DNA of 63,853 nt, filler included, from Basidiobolus ranarum (lineage: Eukaryota), in assembly GCA_040143965.1 (NCBI GenBank). It is 37 parts of 37 records of this genome, joined end to end, with 100 filler letters (N's around TTAATTAATTAA, not from the genome) between each part and the next. Parts side by side here need not be neighbours in the genome. Positions count along the whole stretch, not along the records: positions 48,452 to 50,076 come from JASJQH010011563.1; 36 more parts are not named here. The stretch is one strand, 5' to 3'. The notes below the pieces were generated by a model that saw nothing but the letters and a program-made list of their open reading frames with translations, ran no database searches and was not told the origin of the DNA. Below, piece by piece: positions 1 to 63,853 of this stretch. Each line of letters opens with the position of its first letter. Position 1 is the first letter of the stretch. The translations under genes and the position numbers were made by a program.

Positions 1-1
1 A

Positions 2-136
2 AATAGTTTTCGTAAACTAAGTCGATCTTGGATTGATCCTGTCGCGATTGCCTCGCCGGAAGATAGAGCACATATTGAAAGGATGATGCCATTGACATAT
101 CGCGATCGAAGTGTCGCAGAGCCATTGTTCGAATGA
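2..136 (+). CDS. possible 3' end of an unidentified host gene (partial)
   Basis: CpG-rich open frame from the window edge, NSFRKLSRSWIDPVAIASPEDRAHIERMMPLTYRDRSVAEPLFE*, followed by AT-rich sequence. No family recognised, and minus-strand frames are also open. Confidence 0.3.
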   Translation, partial: NSFRKLSRSWIDPVAIASPEDRAHIERMMPLTYRDRSVAEPLFE

Positions 137-813
137 AACGGTTGATTTACAAGCTTCTCTGTAAGTGTTTGAGAATCTTTAACAGTAAGCTAGGTATTCT
201 TGTTGCTCCTATAATGTTGAGAACGATGACTAGGGCTATGATTTAGTGATGTTTGCATACGAGTAATTGGGTGCTTCCAATCTAAGGTCTGTTCAATGAG
301 CAGTTTACTGTAATCAAAAGCTTTCAATGTCGATGTTGCATACTTGAGCTAACTCTATGCTATTGTGTCTGGGTTTTAGTATGGTAAAGTTAAAAATACC
401 AGAAGCAATTAGCAATATTGGTAATGTAGTTGATCAGTTTATTACTGATCTCATTTTATCTCTGAAATGATATATAATGTTATCATCAAAATAATATATC
501 TTATATATCTCATATTCCCATCACTCTTTCTAGATACTGTTCACTAAATTTGGCCATTATGCTTAAGCAATGGCTAGGAACATGTAAAATTTTACATAAT
601 AAAACTATTCACAATCCATCAAGTGAGGGTTATGGGAGAATGAACATGTACCTAGTGGTATAATGTTTATATAAATTAACAGTGGACTTAAACAAAGAAG
701 CTATTAGGAGCTGATTACTCTGCTACTTGAGATATGGAGTAAGGGTGGGCAAGGATGAAAAGGAGGGGGATTAAGATATAATCCTGCAATACACCCTTCT
801 CTTATAATATATT

Positions 814-1491
814 TCCTAACAGAATTTTGAGGATTGTTACTGTAAGGAAACAGTCACAATTTTAATCCATTTTGGATTGACCATTTACTTACCATCATAA
901 AATTGTCAAGTTAGATTTGATTGTAATCAGTTTTTTCAGTTTCAGGAGTGAAATTTCACAATCTTGCAAAACAGCTGCACATGAATGGCTACAATCTCAG
1001 AAATCTATGGATCAATACATGTGTAAAAAGTGTAACTCAAAGTTTACACATTTTTCACTTGAACACTAATTTGTCACCTTCAAAATCACTACTTTCTTTG
1101 ATATATTCTCCTGAATATTTTTATAGAGTTCTTCATACCCAAGGTTTAGCTCATATCCAACATAAGTTTATACTAAAATTGCCATCAAAGCCCACTATTC
1201 TATTATAGTTGCTAAATCAACATTCTTCCAGCTATGTGTCAGATATCCAGGAACATTGTATCACTCTGTATTAAGTTCTTTGCATGGTCAATACTGGACT
1301 GAATATCAAGTTGAATGTTTTTCTGCTGAAGCCTCTTTCAGTGTACTTGCACTATATCTTTCCCTTCATACTTTTAAAAATACTATTGAAGCACTCTTCC
1401 TATTTTTATAGATCCTTGTATTGTCACACTACTCAGTATGCTTTGTAGTGGTAGAGTGGCTTTTTGCTTACCTCTAAGTTTGAGGCTAATT
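814..1491 (+). mobile_element. CACTA/En-Spm family, left terminus plus decayed 3' end of ORF2
   Basis: Begins TCCTAACAGAATTTTGAGG, matching CCCTAACAGAAATTTGAGG at 21896. Colinear with the copies at 21896-22442 and 36806-37998. Confidence 0.85.
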
Positions 1492-1637
1492 TCAGTTTTC
1501 TGGGTCCACAAATCTGTCTGGCTGGCCCATATAGATCTCCTCAGCAAGCTCACCATTCAAAAAGGCAGTTTTAACATCCATTTGATGTATAATAAACTGA
1601 TATTTAGCTGAAATTGCTAAAATCAATCTAATTGAAT
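1492..1637 (-). pseudogene. Ty1/Copia reverse transcriptase fragment
   Basis: Minus strand reads IRLILAISAKYQFIIHQMDVKTAFLNGELAEEIYMGQP (RVT_2 QMDVKTAFLNG motif). Confidence 0.9.
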
Positions 1638-1737
1638 NNNNNNNNNNNNNNNNNNNNNNNNNNNNNNNNNNNNNNNNNNNNTTAATTAATTAANNNNNNN
1701 NNNNNNNNNNNNNNNNNNNNNNNNNNNNNNNNNNNNN
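1638..1737. other. artificial contig spacer (first of 36)
   Basis: 44 N + TTAATTAATTAA (stops in all six frames) + 44 N, recurring about every 1.72-1.74 kb. Contig lengths fall from 1637 to 1621 bp. Confidence 0.99.
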
Positions 1738-1739
1738 GT

Positions 1740-2057
1740 GGGATGTTTGAAAAGACTTTGAACTTGCCTATCCCGTTAGAATCCGAAAGTGTTCATTTTG
1801 ATTGTTGCACTGAGCTGATCAAAATTCAGCATAAACTGAAGATGCGAGTTGAGATAGATTCCTTAGAAGAGAAGGAGAAGGTGTTTTATGTCGAGTTCCC
1901 CATTATTATCATGGCTGAATCAAACAATGGTCCTGACCAGAGCCTTCCTATTTACACACCTGAGTGGCTTTCAAATCCGTATGCCAGAAGAATGTCTCTT
2001 CCACCTTCATATGACTGTGTGGGCCCTACATTTAGTGCTGTAATGACTGCACCATGA
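1740..2057 (+). CDS. alpha-arrestin family protein, C-terminal part (5' truncated)
   Basis: Arrestin_C-like strands (FDCCTELIKIQHKLKMRVEI...EFPIII) followed by a tail with LPIY and PPSY (PY) motifs. Normal CpG content, stop at 2055-2057. Confidence 0.8.
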   Translation, partial: GMFEKTLNLPIPLESESVHFDCCTELIKIQHKLKMRVEIDSLEEKEKVFYVEFPIIIMAESNNGPDQSLPIYTPEWLSNPYARRMSLPPSYDCVGPTFSAVMTAP

Positions 2058-4359
2058 GGTGTGCACTAATTTATAACAGTGTTTACATTCTCACATTTAA
2101 CCTGTATCTCACCTATTTCAGCAATCACATACTATATATATCCTGTACCAAACACTTAAGTTATAACCTCCGCTAGCTACCACTGTTACTTTAGTTAATC
2201 CTAATTTATTATTCGTTATTATGCGGCCCTATTGTATTTTTAGGCCTTTATTCAATTTCTATTGAAGTTATAAATAGATTCCTATCCAGTTAACCATCAA
2301 ATTTCGAAATATGAATACTGATAAACAAGTTTTTTTTACTTTGCTAAAGAACTTGTATATTGCAAAATACCTATATATCTCTATACTCTACAGATCGTTA
2401 CCATAACTCTAGTGGAACTGTGCTAAATCGATCAGATTTTTATCTCCTACTGATAGGTCGTAATTTCTCTTCAGCCTATAATGTAGAAATAACATTTTAT
2501 GCCTGCCATAGGAATTATCGATTTGAAATCAAGGATTGCAATAAATTTAATCGGATATTTAATTGAAGTCAAATTGATATAGTGAAATCTACGAATAAAA
2601 CATTTAATTTGACGCAGGTGTCGAAACTGGCTATCAGTCCTCAAGCGTAGTCACATCTTTAGTAACCCGAAGTTTGAGTGGCTTTAAATTATTCAATTTA
2701 CCTAAAAAATAGAACATTCTCTTGGGCCATATATATATATGTGTTTCTAATCTAATATTTAATTAAAGTTTACAGAGATAGGTATGTTGCTTTTATGCCT
2801 CGCTCCACTACTGAGCAGATTATTCTTTCATTGTTTAATCTTGTCAATAGGATAATCTCTGGCCATAGTCTTACAAGACATTAACATTCTTCCCTAGAAG
2901 TCTAGTAAAATCTGCTACTTGAAAGAATCATAGCGTTCCTTTGGTTATATCCTATAGATAAGGAAAGATAAGAGAGATTTGTTGAACTTTACCCATAAGC
3001 TCAATTTGTTTTTATCACAAGTACCACTTCTGTTCAGTCATGACAAAAGTACCATTGGTAATAGTCAAAAGTTACCGTTGTGTGATTGGTTCTAGGATGG
3101 TCATCTTCAAATTTACCGTGATTAGTTACCGTGTTATGAATGAAGTGTCATATTTCAAATCTATTAGTCATGTTCTTGATGTCTTCCATCTAAGCCCGAG
3201 TGTCACTCAAGCATTCTTACAAAACTCATAAGAAAACCCAGGCTATCTTCTGATGTCACAAAGCCAGTAAATCACAACAGCAGACAAAACTCTCATCCAC
3301 CCCTGGTAGCTCGCAACAGCCATGAAAGCATCGGCATCGATGATACTAGCCTCTGGATCACCTGTGTGGTACTTNNNNNNNNNNNNNNNNNNNNNNNNNN
3401 NNNNNNNNNNNNNNNNNNTTAATTAATTAANNNNNNNNNNNNNNNNNNNNNNNNNNNNNNNNNNNNNNNNNNNNTAGGAATGGAAAGAATGGGTTTCTTT
3501 TTAAATAGTAAATTATAGGAAAGATCCCTTGTAAGTGATAAAGGGATATGTGATGCGAGCCATCAATGTCAGGTAAGCCTCTCACTGTTAAGAGACAAAG
3601 AGATGTCTCTCCTGAATTGACTAGATATTTGTAAGACCAATGGCGCATTTCTTGGGTATTTTTTAAAATCCTTACTTGATTTCCCCACCATATCAACTAT
3701 GTATCAGTTAGTAATTGGAAACTTCGATGATTGAAATAATGGGTCTCGTGTTAGGATTAACTTCCGATCTGTGGTGATACCCCGCACTGCACAGCAAGTA
3801 CGTGAAGGCCAAATGAGGTACGTGAGCAGGAGTAATGTCAACAATAAAACACATACTACAGCTGTTCATACGTAAGATTGGCCATGTTATGTACAGCCAC
3901 TGACTGTAATTTGCTATTCGTCATCCAAATATCTTGACCCTTATGTCTGACTGACTCTATCTCTGATCGATAGAATGCTGACTAGGTCACACTTTCAGCA
4001 AGTCTTTCCAAGTTTCCAAATGCTACGAGTGCAATCTAGTAAAAATAATCTGACAGTGGGAAGTGGAATATTACGCTACTTTTATAATTCATTCTCCTAT
4101 CATACCCATAGATTAGGGTTATTATTATTATGCCTTCAATATCTTAAATATCCTAGCAATTTATTAGCAAGATTATTGTACAGTTTGGCACAATTGGGTG
4201 CTATTGGCCAGATGACAAATATCAATTTGAAGTTTGTTTAATACATATTGCTTTTCCAAAGAACTCAAACATTATAATCCTTGGTTTAGCTATTTTTGAT
4301 CACTTGCTACATTTTGGCAACATCTTCTTGATTGATGATAGAAAGCTACATGTAGGCAT

Positions 4360-4890
4360 ATAATTGAGTTCATAAATAGTGGAAAGTTGACATTTATAGT
4401 CTTGTCAAGATGTAAGTAAACTAACCTATGGAATATGATAAAGAAGGTCCCAGAAACATGTGTGCAAAGTTTGGGGCTTCTAGCACAAGTTTGAAAAATC
4501 CAAATAGCTGAATATTTTTACCAACTTAAAAGTTCTCAAAGTAAACTTCAATTGAGAATAATGGGTGATATCTTAGTGAAGTATAGGATAACTAAATACT
4601 ATGCTATATATCACTATATAGGTGCTTAGGCAATGCTAATTTTAACACTCTCCCTCAAATAAATAGTCATATAAACTAATCCTAAGGAGGGTCTAAATTT
4701 CTCAAATTTCTGCCTAGCAAATGGTTTGGTTAATATATAAGCAATTATATTTTCTGTAGAATAATGAGTTAAGTCAATAAACATATTCTTTATAGTCTCT
4801 CTAATGAAATGATGTCTTATATATATGTTTGCTTCTAGTATCAGACATGGGTTCTCTAGCTAATTTGACTCAACTTTGATTATCTTGAAA
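4360..4890 (-). mobile_element. Ty1/Copia (family B) 3' end: RNase H remnant, PPT and 3' LTR
   Basis: Minus strand reads QDNQS...SKHI.IRHHFIRE...AYILTKP, then PPT GAGGGAGAG (4656-4648), then an LTR starting TGTTAAAATTAGCATTGCC at 4647. The LTR is homologous to 29252-29360 and 53760-53950. Confidence 0.85.
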
Positions 4891-4891
4891 T

Positions 4892-5110
4892 TGTTGGAGG
4901 ATCTTGCATTATGGGGGTAGACTTTGGGTATTAGAAGCAACTTATGATAGTGTGTTTTAGTTACTTTATTCTTAAAAGTATATGGTGACTTATATAGTTG
5001 AAAAGTAAATCAATTGTCTGAGATATTCAGGAGTTTGTGTAATAAGATATAATAGATAAGTGGGGGTAATAAGACATACTTGTTATATAGATATAGAGAT
5101 ATTCCTATTT
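4892..5110 (-). mobile_element. LTR fragment of a further family, inserted in the Copia RNase H
   Basis: Minus strand has TATA-like and AATAAA motifs and ends ...CCTCCAACA exactly where the RNase H frame is interrupted. Confidence 0.55.
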
Positions 5111-5210
5111 NNNNNNNNNNNNNNNNNNNNNNNNNNNNNNNNNNNNNNNNNNNNTTAATTAATTAANNNNNNNNNNNNNNNNNNNNNNNNNNNNNNNNNN
5201 NNNNNNNNNN

Positions 5211-6846
5211 CATATATTGCAATCTCTGCTGTAATACCTATCTGTAAAGCTGCCTGTTACACTCCTGCTACCAAATTCCAAGTCAATAAAAACAGCTACA
5301 CTTCTTGATTCTGGTGCTTTTTCCTGTCTTATTGACTCTGTCTTTGTGATATCCTACTCCATCCCAACAATCAAGAAGTCTGGTCCAGTCCTTGTAGAAG
5401 TAAATTGATGGAAGGCTGCCATCATAGGGTGCTGTAACACATGAGACCACCTCTGTGACACTCATGACCACTGCTTATCAAGAAGAAAAAGACTTTGATA
5501 TCATATCTTCACCATACCACCCTGTCATCCTTAGTATCTCATGGCTCATGTGGCACAACCCAGTAATCAACTGGAGGAAGAAGATTTCACATTCAAAGAA
5601 GCTCCCCCTCCTAGTCCATATTTGCCAGTCTGTAGAATATCCAATTCATTTTCAGCCCAAATCCTCAAAACTTCCATGAATTCAATATCCATTTACAATG
5701 TTGCTTAAGAGCTGATATCAACAAAACCTATGGTTCATAAACTCCCACCCAGATACTTAGCCTTTGCTGATGTCCTTGACAAGAAGAAATACAGTATACT
5801 CACAGCTCATTGCCCATACAATTGGCCTGTAGATCTACAAGAAGGAAAACAACCACCATTTGGGACTATCTACTGGCTGACCCAGCCAGAACTCAACAGT
5901 CTGAAAGATTATATTGCAGAAAATCTGGAGAAAGGATTTATCCAAAATTCAAAGTCTCAAGCAGGCTCTCCAATCTTATTTTTTAATAAGAAGGATGGAT
6001 CCCTCCATCTTTGTGTTGATTATTGAGGCCTAAATAGCATTACAGTCAAACATTGGTACCCTTGCCATTGATTGACTCATTCTTGGATCAGCTTGCTTCA
6101 GCCAAGGTATTTACAACAATTGATCAAAGAGGTTCTTAATATCTTGTAAGATTCTACCAAGGAGAACAATTGAAACTGCCTTTTGAACTTGCTATGGACA
6201 CTTTGGATACAATGTCATGCCATTTAGACTTACCAATGCCCCTGCAGGCTTTCAACACATGATGAATAACATCTTCAGAGAGTATCTTGACCAATATGCA
6301 GTGATCTGCCTTCACAATGTGTTGGTCTTCCTATACTCTTAAGAAGTGCATAATATTCATGTTTTCCAAGTCCTATAAAAGTTGAAATCCTCTGATCTCT
6401 ATGCTAAACTTGAGAAATGTGAATATAACCAATCTCAAGTTGAACTCCTTGGATATAACAGCAGCCCATCAGGCATCTCCATGGGCCCTAAGAAGGTTGA
6501 ATCTGTTTAGTCTTGGGATACTCTCAAGAATGTGAAGGATGTACAATCTTTCCTAGGATTTGCAAACTTTTACCAACTGTTTGTCAAGAACTTCTTTAAA
6601 ATATCTGCTCTATTAAAAAACCTTACCAAGAAAGAACTCCCATATCACTGGAACCCATCTTGCCAACAAGCATTTGTATCTTTAAAAAATGCTTTGAGCT
6701 GAGCACCAATCCTGGTATGCTCCAAGCTAAACAAGCCATTTATTGTTGAAACTGATGCATCTAACTTTGCTCTAGGAGCAGAGCTTTCATAGTATGGTGA
6801 TGACAACTCATTGCACCCTGTTGCCTTTTACTCACAAAGGTTCTCT
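5211..6846 (+). pseudogene. Ty3/Gypsy pol: protease, RT and RNase H (degenerate)
   Basis: LLDSGA protease, PILFFNKKDGSLHLCVDY, YNVMPFRLTNAPA, decayed YLDD (VICLHNVLV) and PFIVETDASNFALGA. Many stops and frameshifts. Confidence 0.95.
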
Positions 6847-6946
6847 NNNNNNNNNNNNNNNNNNNNNNNNNNNNNNNNNNNNNNNNNNNNTTAATTAATT
6901 AANNNNNNNNNNNNNNNNNNNNNNNNNNNNNNNNNNNNNNNNNNNN

Positions 6947-7852
6947 CCCAATCTGATGGCCAAACAGAAAGAGTCAATCAAGTTTTGGAACAATATTTGC
7001 AATGCACTATCAACTATAATCAAGATAATTGGACACAACTCTTGCCTCTTGCTGAATATGGTTACAAGAACTCTTTTCATACCTCAACAATGCAAACCCT
7101 TTGTTTGCAAACTATGGATACCATTCTTGTTTCACAATTCACCCACCATCCAATCTACCTTGCCCTGCTGCCTCAGACCATGCCACTTTCCTTAAGGACA
7201 TCCATCAACATTTAATATCCAAGTTGGAGCATGCTCAATCCCAATACAAGAACATTGCTGATATGAAAAGAAAGCCAAGCCCAGATTGCAAGCCAGGAGA
7301 TTATGTTTGGCTACTGCGGAAATATATCAAAACCACTTGACCTTGTGATAAACTCAATCATAAAAGACTAGGGCCTCTTAAGATTATTAAGCAAATCAAT
7401 TCAGCAGCCTTCTGCCTTGAACTCCCAGCCCATTTCAAAGTCCACATTGTATTCCATGTGTCACTAAGAGAGACACATGCCATAAATGCCTTCCAGGGCC
7501 AATCCATTGACCCACCCCCAGCACTCCAAGTGGAAGAACAGCCTGAATATGAAGTTAGCAAAATTCTAGATTTCAGAATTTATTGACGTAAATTGCAATA
7601 TTTAGTGGACTGGAAGGGATACTCAACAAATGATCAATCATGGGAGCCTGCAACAAATCTTTCCAATTCTAAGGAACTTTGTCAGGAGTTTCATGAAGCC
7701 TACCCAGAAAAACCTGGCCCTATAATGTCTGGAAGCCATCACTAAAGAAGGGGATACTGTCATGATTCTGATCTTGGCATACTGGTCCACTGCAAATAGA
7801 ACTGTTCTATTATTAGATTATGACATCATATTTGCTGTGCCATACCTTCTTG
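6947..7852 (+). mobile_element. Ty3/Gypsy chromovirus 3' end: integrase, chromodomain, PPT and start of 3' LTR
   Basis: [24 protein letters not shown] and VFHVSL (GPY/F region), chromodomain EYEVSKILD...QYLVDWKGY...SWEP, PPT AAAGAAGGGGA, and LTR TGTCATGA from 7758. Confidence 0.95.
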
Positions 7853-8581
7853 GGTTAAGGAAACTCCAGAGTATACTAATCTTCCAACAAAGGGCTCTTT
7901 GCAATGTGCTTATGGGTTTTTGCATTGTTTGAGCACAATAACAGCACCAAAGCTCTATCCATGGACACAGAGTTAGTACCTCTATAATTCTGACTAACTT
8001 GTTTCTATAATAATCTGTTGGCATTTTCAGGTAAGCTGCAAGATAGACTTCTTGATCAGATAGATCAAGACAGGCAGTATTATTGCTTTAGCCATGGGGT
8101 AATCTATTCATGCAATGACACCTCTACTTGTGGCAGGAAATTTGTTGACTGCAAGTTAGGGAAATATTGGCTGAATTTGTTATGGAAATTTGCTAAAATC
8201 CAAGAGCTTATTCCCATTGGAATGGTAACAAAAGTCAGCAATTTGCAAGTGTCAGTGCTATTCAAAATTTCAGATGTTTAGCAATTATTCCACTGTTAGT
8301 TTGCTGGTAAAGTATATTGATGTTGTTGATTTATGTCTAATCAGTCAAGTATGTGCATATGTAGAGACTAAACACAACAAGATACTTGTATTTTTTGATC
8401 CTCATTATGGCTGAAATAAAAAGCCTAAAATATCTAAATAAAGGCATGCATATTAATTCAAATTCCTACAGCAGTAAACGCAGTAATTGGCCATTCAAAA
8501 ATTAGATTTTTGCAAAAATTGCTGGATATTGAATAATGCATGCCAAATTTGAGGATCAATATTTTAACATATATGAATACC
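7853..8581 (+). mobile_element. CACTA family right arm (probable transposase 3' region)
   Basis: Homologous to 24986-25902, 26859-27631 and 47630-48351, which end in the right terminus. Confidence 0.75.
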
Positions 8582-8681
8582 NNNNNNNNNNNNNNNNNNN
8601 NNNNNNNNNNNNNNNNNNNNNNNNNTTAATTAATTAANNNNNNNNNNNNNNNNNNNNNNNNNNNNNNNNNNNNNNNNNNNN

Positions 8682-10316
8682 ATAAGCCACATGAAATAAG
8701 TCAAGAACCTTCAGAGTAATGCCTGGTTTTTGGTTTTTCCACAATTGACTCAAATCCAGGTGATTTCAGGCAAGATTCCGCACAGTTTCCAAAATGTTAA
8801 ACCACTCATCATCAGAGCAAGTGATGGCAGCTCTGACATTCAGAGTCTTTTGGTTTGCCAGTTTTCCTATGAGATTTCTACTTTCATGTGCCCAAGCAAT
8901 TTTGGGTTGTTGTGTAGGCTTAATGGTCCAACACATATTCTGCTCTGCTAGATTGTCATGGTGACATTTGTATGTATGGTGTGGGATTGATTGAAATCCT
9001 GTATGAGAATGGACAGAGGGAGCAGCATGTTGCTGTAGCTCAAGTACAGCATTCTGGAGGTCTTGTATCATTGTTGAGTGACTCTCTAACTGTTGGCTAG
9101 TTGCTTGCAAACACTGCATTAATTGCAATATTGTGGCATTATTACTTGTCATGGCCTGTATAGCAACTTCATAGTTTTTACTTATGATTGCATACAAGTC
9201 ATGACAGTGTTCTGCCTGCAATTCCCTTGTTGTAATAATTCTATCCAAATTTTCTATGGAGGGTTGTTCAATAGTGGGCAAAGTAGCCACTTTGGAAGTT
9301 GATGGTTTTGATGGTTTTTGGTTGAACTTTGCTCAACTATTGATTTAGTACATAATTGGGGGATTACAATCTCTTTACTTGCACTATTGCTGGAAAGGAA
9401 CCCATTGGGTAAGCGGATTAATGCTTCATCATTATTTGAGTTAGTTCCTGGCATGTTAATGCCTTCCAAAGCGGATAGTGGATTGCTAGACTGCTCATCA
9501 ATTAAGTCCTCTGTTATTGCTGGTTTTTTTCCTTTTGTGCCAACAGGCTTTGGCCTGGAAGCCAATTTTGATTTAGATTTTGAATGCTTTTTAAATGGCA
9601 TTTAAATCTTCAGATGGTAAGCTTGGTGTAATAAAATTGCTTAGAAACAACTTATATTAGACCAAAATTGCCATATATTACCGGAAAAATCAAGTAAATC
9701 CCCTGATCACTCATCTGTGAGACTGTCTCAGAATCAGCTGATGATATTGATGGGCTATACCTAAAATACCACCCTTATGTAAGAGGTATTCTTTGTTCTA
9801 CAATATCCTTCTCATGCCACAACAAAAATATTTAAAGAAGCCCTGAAGTCATTTTCACAAATTCTTGTGTTATCAAAGCAGCTTCATAGAAAAAATGATC
9901 ATAAGCACAGTCACTGTACAAAGCCACCAGCTGCACAAAGCCTGTTGTACAACAACAGTAATAAGTGCACAAAATTAACTGTAGCTTTGCCCATTAAGTC
10001 CATGACTGTACTTTGCCTCAAAGTTTTGTTAACACTGCCAAAAGTCAAGATACCATGGAGTTACCACAGTTATATGAACAGAATGATATAGGTAGATATG
10101 CAACTTTGGTCAAACCAGTAAGTCTAGACAACTTTGAGGACTTGCTGTTAGATGTTGACCTTGTTTATTCCAGTACCAATGGTAGTATAGTAGAAGTTGA
10201 AGAAGAAGACAATGGTTTTGTTATGGACTCTTTGTTATTGGCAAACATTAGTCCACTCATAACACTTACTGTAAAGGAAGCAGCTTTGATTATTGAGGAG
10301 TGGAGAGTTCAATCCA
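8682..10316 (+). mobile_element. CACTA family core: ORF2 (minus, ATG 9601) divergent from transposase 5' end (plus, ATG 9814)
   Basis: MPFKKHSK... on minus and MPQ...KPPAAQSL...EEWRVQS on plus. The same arrangement occurs in six other contigs. Confidence 0.85.
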
Positions 10317-10752
10317 NNNNNNNNNNNNNNNNNNNNNNNNNNNNNNNNNNNNNNNNNNNNTTAATTAATTAANNNNNNNNNNNNNNNNNNNNNNNNNNNN
10401 NNNNNNNNNNNNNNNNTTTTTACAACTTGTTGTCCATTTTCAGCAAAAAAATTCGAGCTGGCGTAACTCAAATAAATTCTATTACGTTAATATTGTCAAA
10501 TATTTTTTTGTTATCCGAGATTTATATGTTAAATTTTGGATCCATGATAACCACTTTTGGTTGGTTAAAACTGGAAATAAGATTATTTGTAAATATAATT
10601 GCGCTATTGTGGTATACAAATAAATCAAGACATAATATCGCAGCATTGTCCTAAACTATATCTGTTTATTACTTTTCTTTATTACTATATACATATATGC
10701 ACATTCCCTGGTTGGTGTCATATAGGTTTGTTCTCCGGTACTGATAACAAGT

Positions 10753-10825
10753 GCCCGGCTAGCTCAATCGGTAGAGCGTAAGACTCTTAATCTTAAGGTT
10801 GTGGGTTCGACCCCCACGTTGGGTG
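10753..10825 (+). tRNA. tRNA-Lys(CTT)
   Basis: GCCCGGC acceptor stem, AGCTCAATCGGTAGAGC D arm, anticodon arm TAAGA-CTCTTAA-TCTTA, GGTTCGACCC T loop. 73 nt, with a T-run downstream. Confidence 0.97.
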
Positions 10826-11317
10826 CAATGTCTCTTTTTACTTGTATTTACTTTAGTCAAGCATATCTTTTTCTCTGGTCTTTATCTTTTTTTTCTTCAT
10901 TTGATGGATCGAGTGTGCACAGCCAATCCCTAGATCATCCGAGCAAATTTCTCACCAACCCCATTCAATGCAATCAACAATCATTTCACCGATCAAACCG
11001 ATTCTTACTACTTGTGATGGATGGAGATAGAGTATAAAGAGTAGTGTACGCTCGCTACATTAGATACTAAACGCTTGCCTTCCTACCAAAGAGTACTCTA
11101 ACATCTCTAGACCGTATAGGCTATTATAACACAACACAGAAATTGCATAGATATACTAAGCATACACTGCTGAGCTTTTCCATGATGCATCGTGCTCGAT
11201 TTACTACCATCATCTTCGCTTTGATGATTGAAATTCAAAAATTCTCAGGGGCTATCAAAAAAGTTGGTGCAATTTCAAGAGACAAAGCCTATTATTCGCA
11301 AGTAGAATTACCAAAAT

Positions 11318-11388
11318 TGCATACTCGGGGAATCGAACCCCGGTCTACCGCGTGGCAGGCGGTAATTATACCACTAAACCAAGTATGC
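11318..11388 (-). tRNA. tRNA-Gly(GCC)
   Basis: Reverse complement GCATACTTGGTTTAGTGGTATAATTACCGCCTGCCACGCGGTAGACCGGGGTTCGATTCCCCGAGTATGCA. Anticodon arm ACCGC-CTGCCAC-GCGGT, 71 nt. Confidence 0.97.
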
Positions 11389-11609
11389 TTCAGTTATGTT
11401 TGGAAGAGTACCTTTACAACTTTAACCTCGGAGCACACCTGCTCATTGTACCCCCAATCAAAGTAGCATTTGTCTGGAAAGTTTGGATGCGCAAGTACTG
11501 GTCTGGTCTGGTCTGGCTTGGTGTTGATGGTAATCCCTCGCCCTCAAAAATCTTGCAATGATACTTGCTACTTAGATAACCAGCAGAAAAAATACTAAAA
11601 GTTAATGAA

Positions 11610-11691
11610 CGACGCCTGCAGGATTCGAACCTGCGCTCCCATAGGGAAATGCCTTAGCAGGGCACCGCGTTAACCACTCCGCCAAAGCGTC
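11610..11691 (-). tRNA. tRNA-Ser(GCT)
   Basis: Reverse complement GACGCTTTGGCGGAGTGGTTAACGCG-GTGCC-CTGCTAA-GGCAT, long variable arm, GCAGGTTCGAATCCTGC-AGGCGTCG. 82 nt. Confidence 0.97.
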
Positions 11692-12151
11692 AATCAAGTA
11701 TCCTTTGCCAGTGAAAGTTTTGGAATTTTTGCCTAACCTTGCGTAAGACAGAGTCTACCCAGCCCCTGATTGTGCAATCAAGTCTAGGTTGACTATGAGT
11801 GAAGGTTGGCGAGAAGAAATGTGTGATACCTTGGGTAAGGTAGAGATACGATGATGCTTTTATGAGCTGAATAATGGTAGTCGGCAGTGTGTGTGATCAT
11901 GGGGACTTCCAGTGCTTCTTCTATAAGAAGATTTACAATAATTCAACTTCAACCACCACCCTAAGACAATATCGTTTGTTGTGAAGAATGAGAAGAAGGA
12001 GAGAGCTTAATATTCTCACCACTTCTCCACATACTCACTTCAGGCAATATCNNNNNNNNNNNNNNNNNNNNNNNNNNNNNNNNNNNNNNNNNNNNTTAAT
12101 TAATTAANNNNNNNNNNNNNNNNNNNNNNNNNNNNNNNNNNNNNNNNNNNN

Positions 12152-13411
12152 GATAGTGCCAGATTGTGCTGTATATATCATATTGGATAAAGCATTCTAA
12201 AATTGATGTGGCACAATTTGGCACTATCCAGCACCCTCTGGCATGATCAATTTCAATCATGTTTACTCTAATATATTGATCCAAGGTCTGATAAATCCTG
12301 GCACAATGGAACAAGTCCTCTGTAAAAAACTCAGAGGAATATATTAAAAAAAATTCAGAATTACAAAGGTAACAAATTAATATTCAAGTGGTAAATGTGT
12401 AAAATTTGAGTTATATTTTTTGGACATATTTTGCTCCACAGTTCCCTGATAGTGTCGCCAATCATGTGCATCTACTTTGTAAGATCTAGAAATTTCACTC
12501 CTGAAACTGAAAAAATTGATAAATATCAAATCTAACTTGACAATTTTATGATGTCAAGTAAATGGTCAATCCAAAATGTATTTAATTTTAGATGCTTTTC
12601 CTATAATAACAAATCTCAAATTTCTGTTAGTGCAGGTAGAAATGCATACTTGTGCTGTGTTTTTCCCTTCATACTTTCAAAAATACTCCTCCAGCACTTT
12701 GACTAATTTTATACATCCTTGTAGTATGTTAGTATTGAGGGTGCTTTGCAGTGTTTGTGTGGCTTTTTGCTTGCCTTTAAGTTTGGGGCTAATTTCAACA
12801 CTTTGAAATGTACCAGTTGAGGTTGGAGAGCTGTGAATTTTATTTACTGGTGTTTTGACTTTTTGAGAGATGCCAGGTTTTGGATAAACATCCCAATCTT
12901 GCACTCTTCCAACTGGTGTACCCGGTTCCATGGTGAAATTAAGCTTTTTTGCAGGTATATCTGACTGTGGAAATGCAGATCTTTGTAACAATGTAAACAA
13001 TTTGGTATATGGGGCCATAGCGCCTAAACCCACTGGCTCCTTTGCTTTTCCCGTGGGTTTACTAACTTTGTGTTCCTTGAGTACTTCTTTAGATGCTTTT
13101 CATTCTTATCCAAGTCAATAATTCTGTGTATTTTTGTGATGTTTCATGACTAGGCCTATCCTAGCCCAATTGCCATTTGCTTGCAAGAACCCAGCATAAG
13201 CAACATGAAATAAGTAAAGACCATTCAGAGTAATGCCTGGTTTTTGGCTTTTCCACCATTGGCTCAAATCCCATTGATTTTGGGCAAGATTCAGAACAGT
13301 TTCCAAAATGTTAAGCCACTCTTCATCAGAACAAGTGATGGCAGCTCTAATATTCAGAGTCTTTTGGTTTGCCTGTTGTCCAATGAGATTTCTGCTTTCA
13401 TGTATGCAAAC
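12152..13411. mobile_element. two nested CACTA copies: left terminus (12632) abutting ORF2 of an oppositely oriented copy
   Basis: ...TTTCTGTTAGTG reads CACTAACAGAAA on minus. 12633-13411 is ORF2 on minus. Confidence 0.85.
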
Positions 13412-13785
13412 TGTTGAAGTTTATTATTGTTATCATATTTGTTATCTCTATCTTTATGCACCTAACTATTTCATATATCACATATAAGTTAGTTAACTTT
13501 ACTTAGTCAAATATCACTTTGCTGAAAATTGGAACATATATTATATATATATGCAAATAATGTGAGAATTAGCAATTCCATATTTGAAATTTCAAACTTG
13601 TCCAAATTGCCCAAAGATAGCTCATTTTACTCCCACAGATGTTCTGAACATAACCCCAGTGTTGGCTTTCTGTTTTTCCACCAAAAAGTATAAATGCTTT
13701 ACTTCTGGACAATAAACAATTATCTCACAAACCTATTCACAACTCCACTTTTCTAAAGTTCCTCCAAACAGCCCATATTTTCCCA
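13412..13785 (+). mobile_element. Copia family A LTR inserted in CACTA ORF2
   Basis: Starts TGTTGAAGTTT, near-full-length match to the LTR at 18170-18545. Confidence 0.9.
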
Positions 13786-13885
13786 NNNNNNNNNNNNNNN
13801 NNNNNNNNNNNNNNNNNNNNNNNNNNNNNTTAATTAATTAANNNNNNNNNNNNNNNNNNNNNNNNNNNNNNNNNNNNNNNNNNNN

Positions 13886-15390
13886 GTAGTAATCAGGGAA
13901 ATTTCTGATCCAATTTAATTTCCTGGTTCAGGATAAAGGCATTACACTGCTGGCATTGTATTGGGCACTTCAGTTGGCAAAATTTTGTTTGAAGAGTCCA
14001 CAAGAAGGCTATTTTCTTCATTGTATTGGTTTCAATCAATTTGAATGAGTGGATGAGGAGAAAATTGATTTTTGGCATCAACTGAGGTCATTTTGGGTGA
14101 AAGTATTTCATTTTCATTAAACAAAACATCCCTGGACTTGATTAACTTGGAAATTTCGGTATCACAGAGTCTGTTGGCCTTAGTCTGAGTACAATAACCC
14201 AGAAACATGCATTTCTTACTTGTTGGATCAAATTTAGACCAATTTTTGGTCATAATTTTAACATAAGCAATGCATCCAAAAATCTTTAAATGTTGTACAT
14301 CAGGTTTGATTCCAAACAAAGCTTGCTATGGTGTAGAGTTTGACAGACTATCAGTAAAACTCCTATTTTTCAGATTCACAGCTGTAGCAACAGATTCCAC
14401 CCAAAAGTTATGAGCTAAATTTTATGCATTTACCATATATCTTTCCATTTCTATTATAGTCCTGGTAGGTCTTTCAGCAACTCCATTTTGTTGAGGTGAA
14501 TAGGGGGCAGTAGTTTCTTGCTTAATTCCATGAACTTTGCAAAAGTGCCTAAATAGTGTTGAAATATATTCTCCACCATTATCAGTATGTATTTTCTTGA
14601 TTTTAGTACAAGTTTCAGTCTCCACAAGTGTTTTAAAATCTCTAAAAACAGAGAGAGCTTCTCCATTTCTTTCCATGAAGTAGACCTGGGTGTATTTTGT
14701 ATAATCATCAGTAATTGTAATTAAATATCTTTTTCTGCCTAAAGATAAATTTTGCATAGGTCCACACTAATCTGAATGAATTAGAATCAACTTTTTGACA
14801 GATTCAATTAAACCAGAGCTCTTGATTGGTTGCCTGGCTTGTTTTCTATATATACCACCCTCACAAATTTCCATTTTGGTTGGGGGGGGTTAATTTGAAT
14901 TCCAGAAACTAGGCAATTTTTGATCATTTTGCTCAAATAATCAAATCCAATATGGCCAAATCTCTTAGGCAATAATTGAACAGTTTCTTGATTGGAATAA
15001 CTTATATTTACACATAAACCTTGTGGATATATGTAAGCTGGTATAAGTATTGATCCTTTTCTCCCAAAGCTAAATAATTCCCATTTTGATCAGTGATGTC
15101 ACATCCTGACTTATCAAAATTGAATTTTAGCCATTCCAAGATGGCCTTGAATACAGATATTAAATTCTTGGCAATATCTGGAACATGTAGTACATCCTTA
15201 AAAGTATATACTTTCTCTTCAGAAGCTCTAGTTATATTAACTTGAATTGTTCCCTTTCCAATAGCATCCAATGTGCAGTCATCTCCCATGAAAACCTTTC
15301 TAATTGGGATTTCTTCATATTCCACAATCCAATGTCTTTCATTTGTGAAAAGTTGGGAAGCTCTAGAATCAATGTACCACACCTAAAAAT
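13886..15390 (-). pseudogene. Ty1/Copia pol: protease, GAG-pre-integrase and integrase
   Basis: WYIDSRASQ, DVLHVPDIAKNLISV, IHTDNGGEY, TAPYSPQQNGVAER, LKIFGCIAY, SRDVLFNE. Confidence 0.95.
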
Positions 15391-15618
15391 TCTTGGTGAT
15401 GGAGTAGATATGAAAAAGTGATCTTCCTAAAGAAAAAGAAACTAAAGAAGCTACAGAAAAGTGGATAAAGCTCGAGGGTAAAACGAATAGAGTGAGAATG
15501 AAATTCCCTGAAACACTGNNNNNNNNNNNNNNNNNNNNNNNNNNNNNNNNNNNNNNNNNNNNTTAATTAATTAANNNNNNNNNNNNNNNNNNNNNNNNNN
15601 NNNNNNNNNNNNNNNNNN

Positions 15619-17250
15619 TTCACTAACTTCCTGCTCCTTGAGTGCTTCTTTAGCTGCTTTTCTTTCTTTTCCACGTTGCTAATTGTATATATTTTTGAGA
15701 TATTTCATGAATAGGCCTTTACTAGCCCAATTGCCATTTGCTTGCAAAAACCCAGCATAAGCCACATGAAATAAGTCAAGAACCTTCAGAGTAATGCCTG
15801 GTTTTTCCATAATTGGCTCAAATCCAGGTGATTTTTGGCAAGATTCTGCACAGTTTCCAAAATTTAAAACTACTCATCATCAGAGCAAGTGACAGCAGCT
15901 CTGATATTCAGAGTCTTTTAGTTTGCCAGTTTTCCAACAAGATTTCTATTTTCATGTGCCCAAGCTATTTCAGGCCATTGTGTAGGTTTAATGATCCAAC
16001 ACTTATTCTGCTCTGCTAGATTGTCATGGCAATTTTCATATGTATGGTGTGGGATTGATTAAAGTCCTGTATGAGAATGGATGGAGGAGCAGCATATTGC
16101 TGTAGCTCAAGTACAGCATTCTGAAAGTCATGTATCATTGTTGAGTGACTCTCCAACTGTTGACTAGTTGCTTCCAAATGCTGCATTAATTGCTATATTG
16201 TGGTGTTATTGCTCGCCATGGCCTGTATGGCAACTTTGTAGTTTTTACTGATGATTGCATAAAAATCATTATGGTGTTCTGCCTGTGATTCCTTTGTTGT
16301 AATGATTCTATGTAAATTCTCTAAGGAGGGTTGTTCAATAGTGGGCAAAGTAGCCATTTTGGAAGTTGATGGTGTTTGGTTTGAACTTTGCTCAACTTTT
16401 GATTTGCTAAATAATTGGGGGATTACAAACTCTTTACTTGCACTATTACCGGAAAGAAACACATCTGGTAAATTGATTAATGCTTCCTCATTGCTTGAGT
16501 TAGTTTCTGCCATGTTAATGCCTTCCAAAGTGGATAGTGGATAGCTAGACTGCTCATCAATTAAGTCTTCTGTTCTTGCTGGTTATTCTCCTTTTGTGCC
16601 AGCAGGCTTTAGCTTGGAAGCCAATTTTGATTTAGATTTTGAATGCTTTTTGGAATGGCATTGAAATTTTTAGATGGTAAACTTGGTGTCATGAAATTGT
16701 TAGAAACAGCTTATAATAATCTAAAATTGCCATCAATTACCAGAAATATTTTGTGAAACCCCTGATCACTCATCTGTGACACCATCTCAGAATCAGCAGA
16801 TGATATTGATGGGCTGTACCTAAAATACCACCCTGGTGTAGGAGGTGTTCTTTTTTCTACAGTATCCTTCTCAAGCCACAACACAAATGATAAAAGAAGC
16901 CCTGTTATTATTGTCACAAATTCTTGTGATATGAAAGCCAGAGGCTCCATAAAAAAAATACTCACAAGCATGCTTACTGTACAAAGCCACCAGCTGCGCA
17001 AAGCCTAGTGTATAACAACAGTTATAAGTGGACTAAATCAACTTAAATTTTGCCCATTGTGTCCACTGACTGTACTTTACCTCCAAGTCTTGGTAACACT
17101 GCCAAAAGTCAAGAAACTGTGGAGTCACCACAGTTACATGACCAGAATGATGTAGGTAGAAATGCAAATTTGGTAAAACCAGTAAGTCCAGACAACTTTG
17201 AGGACTTGCTGCTAGATATTGACCTTGCTTATTCCAGTACCAATGGTAGT
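15619..17250 (+). mobile_element. CACTA family core (ORF2 and transposase 5' end)
   Basis: Colinear with 8682-10316. Confidence 0.85.
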
Positions 17251-17350
17251 NNNNNNNNNNNNNNNNNNNNNNNNNNNNNNNNNNNNNNNNNNNNTTAATT
17301 AATTAANNNNNNNNNNNNNNNNNNNNNNNNNNNNNNNNNNNNNNNNNNNN

Positions 17351-18169
17351 TGTTGACTGTGTAGATATCTGGGAAGAACTTACTACAGAGTGGCACAATA
17401 TTGCAGGGTATCTGCCAGATAGCTGAAAGCATGTTGATTCAGCAACATTAATACAATGGTGGGCTTTAATGGAGATATTGATACAAACTTGTGTTGGGTA
17501 TGAGCTAAACATTGGGTATGAAGAACTCCATAAAAAATTCAGGAGAATACATCAAAGAGACTAAGGATTTTGAAGGTAACAAATTAGCATTCAAGTGGTA
17601 ATTATGTAAAATTTGAGTCATGTTTTTTGCACATGTGCCGATTGATAGTTATCTGAGATTGTAGCCAATCATGCGCAACTATTTTGCAAGATCTGGAAAT
17701 ATCACTCCTGAAAATGAAAAAATTGATTAAAATAAAATCTAACTTGACAATCTTATGATGGTAAGTAAACAGTCAAACCCAAATGGACTAAAATGGTGAC
17801 AGTTTTCCTACAATCACAATCTTTAAATTTCTGTTTCTCGTCTGCGGCAAGCAACAGTTGCCAATCAAGTGTGGTAAAAGTGTAAGAAAACCAATATACA
17901 CCTGGTTGCAAAGATTGGATTGAACTCTCCACTCCTCAACAATCGAAGCTGCTTCCTTTATAGTAAATGTTATGGGTGGAATAATGTTTGCCAATAACAA
18001 AGAGTCTGTAACAAAACCATTGTCTTTTTTAACTTCTGATATACTACCATTGATACTGGAATAACCAAGGTCAACATCTAGCAGCAAGTCCTCAAAGTTG
18101 TCTGGACTGACTGGTTTGACCAAAGTTGTGTTTCTACCCACATCATTCTGGTCATATAAATGTGGTAAC
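17351..18169 (-). mobile_element. CACTA left end joined to a transposase fragment of another copy
   Basis: Left-arm sequence to about 17838, then transposase (KPVSPDNFEDLLL...EEWRVQS) on minus. Confidence 0.8.
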
Positions 18170-18981
18170 TGTTGAAGTTTATTGTCTTTATCATATTTGT
18201 TATCTCTATATTTATACACCTAACTATTTCATATATCACATATGAGTTAGTTAACATTACTTAGTCGAATATCACTTAGCTGAAAATTGGAACATATATT
18301 ATACATATGTGTATAATGCGAGAATTAGCAATTCCATATTTGAAATTTCAAACTGGTCCAAATTGCCCCAAAGATAGCTCATTTTACTCCCACAGATGTT
18401 CTGAACACAACCCCAGTATTAGTTTTCTGTATTTCCACCAAAATGTATAAATGCTTTATTTCTGGATAATAAACAATGATGACACAGAGCTATTCACAAC
18501 TCCACTTTTCTAAATTTCCTCCAAACAGCCCATATTCTCCCAATAGGCTATGAGCCCCATGTTCAAACCTTTACAGCATGACAGAAACCACTACTACCAC
18601 TTTTATCAACTCAAGTGTTGACAAGCTTGATGGAGAAAATTAAAATTTCTGGAAGTTTAAGATGCAAATCATGCTGGGAGACAGGGAGCTTTGGGATGTA
18701 GTATCTGGAGATGAAAAGGAACCTTCTGACCCTTCTTTATTGGAAGCTTACAAGAAAAGAGACAAGAAGGCCTTTAATGTAATTTGTCAAAGTTTGAAGG
18801 ATTTGCAACTTGTGAATATTCAATATACAAAAACTTCCATCAAGCTTGGACTATATTGGAAGAGTGTTAAGAAGCAAAGAGTCTTGCTAATAGACTCTTT
18901 CTCAGACAAAAATTCTTCAATATAAAGATGGAAAAGTCTGAAAGCATGGTTACTCATATTGCAAATGTGAGATCTTTGGCA
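18170..18981 (+). mobile_element. Copia family A 5' LTR (18170-18545), PBS and gag start
   Basis: LTR TGTTG...CAATA, PBS GGCTATGAGCCC (18546-18557), gag from ATG 18578 (KLDGEN.NFWKFKMQIML...LWDVV). Confidence 0.92.
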
Positions 18982-19149
18982 NNNNNNNNNNNNNNNNNNN
19001 NNNNNNNNNNNNNNNNNNNNNNNNNTTAATTAATTAANNNNNNNNNNNNNNNNNNNNNNNNNNNNNNNNNNNNNNNNNNNNGGGAAATGCTTTGCAAATC
19101 ACCCCTTTCCCGAAGGGCGGGGGAGGAATCAGTTTGGTTCCCCTTGCAG

Positions 19150-20712
19150 CAGGCTTTTGCTTGGAAGCCAATTCTGATTTTGATTTTGACTTCTTTTTGA
19201 ATGGCATCAAAATTCTCAGATGAGAAACTTGATGTAGTGAAATTGCCTATAAACAGCCTATAATAAACCAAAATTGCCATCCATTACCAAAGATATCCTG
19301 TAAATACCCTGATGACTCATCTGTGACACAGTTTCTCAATCAGCTGATGATAGTGCTGTAATATACCTCAAATACCACCCTTAAATAGGAAGTGTTTTTT
19401 TTTCTACAATAGCCTTCTCATGCCACTACACAAATATCAAAGCAGCCCTGCTATTATTGTCACAAACAGTTGTGTTATGTAAGCCAGAGGCTTTGTAAAA
19501 AAAATAATCACAAGCATGGTCACTATATAAAAGCCATCAGCTGCACAAATCCTGGTGAATATCAACAGTAATAAGTGCACAAAATTGATTTTAGTTGTGC
19601 CCACTGAGTCCACTGGCTGTGCTTTGGCTCAAAGTTTTGGTAATAGTGCCAAAAGTCAAGATACTGTGGAGTTACCACAGGTATATGACCAGAATGCTGT
19701 AGGTAGAGATGCAACTTCGGTCAAACCAGTTAGCCCAGACAACTTTGAGGCCATGCTGCTATATGTTTACCATTGTTATTCCAGTATTGATGGTAGTATA
19801 TCAGAAGTTGAAGAAGATGACAGTTTTGTTACAGACTCTTTGTTATTGGCAAGCATTAGTCCCCTCATAACACTCACAGTAAAGGAAGCAGCTTTGATTA
19901 TTAAGGAGTAGAGAGTTCAATCCACTCTTAGCAACCAGGTGTTGATTAGTCTTCCTACACTTTTACCACAGTTGATTGGCAACTGCTGCTTGCCACAGAC
20001 CTGGTACAAGTAGAAAGCACTTGTCATTTGTATGACTTCTAATCCATAAGTAATTGAACTACCTTCAAGTTCAAATAGCTATTTGGCTTTCATCAGTGAT
20101 CTGAAAAATCTGAAATCATATACTTTGTGCACACAATTGGTAATCACTGAATCTGGTAAATATTGTAGTGTGAAAATATGGGCGGTTGGGAGGAACTTTA
20201 AAAAAGAGGAGATGGGAATAGCATTATGAGATAATCATTTATTATCCAGAAATGAAGCATTTATACATTTTGGTGGAAATATGGAAAACTAACACTGGTG
20301 TTGTTTGGAACATCAGTGGGAGGAAAATGAGCTATGTTTGGGGCAATATAGACAATTTTGAAATTTGCAATATTGAATTGGAAATTCTCACATTATTCAC
20401 ATATATATATAATATATGTTCCAATTTACAGTTAGGTGATACTTGACAAAGTAATCTTAACTAATTCTTTGTGATATATGAAATAGTTAGGTGTATAAAG
20501 ATAGAGAGCAAATATGATAAAAAAATAAACTACAACATATCATTTGTATTTTGCTTACATACCATTGACTCAGCATCTTAAAGTTTTGATGAAATCAGCC
20601 AAAATATAGATCATTGATCCAATATCAAAGTACTCACCATAAAGCTGATGGTATTACCAATATACTTGATGGATATCACTACCAGAATCTGAAAAGTCAA
20701 GGTTTCTTTGAG
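19150..20712 (+). mobile_element. CACTA family core with transposase, interrupted by a solo LTR
   Basis: Colinear with 32918-34545. Confidence 0.85.
20166..20537 (-). mobile_element. Copia family A solo LTR with 5-bp target-site duplication
   Basis: Reverse match to LTR-A. Flanks TATTG / TATCA, and transposase sequence resumes after it. Confidence 0.85.
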
Positions 20713-20812
20713 NNNNNNNNNNNNNNNNNNNNNNNNNNNNNNNNNNNNNNNNNNNNTTAATTAATTAANNNNNNNNNNNNNNNNNNNNNNNNNNNNNNNN
20801 NNNNNNNNNNNN

Positions 20813-22442
20813 TGTACAAAAATAGTAAAACAGCTTGAGGAGTATTTTCAAAGGTATGAAGGGAAAAATGCAGTGCAAGTATGCAGAAAGGGGCTTCAGT
20901 AGAATATCACTTACCTTGACATTCAGTCAGGTGTTGACCATGCAGATATCTGGGAAGAACTTAATGCAGAGTGGCACAATAGTGTAGGATATCCACCAGA
21001 CAGCTGGAAGAATGTTGATTTAGCAATATTAATACAATGGTGGGCTTTGATGGAGATATTGATACAAACTCATGTTGGATATGAGCTATACCTTGGGTAT
21101 GAAGAACTCTATAAAAATGTTTGGGAGAATGTATCAAAGAAACTAGGAATTTCAAAGGTGCCAAATTATCTTTTAAGTGATAAATATGTAAAATATGAGT
21201 TACCTTCTTTGCACATTTGTTGATCCATAGTTCTCTGAGATTGTAGCCAATCATGTGAAACTAACTTGCAAGATCTTGAAATTTCACCCCTGAAACTGAA
21301 AAGATTGATTAAACTCAAATCTAACTTGACAACTTTATGATGGTAACTAAGCAGTCATTATCAAATGGATTAAAATTGTGATGGTTTTCTTACAATAACA
21401 ATCCTCAAATTTCCGTTGGGGGTTTGAGTGCAATGGGTTTTATTTGCCCATGTTTTGGCTTGTTGAGAGGTACAAGCTGCTATATAGACTTCCAAATTTA
21501 GCACTCTCCCAACTAGTGTATCTGGTTCCTGTTGAAGTTTATAGTCTTTATCATATTTATTATCTCTATCTCTATACACCGAACTATTACATATATCACA
21601 TATAAGTTAGATAACATTACTTAGTGAAGTATCACTTAGCTGAAAATTGGAACATATATTATATATATATGTTCCAATTTCAAACTTGTCCAAATTGGCC
21701 CAAACTTAGCTCATTTTACTCCCACAGATGTTCCGAGCACAACCCTAGTGTTAGTTTTCTTTATTTCCATTGAAATGTATAAATGCTTTATATCTGGACA
21801 ATAAATAATTATCTCACAATGCTGTTCACAATTCCACTTTTCTAAAGTTCCTCTAAACAGCTCATATTTTCCCAATAGTTTCAAGGTGAAGCTAACCCTA
21901 ACAGAAATTTGAGGATTGTTATAATACAAAAACCATCAAAAATTTAATCTGTATGGGATTGCCATTTACGAACTGTCATAAAATCATCAAGTTAGATTTG
22001 ATTTAATCAAATTTTTCAGTTTCAGGAGCAAAATTTCAAGATCTTGCAAAATAGTTGCACATGATTGGCTACAATCTCAGATAACTATGGATCAACACAT
22101 GTGCAAAAAATGTAATTCAAATTTTACACAATTACCACTTGAACACTAATTTGTCACCTTTGAAATCTCTAGTTTCTTTGATATATTCTCCAGAAAATAT
22201 TTGTACAGTTTTTCATACCCAAGGTTTCGCTCATACCCAACACAAGTTTGTGCCAATATCTCCATCAAAGCCCAACATTGTATTAACGTTGCTGAATCAA
22301 CATTCTTCCAGCTATCTGGCGGATACCCTGTAATATTGTGCCACTCTGTATTAAGTTCTTCCCAGATATCTGCATGGTCAACACCTGACTGAATGTCAAG
22401 TTGAATGTTCTTCTTCTGAAGCCACTTTCTGCATACTTGCAC
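20813..22442. mobile_element. three nested CACTA pieces: left termini at 21421 and 21896 flanking an ORF2 fragment
   Basis: ...TTTCCGTTGGGG, then ORF2, then CCCTAACAGAAATTTGAGG... Confidence 0.85.
21530..21877 (+). mobile_element. Copia family A solo LTR with 5-bp target-site duplication
   Basis: TGTTG...CAATA flanked by GTTCC / GTTTC within ORF2. Confidence 0.88.
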
Positions 22443-22542
22443 NNNNNNNNNNNNNNNNNNNNNNNNNNNNNNNNNNNNNNNNNNNNTTAATTAATTAANN
22501 NNNNNNNNNNNNNNNNNNNNNNNNNNNNNNNNNNNNNNNNNN

Positions 22543-24172
22543 CTATGTAAATTTAAATATAATCCAAGAGGTTTATGTGTAACTATAAGTTATTACAATC
22601 AAGAAACTATTCTATTATGGCATAAGAGATTTAGCCATATTGGATTTGATTTTTTGAGCAAAACAATCAAAAATTGCCTAATTTCAGGTATGCAAATTAA
22701 CCACCCAACTAAAATGGAAATTTGTGAGGTGTGTATATATGGAAGACTAGCCAGGCAACCATTTAAGAGCTATGGTTTAATCAAATCTGTCAAAATATTG
22801 GATTTAATTCATTTGGATTTGTGTGGATGTATGCAATATCTTTCTTTAGGCAAAAACAGATATTTAATCACATTTATTGATGATTATGCAAGACAAACCC
22901 AGGTCTACTCTATTGAATGAAAAGAAGAGGCACTGTCTATCTTTAGAGATTTTTAAACACTTTGGACACTGAAGCCTGAACTAAAGAAAAGAAAATACTT
23001 ATTGATATTGGTGGAGAATATACCTCAACATTATTTAAGCACTTTTGCAAAGCTCATGGAATTGAGCAGCAAACCACTGGCCCCTAATCACCCCTACAAA
23101 ATGGAGTTACTGAAAGAGCTAACAGTATCAGAATAGAATTGGCAAGATCTATGATCAATGCACAAAATATATTTCATAACATTTGGGCAGAATCTGTTGC
23201 TACAGCTTCATATCTGAAGAATAGGAGTTTTGCTAAAAGTCTGTCAAACTCTACACCATATCAAGCTTGGTTTGGAGTTAAGCGTGATGTTAAACATTTG
23301 AGGATCTTTGGATGCATTGCTTATGCCAAAATTATGACCAAAAATTGATCTAAATTTAACTGAAAAAGTAAGAGTTTTGTATTGCTGAGTTATTGTACTC
23401 AAACTAAGGCCTACAGACTCTAAGATAATAAAATTTCCAAGTTAATCAGGTCCAGAGATGCATTGTTTGATGAAAATAAATATTTTCACCTAAAATGATC
23501 TCAAATGTTAACAAAAATCCAATTTCTCCTGACCCAATTGTTCAAATTGACTTAAACTAAAACAATGAAGAAGATAGCATTCCAGTGGACTCTTCAACCA
23601 ATGTTTTGCCTACCAAAGTGTCCAATACAATGCCATAAGTTGATGTACCTTTATCCTAATCCAGGAGATTAAATTGGATCACAAATAGCCCTGATTACTA
23701 TAACACTGAGTCCAAAATTGTGCCTATGCCTGCACAGCTCAAATACATGTGCCCCAGACTGCAAAAGAGGCCCTGAATGATTCTCACACAAAATTCTGGA
23801 TATCTGCAATGGCTGATGAGTACCAGGCTTTGATTGATAATCAAACTTGGATTTTAACCAACTTACCAAAAGATAGAAAATCAATTGGCTGCCAATGGGT
23901 GCTTAAAGTTAAATTCATCTCCGATGGCAATATAGAAAGGTACAAAGCTAGACTAGTAGCCAAAGGCTGTTCCCAAACACTAGCAGTAGAATATACAGAA
24001 ACCTTTGCTTCTGTAGCAAAGTTTAATTAAATTAGAATGTTTTAGCAATATCAGCATAACATCAGTTTATTATAGATCAGATGGATGCTAAACCTGCTTT
24101 TTTGACAGGTGAGCTTGCGGAGGAGACCTATATGGCCCAGCCAGATAGAATTGGTGGACCCAGAAAGCCCTG
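22543..24172 (+). pseudogene. Ty1/Copia pol: integrase and start of RT
   Basis: CEVCIYGR, LIHLDLCG, FIDDY, LRIFGCIAY, AMADEYQAL..NQTW, RYKARLVAKG. Confidence 0.95.
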
Positions 24173-24272
24173 NNNNNNNNNNNNNNNNNNNNNNNNNNNN
24201 NNNNNNNNNNNNNNNNTTAATTAATTAANNNNNNNNNNNNNNNNNNNNNNNNNNNNNNNNNNNNNNNNNNNN

Positions 24273-25902
24273 AATTTCACTCCTGAAACTGAAAAAAATG
24301 ATTACAATCAAATCTAACTTGACAATTTTATGATGATAAGTAAACCATCAATCCCAAATGGATTAAAATTGTGATGGTTTTCTACAACAACAATCCTCAA
24401 ATTTCTGTTAGGGGTAAAGCATATTGATGTTGTTGAGTTATGTTCAATCAGTCAAGTATTTGCATATGTAGAGACTAAACACAACAAGATTCTTGCATTT
24501 ATTGATTCTCATTATGGCTGGAACACAAAGCCAAAAATATCTAAATGAAGGCATGCACATTGATTTGAATTCTTACAGCAGTAAACCCAATAATTTGACA
24601 TTCAAAATTGGTTTTTTGCAAAATTTTTGGTAATTAAATAATGCATGCCAAATATGCAGATCAATATTCTAGCTTGTATGAATACCATCAAAAAACAGTC
24701 AAGAAACTGCCATCATACCATCAAAATCTCTGGCAGAATGCATGCCACCAATATTGTGATGGTCCTATGATTGTTTTCCAATTTTAGAAGGGTGGATCCA
24801 TTTGGGATCAAATTGATTTTATATTTGTTAGTATGTCTAGACTTACTGGTTGGACCAAAGTTTGATTTTTACCCACACCATTCTAGTCATATAATTGTGG
24901 TAACTCCAGAGTATCTTGACTTACAGCAGTGTTACCAAAACTTTGAGGTAAAGCACAGCCAGTGGATGCAGAGGGCAAAACTAATTGCCAACAAAAATAA
25001 AATGATTTGATCCGGATTGGATCCACCCTCCAAAATAGCAAGACTGTCAGAGAACCGTCACAATATTAGTGGCTTGCATTCTGCCAGGTATTTTGATAGT
25101 GTAACTGTGGTTTCTTGATTGTATTCTGATGGTATTCATACATGTTAAAATATTGATCCTCCAATTTTGCATGTATTATTCAATATCCAGCAATTTTGAA
25201 AAATATAATTTTTGAATGGCAAATTACTGGGTTTACTGCTGTGGGAATTTGAATTAATATACATGCCTTTATTTAGATATTTTAGGCTTTGTATTCCAGC
25301 CATAATGAGAATCAAAAAATACAAGAATCTCATTGTGTTTAGTCTCTACATATGCACATATTTGACCAATTAGACATAACTCAACAACAACAATATGCTT
25401 AACCAGCAAACTAATGGTGGAAAAATTGCTAAACATCTGAAATTTTGAATAGCACTGACACTTAGCAAATAGCTGACTCTTGTTACCATTTGCAATGAGA
25501 ATAAGCTCTTGAATTTTGGCAAATTTCCGTAAAGAATTTAGCCAATATATCCCTGACTTGCAGTCAACAAATGTCCTTCCACAAGTAGATGTGTCATTGC
25601 TTGAATAGATTACCCCATGGCTAAAATGATAATACTGCATATCTCCATCTATCTCACCCAGAAGTCTGTCTAGCAGCTTTCCTAAAAATACTGTTGGATT
25701 ATCACACAAGCAAATTAGTCTTATTATAAAGGTACTTACTCTGTGTCCATGGATTGGGCGTTGTTGCTGTTATCATGCTCAAACAATGCAAAAACCCGTG
25801 AGCACATTGAAAAGGGCCCTTTGTTGGCAGGTTAATATACTCTGGAATCTCCTTAATCCATTGCATTACATCCATCACTGATTTTGCTGATACATTGTTA
25901 TT
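24273..25902. mobile_element. four nested CACTA pieces with termini at 24413, 24833 and 24986
   Basis: Left end ...TTCTGTTAGGG, then a right arm ending ...ATTTGTTAGTA, then about 150 bp of transposase, then TGCCAACAAAAATAAAAT and a right arm. Confidence 0.85.
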
Positions 25903-26002
25903 NNNNNNNNNNNNNNNNNNNNNNNNNNNNNNNNNNNNNNNNNNNNTTAATTAATTAANNNNNNNNNNNNNNNNNNNNNNNNNNNNNNNNNNNNNNNNNN
26001 NN

Positions 26003-27631
26003 AACTAGCTTATATGTGATATATGAAATAGCTAGGTGTATAAAGATAGAGATAACAAATATGATAAAGCCAATATGTTTCAATGCAATCACAAGCAATA
26101 ATGCTGCAATATTGCAATTGTCCCAACATTTGGAAGGAATAAGTCAGCAGTTAGAGAGACACTCAACAATAATACAAGAACTTCAAAATACTGTACTTGA
26201 GCTACAGAAACATGCTGCCCCCTCCATTCATTCTCATATGGGATTTCAATCAATCCCACACCATACTTTTGAACATCTCCATGACAATCTATCATAGCAA
26301 AATACAGTTTATCCCATAGAACTTACAAAATAATCCTACATTGCTTAGGCACATGAAAGTAGAAATTTTATAGGAAAACCAGCAAACTAAAAAACTCTGA
26401 ATGTCAGAGCTGCTCTCAATTGAACTGATGATGAATAGTGTAGCATCTTGAATACTGAGTGGAATCTTGCCCAAAACCACCTCAGTATGAGTCAATTGTG
26501 GAAAAACCAAAAACCAGGCATTTCTTGGAAAGTTCTTGACTGATTTCATGTGGCTTATTATGGGTTTTTGTTTGCAAATGGCAATTGGGCCAGTAAAGGC
26601 CTATACATGCAGGATGTCAAAAATGTACACAATTATTGAGTTGGGAAAGAAATGAAAGTAGCCAACAATGTACTTAAGGAGCAGAAAGTTAGTCAACCCA
26701 AGCAATGGCAAAGCTGGTCGTAGGTTTAGGCTCTACTGTCCCACTTACCAATTTCTTCACATCATTAAAAAGATCTGTATTTCCAGAGTCAAATATACAA
26801 GCAGATATACTGGCAATAAGGCTCAATTTTACCATGAAACCAATTAAGCAAGCTAGAGGCCTAACAAAAATAAAATTGATTTGATCTAGATGGGATCCAC
26901 CCACCAAAATAGCAAAACTGTCAGACAACCATCACAATATTGGTGGCTTGCATTCTGCCAGGTTTTTTTGATGTTATTCATACATGTTGAATTATTGATC
27001 CTCAAATTTGGCATACATTATACTATATCCAGCAATTTTTGCAAAAATATAATTTTCAAATGGCAAATTACTGGGTTTACTGCTGTAAGAATTTGAATTA
27101 ATATGCATCCCTTTATTTAGAAATTTTATGTTCTGTATTCCAGGCATTATGAGAATCAAAAAATACAAGAATCTTGTTGTGTTTAGTCTCTACATATACA
27201 CATACTTGACTGATTAGACATAACTGAACTACATCAATTTGCTTTACCAGCAAAATAATAGTGGAAAAATTGTTGTACATCTGAAATTTTCAAAAGCACT
27301 GACACTTGGCAAATAGTTGACTATTGTTACTGTTGACAATGAGAATAAGCTCTTGTATTTTGGCAAATTTCCATAAAGAATTCAGCCAATAGGTTGCCAA
27401 CTTGCAGTCAATAAATGTCCCGCCACAAGTAGAGTTGTCATTGCTTGAATAGATTACCCTATGGCTAAAAAAATAATACTTCTTATCTTGATCTATCTCA
27501 CCAAGAAGTATCTCTTGCCGCTTTCCTAAAAATACCTTCAGCTTATCACCCACGCAAAGTAGTCCAATTATAGAGGTATTTACTATGTGTCCATGGAATG
27601 GGCTTTGTTGCTTTTATTGTGATAAACAATG
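26003..27631. mobile_element. LTR-A remnant (to about 26085), CACTA ORF2 (plus, to 26858) and a CACTA right end from 26859
   Basis: Homology to other copies. The right terminus reads GCCTAACAAAAATAAAATTG. Confidence 0.8.
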
Positions 27632-27731
27632 NNNNNNNNNNNNNNNNNNNNNNNNNNNNNNNNNNNNNNNNNNNNTTAATTAATTAANNNNNNNNNNNNN
27701 NNNNNNNNNNNNNNNNNNNNNNNNNNNNNNN

Positions 27732-29250
27732 ATATCTGTTTATATTGCTAACTAGTCACCTGACCTTATCCAGTGACTTTATCATGTGACCTATCACCTG
27801 ACTAACTATCTATTTGCTTATCTCTTCTATCAGATCATATGACCAATCACATGATCATTATCCAATCAGTATTAACCTCAGAGTCATCTGCCTAGACACA
27901 AGTCAATATGAGTCACAAGATTCATAACCAATGATCTCTCACTTCCAAGACTTCAGCTGATGCATGACTCACTTATCTATCTATATATCTATCCAATCAC
28001 ATTATCTTTTATCAGAATCAGTCATCTAATATCTTGGCACTGACTAATTCATTTTGCTATCAAAAAGTATACATTAAGCTAACTGAACCTTTTGATTTAG
28101 TGTGTGTCTCAACAAATATGGGATCTCAACACTTCTCAGTGTGTCTCAACAAATATAGGATCATGACACTTCTCAGTGTTTCTCAACAAATTCAATATTC
28201 CCCTCTCATTTCTATCCAAGCCTAGTATCCACTAGCACCTACAGAACACCAAGCCTAGCTGCCTAGCAAACCTACTCTCTACTGTAACATAGCAACCCAC
28301 TGCTATTCCCAAGACATATATTAGTTAGATCTGCTCTGCTTATATATCCTGCTTAAACAGTTCTAAGATTCTGCACTTAACTGTTTCTTTGGTTCAGTAA
28401 AGTTCAAGACTTTTTATCCACTTTTCTCTTGCACACAACAGTGATCAGCTTTGCTATAATGGAAAAGTTCTTTCATTAATATCTGATTTATTTTGTATTC
28501 CATTTGCAAGGAGCCTGTTTCAGACCATACAAATTTCTTTGTAGTTTACATACTTGAAATTCTTTTCCTTTTGCAATATATACCTCTTGTTGATCCATGT
28601 ATATATTGTCATCAAATTCTTCATTATGAAATGTTGCCTCAACATCCATTTGTTCCATTAGTGTACCTTGGTGAGTAGCAATATCAAAGATTACTCTGAG
28701 TGAGATTAACTTGGAAATGTGAGAAAATGTTACACCATAGGCAATGCCATGTTTCTGAGCATAGCCTTTAACTACCAGTCTTGCTTTGTACCAGTTGATA
28801 GATCAATTAGAGTTAGGTTTCAGTGTTAGCACCTATCTGTTACCAATAGTTTTTCTTCTCATAGGTAAGTCCACCAGGATATATATGCTGTTCTTTATTA
28901 GAGAGTAAAATTCATCATCAGTGGCTTTTCACCATTCTGTTGCTTCAGCAGATTACAGAGCTTGTATCAAAATATCTGGTTCAGAAAAGGCTGTATATGC
29001 AGATATATTCCATCCTTTTTCTAAATTGAATCCATTGATTTCATGCTCTAATTTGAGACATCCAGAGCCCTTGGTAAAAAGGACAGATGTTTTACTCACA
29101 GGATGCTTCCAATTTCCACTTGGTAAGATATCTGAGACCTGATTGCCTGAATTTTATAATTGTTTAAATACTTCCAATAATTGATTGTATTTAATGACAG
29201 CCATATTGACAGTGGGATGTTTATAAGGCAAATGATTGGTCAGAAAATTA
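27732..29250 (-). mobile_element. Ty1/Copia family C: RT remnant, short 3' region, PPT and 3' LTR (28197 leftward)
   Basis: Minus strand reads WYKARLVVKGYAQKHG...QMDVEATF, then PPT GAGAGGGGAA. The LTR matches 62746-63205 and 63355-63852. Confidence 0.8.
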
Positions 29251-29251
29251 T

Positions 29252-29360
29252 TGTTGAAATTAGCATTGCCTAAACACCTATATAGTCATATATAGCTTAG
29301 TACTTAGTTATCTTATAATTCACTAAGATATTATCAATTATTCTCAATCGGAATTTACTT
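29252..29360 (+). mobile_element. Copia family B LTR start
   Basis: TGTTGAAATTAGCATTGCC, matching the LTR at 4647 (minus). Confidence 0.8.
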
Positions 29361-29460
29361 NNNNNNNNNNNNNNNNNNNNNNNNNNNNNNNNNNNNNNNN
29401 NNNNTTAATTAATTAANNNNNNNNNNNNNNNNNNNNNNNNNNNNNNNNNNNNNNNNNNNN

Positions 29461-31089
29461 CTGCTAACAGACTTTTTCCCAGACAAAAATTCTTCAATAT
29501 AAAGATGGAAAAGTCTGAAAGTATGGTTACTCATATTGCAGATGTGAGATCTTGGGCACAATATCTGGAAAAATTGGTGCAACTTTACAGGAAGAAAATG
29601 TCATTATGACTCTTGTAAGTAGTCTACCAGAACAGTATTTAAACTTTGTCACAGCTTTAGAGGCAAGTTCTGATAATTAATCTTTGGAGTTTGTGGTGGC
29701 AAGACTAATTGATCAACACATTAGAAGTTTGAATTTGGAAAAAGAATGTGAGGAAGTGGCTCTTTTTGGAGCTGGAAAACATATCTTTGGCAAGTACAAA
29801 GGTTACAGAAGAAGGAAACCAGGTCTATGCTATGGTTGTAACAAACCAGGACACCAGTTAAAAGATTGCAAATCAGGCAACTACAACAAAAATGAGAAGT
29901 CAGAACAAGCAAATCAGGTTTCAACCACAGAGGAAGTTTTATTCATTTCTGCCCTGTCAGTGAACCTCCGAACAAGAATGTAAGACATGGTATATTGATT
30001 CTGGAGCCTCTCAACATTTCTCCAATTGAAAAACTGGTTTAAGACACTCAAAACTGACATAAACAAAAAAGTTCAGATGGGCGCTGACCAGCTACTAGAA
30101 GCTTTGGAAGTCAGAGAAATTGTAGTGGATCTTGAGGGCATCTGTGGGGACATGTATTTGACACTGAAAAATGTGCTATATGTGCCTGGGATAGCAAAAA
30201 ATTTGTTATCAGTCAGTAGAGCTACATCTGAGGGATATAGCTTTAATTTTGATCAAAATGGCTAAACAATCAGGGATCAAAATGGGATTTACATAACTTC
30301 TGGTGCTTAGCAAAATACCTTGTAGAAACTTCAATATATTAGGCCATGATATGAGCAAGTTAATACTGCCACAGCTGAAGAGATAGACTGTAAATGTGGC
30401 ATAGGAGATTGGGTCATCCAAGAGCTGCAAATGCAAGAAATCTGATCAAAGGAAGTTTGTTTTTGGACTAAATTTTACAATTCTACCAGATCTGGTGCTA
30501 TGTGAAGGTTTCCTATATGGTAGGCAACATAGACAGCTATTTGTGGGATCTGGAATGAGCAAAACTGATCAAAAATAGGGCCTGATACACTCAGATCTGT
30601 TTGGCCCAATGCAGAAAAAATCTCTAGGCAGAAAAAGGTAATTTATGACCTTTATCATTGATTAGACAAAGTATACTTGGGTGTACTCTCTGGCCAGTAA
30701 GGATGAAGCCTTTGATACCATCAAGAAATTCAAGGCAATGGTGGAGGCGGAATCTGGCCTAAAGATTAAGATTATCCATACTGATAATGGAGAGGTATAT
30801 AACTCAGAACTCTTCTCTAACTACTGGTCAACACATGGAATAAAGCAGCAAACTACAGTGCCATATTCCCTACAGCAGAAAGGAATAGCAGAATGTGCAA
30901 ACATATTAATAATGGAAAAGGCAAGATCAATGCTCATGATCAAGATCTACCAAAACAGTTTTGGGCTGAGTTGGTTGAAACTGCAGTATATATTAGGAAT
31001 AGATGTCCTTCTGGGTCTCTATTGGCTATGACACCTTATCAAGCTTGGTTTGGAAGTAAACCTGATGTGGCTAATCTCAGAGTTTTTGG
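29461..31089 (+). pseudogene. Ty1/Copia family A gag-pol (zinc knuckle, protease, integrase)
   Basis: CYGCNKPGHQLKDC, WYIDSGASQH, NVLYVPGIAKNLLSV, IHTDNG, FWAELVETAVYIRNR. Confidence 0.95.
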
Positions 31090-31189
31090 NNNNNNNNNNN
31101 NNNNNNNNNNNNNNNNNNNNNNNNNNNNNNNNNTTAATTAATTAANNNNNNNNNNNNNNNNNNNNNNNNNNNNNNNNNNNNNNNNNNNN

Positions 31190-31535
31190 AAGACAAATTG
31201 CTAATTCAATGTTCAAGAGCTTAAACTTCCAAGTATGGATGGAAAGGCTTGGTAGACACCTACCAAACATGTTCTGCTGTCAGCAAGGTGTCTCTTAGAA
31301 AATAACTCTCTATCCCAAAGAAAAAGCTAGGAGAAGCCATAAAATCACTAATCAATATGGTCACTATTTTTGTGGATGTAATGAAATATCATTGGATATC
31401 ATAGTTACAGTCTTACATAACAGAAATCTAACTATGCTGGAGCATAATACATTACCACCTGTGGCATCAGAGAGACCCAAAAAATCATTACTGGCAAGAT
31501 ATAACTAAAAAAATTGGAGTTCAAAACTGACTCAC
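31190..31535 (+). pseudogene. Copia family B gag remnant
   Basis: Nucleotide homology to 52270-52580 (GACAAATTGCTAATTCAATGTTCAAGAGCT). Confidence 0.75.
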
Positions 31536-32478
31536 TGATGGTCTCTACTTTCTAGGATATCGAATCTAATACTTGTCACTCCCACTGGGTTGTGGCACGC
31601 CAAAACAAATTTCTCTACAATGACCATGAAGTTGCTGCGAGTAGCCAGATACATCTTTGTTGAAATTGGTATAAAACTCTGCACTAGACTCGGAAATTTT
31701 GCAAATACAGCCAAGGTCATAGTCTTATACTACCAGAATGCTACCTCCAAATCGCCCATTTCCAACACTTGTCTAGTGGTTAAGAATCTTTTTTATCACT
31801 CTAAACCTTTTGTATATTATCTCAGCAAGTTCTGTGAATCTCCATCATCACAAACAAATCTTGACGAGAAATATGTAATGCTTTTAGTAGTTACGGGCTC
31901 TACTTTCCCAATGAGTATTAAGTACTTGAATGGTAAGCTTGACCAGGTGAGAAAGAGAGAAATTATAATCAAAAGAAGTCACAACGCTATGAAATTTTGG
32001 AGGGGGGGGAGTACATCAGATGATATTGTAAAGCAAGCAGCTATGCAACCCACGTTTGATTTTTAAGAATTGTTGTATAAATGTCCGTAAAACTAAATAG
32101 GACATTGCTACCTGCCTTGGGGATCTCAAGATGTCCCACGTCTAAATTAGGTAGAAAAAAGCAAATCAGTAATGAGCAATAGTGAATACACTGATTTGAT
32201 GTATGATCCCTCGCTGATGGTTGATGAAGAAAAGCAATATGAAACCTGATGCTTTAGTGAATGATTAAGCAGTGTATAGTGTATGCTCGACTCCATACAG
32301 CAAAATTTTATTGATGTCTAATTATAGAAAATATGACTATTGGTTAGTCAGTCATCAGTAAGTTTCACGACTTGAAATAGAACGTCATCTAATCGTGGGA
32401 ATTTCCATTTACTATATATATAAGAGGCATGGGCACAGAATACTGTACCATATTCCCCTCTGGTACTACTTCAGAATC

Positions 32479-32817
32479 ATGCCCTCTTATACTTTGTATA
32501 TGCTCAACAAGAATTACTCTTCTTGGAGTATTCGGACTTTTCTTGCTGCTCGCCATGTGAAATTACCAATGGAAGTTGAAATGATCTATATGGACGAGCC
32601 TAACTTCAAACAAGAAATTCAGAAGATTAGTCCTAGCATGAAGGTACCGTCATTAAAAGTGACTGAAGACTCCGGAAAATCGTATTTCGTTTGGGATTCA
32701 CTTTCCATCCTTGAGTATCTTGCTGAGCTTTATCCCGAGTTACTCCCCGAGGATAGGGAAGAGAGATCTTTGGCCAGAGCAGTGTCTGCTGAGATGCACG
32801 CTGGCTTTCCCAAACTT
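32479..32817 (+). CDS. glutathione S-transferase (3' truncated)
   Basis: MPSYTLYMLNKNYSSWSIR...ISPSMKVPSL...VWDSLSILEYLAE...ARAVSAEMHAGF. Intact frame to the contig end and a TATA-like run at 32413-32423. The ATG at 32479 is preferred over the ORF-track start. Confidence 0.93.
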
Positions 32818-32917
32818 NNNNNNNNNNNNNNNNNNNNNNNNNNNNNNNNNNNNNNNNNNNNTTAATTAATTAANNNNNNNNNNNNNNNNNNNNNNNNNNN
32901 NNNNNNNNNNNNNNNNN

Positions 32918-34545
32918 TTGACGGTGTTTTGGTTGAACTTTGCTCAACTATTGATTTACTATGTAATTGGGGGATTACAATCTCTTCACTTGCACTATTG
33001 CTGGAAAGGAACACATCTGGTAAATTGATTAATGCTTCATCATTACTTGAGTTAGTTTCCGGCATGTTAACGCCTTCCAAAGTGGATAGTGGATTGCTAG
33101 ACTGCTCATGAATTACGTCCTCTGTTCTTGCTGGTTTTTTTCCTTTCATGCCTGCAGGCTTTGGCTTGGAAGCTAATTTTGACTTAGATTTTGAATGCTT
33201 TTTGAATGTCTTTGAAATTTTCAGATGGTAAACTTTGTGTAATGAAATTGCTTAGAAACAGCTTAAAATAAACCAAAATTGCCATCCATTAAGTGAAATA
33301 TCTTGTAAATGCCCAGATGACTCATCTGTGACACCATCTTAGAATCAGCTGCTGATATTGATGGGCTATACCTAAAATACCACTCTTATATAGGAGGTGT
33401 TCTTTTTTCTACAAAATTCTTCTCATTCCACAACACAAATGTTTACAGAGGCCCTGCTATTATTGTCACATATTCTTAGGCTATGATAGCTGGAGGCTCG
33501 ATAGAAAAAAAATCACAAGCATGGTCACTGTGCAAAGCCACCAGCTGCACAAAGCCTGGTGAATATCAACAGTAATAAGTGCAAAAAAATTGACTTTAGT
33601 CTTGCCCACTGAATCCACTGACTGTACTTTGCCTCAAGGTTTTAGTAACACTGCCAAAAGTCAAGATACTGTGGAGTTACCACAGTTATATGACCAGAAT
33701 GATGTAGATAGAAATGCAACTTTGGTTGAACCAGTAATTCTAGACAATTTTGAGGACATGCTGCTAGATGTGGACCTTGGTTATTCTAGTACTGATAGTT
33801 GTATATTAGAAGTTGAAGAAGATGATAGTTTTGTTACAGACTCTTTGTTATCAGCAAGCATTTGTTCACTAATAACACTTACAGTAGAGCAAGCAGCTTT
33901 GATCATTGAGGAGTGGAGAGTTCAATCCAATCTTAGCAACCAGGTGTTTACTGGTTTTCTTACACTTTTACCACCGTTGATTGGCAAGTGTTGCTTGTCA
34001 CAGACCTGGTACAAGTAGAAAACACTTGTCAATTGTATGACCTATAATCCTTCAGTAATTAAAATACCTTCATGTCCAAATGGTTGTTTGGCTTTCACCA
34101 GTGATCTGAAAAACCTGAAGTAATGTACTGTTTGCACACCATTTGCAATCACTGAATCAGAAAAATATGGTTCATACTTGGCTTACTTACCTTTGATTCC
34201 CCAATGTAAAGTCTTGATGAAATCACCCAAATATAGATCATTGAATCAATACAAAAGTACTCAGCATAAAGCTGATGGTATTACCAGTATACTTGATGGA
34301 TATCTCTACCAGAATCTGAAAAGTCAAGGTTTCTTTGAGAACCTCTATGATCATGCATTTGCACTGGCTCTGGATGGTTTCTTGTCAAAAAAAATACCAT
34401 TGGAAAGGCTTGCTGGCCAATAATTTTAATCAACTTAAATCTTCCTCCTTCTGATGGTATAAGAGTCATAATATTCTGATACTATCTATCATATCTGGAC
34501 CTAAATCACCGGTGCTTATAGATAGCTTCTTGGAGCCTTTGATTG
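32918..34545 (+). mobile_element. CACTA family core with Transposase_21 region
   Basis: CPNGCLAF, AYLPLIP, ILDGYLY, LALDGF, WPIILINLNLPP, IISGPKSP..DSFLEPL. Confidence 0.9.
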
Positions 34546-34645
34546 NNNNNNNNNNNNNNNNNNNNNNNNNNNNNNNNNNNNNNNNNNNNTTAATTAATTA
34601 ANNNNNNNNNNNNNNNNNNNNNNNNNNNNNNNNNNNNNNNNNNNN

Positions 34646-36272
34646 TTTTTCCACAATTTGCTCAAATCCAGGAGATTTTGGGCAAGATTCCACACAGTTT
34701 CCAAAATGTTAAACCACTCATCATCAGAGCAAGTGACAACAGCTCTGACATTCAGAGTCTTTTGGTTTGCTGGTTTTTCTATGAGATTTCTACTTTTGTG
34801 TACTGAGCAATTTTTAGTTTTTGTGTAGGCTTAATGGTCCAACATATATTCTGCTCTGGTAGATTGTCACAGTGACCTTCATATGTATGATGTGGGATTG
34901 ATTGAAATCCAATATGAGAATGGACAGAGGGAGCAGCATGTTGCTGCAGCTCAAGTAGAGCATTCACAAGATATTGTATCATTGTTGAGTGACTCTCTAA
35001 CTGTTGACTAGTTGCTTCCAAAGGCTGCATTTATTGCAATATTGCGGTTTTATTGCTTGTCATGGCCTGTATAGCAACTTTGTTGCTTTTACTTATGATT
35101 GCATACAAATCATTATGTTGTCCTGCCTGTGATTCACTTGTTGTAATAGTTCTATCAAAATTTTCTATGGAGGGTTGTTTAATAGTGGGCCAAGTAGCCA
35201 TCTTGGCAGTAGATGGTCTTGAGGGTGTTTTAGTTGAACTTTGCTCAATTATTGATTCACTATGTAATTGGAGGATTACTATCTCTTCACTTGCAATATT
35301 GCTGGAAAGGAACACATATGGTAAATTGATCAATGCTTCATCATTACTTGAGTTAGTTTCCGTCAAGTTAGTGCCTTCCAAAGTGGATAGTGGATTGCTG
35401 GACTGCTCATCAATTAAGTCCTCTGTTCTTGCTGGTTTTTTTCCTTTTGTGGCAGCCGGCTTTGGCTTGGAAGCCAATTTTGGTTTAAATTTTGAATGCT
35501 TTTTGAATGGCATTGAAATTTTCAGGTGGTAAACTTGGTGTAATTAAATTTCTTAGAAACAGCTTATAATAAACCATAATTGCCATCTATTTCCAGGAAT
35601 ATCTTGTGAACCCCTGATGACTCATCAGTGACACCATCTCAGAGTAAGCTCATAATATTGATAGGCTATACCTAAAATACCACCGTTATGAAGGAGATGT
35701 TCATTTTTCTACAATATCCTTATCATGCCACAACATGAACATTTAAAGAAGCACAGCTATTTTTGTCACAAATTCTTGTGCTATGAAAGCTGTAGGCTTC
35801 ATAGAAAAAATAATCATATGTATGGTCACTGTATAAAGCCACCAGCTGCACAAAGCCTTGTGTATAACAATAGTCATAGTACACTAAATTGACTTTAGTT
35901 TTGCCCATTGGGTCCACTGACCATAGTTTGCCTCCAAGTTTTGGTAACACTGCCAAAAGTCAAGATACTGTGGAGCTAACACAGCTATATAACCAGAATC
36001 ATGTAGGTCAAAATGCAACTTTGGTCAAACCAGTAAGTCCAGACAACTTTGAGGACTTGCAGCTAGATGTTGACCTTGGTTATTCCAGTACAGATGGTAG
36101 TATATCGGAAGTTGAAGAAGAAGACAACGGTTTTGTTACAGACTCTTTGTTATTGGCAAACATTAGTCCACTCATAATACTTACAGTAAAGGAAGCAGCT
36201 TTGATTATTGAGGAGTGGAGAGTTCAATCCAATCTTAGCAACCAGGTGTTTATTGGTTTTCTTACACTTTTA
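34646..36272 (+). mobile_element. CACTA family core (ORF2 ATG 35513 on minus; transposase 5' end on plus)
   Basis: Colinear with 8682-10316. Confidence 0.88.
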
Positions 36273-36372
36273 NNNNNNNNNNNNNNNNNNNNNNNNNNNN
36301 NNNNNNNNNNNNNNNNTTAATTAATTAANNNNNNNNNNNNNNNNNNNNNNNNNNNNNNNNNNNNNNNNNNNN

Positions 36373-37998
36373 ACTCTATAAAAATATTCAGGAGAATATA
36401 TCAAAGAGACTAGGGATTTTGAAGGTGACAAATTAGCATTCAAGTGGTAATTGTGTAAAATTTGAGTTACATTTTTTGCACATGTGGTGTTCCATAGTTC
36501 TCTGAGATTTTAGCCAATGATTTGCAACTATTGTGGGAGATCTTGAAATTTCACTCCTGAAACTGAAAAAATTGATTAAAATCAAATCTAACTTGACAAT
36601 TTGATGACAGTAAGTAAACAGTCAACCCCAAATGGATTAAAATTGTGACGGTTTTCCTACAATAACAATCCTCAAATTTCTGTCAGGAACAGTGAATTCC
36701 CCATCTCAAAGTTTTAAAGTAATCACCCAAATGTAGATCATTGAACCAAATATTAAAGTACTCATCATAAAGCTGATGGTATTACTAAAATACTTGATGG
36801 ATATCACCTAACAGAAATTTGAGGATTGTTATTGTAGGAAAACCATAACAATTTTAATCCATCTGGTATTGACCGTTTAGTTAACATCATAAGAATGTCA
36901 AGTTAGATTTGATTTTAATCAATTCTTTCAGTTTTGGAAGTGAAAATTCAAGATCTTGCAAAATAGTTGCACATGATTAGCTACAATCTCAGAGAACTAT
37001 GGATCCACACATGTGCAAAAACATTACTCAAATTTTACACAACTACCACTTGAATGCTAATTCGCCACCTTCAAAATCCCTAGTCTCTTTGATGTATTCT
37101 CCTGAATAATTTTACATAGTTCTTCATACCCAATGCAAGTTTGCATCAATATTCACATTTCAATATCTCCATCAAAGCCTACCATTGTATTAATGTTGCT
37201 GAATTCACATTCTGCCAGCTGTCTGGTAGATACCCTGCAATATTGTGCCACTCTGTAATAGGTTCTTCCCAAATCTCTGCATGGTCAACACCAGACTGAA
37301 TTTCAAGTTGAATGTTCTTCTTCTGAAGCTCCTTTCAGCATACTTGCACTGTGTTTTTTCCCTGAGAATTTTCAAAATTCTCCTCAAGCACTTTGACTAT
37401 TTTGGTATGTCCTTGTAGTGTGATGCTACTGAGGGTGCTTTGTGGTGTATGTGTGGCTTTCTGCTTGCCTTTAAGTTTGGGGCTAATTTCAAAACTTTGA
37501 AAAGTACCAGTTGAGGTTGGAAAGCCTTAAGTCTTATTTCCTAGTGTTTTGGCCTGTTGAGAGGTGCCAGGTGTTGGGTAAACTTCTGAATTTAGCACTC
37601 TTCCAACTGGTGTACCTGAGTTCATGGTGAAATTAAGCTTTTTTTGCCAGTATATCTGACTCTGGAATTGCAGATCTTTGTAATGGTGTGAAGAATTTGG
37701 CAAGTGGGACAGTAGAGCCTAAACTCACTGGCTCCTTTGCTTTTCCCTCTGGTTATTAACTTTCAGCTCCTTGAGTACTTCTTTAGCTACTTTTCTTTCT
37801 TTTCCAAGTTGATAATTGCATACATTTCTGGGATGTTTGATGAATAGGCCTATACTAGCCCAATTGCCATTTGCTTGCAACAACTCAGGATAAGCCACTT
37901 GAAATAAGTCAAGAACATTCAGAGTAATGCCTGGTTTTTGGTTTTTCCATGATTGGCTCAAATCCAGGTGATTTTAGGCAAGATTCTGCACAGTTTCC
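36373..37998. mobile_element. two back-to-back CACTA left termini (36688, 36806) around about 117 bp of transposase, then left arm with the ORF2 C-terminal half
   Basis: ...TTTCTGTCAGGA, a transposase fragment, then ACCTAACAGAAATTTGAGG. This contig links the left terminus to ORF2. Confidence 0.85.
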
Positions 37999-38098
37999 NN
38001 NNNNNNNNNNNNNNNNNNNNNNNNNNNNNNNNNNNNNNNNNNTTAATTAATTAANNNNNNNNNNNNNNNNNNNNNNNNNNNNNNNNNNNNNNNNNNNN

Positions 38099-38769
38099 GC
38101 TGAGTAAGAGCTCGCATAATATCTTCCATTGTGGGGGCTGGTGTAGACATAATACTTACTGTGTTGGGAGAGGGAAGTTTTAAAACCACAAGTTTCTCTA
38201 GGAATGATATTCACCATGAAATGTCCAACTTTCTGTTGAAGAAATGATTAGCGACAAGGACTGGGAACAGTGACAAGAGGCTAGAAGGCAGGAGAGTACT
38301 TGGGTGTAGACCATAAGACAAGACAAGACAAGACTGGATAAGGAAGAAACTTTGGCAAGAATCTTTATTGATAACTGGCATTGATCAGACTGAGGTCTGA
38401 TCAAGGAATACGTGGGTCTTATATAGATATTGCAAGGTGAAACATAATATACTGAATAGGGAATATAGTGTGGCAAGTTCAACAGTTGGGGTGTTAGGGA
38501 CTACAAGGACCAATACAAAGATGGATGATGTAAGGATGATCAGGTGACATTCTATGGAAGGTCTTGGCAGAAATACACTATGTGCGGGATGACATGACTG
38601 GTTAGGTTTCATGGAATGTTCCAATGAACATGACTTCCATATAAGGTAATCTGGATGAACTAACACCAGATTGCCAAGAAGGGATGGCACAGCAGATATG
38701 ATGTTATAATCTAATAATAGAGAAGTTCTATTTGTAGTGGATCAGTGTGCCAAGATCAGAATCATGACA
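38099..38769 (-). mobile_element. Gypsy 5' LTR, leader and probable gag start (ATG 38150), nested in another Gypsy copy
   Basis: TGTCATGA start at 38769, homologous to LTR 54706-55230. Followed by MSTPAPTMEDIMRALTQ. Confidence 0.8.
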
Positions 38770-39724
38770 CCTTCCATCAATTACTTTTACAAGGATGGGA
38801 CTAGATTTCTTGATTGTTGGGATAGAGTGGGAGTTTACAAAGGCGGAGTCAATAAAACAGGAGGAAGCACCTGAATCAAGAAGTGCAGTTGTATTTATTT
38901 ACTTGGAATTTGGTAGCAGGAGTGTAATGGTCAGCTTTAATGATTCACAACACTGCAGAGATTGCAATGTATGGTGAAGATACATTTTTGAAGATGGTTT
39001 GCCCAACTGCATGCCCATTATTGCAGCTGGGCATTGAAGTTTTCCAACTGTTGGGAAGAGTTCTCTTGTACTTGCATATTGTTGATCTTAAATCTAGGAT
39101 TCTTCTTTGGACAGGTTCTTGCTACATGTCCAGGAGCTCCACAATAGAGGCAAAGATTCTCTTGTTGGCATCAATATTTCTCCTCACGGCTAAGCTTTCT
39201 GAAGCAAGTTCCATCAATTTGCATTGGGTCATTAGCTTGAGCTGTATTTTGTGTTTGATGGAAGGGGGTTCTGAAAGTAGATGATGAAGGAGAGAAGAAA
39301 GGAACCATATTCTTTTGTTGTTGTCTTTCAAACAACCGGTTGTCACATTTAACTGCCTGGTGGATAGCATCAGTCAAGGTCACTGGTCAGCCATAGTGAG
39401 TAAAACTTCCATTATATTTTCTTGGAGTCCATGTTGGAATTGGTTGATCAGGGCTGATTCTCCCCAATTGAGATCACAGGCAAGAAGGTGGAATTCTGCA
39501 GCATAAGTTGATGCAGGCTTTGACCCTTGTTTCAGTGCATGGATCTTGGTGGCTGAAGTTCTTTCCTTATCTGCATTTCCAAATGTGGCTTCCAGTTCAG
39601 CAAGAAAGGCAAAGAAGTTTGAAAGAAGTGGAGATTGACTTTCCATCAAAGGAGCAAACCAAGATAGAGCTGTTCCTGATAATAGTGTTCCCACTAAGCC
39701 TACTTTTGTTTGGTCAGAGGGGTA
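38770..39724 (-). pseudogene. Ty3/Gypsy gag (Retrotrans_gag, CCHC) and protease
   Basis: LLSGTALSWFAPL...LKQGSKPASTYAAEF...QFQHGL, DPMQID, CLYCGAPGHVARTC, ALLDSGASSCFID. Confidence 0.93.
39000..39045 (-). promoter_or_regulatory. putative -1 programmed ribosomal frameshift signal (gag-pol)
   Basis: G GAA AAC, a 5-nt spacer, then a 12-bp stem TGCCCAGCTGCA/TGCAGTTGGGCA. The protease lies in the -1 frame relative to gag. Confidence 0.65.
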
Positions 39725-39824
39725 NNNNNNNNNNNNNNNNNNNNNNNNNNNNNNNNNNNNNNNNNNNNTTAATTAATTAANNNNNNNNNNNNNNNNNNNN
39801 NNNNNNNNNNNNNNNNNNNNNNNN

Positions 39825-41450
39825 TAATGAAGGATTATAGGTCATACCATTTACAAGTGTTTTCCACTTGTACCAGGTCTGTGGCAAGCAACAGTTGCCA
39901 ATCAACTGTGGTAAAAATGTAAGAAAACCAATAAACACCTGGTAGCCAAGATTGGATTGAACTCTCCACTCCTCAATAATCAAAGCTGCTTCCCTTACAG
40001 TAAGTGTTATGTGTGGACTAATATTTGCCAATTACAAAGAGTCTGTAACAAAACCGTCTTCTTCTTCTTCAACTTCTGATACACTACCATTGGTACTGGA
40101 ATAATCAAGGTCAACATCTGGCATCAAGTTGCCAAAGTTGGCTGGACTTACTGGTTTGACCAAAGTTGCATCTTGACCTACATTATTCTGGTCTATAACT
40201 GTGGTAACTCCATGTTATATTGACTTTTGGCTGTGTTACCACAACTTTGAGGCAAACTACAGTCAGTGGACTCAATGGGCAAAACTAAAGTGAATTGAGT
40301 GTACTTATTACTGTTGTTATATGTCAGGCTTTGTGCAGCTGGTGGGTTTGTACAGTGACTGTGCTTGTGATTATTTTTTTCTATGGAGCCTCTGGCTTAC
40401 ATAGCACAAGAATATGTGACAATAATAGCAGGTTTTCTTTACATGTTTGTGTTGCGGCATGAGAAGGATATTGTATAAAAAACTACACCTCCCATGTAAG
40501 GGTGGTATTTAAGGTATAGCCCTTCAATTTCATCAGCTGATTCTCAGATGGTGTCAGAGATGAGTCAACAGGGGATTTACAAGATATATCTTGCAATGGA
40601 AGGCAAGTTTATTATAAGCTATTTCTAAGCAATTTCATTACACCAACTTTACCATCTGAAAATTCCAATGCCATTCAAAAAGCATTCAAAGTCTAAGTCA
40701 AAATCAGCTTCCAAGCAAAGTCTGTTGGTGCGAGAGGAAAAGAACCAGCAAGAACAGAAGACTTAATTGAAGGGCAGTCTAGCAATCCACTATCCACTTT
40801 AGAAGGCATTAACATACAGGAAACTAACTCAAGTAATGATGAAGCATTAATCAATTTACCAGATGTTTTCATTTCCAGCAATAGTGCAAGTGAAGGGATT
40901 GTAATCCCCCAACTATGTAGTAAGTTAATAGTTGGGCAAAGTTCAACCAAAACACTGTCAAGACCATCTACTTCCAAAATGGCTACTTTGCCCACTATTG
41001 AACAACCCTCCATAGAAAATTTGGATAGAATTATTACAAGGGAATTGCAGGCGGAACACCATAATGTTTTGTATGCAATCATGAGTAAAAACTATAAAGT
41101 TGCTATACAGGCCATGACAAGTAATAATGCCACAATGTTACAATTAATGCAGAATTCAGCAGCAACTAGTCAACAGTTAAAGAGTCACTAAACCATGATA
41201 CAAGACCCTCAGAATGCTGCACTTGTGCTACAGCAACATGCTGCTCTCTCTATCCATTCTTGTATAGGAATTCAACCAATCCCACACCATACATATGAAC
41301 ATCACCATGACAATCTAGCAGAGCAGAATATGTGTTGGATCATCAAGCCTACACAATGGCCCAAAAATGCTTGGGCACATGAAAATAGAAATCTCATAGG
41401 AAAGTTGGCAAACCAAAAGACTCTCAATGTCAGAGCTGCCATCACTTGCT
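39825..41450 (-). mobile_element. CACTA family core, reverse orientation (transposase ATG 40460 on minus; ORF2 ATG 40668 on plus)
   Basis: Reverse colinear with 8682-10316. Confidence 0.88.
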
Positions 41451-41739
41451 NNNNNNNNNNNNNNNNNNNNNNNNNNNNNNNNNNNNNNNNNNNNTTAATT
41501 AATTAANNNNNNNNNNNNNNNNNNNNNNNNNNNNNNNNNNNNNNNNNNNNGTGATATTTCTCCTGTTTTTGATGAAGAGCAAGTAGTTGATGACAAACCA
41601 GAAAGAGGACAGCCCACATTCTGATGCATCATGTGATGCAATTTACCTGATTCAACTAAACCAACCAGTGAGCTTTTTACATCAGGAGAAGAGGCAGCTC
41701 CAAGGAGCATGCCACCAGAAAGACATACTGGCTTAACAT

Positions 41740-42320
41740 GCACTATTTCATGACAGCAACAAAGGCCAATGGCAAGAATTATTGAACCTTCCACTTTGTT
41801 AGAAGAGGAGCTGACATATGAGAGCAATCAACTAAGAACAGCAATCTGTTACAATGTGTACCCCCATGAGACTAAGACACAGGTGTTTGAGAGAGAGAGT
41901 AAAGCTCTTACTGAGCCAGAAGAAGCCACAACCGACAAACATAAGCCTCAAGCTAGACAATGTGTTCTGAAGTGTTCTGTAATGCAACAGAGGTCACTAT
42001 GGCCAGTTGAAAGAGATGAAGCTTCCACCATGGTTAAAGCGACCAGAACTCCCAGATGCAAACCTCAAGGAAGATGACTTGCTCCAGCATGTACTGGAAT
42101 TCAACCATGGAAATAGCCAGTCAAAAGAGATGAAGCTATAACAGTGGTTGAAGAAGCAATAACCACCAAACATAAACTAGAAGGTAGATGACTTGCTATA
42201 ACACACATTGCCATGCATCTGTGGCCAAAAGTAAGTGGCCAAAAGTAATGAAGCTTCTAGTATGGTTGAAGAGGCAAGAACTGTCAAGCACAAACCTCAA
42301 GTGAGACATTCCAGGTCAAT
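41740..42320 (+). repeat. degenerate tandem repeat of about 114-118 bp, about 5 units
   Basis: Anchor GAAGCT/AAAGCT/GAACCT at 41784, 41901, 42018, 42132 and 42250, with recurring AAACCTCAAG and GGCCAGT-like motifs. Confidence 0.6.
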
Positions 42321-43276
42321 GCGTAGATCTGTGCTGTAGTGGGGTAGCATTACCACCAATTGGCAGGTTGACTTATTTCCACTACAAGCTCATATCATTA
42401 CTATTGCCCAATTTGTATTTTATTATCTATATTTGACTTACTCATATTTTCTAGCCAATCATATCACACCATTAGTATTATCCCCATTTACTTGAGATTT
42501 ATCAGTATTAACCTACCTTAGCCCTGTTAATTCCTGGAAAATTCTACAATCTTCTGGAATACTTCATAGATTACTAATCTTATTATTTATGAAGATATTA
42601 TAATCCCAGATCACCACCAATAGATTTCTCTGGAACTTTCCAGAACCTCTCATCAGTAACCATTTCTATCTTCAGAAAAGTATAAATAGGAGCCATACCT
42701 GTTCAATAAAAATAATCCTGAATTTTGGCTTATAATTACAACTTGTGACCACCCCCAATTTTCATCACTGCTTTGAAGACCTTTGAAGAGGAAGTTCAAG
42801 AGACACTACTAGAGACAGTTACAGGCTACCAGATGACTAGAAAGGACTGGACTGGCTCAAAGGAAGTACTGACAGGTAGATGTTAAATCCTGATGCTTTA
42901 TATTTTTTTACCTAGCTTTGTCTGTATAGGCAACACACTTTTCATATACCTGCATTAATCTCTCCTAGTGCTTCCTTGATCAAGACCCTGCAAGCGGAGT
43001 TTACAGCTGTTTTTGATTGGCTGTACCCTTTTTATTTCATCATTCTCAAAGGACATTGAAGCCAGTAAATTCTTTTGTCAAGAGCAAGCATATTATTCAA
43101 CAGAAAGCTGGACATTATATTGTGGTTTATCAATCTTTAGACATTTCTAGAGACTTTATTCCCTTTCACAAAGACCNNNNNNNNNNNNNNNNNNNNNNNN
43201 NNNNNNNNNNNNNNNNNNNNTTAATTAATTAANNNNNNNNNNNNNNNNNNNNNNNNNNNNNNNNNNNNNNNNNNNN

Positions 43277-43644
43277 TTACATCTTGACAAAACTATAAAT
43301 GTCAACTTTCTACTCAATAAATCAATAAGTGAAAACCACCAATTCCTCTAATTCTCCAAACCACTTCTAACAGGCTCCCAAATACTTCAACATAAATGAC
43401 TATATAGATGCTTAGGCCATGCTAATTTCAACAGAGACTAACTTGGAAGTTCTCAAACTTGTCCAAGAGACCCCAAACTTGGTACATATGTTCCTGGACC
43501 TTCCTGTATACATTCCTCATTTTGGACTGCCTATCTCTTGACAAAAGTATAAATGTCAACCTACTCTCAATAAATTATTACGTGAAAACCACCAATTCTT
43601 CTAGTTCTCTAAATCACTTCCGACCACTCCTAAAAACTTCAACA
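43277..43644. mobile_element. cluster of Copia family B-like LTR fragments
   Basis: LTR 3' end (...TTCAACA, 43392), an inverted LTR 5' end (43393-43433), and a second related LTR 3' end (43644). Confidence 0.7.
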
Positions 43645-45001
43645 TAAAGTTCTCTAAAAGCTAGTATATTTTACATATGGCCACATAGAGGAATCCTAAC
43701 ATCCATTCACCACAATATGGTATTCCTTCAAGAAATAAATCATTCTACTAACAAGCTTGATCATATCCATTGAAATGGTTTAAATGGTAACATAAGTAAG
43801 CCCAAGATAGTTAAATACCTCGAGAATCCACTTAACTTTTATGCTTAATAAAAATGAGTTCTTTCTCAAAGTGGCTAATTAAAGTTTCCAATGATGGTGA
43901 AACAGATGGATATTAGTATGCAAGTGAATCATGTTTAGTAACCTACCCATTGGATCATGAATACCAAATATGAGTAGTGCTTTATTGCTTGAAAATCTAT
44001 TTATCCGTATCACAAATAACTCATTCTAAGAAACAACCAAATCTAGTAATCCCTATTTTGGCCAAAGAAATTATCTGTATCACCATATGGGTAAGAACCA
44101 ATCCATTCGGGTTACTCTATTGATGTAGTGAAGCGCATTTAGTAAGTACAAGCTTATATCCAAAGTAAACATTGTGGCAGAAGACTTCAACTTTCACCAA
44201 AATAGGTATATTTATATAAAAGTAAATCCGACGAGTGGAATTCATATAAATGGCTATGTTTAACTAAATGTAACAATGCACCATATATGGCTAAAATATG
44301 ATGTTGAATAAAGGATTGAACAGTTGGAAGTCGACATCTCCATATACCTTTATCTACGCAGAAATGTTTGGTGTACACATGTTGATGCCAATGGTATGAG
44401 TGGTGAAAAATGACCGAAGTCGATGAATATATCTCGGGTGTGATTGTTGACTCTTTGAATACTTGGGAGAAAGAAAAGCATCGCCCTTGTGTGGAAATAT
44501 TTGGAATATGGGATTTTACTACGGTTCGAGCTTCGATTTCCAGTAAGAACTGATCATGCCTAATTGGTAGTAGATAGGTCCGACATCCTCGTGAAAAACC
44601 AGTTCTTGTTTGTTGGAGGGCTTGCGTTATATAGATGGAGGTGATGAAATGTGTCTTCTGTTAGTGAGATCCTTGTACTCCCGGAGCACTGGAATGGATC
44701 CAGTATTACGGATTCTTCAACCTACTGGAAGTATATTGATGACTCGGGCGGCAATGGTGAGAGAAAATGATTGGAATGAAGTTTCACATGGTAAAATACA
44801 TATTAATTATTATTTTTGATTTCAGTAATAACGCCATTAACGATCTGAATACTAGGCATGATTATGTGAGTGATTTGAAGGGCTAAAAGTGGTTTTTCGA
44901 GNNNNNNNNNNNNNNNNNNNNNNNNNNNNNNNNNNNNNNNNNNNNTTAATTAATTAANNNNNNNNNNNNNNNNNNNNNNNNNNNNNNNNNNNNNNNNNNN
45001 N

Positions 45002-45130
45002 AATGGTCAAGGCTGGAGCACCGACCAGTTGACGTTGCTGGTTAACTAAAGCGAGTAGTACATTAGCATCAAAGGAGAAAGCAACCCCGGAAAAAGCGAA
45101 AACGGCAGTGAACAAATTGTAGAACTTCAT
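45002..45130 (-). CDS. secreted CAP/SCP-domain protein, N-terminus (3' truncated)
   Basis: MKFYNLFTAVFAFSGVAFS signal peptide, then LLALVNQQRQLVGAPALT, the first CAP helix (N-x-x-R...G-x-P-x-L). Confidence 0.7.
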
Positions 45131-46726
45131 GATTTTGTGTGCTTCTCTGGAATGATGTGGACGGTATTTATACGCAGTTGCCACCAAGCATCCGGATTAG
45201 TTTGGACGGAAATCAAATATTCTCAAATTGAAATCAGACTAGGATAGACAGGCCTGGAATACAAAAGTTTAACCAATGCCCAGATACTCTAAAACCCATC
45301 GTCCAATGGAGGATAATTACGATACAGCAGAAATTTCGACAAGAATCCTTATTGAATGAACGAAGAATCTCTATTGAATGGACAAACTTGTCGGAATATT
45401 AGAAAGATCAGTAACCTAGTCAGGAATGGAGAGATCAGTTCCCAAAGTAGTTAGTAAGGTTGGAACAGTTTATATCGCCAAATAAGAAAACAAGGTTTGT
45501 GATTGAGATCTAGAACACTTCCCCAGGACATCAGTATTAAACTCTTAATCGTGATGAATGGAATCCTATATAAATCCTACTAGTTCTTCGCTTGATAATA
45601 TCCCATACCCTATCATGGTATGCTGTCAAAGTTAACTAAAACTATTCTAGGGTTAGGGTTAGATTTCATTATCAACCTTACTGCCTTCCCTAATATTGAT
45701 CCAGTTGATTTGCAGACATTTAGAGCCTCTAGCATTAGTAAGATATAGTAACAGTTAGCTCCTGCGGGAACTAAAGTTCATGGAATGTAACTAAAGTTTT
45801 CTATTGTTCTTAGTACAATGATTTGATTTTAGTTTTGAATATATTTGAGCCACGCCCTGTATAATAGAGTTTTTATCTGTGTACATGAATCAGACTCGGA
45901 ACACTGCCATACTTTTATACTAGTGACAAATGTATGAGCATATAAATCAAAACTTTACTATCAGCTGATCTGCCAGTGTTGGTTAATATTGCATTCAGAT
46001 TGCTTCAAGTAGTAAACATTACCGAACAAATGGAATCTAGTCAACTTTGCTTGTTTCTAGCGAAAAGCGTCATAGTACTAGGATATTTCATCTAACTACC
46101 TTGCTTAAAATTTCTTCACCTTCAAATAATGATCCAAATACTCAACTGGCTATTACCGCATTAGTTTCAAGGGCTTTCTTAATTTCATTTGTAAAGTACA
46201 ACACTCGTCATATACTTTTTCTGTTTTACTGGAAAAATTTACTTGTACTCATTGAAGTAATATTTCATATGAACAGCAATTAGGTACTAATAGTCACGCA
46301 TAGCAGACCCAGAATATCTTCTCGTCTGTTGAAATGAGAACACCAATCTTCCTATGTTATATACACCAAGTTGTTTTTAAATCACCCCAAGCATGCACTT
46401 TGACACGAATTAAACTCGGAATACTGGTACAATGACGTACTAATGCTATCAAAATGAAAGTCTCATTATTATCGGATCTCTCGCTACTATTAATAGAACT
46501 GCAAGCGGATTTATGACCGAATCTTTGGAATTGATCACATTCTTGTATCATTGCTACTACAAATTGTATAAATATATACTCCTCAATGAAGTATGCTCCC
46601 CAGAAACTTCGATAAAAGTAGCGATTNNNNNNNNNNNNNNNNNNNNNNNNNNNNNNNNNNNNNNNNNNNNTTAATTAATTAANNNNNNNNNNNNNNNNNN
46701 NNNNNNNNNNNNNNNNNNNNNNNNNN

Positions 46727-46836
46727 TCCTTGTCCAGTCCTGTCTTGTCTTGTCTTGTGGTCTACACCCAAGTACTCTCCTGCCTTCTAGCCTCTTGTCG
46801 TTGTTCCCAGTCCTTGTCCAGTTCCTTATTGTGACA
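46727..46836 (+). mobile_element. Gypsy LTR 3' end inserted in CACTA ORF2
   Basis: Ends ...CTTATTGTGACA, matching 54706 (minus). Confidence 0.85.
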
Positions 46837-48351
46837 GAAATCCTGTGTGAGAATGGATGGAGGGAGCAGCATGTTGCTGTAGCTCAAGTAGAGCTTTCTA
46901 AAGGTCTTTTATTGTTGTTGAGTGACTCTCTAACTGTTAACTAGTTGCTTCCAAACACTGCATTAATTGCAATATTGTGGCATCATTACTTGTCATGGCC
47001 TATATAGTAACTTTGTAGTTTTTACTCATGATTGTATACAAATTCATTATGGCATTCTGCCTGTGATTCCCTTGTTATAATAATTCCATCCAAATTTACA
47101 GCAGATGGTTGTTCAATTGTGGGCAAAGTTGCCATTTTGGAAGCTGATGGTCTTGATGGTGTTTTGGTTGAACTTTGCTCAACTATTGATTTATTACGTA
47201 ATTAGGGGATTACAATCTCTTCACTTGACTATTGCTGGAAAGGGGCACATCTGGTAAATTGATTAATGCTTCATCATTACTTGAGTTAGTTTCCAGCATG
47301 TTAATGCCTTCCAAAGTGGATAGTGGATTTCTAGACTGCTAATCAATTAAGTCCTGTGTTCTTGCTGGTTTTTTTCCTTTTGTGCCAGCAGGCTTTAGTT
47401 TGGAAGCCAATTTTGATTTATATTTGAATGCTTTTTGAATAGCATTGAAATTTTCAGATGGTAAACCTGGTGTATTGAAATTGCTTAGAAACAGCTTATA
47501 ATAAACCAAAATTGCCATCTATTACCACAAATATCTTGAAAATCCCCTGATGACTCATCTGTGACACTGTCTCAGAATCAGCTGATGATGTTGATGGGCT
47601 ATACTTAAAATACCACCCTTATGTAGGAGCCCTAACAAAAATAAAATTGATTTGATCCACAAAACTGTCAGAGAACCATCACAACATTGGTGGCTTGCAT
47701 TCTGCCAGGGATTTTGATGGTGTGATAGTGGTCTCTTGATGGTATTACAATGGTATTCATACATGTTAAAATATTGATCCACATATTTGGCATGCGTTAT
47801 TAATTTCCAGCAATTTTTGCAAAATATAATTTTTGAATGGCAAATTACTGGGTTTACTGCTGTGGGAATTCAAATTAATATGCATGCCTTTATTTAGTTA
47901 TTTAAGGCTTTGTATCTCAGCCATAATGAGAATCAAAAAATACAAGAATCTTGTTGTCTTTAGTCTCTACATACACACATACTGGACTGATCAGACATAA
48001 CTCAACAACATCAATATGCTTTACCAGCAAACTAATAGTGGAAAAATTGCAAAACATCTGAAATTTTGAATAGCACTGACACTTGGCAAATAGCTGACTC
48101 TTGCTACCATTCACAATGAGAATAAGCTCTTGAATTTTGGCAAATTTCGATAAAGAATTCAGCAAATATATCCCTGTCTTGCAGTCAACAAATGTCCTGC
48201 CACAAGTAGATGTGTCATTGCTTGAATAGATTACCCCATGGCTAAAACAATAATACTGCATATCTCTATCAATCTCACTAAGAAGTCTGTCTTGCAGCTT
48301 TCCTAGAAATACCATCAGAGTATTACACAAACAAATTAGTCCAAATTATAG
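46837..48351. mobile_element. CACTA ORF2 and intergenic region interrupted at 47630 by the right end of another copy
   Basis: CCCTAACAAAAATAAAATTG starts at 47630. Confidence 0.85.
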
Positions 48352-48451
48352 NNNNNNNNNNNNNNNNNNNNNNNNNNNNNNNNNNNNNNNNNNNNTTAAT
48401 TAATTAANNNNNNNNNNNNNNNNNNNNNNNNNNNNNNNNNNNNNNNNNNNN

Positions 48452-48667
48452 AACGAAGAAGGAAGCAAGATTAGTATTGAGACGAAAGACAGTGCAGTTC
48501 ACTTTGTACTAGTAGCAGGTGAACCAATTAAAGAGCCAATCGTTCAACATGGCACATTCGTCATGAATTATCCTGAAGACATTCAACGTACTTTCTATGA
48601 TTATCGTATGGGATCCAATGGCTTTGAACGTGCTCGTACGTGGCGATCTGAAATTGGGAATCTCTAA
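48452..48667 (+). CDS. pirin family protein, C-terminal part (5' truncated; missed by the ORF track)
   Basis: ...HFVLVAGEPIKEPIVQHGTFVMNYPEDIQRTFYDYRMGSNGFERARTWRSEIGNL*, matching the Pirin_C GEP...GPFVMN motif and the eukaryotic NGFE..W.S tail. Confidence 0.93.
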   Translation, partial: NEEGSKISIETKDSAVHFVLVAGEPIKEPIVQHGTFVMNYPEDIQRTFYDYRMGSNGFERARTWRSEIGNL

Positions 48668-49219
48668 TTTGCTTTTTTTATTTTATAAAACTAGTAGAGC
48701 TGATCGTAAAAATACGAATGTTGGCCATTGTTTCAAAACTAAAATGGTGAGATTAAAGGCTCTAATGGGTTATTGTTGAACTTCAGCTGTATTTCATATG
48801 TCTTGAATATTATCAAAGTATATTTTAATTAATCTGGAAGTCACTTAATTTGTTTCAAATTTTATTTGTATGCTGAGCTCTGAGCATGAAGCGCAACTCG
48901 CCATTATTCTGAGGTAAACGCCAGTCACCATGATAAAGTTTTACATGGATTTTTGTTACACAAGCTATCCCTATGCATATAGACAAAGCATCATCATTTA
49001 TGATTATTATTAATTATATACCCACCACAATCTCATGTTAGCATTCATTCTTGTGCCTAAGCCACCAATCTTGCACCTACTATGAGATAAGTGAACAAAC
49101 AAATTGTAGACAAACTGGGTGATTCATTGCTGTAACACATCAGTTTTTCTTTTTGAGAGTATAAGCTTAATAAACTTTTCTATCCATAAACTGAAAAAGA
49201 GGTCAATTCTCTTCTCTTT

Positions 49220-50076
49220 ATGGAGCCGCCACTAAATTATAGCAGTCAAAAGCTCAATCGCTGGTATTGGGTGGAAGCCACAATATGTTCCACAACTCAT
49301 GTCACTTGTAGCTAATGTTCATACCCTTGTGTCACATACGTTTTCCTTTTTGAAGTACATCTTTACTCAAGCTGATCCTGAGTTTCATTTGGAGGATTGC
49401 ATTAATGTTGGCTTTTTAAAGAAGTCTTTATGTCACTCCTCAATAACTATAAGCCAAGCAAACAGAAAGCTTCGACAGAATCAAAAGCCTACAAAGATCT
49501 AATACTCAAGTATCGGGATAAGTACTTTCAGTGCTGCTCTTACGAACCAGTCAACATGAAGTATGCTCATCAGATAGCTTCTTATGAAGTGGTAAAAATT
49601 GTTACTGCTTATCGGAATGGGGTCAACCTTCAATTCGGAAACAAAGTTAGAATGTTTCTTAACTTGCTCTTGAAGAAGAACGAAAGAATCAAGGCGCTGA
49701 GAAGCGAAATGAAGAAGAATGAGGGAAGCGAGAAAGAGATTAGGGCAGCCATAAGACAATAACAGAGCATATAAAGAAGGTCAAGCTGGCTATTTCGTCA
49801 AGAAATATTGAAGATATACATAAAGAATTTCTCACTTCAAACGATTTGGATAGGATCTGTTGTCTTTTTGGCTCGTATTCGATAGATTATCGATTTGCAA
49901 AAGACTCAATATATTACGACTGCAAAAGCAACCCTCTCAAGCATATAAAGGCGTATGCCAGACTGTCAAGAATGTGCGAAGCTCTCCAAAACAAGCCATT
50001 CAACTGCTTTCCGTTATGAAGGGGCTTCATACCATCCTACATGACAATCGATACGTATATTTTAAATACTCAAATC
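49220..50076 (+). pseudogene. Fanzor1-like (TnpB-derived RNA-guided endonuclease), N-terminal part, disrupted and 3' truncated
   Basis: Joining frames gives VKSSIAGIGWKPQY...LVANVHTLVSHTFSFLKYIF...FKEVFMSLL...AHQIASYEVVKIVTAYRNGV..QFGNKVRMFLNLLL...SIYYDCKSNPLKHIKAY...CE...FNCFPL*RGFIPSYMTIDTYIL. I recognise this motif series from Mucoromycota Fanzor1 proteins. RuvC is not on this contig. Confidence 0.7.
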
Positions 50077-51224
50077 NNNNNNNNNNNNNNNNNNNNNNNN
50101 NNNNNNNNNNNNNNNNNNNNTTAATTAATTAANNNNNNNNNNNNNNNNNNNNNNNNNNNNNNNNNNNNNNNNNNNNAGCCACAACTCATGCTGGCCAAGA
50201 TAGAGGAACTTCAGCAGGATCAAACCAACCAACTCAGCACAGAGGTTCAAGCAAAGTTCCTTCTATGGAAATATCAAGGAGACAACAAAAATAACAGCAA
50301 CAAATCAGCATGTACTGCCTCACACGTGGGCAACCACTGAATGCTCTTGTTAATATTTACCTTATCCTATCTTCACTGTTTAACATATCTTGTGAAATCA
50401 ATATGGATTGCAGTTAAATATAGTATAAATTGCTTTAGTTGGATCACAATTGCTTATGTCTTCATGAAACACTGATAGGATACAATCATCATATATCAAA
50501 AAAATCAATGATAGCCTATTAATACAAGCAATTTCTCTACAAATAAATGAAAAATGTCTGTCAATAATAAGCTTGTGCAGCTATATTGGCTTGATATGGC
50601 TTATTCTATTCACATTATCACCCAATTAGAAGCCTATACAATTGAGTGAATTATTTGCTGATCTAAAAATGGTGAATCAAGCAATCCTGAACATTACTAG
50701 CATACTGCAGATTGATCCATCACAAAGTGCTGTGATTTGTTACTGTTGTGCCAAAACTACTGGTGTTTTGTGATGCAGGAGCCATTGGGCCCAGTTGAAA
50801 ATCAAGATATTGTGTTAGTGAGAGACAAATGATTGGCCTAAAACATGTGAATGTCTTGGTTATACATTTGATTTGACAAGTTGCAATATAAATTGTTTAT
50901 TGTTACACATTCAGTAATTTGGAAGTTACAAACTAGGGGATGAACTTGCTTTGTCAGTTACCCAAAATCATAATTTGGCAATACTAAATGGGGTAGCTTA
51001 GTATGTGCTAGCACACTGGCAATGCTAAGTTAGTTAACCTGGTATAGGCTGACGCAATATCTTCAAAAAAATAATTGTGTCTGACTGTGGTGTGATAGTG
51101 CCATATTGTTCCTTAGAGTATCCAATTAAATGCTATAGGACCCAGCCATGGTCATTGACAGATTGTGCCAGATGGTTTGTTAGCAGGCTGGATCAAGTGG
51201 CACAATCTGACCTGGTCAAATGGA

Positions 51225-51800
51225 ACAAGTCTTATGAATACCATCAAGACTGCCATCACACCATTAAAATCCCTGGCAGAATGCAAGCTACCAATATTGT
51301 GACAGATCTCTGATGGTTTTGCAATTTAAAAGGAAAGATCCAATTTGGATCAAATTGATTTCTTTTTTGTTGGGGGGTCAGCCTGTAGATAGGCCCAAAT
51401 GGTTTTCTTTTTCCCTCTTGTAGATATATAGGGCAATCATATTGGTGGTGAGCTGGGAGTATATCAGATTTCTTTTTGTCAAAGACATCAGCAAAGGCCA
51501 AGTATTTGGGTAGAGCTTAGCAACCATAGGTTTTGTTGGTTTCTGCTTTTCAGCAATACTGTCAATGGATATTGGCTTCATAGATGTTTTGAGGATTTGG
51601 GCTGATGTTGAGTTGGGTACTATGCGGGTTGGAAATATGGCCTAGGAGGTGGAGTTTGCTTGAACAAGATCCATAATATTTTCTCAGAGCCCATATTGGA
51701 ATTGGTTGATCAGGGCAGATTCTCCCCAATAGAGATCACGGACACACAGGTGGAATTCTGCAGCATATGTTGATGCAGGCTTTGACTCTTGTTTAAGTGC
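51225..51800. mobile_element. CACTA right end (terminus 51375) abutting a Gypsy gag/pol deletion remnant (minus)
   Basis: ...TTTTTTGTTGGGG terminus. AFADVFDKKKSDILPAH...PFGPIY on minus. Confidence 0.8.
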
Positions 51801-51900
51801 NNNNNNNNNNNNNNNNNNNNNNNNNNNNNNNNNNNNNNNNNNNNTTAATTAATTAANNNNNNNNNNNNNNNNNNNNNNNNNNNNNNNNNNNNNNNNNNNN

Positions 51901-52630
51901 TGCTTACATCTGGACAAAACTATAAATGTCAACTTTCTACTCAATAAATCAATAAGTGAGAACCACCAATTTCTCTAATTCTCCAAACCACTTCCAACAG
52001 GCTCCCAAATACTTTAACAGATTATGAGCCCCAAGCTTGCATTCTCTGTAATTTCTACTTCTCAAATTCATGGAACTTTTCTCTCTTCTGAAAAATTGGA
52101 TGGAACCAATTATCAAGTTTGGAAAATTAAAATGAAGATGCTGCTGCAAGAAAAAGAACTTTGGCACACTGTTGTGAGAGAAGAAAAAAGTACAAAGCCA
52201 TTGGAAACCAAATTTTACCCAAAGGTTAAAAACAAACAAAGTGCCTTAAACAAAATTTGTCTGGATGTCAATGACAAATTGCTAATTCAATGTTCAAGAG
52301 CTAAAACTGCCAAGAAGATATGGAAAGCCTTCAAAAACACCTACCAAACAAGTTCTGATGCCAACAAGATGATTCTAAGAAGATAATTCTTCAACTTAGA
52401 CATAAAGCCAGGAAAAGACATTATATCATTAATTAATAGAGTCACTATTTTAGTTGATGAAATGCAATGCATTGGAATACCTACTACTGATCAAGATATT
52501 ATAGTTACAGTATTGAATAGCCTGCCACACACATTTCAGAGCCAAGTAGTGCTCTAGAATCAAGAACTGAAAATTTGACCTTAAATTATAAATTTGGCAG
52601 ACTTCTGTATGAACATTTATGCAAATAGGG
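51901..52630 (+). mobile_element. Copia family B 5' LTR end, PBS and gag
   Basis: ...TTTAACA, then GATTATGAGCCC (52020-52031). KLDGTNYQVWKIKMKMLLQEKELW...AKTAKKIW. Confidence 0.9.
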
Positions 52631-53523
52631 TGTCATGAATCTGATTTTGGCTTACTCATCCACTACAAATGAACTAATCTATTATTAGACTATGACATCA
52701 CATCCAACTCTGGAACCCAAGATCTCCTCACCAACTAAGTTTGATGGCACTAGCCAAAACTATTGGGGTTTTATTAACCAAGTAAAACTCATCATCCAGC
52801 TACATCCCCATTGCTACCCATCTGACCAAACAAAAGAAGGCCTAGTGGTTATTATCAGGAACAGATATATCTTGGTTTTCTTCTTTGATGGAAAGTCAAT
52901 CTCCACTTCTTTCAAATTTCCTTGCCCTCCTGGCTGTACTGGAAGCTACATTTGGAAATGCAGACATGGAAAGAACTTCAGCTACCAAACTCCATGCACT
53001 CAAACAGAAGTCAAAGCCTGCATCAACTTATGCTGCAGATTTTTGCCTTCTTACCTGTATTCTCCATTGGGCAGAATCTGACCTGTTCAACCAGTTCCGT
53101 TATGGACTTTAAGAAAATATCAAGATTCTTCTACTAACTATGGCTGACCCAGTGACCTTGACTGATTCTATACCTTAGACAGTTAAATGTGACAACCAAT
53201 TGTTTGAAAGACAACAACAACAAAATACGGTTCCTTTCTACTCACCTGCCACATCTACTTTCAGAACTCCCTTCCACCAAACACAGAATACAGCACAAGG
53301 GGATGACCCTATGCAAATTGATGGAACTTGATTCCAAAAGCTTAGCCCTGAGGAGAAATATCAATGCAAACAAGAGAATCTATGCCACTATTGTGAGGCT
53401 CCTGGGCATGTAGTGTCATGATTCTGATCTTGGCATACTGATCCACTACAAATAGAACTCCTCTATTATTAGATTATGACATCATATCTGCTGTGCCATC
53501 CCTTCTTGGCAATCTGGTGTCAG
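52631..53523 (+). mobile_element. Gypsy (truncated LTR plus gag) nested in Copia gag, itself hit by another Gypsy LTR at 53414
   Basis: TGTCATGA at 52631 and 53414. EPKISSPTKFDG...DPMQIDG...CHYCEAPGH. Confidence 0.88.
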
Positions 53524-53739
53524 NNNNNNNNNNNNNNNNNNNNNNNNNNNNNNNNNNNNNNNNNNNNTTAATTAATTAANNNNNNNNNNNNNNNNNNNNN
53601 NNNNNNNNNNNNNNNNNNNNNNNTCAATGTATGGTAGTTTGGCATTTCAGCTATACAAGCAACTGATTGGCCTTAGACTTTGTGTTCAGATGCTGTCACC
53701 ATACTCCATATTTTCCTCTTTGGGAATTACTGCTGGTAC

Positions 53740-54705
53740 CACAAGTCACCAGACTTTCAACAATATTATCAACTATTCTCAATTCAAATTTACTTAGAGC
53801 ATTTTTACCAACTAAGAAGTTCTCAGATACATATATATTTTGAGCTTGTGCTAGAAGCCCCAAACTTTGTGCAAATGTTCCTGGGACCATCCTTAACACA
53901 TTCTACATGTTAGTTTGTTTACATCTTGACAAAACTATAAATGTCAACTTTCTATTTAATAGATCAAAAGTGAAAATCACCAATTCCTCTAATTCTCCAA
54001 ACCACTTCCAACAGGCTCCCAACTACTTTAACAGGTGGTGAGCCCTAAGCTTGCACTCACTGTAATGTCTACTTCTCAAATATATGGAACTTTTCCCTCT
54101 TCTGAAGTATTGGATGCAACCAATTCCCTAGTTTGGAAAATCAAAATGAAAATGCTGCTGCAAGAAAAAGAACTTTGGGATAATGTTGTAGAGGAAGAAC
54201 ATAATGCAAGACTATCTGAAACCAAGCTTTTATTGCAAGTTAAAAAAGAATCAAGTGCCTTTAACAAAATTTGTTGTGATGCTAAAGACAAATTGCTAAT
54301 TCACTGTTCATGAGCTACAACAGTCAACAAGATGTGTAAAGCTTTGGAAGTCCCTTAAAACAATTTGTCTAAATGCTAAAGACAAATTTCTAATTCAATG
54401 TTCAAGAGCTAAAACAGTCAAGAAGGTATGGAAAGCCTTGGATGACACCTACCAAATGAGTTCTGCTGCCAACAAGATGTTTTTAAGAAGACAACTCTTT
54501 AACTTAACAATGCAGCCATAAACACATCAAATCACTAATTAATAGAGTTACTATTTTAGTGGATGAAATGGAATGCATTGCTGTACCAACTACTGTTCAA
54601 GATATCATAGTTACAGTCCTGAAAATTCTGCCACACAAGTTTCCAAGTATAGTAATGGATCTAGAATCAAGAACTGAAAATTTGACCTTAAATTATGTAT
54701 TGGGC
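53740..54705 (+). mobile_element. Copia family B LTR, decayed PBS and gag (with a 94-bp internal duplication)
   Basis: LTR ends at 54033, then GGTGGTGAGCCC. Gag is homologous to 52024-52630, with duplication units at 54268 and 54362. Confidence 0.85.
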
Positions 54706-55246
54706 TGTCACAATAAGTAACTGGACAAGGACTGGAAACAACAACAAGAGGCTAGAAGGAAGGAGAGTACATAGGTGTAGACCACAAGACAAGACTGGAC
54801 AGGGAAAATACTTTGGCAAGAATCTTTATTGATAACTGCCATTGATCAGACTGAGGTCTGATCAAGGAATACATGAGGCTTATATAGATATTGCCGGGTG
54901 AAACATAATATACTGAATAGGGAATATACTGTGGCAAGTTCTAGTGTTGGGGTGTTGGGGACTACAAGGACCAATACAAAGAGGGATGAAGTAAGTATGA
55001 TCAGGTGACCTTCCATGGCAGGTGTTGGTGGAAAGACACTAAGTATGGGATGACATGATTGGTTAGGCTTGATGGAGTGTTCCAAAGAACATGACTTCCA
55101 TATAAGGTAATCTGGATGAACTAACATAAGATTGCCATGAAGGGATGGCTCAGCAGATATGATGTCATAATCTAATAATAGAAGAGGTCTATTTGCAGTG
55201 GATGAGTATTCCAAGATCAGCATCATGACAGTATCCCCTCCTTTAG
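54706..55246 (-). mobile_element. complete Gypsy 3' LTR (54706-55230) with PPT
   Basis: PPT AAAGGAGGGGA, then LTR TGTCATGA...TTGTGACA of 525 bp, with internal TATATAAG and AATAAA. Confidence 0.92.
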
Positions 55247-57068
55247 NNNNNNNNNNNNNNNNNNNNNNNNNNNNNNNNNNNNNNNNNNNNTTAATTAATT
55301 AANNNNNNNNNNNNNNNNNNNNNNNNNNNNNNNNNNNNNNNNNNNNTTTACAGCATCCTATTTAAGCAATGCCACTCATTGAGCAATGTAGTAAAGTATT
55401 GTTGAGTATAATAGGTCTTTGCCACACTGACATAATATGTGTAGTTGGCATAGAGGACAAATGTAGGCTGTAGTTAGCTGAGAAATAAATTAGTTGCCTG
55501 CTAGGGCTTGCTAAAGGCAGTGGTGGAAGTGTTACATTTTATATACCAAATCTATTACTATCAGTAAAAGTATTATACCTCAATGTATATTGGCATATGC
55601 AGCAGTTATTTGCCTTGTAGATAGCAAATAGAATTAGTCAGTAGCAACACCATTTGCCAATATAAAGTCAAAGTGGATCAAATGAAAAGTGATCATAATC
55701 CCAATCATCACAATGCCACTTTAACATATCCCTTTACTTATCCAAAATTACTTGACCAGATTGTTTTTGTGAGCCTTGTGTTTACAATTGCTCACTCTGC
55801 CAACTTGATAAATTGAAATCAGAATTTGATGGAACAGTCACACTAATAAGCATACAAGAACAATCTGTGATTTGGTCTTCTAATATAAGTATCAGTGTTG
55901 CAATATCTCCAAATTCAGTGATTAATGATCACATATTGATAACAAAACTATAATAAGATGAGTTGCTATTTACTTGTTTTCAGCAGTTGCACTCAAAAAA
56001 ATACATTTTATATTCTTTAGCTAAGCTCTTTGTTGTTAACTTCAATAATACTTTAGTTTAAGGTTTGACCCAGATGTGAGTAATTGATATAAAGCATAGT
56101 CTTTTTAGCCAACAAAATAAAACTTCATTCGTCTTAAACAAAATAATAGCACCTTATTTCAGGCATCTCTAGTCAGTCAGTAACTTCCCTAGCTATGCAA
56201 TTTCATATGCCTCAGCATAAACTGTCCCAAACCCCACTTTTGATCACTTTTTGCAATTTATATTTTATAGCTCCATTAGTTAGATAAAGTATCCTTGAGC
56301 TGTGCTTTTTTGGTACCAGTACTTTTGCTTAGTAGGCTTCATTATAACACTGCAAGTTCTGTGTATCTGGAATCCTTATATTTTCAGGTATTGCATGATC
56401 CACCGTGCCAGGACACTACAATGTTAATTGTGTGGATTATTTATGAATCTATGATGAATTGGTGACACTTTCCTTGATTGAATGTTGGGTTCAACTTTTG
56501 TTGACATAGGCAGAATGTCATTTATTCTCTTGCAATGCAGAAAGCTATTCAACCAGTATTTAGAACTTAAATTCCAGGTACTATGGGGCTTGATCTAGAG
56601 TTGGGGGTGTGTCAATGAATAGCATGTAAGAACACTAATCACCATGCTAACATTAAAGCTACTTTCTAGGTCAGTTTCTCCTTTTAAGTAAGCTTTTTGA
56701 TCCAGAAATATCTTACAAGATATGTTACACAAGACATGCAACTATATCAGATCAAGACAAAGCAGGAGTTTTGTATATCAGTTCAGAACTGTGTGCACTG
56801 GGTTAACTGAATATTAAGTTAATACAGAAAGTTAAAACACTCTTTTTCTGTAAATATACATCCACAACATTTATGACATCTGATTCCTTACATCAGACAC
56901 CTTCTTAGCTTATGATCTTGCACAGCAGCTACCAAGTAAGCCTTTACCCCCCTTAAGAACCTACTACTNNNNNNNNNNNNNNNNNNNNNNNNNNNNNNNN
57001 NNNNNNNNNNNNTTAATTAATTAANNNNNNNNNNNNNNNNNNNNNNNNNNNNNNNNNNNNNNNNNNNN

Positions 57069-57464
57069 AACAATCATACAATGGCGGGCTTTGATGGTGA
57101 AATTGCAACAAACTTGTGTTGGGTATGAGCTAAAGCTTGGGTATGATGAACTCTATGAAAATATTCAGGAGAATACATCAAAAAGACTAGGGATTTTGAA
57201 GGTGACAAATTAGTGTTCAAGTGGTAGTTGATTAAAATTTCAGTTACATTTTTTGCACATGTGTTGATCCATAGTTCTCTGAGATTGTAGCCAATCATGT
57301 GCAACTATTTTGCAAGATCTTGAAATTCACTCTTGAAACTGAAAAAATTGATTAAAATCAAATCTAACTTGACAATTTTATGACAATAAGTAAACAGTCA
57401 ATCCCAAATGGATTAAAATTGTGATAGTTTTCCTACAATAACAATTCACAAATTTCTGTTAGGG
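57069..57464 (-). mobile_element. CACTA left end (terminus 57464)
   Basis: ...AATTTCTGTTAGGG abutting the transposase of another copy. Confidence 0.85.
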
Positions 57465-58663
57465 TCACTGTATCTGCCTGAGATCTGGCAATGTGAGTTG
57501 ATGCCCTAAAAATATATTAAAAATATCAATAACAACTCCCAATGATGCCAATACTTACCAGGCAGAAATCTTTTCAAAATTTCACTTTATTGTAAACAAA
57601 TCCAATATTTCCAGTTGTTGCATTTGAATAAACACCTAGATGAGTCAATATTAATGGGAGTCCTGGTAAAATATGATGGTATCTTGACATTTTCAAGCTT
57701 TTTCCCAATCTATTCCAACTTTGATCCTATCTCAAATGGCTCATTCATTTCAAATTTTCCACTATATAGCAGGGTAAGTGGTATTGGAACATTGTTGAAT
57801 AGTAAGTGCATAGTGCCTGATGGGAAACTCTGGCTCTAGCTGATCCCCTTTAGCAACACAATCTTAGGCTTATGGCTAATTCCAAGTTTGATGTTAGATT
57901 GACTATTTGGTGAAATGATATCAGTGATGATGTTGAAATCTGACCTGGTTCTTGATGGTAAGATCATGGAGTTTAGTGTTGTATTTGGATATTAGTAATG
58001 TGTATGCCTGATAGAGTAAACTCCATTGATTTGACAAAATGTACAGCAAGATAGTGCATAGTGCCCAAGAAAACCTCCAAGTTTACTGATGGCAGGAGTG
58101 TCACCAATACATACAATGATTTTAGCTTTGATAAAATATTGACTCATCTGAATCCCATTAGATAACCATTCAAATTCCACAATCAAAGGCTCCAAGAGGC
58201 TATCTATAAGCACTGGAGATTTAGGTCCAGATATGATGGAGAGTATCAAAATATTATGAATCTTGTACCATTCAGAAGGAGGAAGCTTTAAGTTACTTAA
58301 AATAATTGGCCAGCAAGCCTTTCCAATGGTATATTTGTTTAGCAAGAAACCATCCAGAGCCAATGTAAATGCACAATCATACATATTCTCAAAGAAACCT
58401 TGATTTCTCCAAATCTGGTATTGATATCCATCAAGTATATTGGTAATACCATCAGCTTTACGGTGAGTACTTAGGTATTGGATCAATGGTCTATATTTAG
58501 GTGATTTCATCAAAACTTTAAGACAGGGAATCAATGGTTTGTAAGCCAAATATGAACAATATTTACCCAATTTAGTGATTACCAATTGTGTGAAAAAAGT
58601 ACATGACTTCAGGTTTTTCAGATCACTGGTGAAAGCCAAGCAACCATTTGGACATGAACACAT
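57465..58663 (-). pseudogene. CACTA/En-Spm transposase catalytic region (Transposase_21/tnp2)
   Basis: CPNGCLAF, LALDGF, WPIILSNLKLPP, GPKSP..DSLLEPL, IGDTPAISKLGGFLGH..CxxC, continuing past a stop to MHLLFNNV. Confidence 0.92.
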
Positions 58664-58859
58664 GGCAATCTACATGGAAAGCTTGCCAGCNNNNNNNNNN
58701 NNNNNNNNNNNNNNNNNNNNNNNNNNNNNNNNNNTTAATTAATTAANNNNNNNNNNNNNNNNNNNNNNNNNNNNNNNNNNNNNNNNNNNNTGCCAGAGGG
58801 TGATGGATAGTGCCAAATTGTGCCGCATAAATTTTAGAATACTTTATCCAATATGATAT

Positions 58860-60411
58860 ATACAGCACAATCTGGCACTATCACAGAGAACAAGTCCATT
58901 AACTCAAGTGTTGAAAAGCTTGATGGAGAAAACTCCAATTTCTGGAAGTTCAAGATGCAAATCATGATGGAAGACAGGGAGCTTTGGGATGTAGTCTCTG
59001 GAGATGAAAAGAAACCTTCTGACCCTTCTTTATTGGAAGCTTACAAGAAAAGAGACAAGAAGGCCTTTAATGTCTTTTGTCAAAGTATGAAGGATTAACA
59101 ACTTATGAATATTCAATATGCAAATACTTCCCATCAAGCTTGGACTATGTTGGGAGAGTGCTATGAAGCAAAGAGTCTTGCTAATAGACTCTTTCTCAGA
59201 CAAAAATTCTTCAATATTAAGATGCAAAAGTCTGAAAGCATGGTTACTCAAATTGCAAATGAGAGATCTTGGTCAAATAAACTGGAAAATTTTGGTGCAT
59301 CTTTACAGCAAGAAGATGTCATTTGGACTCTTCTAAAAGGTTACCAGAACACTATTCAAACTTGGTCCCAGCTTTGCAAGCAAGATTGGACAAGTTGTCT
59401 CTGGAGTTTGTGGTGGCAAGCCTATGGATCAATAACTCAGAAGTAAGAATTTCGAACAAGAATCTGAGGAAGTGGATCATTTTGGAGCTGGAAAACATAG
59501 CTTTGGCAAGTACAAAGGTTACAAAAGAAGGAAACCAGGTTTATGCTATGGTTGTAACAAGCCGGGACACCAGATAAAAGATTGCAAATCATGAAATTAC
59601 AACAAAAATGAGAAGTCAGAACAAGCAATTCAGGTTTCAACCAAAGAAGAAGTTATATTCATTTCTGCCCTATCAGTGACCTCTGGACAAGACTGTAGGT
59701 TATGTCACATTGATTCTGGAGCCTTTTAACATTTCTCTAATCAAAAAAACTGGTTCAAGACACTCAAAACTGACATAAACAAGAAGATTTATATGGGAGA
59801 TGACTGGCCACTAGAAGCTGGGAGAGTGGGAGAAATTGAGGTGGATCTTGGGGGCATCTCTGGGGACATGTATTTGACACAGAAAAATGTGCTACTTGTG
59901 CCTGGGATAGCAAAATATTTGTTATCAGTGAGTAAAGCTACATCTGAGGGATATAGCTTTAATATTGATCAAAATGGCTTTTCAATCAGGGATCAAAAAG
60001 GAATTACCTAGCCTCTGGAGCTAAGCAAAATAACTTGTATAAACTTCATTAAACTAGGCCAATATATTTGATCAAAAACAAGATGGTTTTGGGACTAAAT
60101 TTTGTAATTCAACCAGATCTGGAGCTATGTGAAGGTTGCCTCTATGGTAGGCAATACAGACAGCCATTTTTGGGCTCTGGAATAAGCAAAAGTGATCAAA
60201 AACTTGGCCTGATACACTCAGTTCTGTGTGGCTCAATCCAGACAAAATCCTTAGGGGGAAAAAGGTATTTTATGACCTTCATTGATGATATACTTGGGGG
60301 TAGTTTCTGGGCCAGTAAGGATAAAGCCTTTAATACCTTCAAGAAGTTCAAAGCAATGGTGGAGACTGAAAAAGGTCTAAAGATTAAGATTATCCATACT
60401 GATAGTGGAGG
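58860..60411 (+). pseudogene. Ty1/Copia family A gag-pol
   Basis: KLDGENSNFWKFKM, CCHC knuckle, IDSGA, CEGCLYGRQ, FIDD, IHTDSGG. Confidence 0.95.
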
Positions 60412-60511
60412 NNNNNNNNNNNNNNNNNNNNNNNNNNNNNNNNNNNNNNNNNNNNTTAATTAATTAANNNNNNNNNNNNNNNNNNNNNNNNNNNNNNNNN
60501 NNNNNNNNNNN

Positions 60512-62132
60512 TTCTGAAGGTCTTGTATCATTGTTGAGTGACTCTCTAACTGTTGACTAGTTGCTTCCAAACACTGCATTAATTGCAATATTGCGGTGTT
60601 ATTGCTTGTCATGGCCTGTATAGCAACTTCATAGTTTTTACTTATGATTGCATACAAATCATTATAGTGTTTTGCCTGCTATTTCATTGTTGTACTAATT
60701 CTATCCAAACATTCTGCAAAGGGTTGTTCAACAGTGGGCAAAGAAGCCAATTTGGAAGTTGATGGTCTTGATGGTGTTTTGGTTGAACTTTGTCAACTAT
60801 TGATTTACTATATAACTGGGGGATTACAATCTCTTCACTTGCACTACTGCTGGAAAGGAGCATATCTGGTAAAATGATTAATGCTTCATCATTACTTGAG
60901 TTAGTTTCCAGCATATTAATGCCATCCAAAGTGGATAGTGGATCACTAGCCTGCTCAACAATTAAGTCCTCTGTTCTTACTGGTTTTTTTCCTTTTGAGC
61001 CAGCAGGCTTTGGCTGGGAAGCCATTTTTGACTTCAATTTTGAGTACTTTTTGAATGGCATTGAAATTTTCAGATTGTATGCTTGGTGTGATGAAATTGC
61101 TTAGAAGCAGCTTATAAAAAACCAATATTGCCATCCAACATCAGAATTATCTTGTAAATCCCCTGATGACTCATCTGTGACACTGTCTCAGAATCAACTG
61201 ATGATTGTGATGGGCTATACCTAAAATACCACCCTTATGTGGGAGGTGTACTTTTTTCTATAATATTTTTCTCATGCCACAACACAAATGTTTTAAGAAG
61301 CCCTGCAATTATTGAGACAAATTCTTGTGCTGTGAAAGCCAGAGGCTTCATAGTAAAAATAATCACAAGCACAGGCACAGTACAAAGGCATCTGCTGCAC
61401 AAAGCCTGGCATATAACAACAGTAATAAGTGCACAAAATTGGCTTTAGTTTTACACATTGAGTCCACTGACTGTACTTTGCATCAAAGTTTTGCTGACAC
61501 TGCCAAAAGTCAAGATACCATGGAGTTACCACAGTTATATTATCAGAGTGATGTAGGTAGAGATGCAACCTTGGTTGAACCAGTAGGTCCAGACAACTTT
61601 GAGGACTTGTTGCTAGATGTTGACCTTGGTTATTCCAGTATCAATGTTAATATATGAGAAGTTGAAGAAGAAGACACCGATCTTATAATAAACTCCTTGT
61701 TATTGCCAAACATTAGTCCACTCATAACATTAACTGTAGAGGAAGCAGCTTTAATTACTGAGGAGTGGAGAGTTCAATTCTATCTTTGCAACCAGATGTT
61801 TGTTGGTCTTCTTACACTCTTACCACAGTTGATTGGCAACTTTTACTTGCCACAGTCCTGGTACAAGTGAAAAACACTTGTCAAATGTATGACTTATAAT
61901 CCTTCAGTAATTAAACTGCCTTCATGTTCACATTGTTGTTTGGCTTTCACTGGTGATCTGAAAAACCTGAAGTCATGTACTGTTTGCGCACAATTGGCAA
62001 TCACTGAATTAGGTATATATTGTTCATATTTGGCTTACATAGGGTTGATTCCCCATCTTAAAGTTTTGATGAAATCACTCATATTTAGATCATTGATCTA
62101 ATCCCAAAATACTGACCGTAAAGCAGATGGTA
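60512..62132 (+). mobile_element. CACTA family core (ORF2 ATG 61061 on minus; transposase on plus)
   Basis: Colinear with 8682-10316 and 32918-34545. Confidence 0.88.
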
Positions 62133-62232
62133 NNNNNNNNNNNNNNNNNNNNNNNNNNNNNNNNNNNNNNNNNNNNTTAATTAATTAANNNNNNNNNNNN
62201 NNNNNNNNNNNNNNNNNNNNNNNNNNNNNNNN

Positions 62233-62404
62233 ATAGCTCATTTTACTCCCACAGATGTTCTGAACACAACCCCAGTGTTAGTTTTCTGTATTTCCACCAA
62301 AAGGTATAAATGCTTTATTTCTGGACAATAAACAATTATCTCACAAAGCTATTCACAACTCCACTTTTCTAAAGTTCCTCCAAACAGCCCATATTTTCCC
62401 AATA
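62233..62404 (+). mobile_element. Copia family A LTR, 3' half
   Basis: Matches 18375-18545 and ends CCCAATA. Confidence 0.85.
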
Positions 62405-62745
62405 GTATGCAGAAGGTGTGAACATAGTCACTGGTAGAAGAGAGCATTGAAAGAGTTCTTACTCACAATACTGATTCAAAGATTTTAAGCCTTGCAGTTG
62501 TATTGAATGCTTGGAGCCTGCAAGTTTGGCATTGTCATCCATCAGGTAACTCACCCAAAATATATATTACATGTTGAGATGAGCAATATTTCTAAGATGG
62601 AGTAAGTATGAGTTATTAGATGCTTAGATACTGACAACAGACATGATGCATGAAATAGATCTTAATGTGCATTCTTCAAATAGTATTATATAGTTATTCT
62701 TGTTGTCTCATGGTAATATCTAAACTCAAAGCTGCTGTCATCAAC

Positions 62746-63852
62746 TGTTGTGCACCAACATACCAAGTTATCTAACTTATGCCATCTCTCTACAAATTGC
62801 ATGAATATCTTTTTAGCTCATCATCATTGCAAACTAGTGACCTGACCTTATCCAGTGACTTTATCATGTAACTTATCATATGGCTAACAATCTATCTTCT
62901 TATCCTGTATATCAGATCATATGACCAATCATATGATCATCATCCAATAAGTATAAACCTTTTAGTAATCTACCCAGACACAAGTCAGTATGATTCACAA
63001 GAATCACAACCAATCATCTTTCACTACTAGGACTTCAGCTGATGTATGGCTCACTTATCCATCTATCTATCTATTCCATTGTATTCTCTTTTATCAGAAT
63101 TAGTCATCAATTATCATAGTGCAGACTAATTGACTTTGCAATCAAAAAGTATAAATTAAGCCAACTAGACATTTTGATTTAGTGTGTGTCTTGATGAATT
63201 CAATATTCCCTTTTCATCTTTATCAAAGCCTCATATTCACTATCATCTAGAAAACACCAAGCCTAGCTGCCTAGAAATCCTACTCTCTACTGTAACATAG
63301 CAACCCACTGCAATTCCCATGACATATATTAGATAGATTGGCTCTGCTAATATATGTTGTGCACCACCATACAAAGTTGTTTAAACTTATGCCATATATA
63401 TACAACTTGCTTGAATATCTGTTTAGTTTATCATTATCACTTACTAGTCACCTGACCTTGTCCAGTGACTTTATCATGTGATCTATCACATGACTAACTA
63501 TCTCCTCACTTATCCCTTCTATCAGATCATATGACCCTTCACATGATCATTATCCAATCAGTATTAATCTCTGAGTCATCTGCCTAGACACAAGTCAATT
63601 TGAGTCACAAGATTTATAACCAATGATCCTTCACTGCCAAGACTTCAGCTGATGCATGACTCACTTACCTATCCATCTATCTATCCAATCACATTTTCTT
63701 TTATCAGAATTAGTCATCTATTATCTTGGTGCTGACTAATTCACTTTGCTATCAAACAGTATAAATAAAGCTAACTGAACCTTTTGATTTAGTATGTGTC
63801 TCAACAAATATAGGATCTCAACACTTCTCAGTGTTTCTCAACAAATTCAATA
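62746..63852 (-). mobile_element. two Copia family C LTRs (62746-63205, 63355-63852) separated by 149 bp of PPT-containing 3' sequence
   Basis: Both are bounded by TGTTGTGCACC...TTCAATA on plus. The spacer is homologous to 28198-28345. Confidence 0.8.
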
Positions 63853-63853
63853 T

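Follow-up and report, generated by a model that had tools for sequence, protein, structure and literature searches.

The window, by which we mean the whole stretch of DNA that was analysed (63,853 bases), was put together artificially from 37 contigs, each 1621-1637 bp long, which are sorted from the largest to the smallest and joined by spacers of the form N44-TTAATTAATTAA-N44; adjacency across these spacers carries no meaning. Our analysis concerns mainly one of the contigs, the gap-free stretch 48452-50076, which holds the end of a pirin gene and, 552 bp beyond the pirin stop codon, the ATG (position 49220) of a Fanzor1 gene. Fanzor1 is related to the bacterial TnpB and Cas12 but is found in eukaryotes, where it is carried by transposons. 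The 3' end of an intact element is transcribed into a guide RNA (called omegaRNA or reRNA), to which the protein binds; its REC lobe (WED + REC) clamps the target-adjacent motif and the guide-target duplex, and its NUC lobe (RuvC + zinc-finger TNB) cuts the DNA. The features of the contig are given below, its lesions having been placed by a frameshift-aware protein alignment together with a DNA alignment to a related locus, L001, which is described further on.

48452-48664, + strand, stop codon at 48665-67: 3' part of a pirin gene, its last 71 codons, cut at the 5' side by the contig start; Pfam Pirin_C, E 3.9e-14
49083-49113, + strand: possible inner remnant of a left TIR, 31 nt, aligning to positions 86-115 of the 135-nt L001 TIR
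49220-50076, + strand: first 285 codons of a Fanzor1 gene, covering WED and REC parts of the REC lobe; the reading crosses three frame changes and a stop, and the gene is cut off where the contig ends
49234-49236, + strand: lesion 1, an A3 run against A5 in L001, 2 nt short, with the frame change directly after MEPPL
49413-49417, + strand: lesion 2, T5 where an in-frame reading needs T6; L001 has T7 and is itself out of frame there
49753-49754, + strand: lesion 3, an A2 run against A3 in L001, 1 nt short
50017-50019, + strand: lesion 4, an in-frame TGA; Arg in homologs, AGA in L001

The pirin gene is a flanking host gene and lies outside the element. The initial annotation had placed the Fanzor locus downstream of pirin, and this linkage is a true one, since both genes sit on the same gap-free contig. 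The closest relatives of the pirin piece are four pirins of Basidiobolus meristosporus (81-73% identity), followed by an animal pirin at 64%, and no Mucorales pirin appears among the matches listed for it. The gene thus looks Basidiobolus-like, an assignment of the host that is based on a single pirin piece of 71 residues.

The Fanzor1 gene is present as open pieces (stop-to-stop) at 49236-49499, 49406-49759, 49744-50016 and 50020-50076, distributed over three frames, and tblastn places them collinearly on the homolog P0002, at residues 7-70, 69-183 and 183-290. Since the frame opened by the ATG ends after 31 codons, giving a peptide of 31 residues, and since three further defects follow, the window copy is unable to make the protein as written. 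Introns were considered as the cause of the frame changes and ruled out: the pieces abut or overlap, the protein alignment runs on without a gap, and there are no intron-sized gaps, so that we are dealing with frame defects rather than splice sites. The earlier proposal that the short ORFs here join into one protein of about 280 aa therefore stands, as 49220-50076 reads in three frames along full-length relatives. Its frameshift near the ATG (about 49233) is found at 49234-49236 and can be refined to a 2-nt shortfall, its 1-nt deletion in the T5 run is supported by both alignments, and its deletion at about 49753 reappears in the DNA comparison with L001. What needs revision is the origin of the TGA, for which CGA had been named as a plausible source: the stop does occupy an arginine position, but the nearest DNA relative has AGA there and not CGA, which makes AGA the likelier source. 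The protein motifs that the annotation had named as typical of the family are every one present and are conserved in the homolog alignment.

We searched 5.8 billion proteins with the 118-aa middle piece, and 10 proteins at E <=0.001 were found among 118 candidates; the best of them is a 247-aa Basidiobolus ranarum protein (E 2.3e-53, 83% identity), a match far beyond chance. Within the window, tblastn with four homologs matched the contig 48452-50076 alone, and blastn of this contig against the window returned only the self-match, with no informative repeats within the contig.

The family to which these pieces belong can be read from their order along a protein of known structure. Against the Parasitella parasitica Fanzor1 (9CF0, chain 9cf0_P) they match collinearly at residues 516-578 (E 2.4e-4), 578-691 (E 2.8e-23) and 692-777 (E 4.9e-15), in agreement with the Fanzor1-type assignment made at the outset. 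A full-length relative, P0003 (713 aa), matches the same Parasitella protein (PpFz1) at E 9.5e-158, SpuFz1 (8GKH) at E 7e-50 and the Guillardia theta GtFz1 at E 4.2e-4. The fingerprint described for Fanzors combines a DPG motif in RuvC-I with an alternative Glu, placed six residues ahead of the zinc finger's first CxxC, and a third Asp (PMC10711439). Among the family proteins of at least 550 aa, DPG occurs in 46 of 52 and E-x6-CxxC in 33 of 52, and the whole series of DPG, E-x6-CxxC and WNRD is seen in P0003, P0004 and P0021. The strict composite pattern is matched by just 13 of the 52 long relatives because many of the gene models are truncated. The full-length homologs, then, do carry a RuvC and zinc-finger module, the lack of which had been named as the observation that would speak against a Fanzor1. 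A TDG motif is described as a feature of the Fanzor1 WED domain in the same source (PMC10711439); [TS]DG is found in 50 of the 52 long relatives, with D369-G370 of P0003 nearly invariant, although a three-letter motif is weak evidence.

Domain profiles contribute little to the assignment. Two of the three Fanzor pieces have no Pfam family and the third gives a chance-level DUF1796 (E 0.056), while six homologs yielded nothing above the cut-off, the nearest being a weak Cas12f1-like_TNB at E 0.0011 and 19.5 bits (cut-off 26.3). The protein database labels nine of the ten first matches PF26935, a family that the Pfam scan of the six homologs did not return.

Our analysis of the fragment's extent shows where it stops. 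The contig end corresponds to residue 325 of P0003, and the DPG aspartate lies at P0003 residue 420, some 95 codons farther on, so that the initial annotation was right both in calling this the N-terminal REC/WED half and in stating that RuvC and omegaRNA fall off the contig. The fragment also stops before the TDG motif of the WED domain; it thus includes the greater part of the REC lobe, while the nuclease lobe is missing altogether. As judged from the sequence, 49220-50076 is the 5' REC-lobe part of a Fanzor1 gene, whose nuclease half and any guide RNA would lie beyond the contig end.

The related locus L001 is a 4815-bp metagenome contig. Its gene agrees with protein P0004 of Rhizopus arrhizus at 99.6-100% identity. 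The window copy aligns to L001 2212-3090 with 84% DNA identity (741/879), in an alignment that begins 8 nt ahead of the ATG and runs as far as the contig goes. The L001 gene has a 50-nt GTAAGT...CAG intron at 4039-4088, in the zinc-finger region, and its stop codon at 4360-62. Flanking the gene are TIRs of 135 nt, 89% complementary, at 1721-1855 and 4446-4580, around which we found no clean target-site duplication, including no clean 9-bp duplication. The 3' region of L001 matches no Rfam family, and the fold of 4300-4640 is no better than that of shuffles (z -0.69). Outside the left repeat, L001:1-906 (+) is an ORF that weakly resembles tyrosine recombinases (Phage_integrase at E 6.4e-4, under the cut-off), after which come perfect 43-nt inverted repeats at 975-1017 and 1192-1234; this may be a Crypton-like element. 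A second metagenome contig, L002 (336 kb), encodes at 6001-6612 a distant relative comprising the RuvC half only, with 29% identity to P0003 425-630.

How much of such an element remains around the window copy? The DNA likeness to L001 ends about 8 nt before the ATG, and beyond this point the only further match is the 31-nt one to the inner part of the TIR at 49083-49113. Its alignment score is 36, which a single one of 1000 dinucleotide shuffles equalled and which none of the other contig-strands of the window, 74 in all, attained (the next being 32 and 31). The outer ~85 nt of the L001 TIR have no counterpart upstream of the window copy. This pattern hints that the copy has been cut short on the left.

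The T run at lesion 2 varies between copies in a manner that deserves a separate remark. It is T7 at L001:2423-2429, T5 at window 49413-49417, and T6 as implied by the in-frame relatives P0001 and P0002. The T7 shifts the first 70 codons of the L001 gene out of frame, and in none of the seven Rhizopus gene models from the first search does the start lie before the Met just downstream (MKYAHQ...). Perhaps the run is hypermutable or prone to slippage and acts as a switch for the 70 residues at the N-terminus, which we consider a weaker idea than that of transfer, to which we come below.

The other contigs of the window carry many pieces of mobile elements. We scanned 146 of the 153 ORFs of at least 70 aa with Pfam, leaving out the 7 on the Fanzor contig, and 25 of them could be assigned to one: 22 are parts of retroelements, in many cases spread over successive frames, one is a tnp2 transposase and two are host-like ORFs. 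Copia- and gypsy-type LTR pieces (gag, Pol_BBD, rve, RVT_2, SH3) are present on many contigs and, like the Fanzor gene, are often split over successive frames. The features outside the Fanzor contig are as follows.

14035-15382, 28491-28802 and 39383-39724, - strand: LTR retrotransposon pieces with copia/gypsy-type domains
54032-54717, 58838-60008, 22543-24027 and 29681-31028, + strand: LTR retrotransposon pieces with copia/gypsy-type domains
57995-58669, - strand: Transposase_21 (tnp2 family), an ORF of 225 residues, E 6.5e-13; a different DNA transposon
10753-10825 (+ strand), 11318-11388 (- strand) and 11610-11691 (- strand): three tRNA genes, Rfam tRNA at 62-66 bits, on one contig within 940 bp
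32362-32817, + strand: GST N-terminal domain, host-like, E 1.2e-9
1740-2054, + strand: Arrestin_C, host-like and weak, 25 bits, below the cut-off of 27.7

We now turn to the relatives of the window copy. A profile search gave 129 of them at E <=1e-10; many genera of Mucorales are represented, as are Coemansia, Martensiomyces and B. ranarum. The window read-through, in which every break was written as X, is 84% identical to P0004 of R. arrhizus (174 residues), 79% to P0001 of B. ranarum, about 60% to the copies of R. microsporus and 39% to the Parasitella protein (P0038). Two of the B. ranarum proteins, P0001 and P0109, come from the same 9789-bp contig, have consecutive locus tags and are successive parts of one Fanzor1 copy: they cover P0004 residues 1-133 and 168-330, and the end of P0109 jumps to the zinc-finger region. 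They are one broken copy annotated as two genes.

A quick tree was built from 86 rows, namely the window copy and 85 of 113 hits covering at least 140 residues, and a careful tree from 38 rows, namely 33 named rows of the subfamily (5 unnamed ones having been dropped) and 5 outgroup rows. In the careful tree the window copy and P0001 of B. ranarum form a clade (support 99/95), which is itself nested in a 100/99 clade shared with 10 rows of R. arrhizus/delemar; the rows of R. microsporus, Gilbertella and Helicostylum branch outside this larger clade. Forcing the 31 Mucorales rows together, a group that was named after the tree had been seen, changes the log-likelihood by -78.4 lnL units (p-AU 5e-78). 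The data thus show directly to which family the gene belongs, where the lesions lie and that the window copy nests among Rhizopus copies in the tree; that the lesions are real, that a horizontal transfer took place and whatever concerns guide RNA and activity are inferred. Over 274 codons, the window copy and the Rhizopus-type copy differ with dS 0.30-0.51 and dN/dS 0.19-0.39.

How could a Rhizopus-type gene come to lie beside a Basidiobolus-like one? We propose that the window copy holds the REC-lobe codons of a Fanzor1 gene from a subfamily abundant in Rhizopus arrhizus/delemar, that a transposon carrying this gene would have entered the Basidiobolus genome beside pirin by horizontal transfer, and that the copy would then have decayed, acquiring four lesions and losing its outer left repeat. 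Host genes compared between fungal phyla are expected to be saturated at synonymous sites, and against this expectation the dS of 0.30-0.51 makes horizontal transfer the simplest reading. The presence of a Rhizopus-subfamily copy beside a Basidiobolus-like pirin makes such a transfer probable. The element thus probably came to Basidiobolus from a Rhizopus-like lineage, or passed in the reverse direction. For the more specific statement that a Fanzor1 TIR transposon crossed fairly recently between an R. arrhizus/delemar-like fungus and Basidiobolus, the window copy being its decaying trace, we would put the chances at about even. For the overall reading, a decayed 5' part of a Fanzor1 gene, transferred across phyla and standing beside a Basidiobolus-like pirin, our confidence is high.

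Two other accounts of the tree have to be weighed against transfer. The Fanzor part could be a Mucorales contaminant, or the contig could be chimeric, in which case nothing would be said about the pirin-bearing host; Rhizopus is a common contaminant, and the nesting of the window copy in a Rhizopus clade is in line with this account. However, pirin and Fanzor lie within a few hundred bases of each other on a single contig without gaps, the DNA differs by 16% from the R. arrhizus-type copy, and the nearest relative in the tree is a protein deposited for Basidiobolus ranarum itself. The G+C content of the contig (36.5%) is also similar to that of the rest of the window (36.1%). We consider contamination or chimerism very improbable. 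Alternatively, the likeness could be vertical, an old Fanzor1 lineage having been kept in both phyla with a differential loss of paralogs that produces the odd tree. Single genomes do contain many paralogous lineages of the family, and Kickxellales (Coemansia, Martensiomyces) carry it too, both of which speak for this account. It accords poorly with a DNA identity of 84% and with the low synonymous divergence, with the tree, where the R. microsporus copies stand farther from those of R. arrhizus/delemar than the window copy does, and with the AU test, which rejects monophyly of the Mucorales rows. Vertical descent seems to us improbable, if a little less so than contamination. Horizontal transfer hence remains our preferred reading of the tree.

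A separate matter is whether the lesions belong to the organism or to its assembly. The gene might be intact in the organism, with the three homopolymer indels and the TGA being errors of a poor assembly and a working Fanzor1 at the site. All three indels do fall in A or T homopolymer runs, and the assembly is highly fragmented, with contigs of about 1.6 kb. The window copy, moreover, departs from the consensus at none of the 29 strongly conserved columns; of 172 residues only 9 are private to it, and its end branch is short (0.055). Some of the defects, or all of them, could accordingly be sequencing errors. The dN/dS of 0.19-0.39 against the Rhizopus-type copy implies that most of the divergence arose under selection. 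On the side of decay, the TGA is a substitution and not a run-length error, the left repeat is incomplete, its outer part being absent, and all three B. ranarum relatives are broken too: they are incomplete, at 247, 179 and 204 aa, and two have internal deletions as well. Retroelement pieces elsewhere in the window are broken in a similar fashion (a copia gag, for example, runs through three successive frames at 54032-54717), an observation that fits both readings, and the two host-like ORFs are too few to gauge the rate of assembly errors. Weighing these points, we consider an intact gene at the site unlikely, though well short of negligible, and we lean, with some reserve, towards the four lesions being real decay. 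Most likely, then, the window copy is a decaying one whose outer left inverted repeat has been lost.

What would these results add? Fanzor1 proteins are eukaryotic RNA-guided nucleases in development as compact genome editors, and each new host or subfamily extends the catalogue. The window copy alone adds little, as it is a broken front half and an ordinary decayed member of a known family; the subfamily is already in the databases for many Mucorales, and a solved structure exists in the sister subfamily. Fanzor1 families in Rhizopus have been known since 2013 (PMC3627910), and the horizontal transfer of Fanzors in general is already discussed (PMC10711439 among the sources), while our literature search found no paper combining Fanzor with Basidiobolus. 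The added value lies rather in the setting, that is, in a Basidiobolus-like host and in a copy nested among Rhizopus copies at low synonymous divergence. If our reading is true, it would provide a concrete case of cross-phylum transposon transfer for Fanzor1 elements, it would imply that elements encoding RNA-guided nucleases can pass between deeply separated fungal lineages, and functional copies with a guide RNA of their own may still exist in Basidiobolus.

It remains to compare the window copy with the systems already known. RNA-guided DNA cleavage has been demonstrated for PpFz1, SpuFz1 and GtFz1 (PMC11423790). The first of these, PpFz1 (PDB 9CF0-9CF3; Xu et al. 2024), is of all characterised proteins the nearest to the window copy and is described as an RNA-guided DNA endonuclease with the TAM 5'-ATN and a cyclophilin-binding FRI insertion (PMC11423790). 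The window pieces are collinear with its REC lobe, the full-length relatives align with it throughout, including RuvC and TNB, and its host belongs to the same fungal order as the hosts of most relatives. It differs in being only about 39% identical to the window read-through, as a member of a sister subfamily, and in the FRI insertion of about 100 residues in RuvC, which the subfamily of the window copy lacks, as judged from four of the relatives: chain residues 993-1090 have no counterpart in P0003, and P0004, P0006 and P0010 are only 8 residues longer than P0003 at this site.

The Rhizopus arrhizus/delemar Fanzor1 proteins of the P0004 type (one source names them 'Transposase') belong to the same clade and are 84% identical to the window copy in both protein and DNA, but differ from it in host, the pirin of the window being Basidiobolus-like. 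Bao and Jurka (2013, PMC3627910) described four Fanzor1 families in Rhizopus oryzae, one of which, ROr-4, has TIRs of a MuDr-like type together with 9-bp TSDs. L001 likewise has long TIRs, but a clean 9-bp duplication was not found around them. The likeness to SpuFz1 (8GKH) is that of a more distant relative: P0003 aligns over residues 55-697 and shares the same DPG, E-x6-CxxC and NRD series, whereas the 118-aa piece of the window copy, taken by itself, gets no further than E 0.39, and the TAM is different. The SpuFz1 transposon is reported with 33-bp TIRs and a TA duplication (PMC3627910).

More generally, the full-length relatives share with TnpB (IS200/IS605, IS607) and Cas12 the core of RuvC and zinc finger, including the Cas12f1-like_TNB match below the cut-off noted above. 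They differ from these systems in that the gene is eukaryotic, with a spliceosomal intron in L001, has a larger REC lobe and appears to be carried in a TIR transposon. A bacterial TnpB, with its D-hydrophobic-G and canonical Glu, was considered as an alternative and rejected, as the relatives have DPG and the alternative Glu, L001 has its intron, and all the named hosts are fungi. Thus, as far as the REC lobe allows us to judge, the window copy appears to be a member of Fanzor1.
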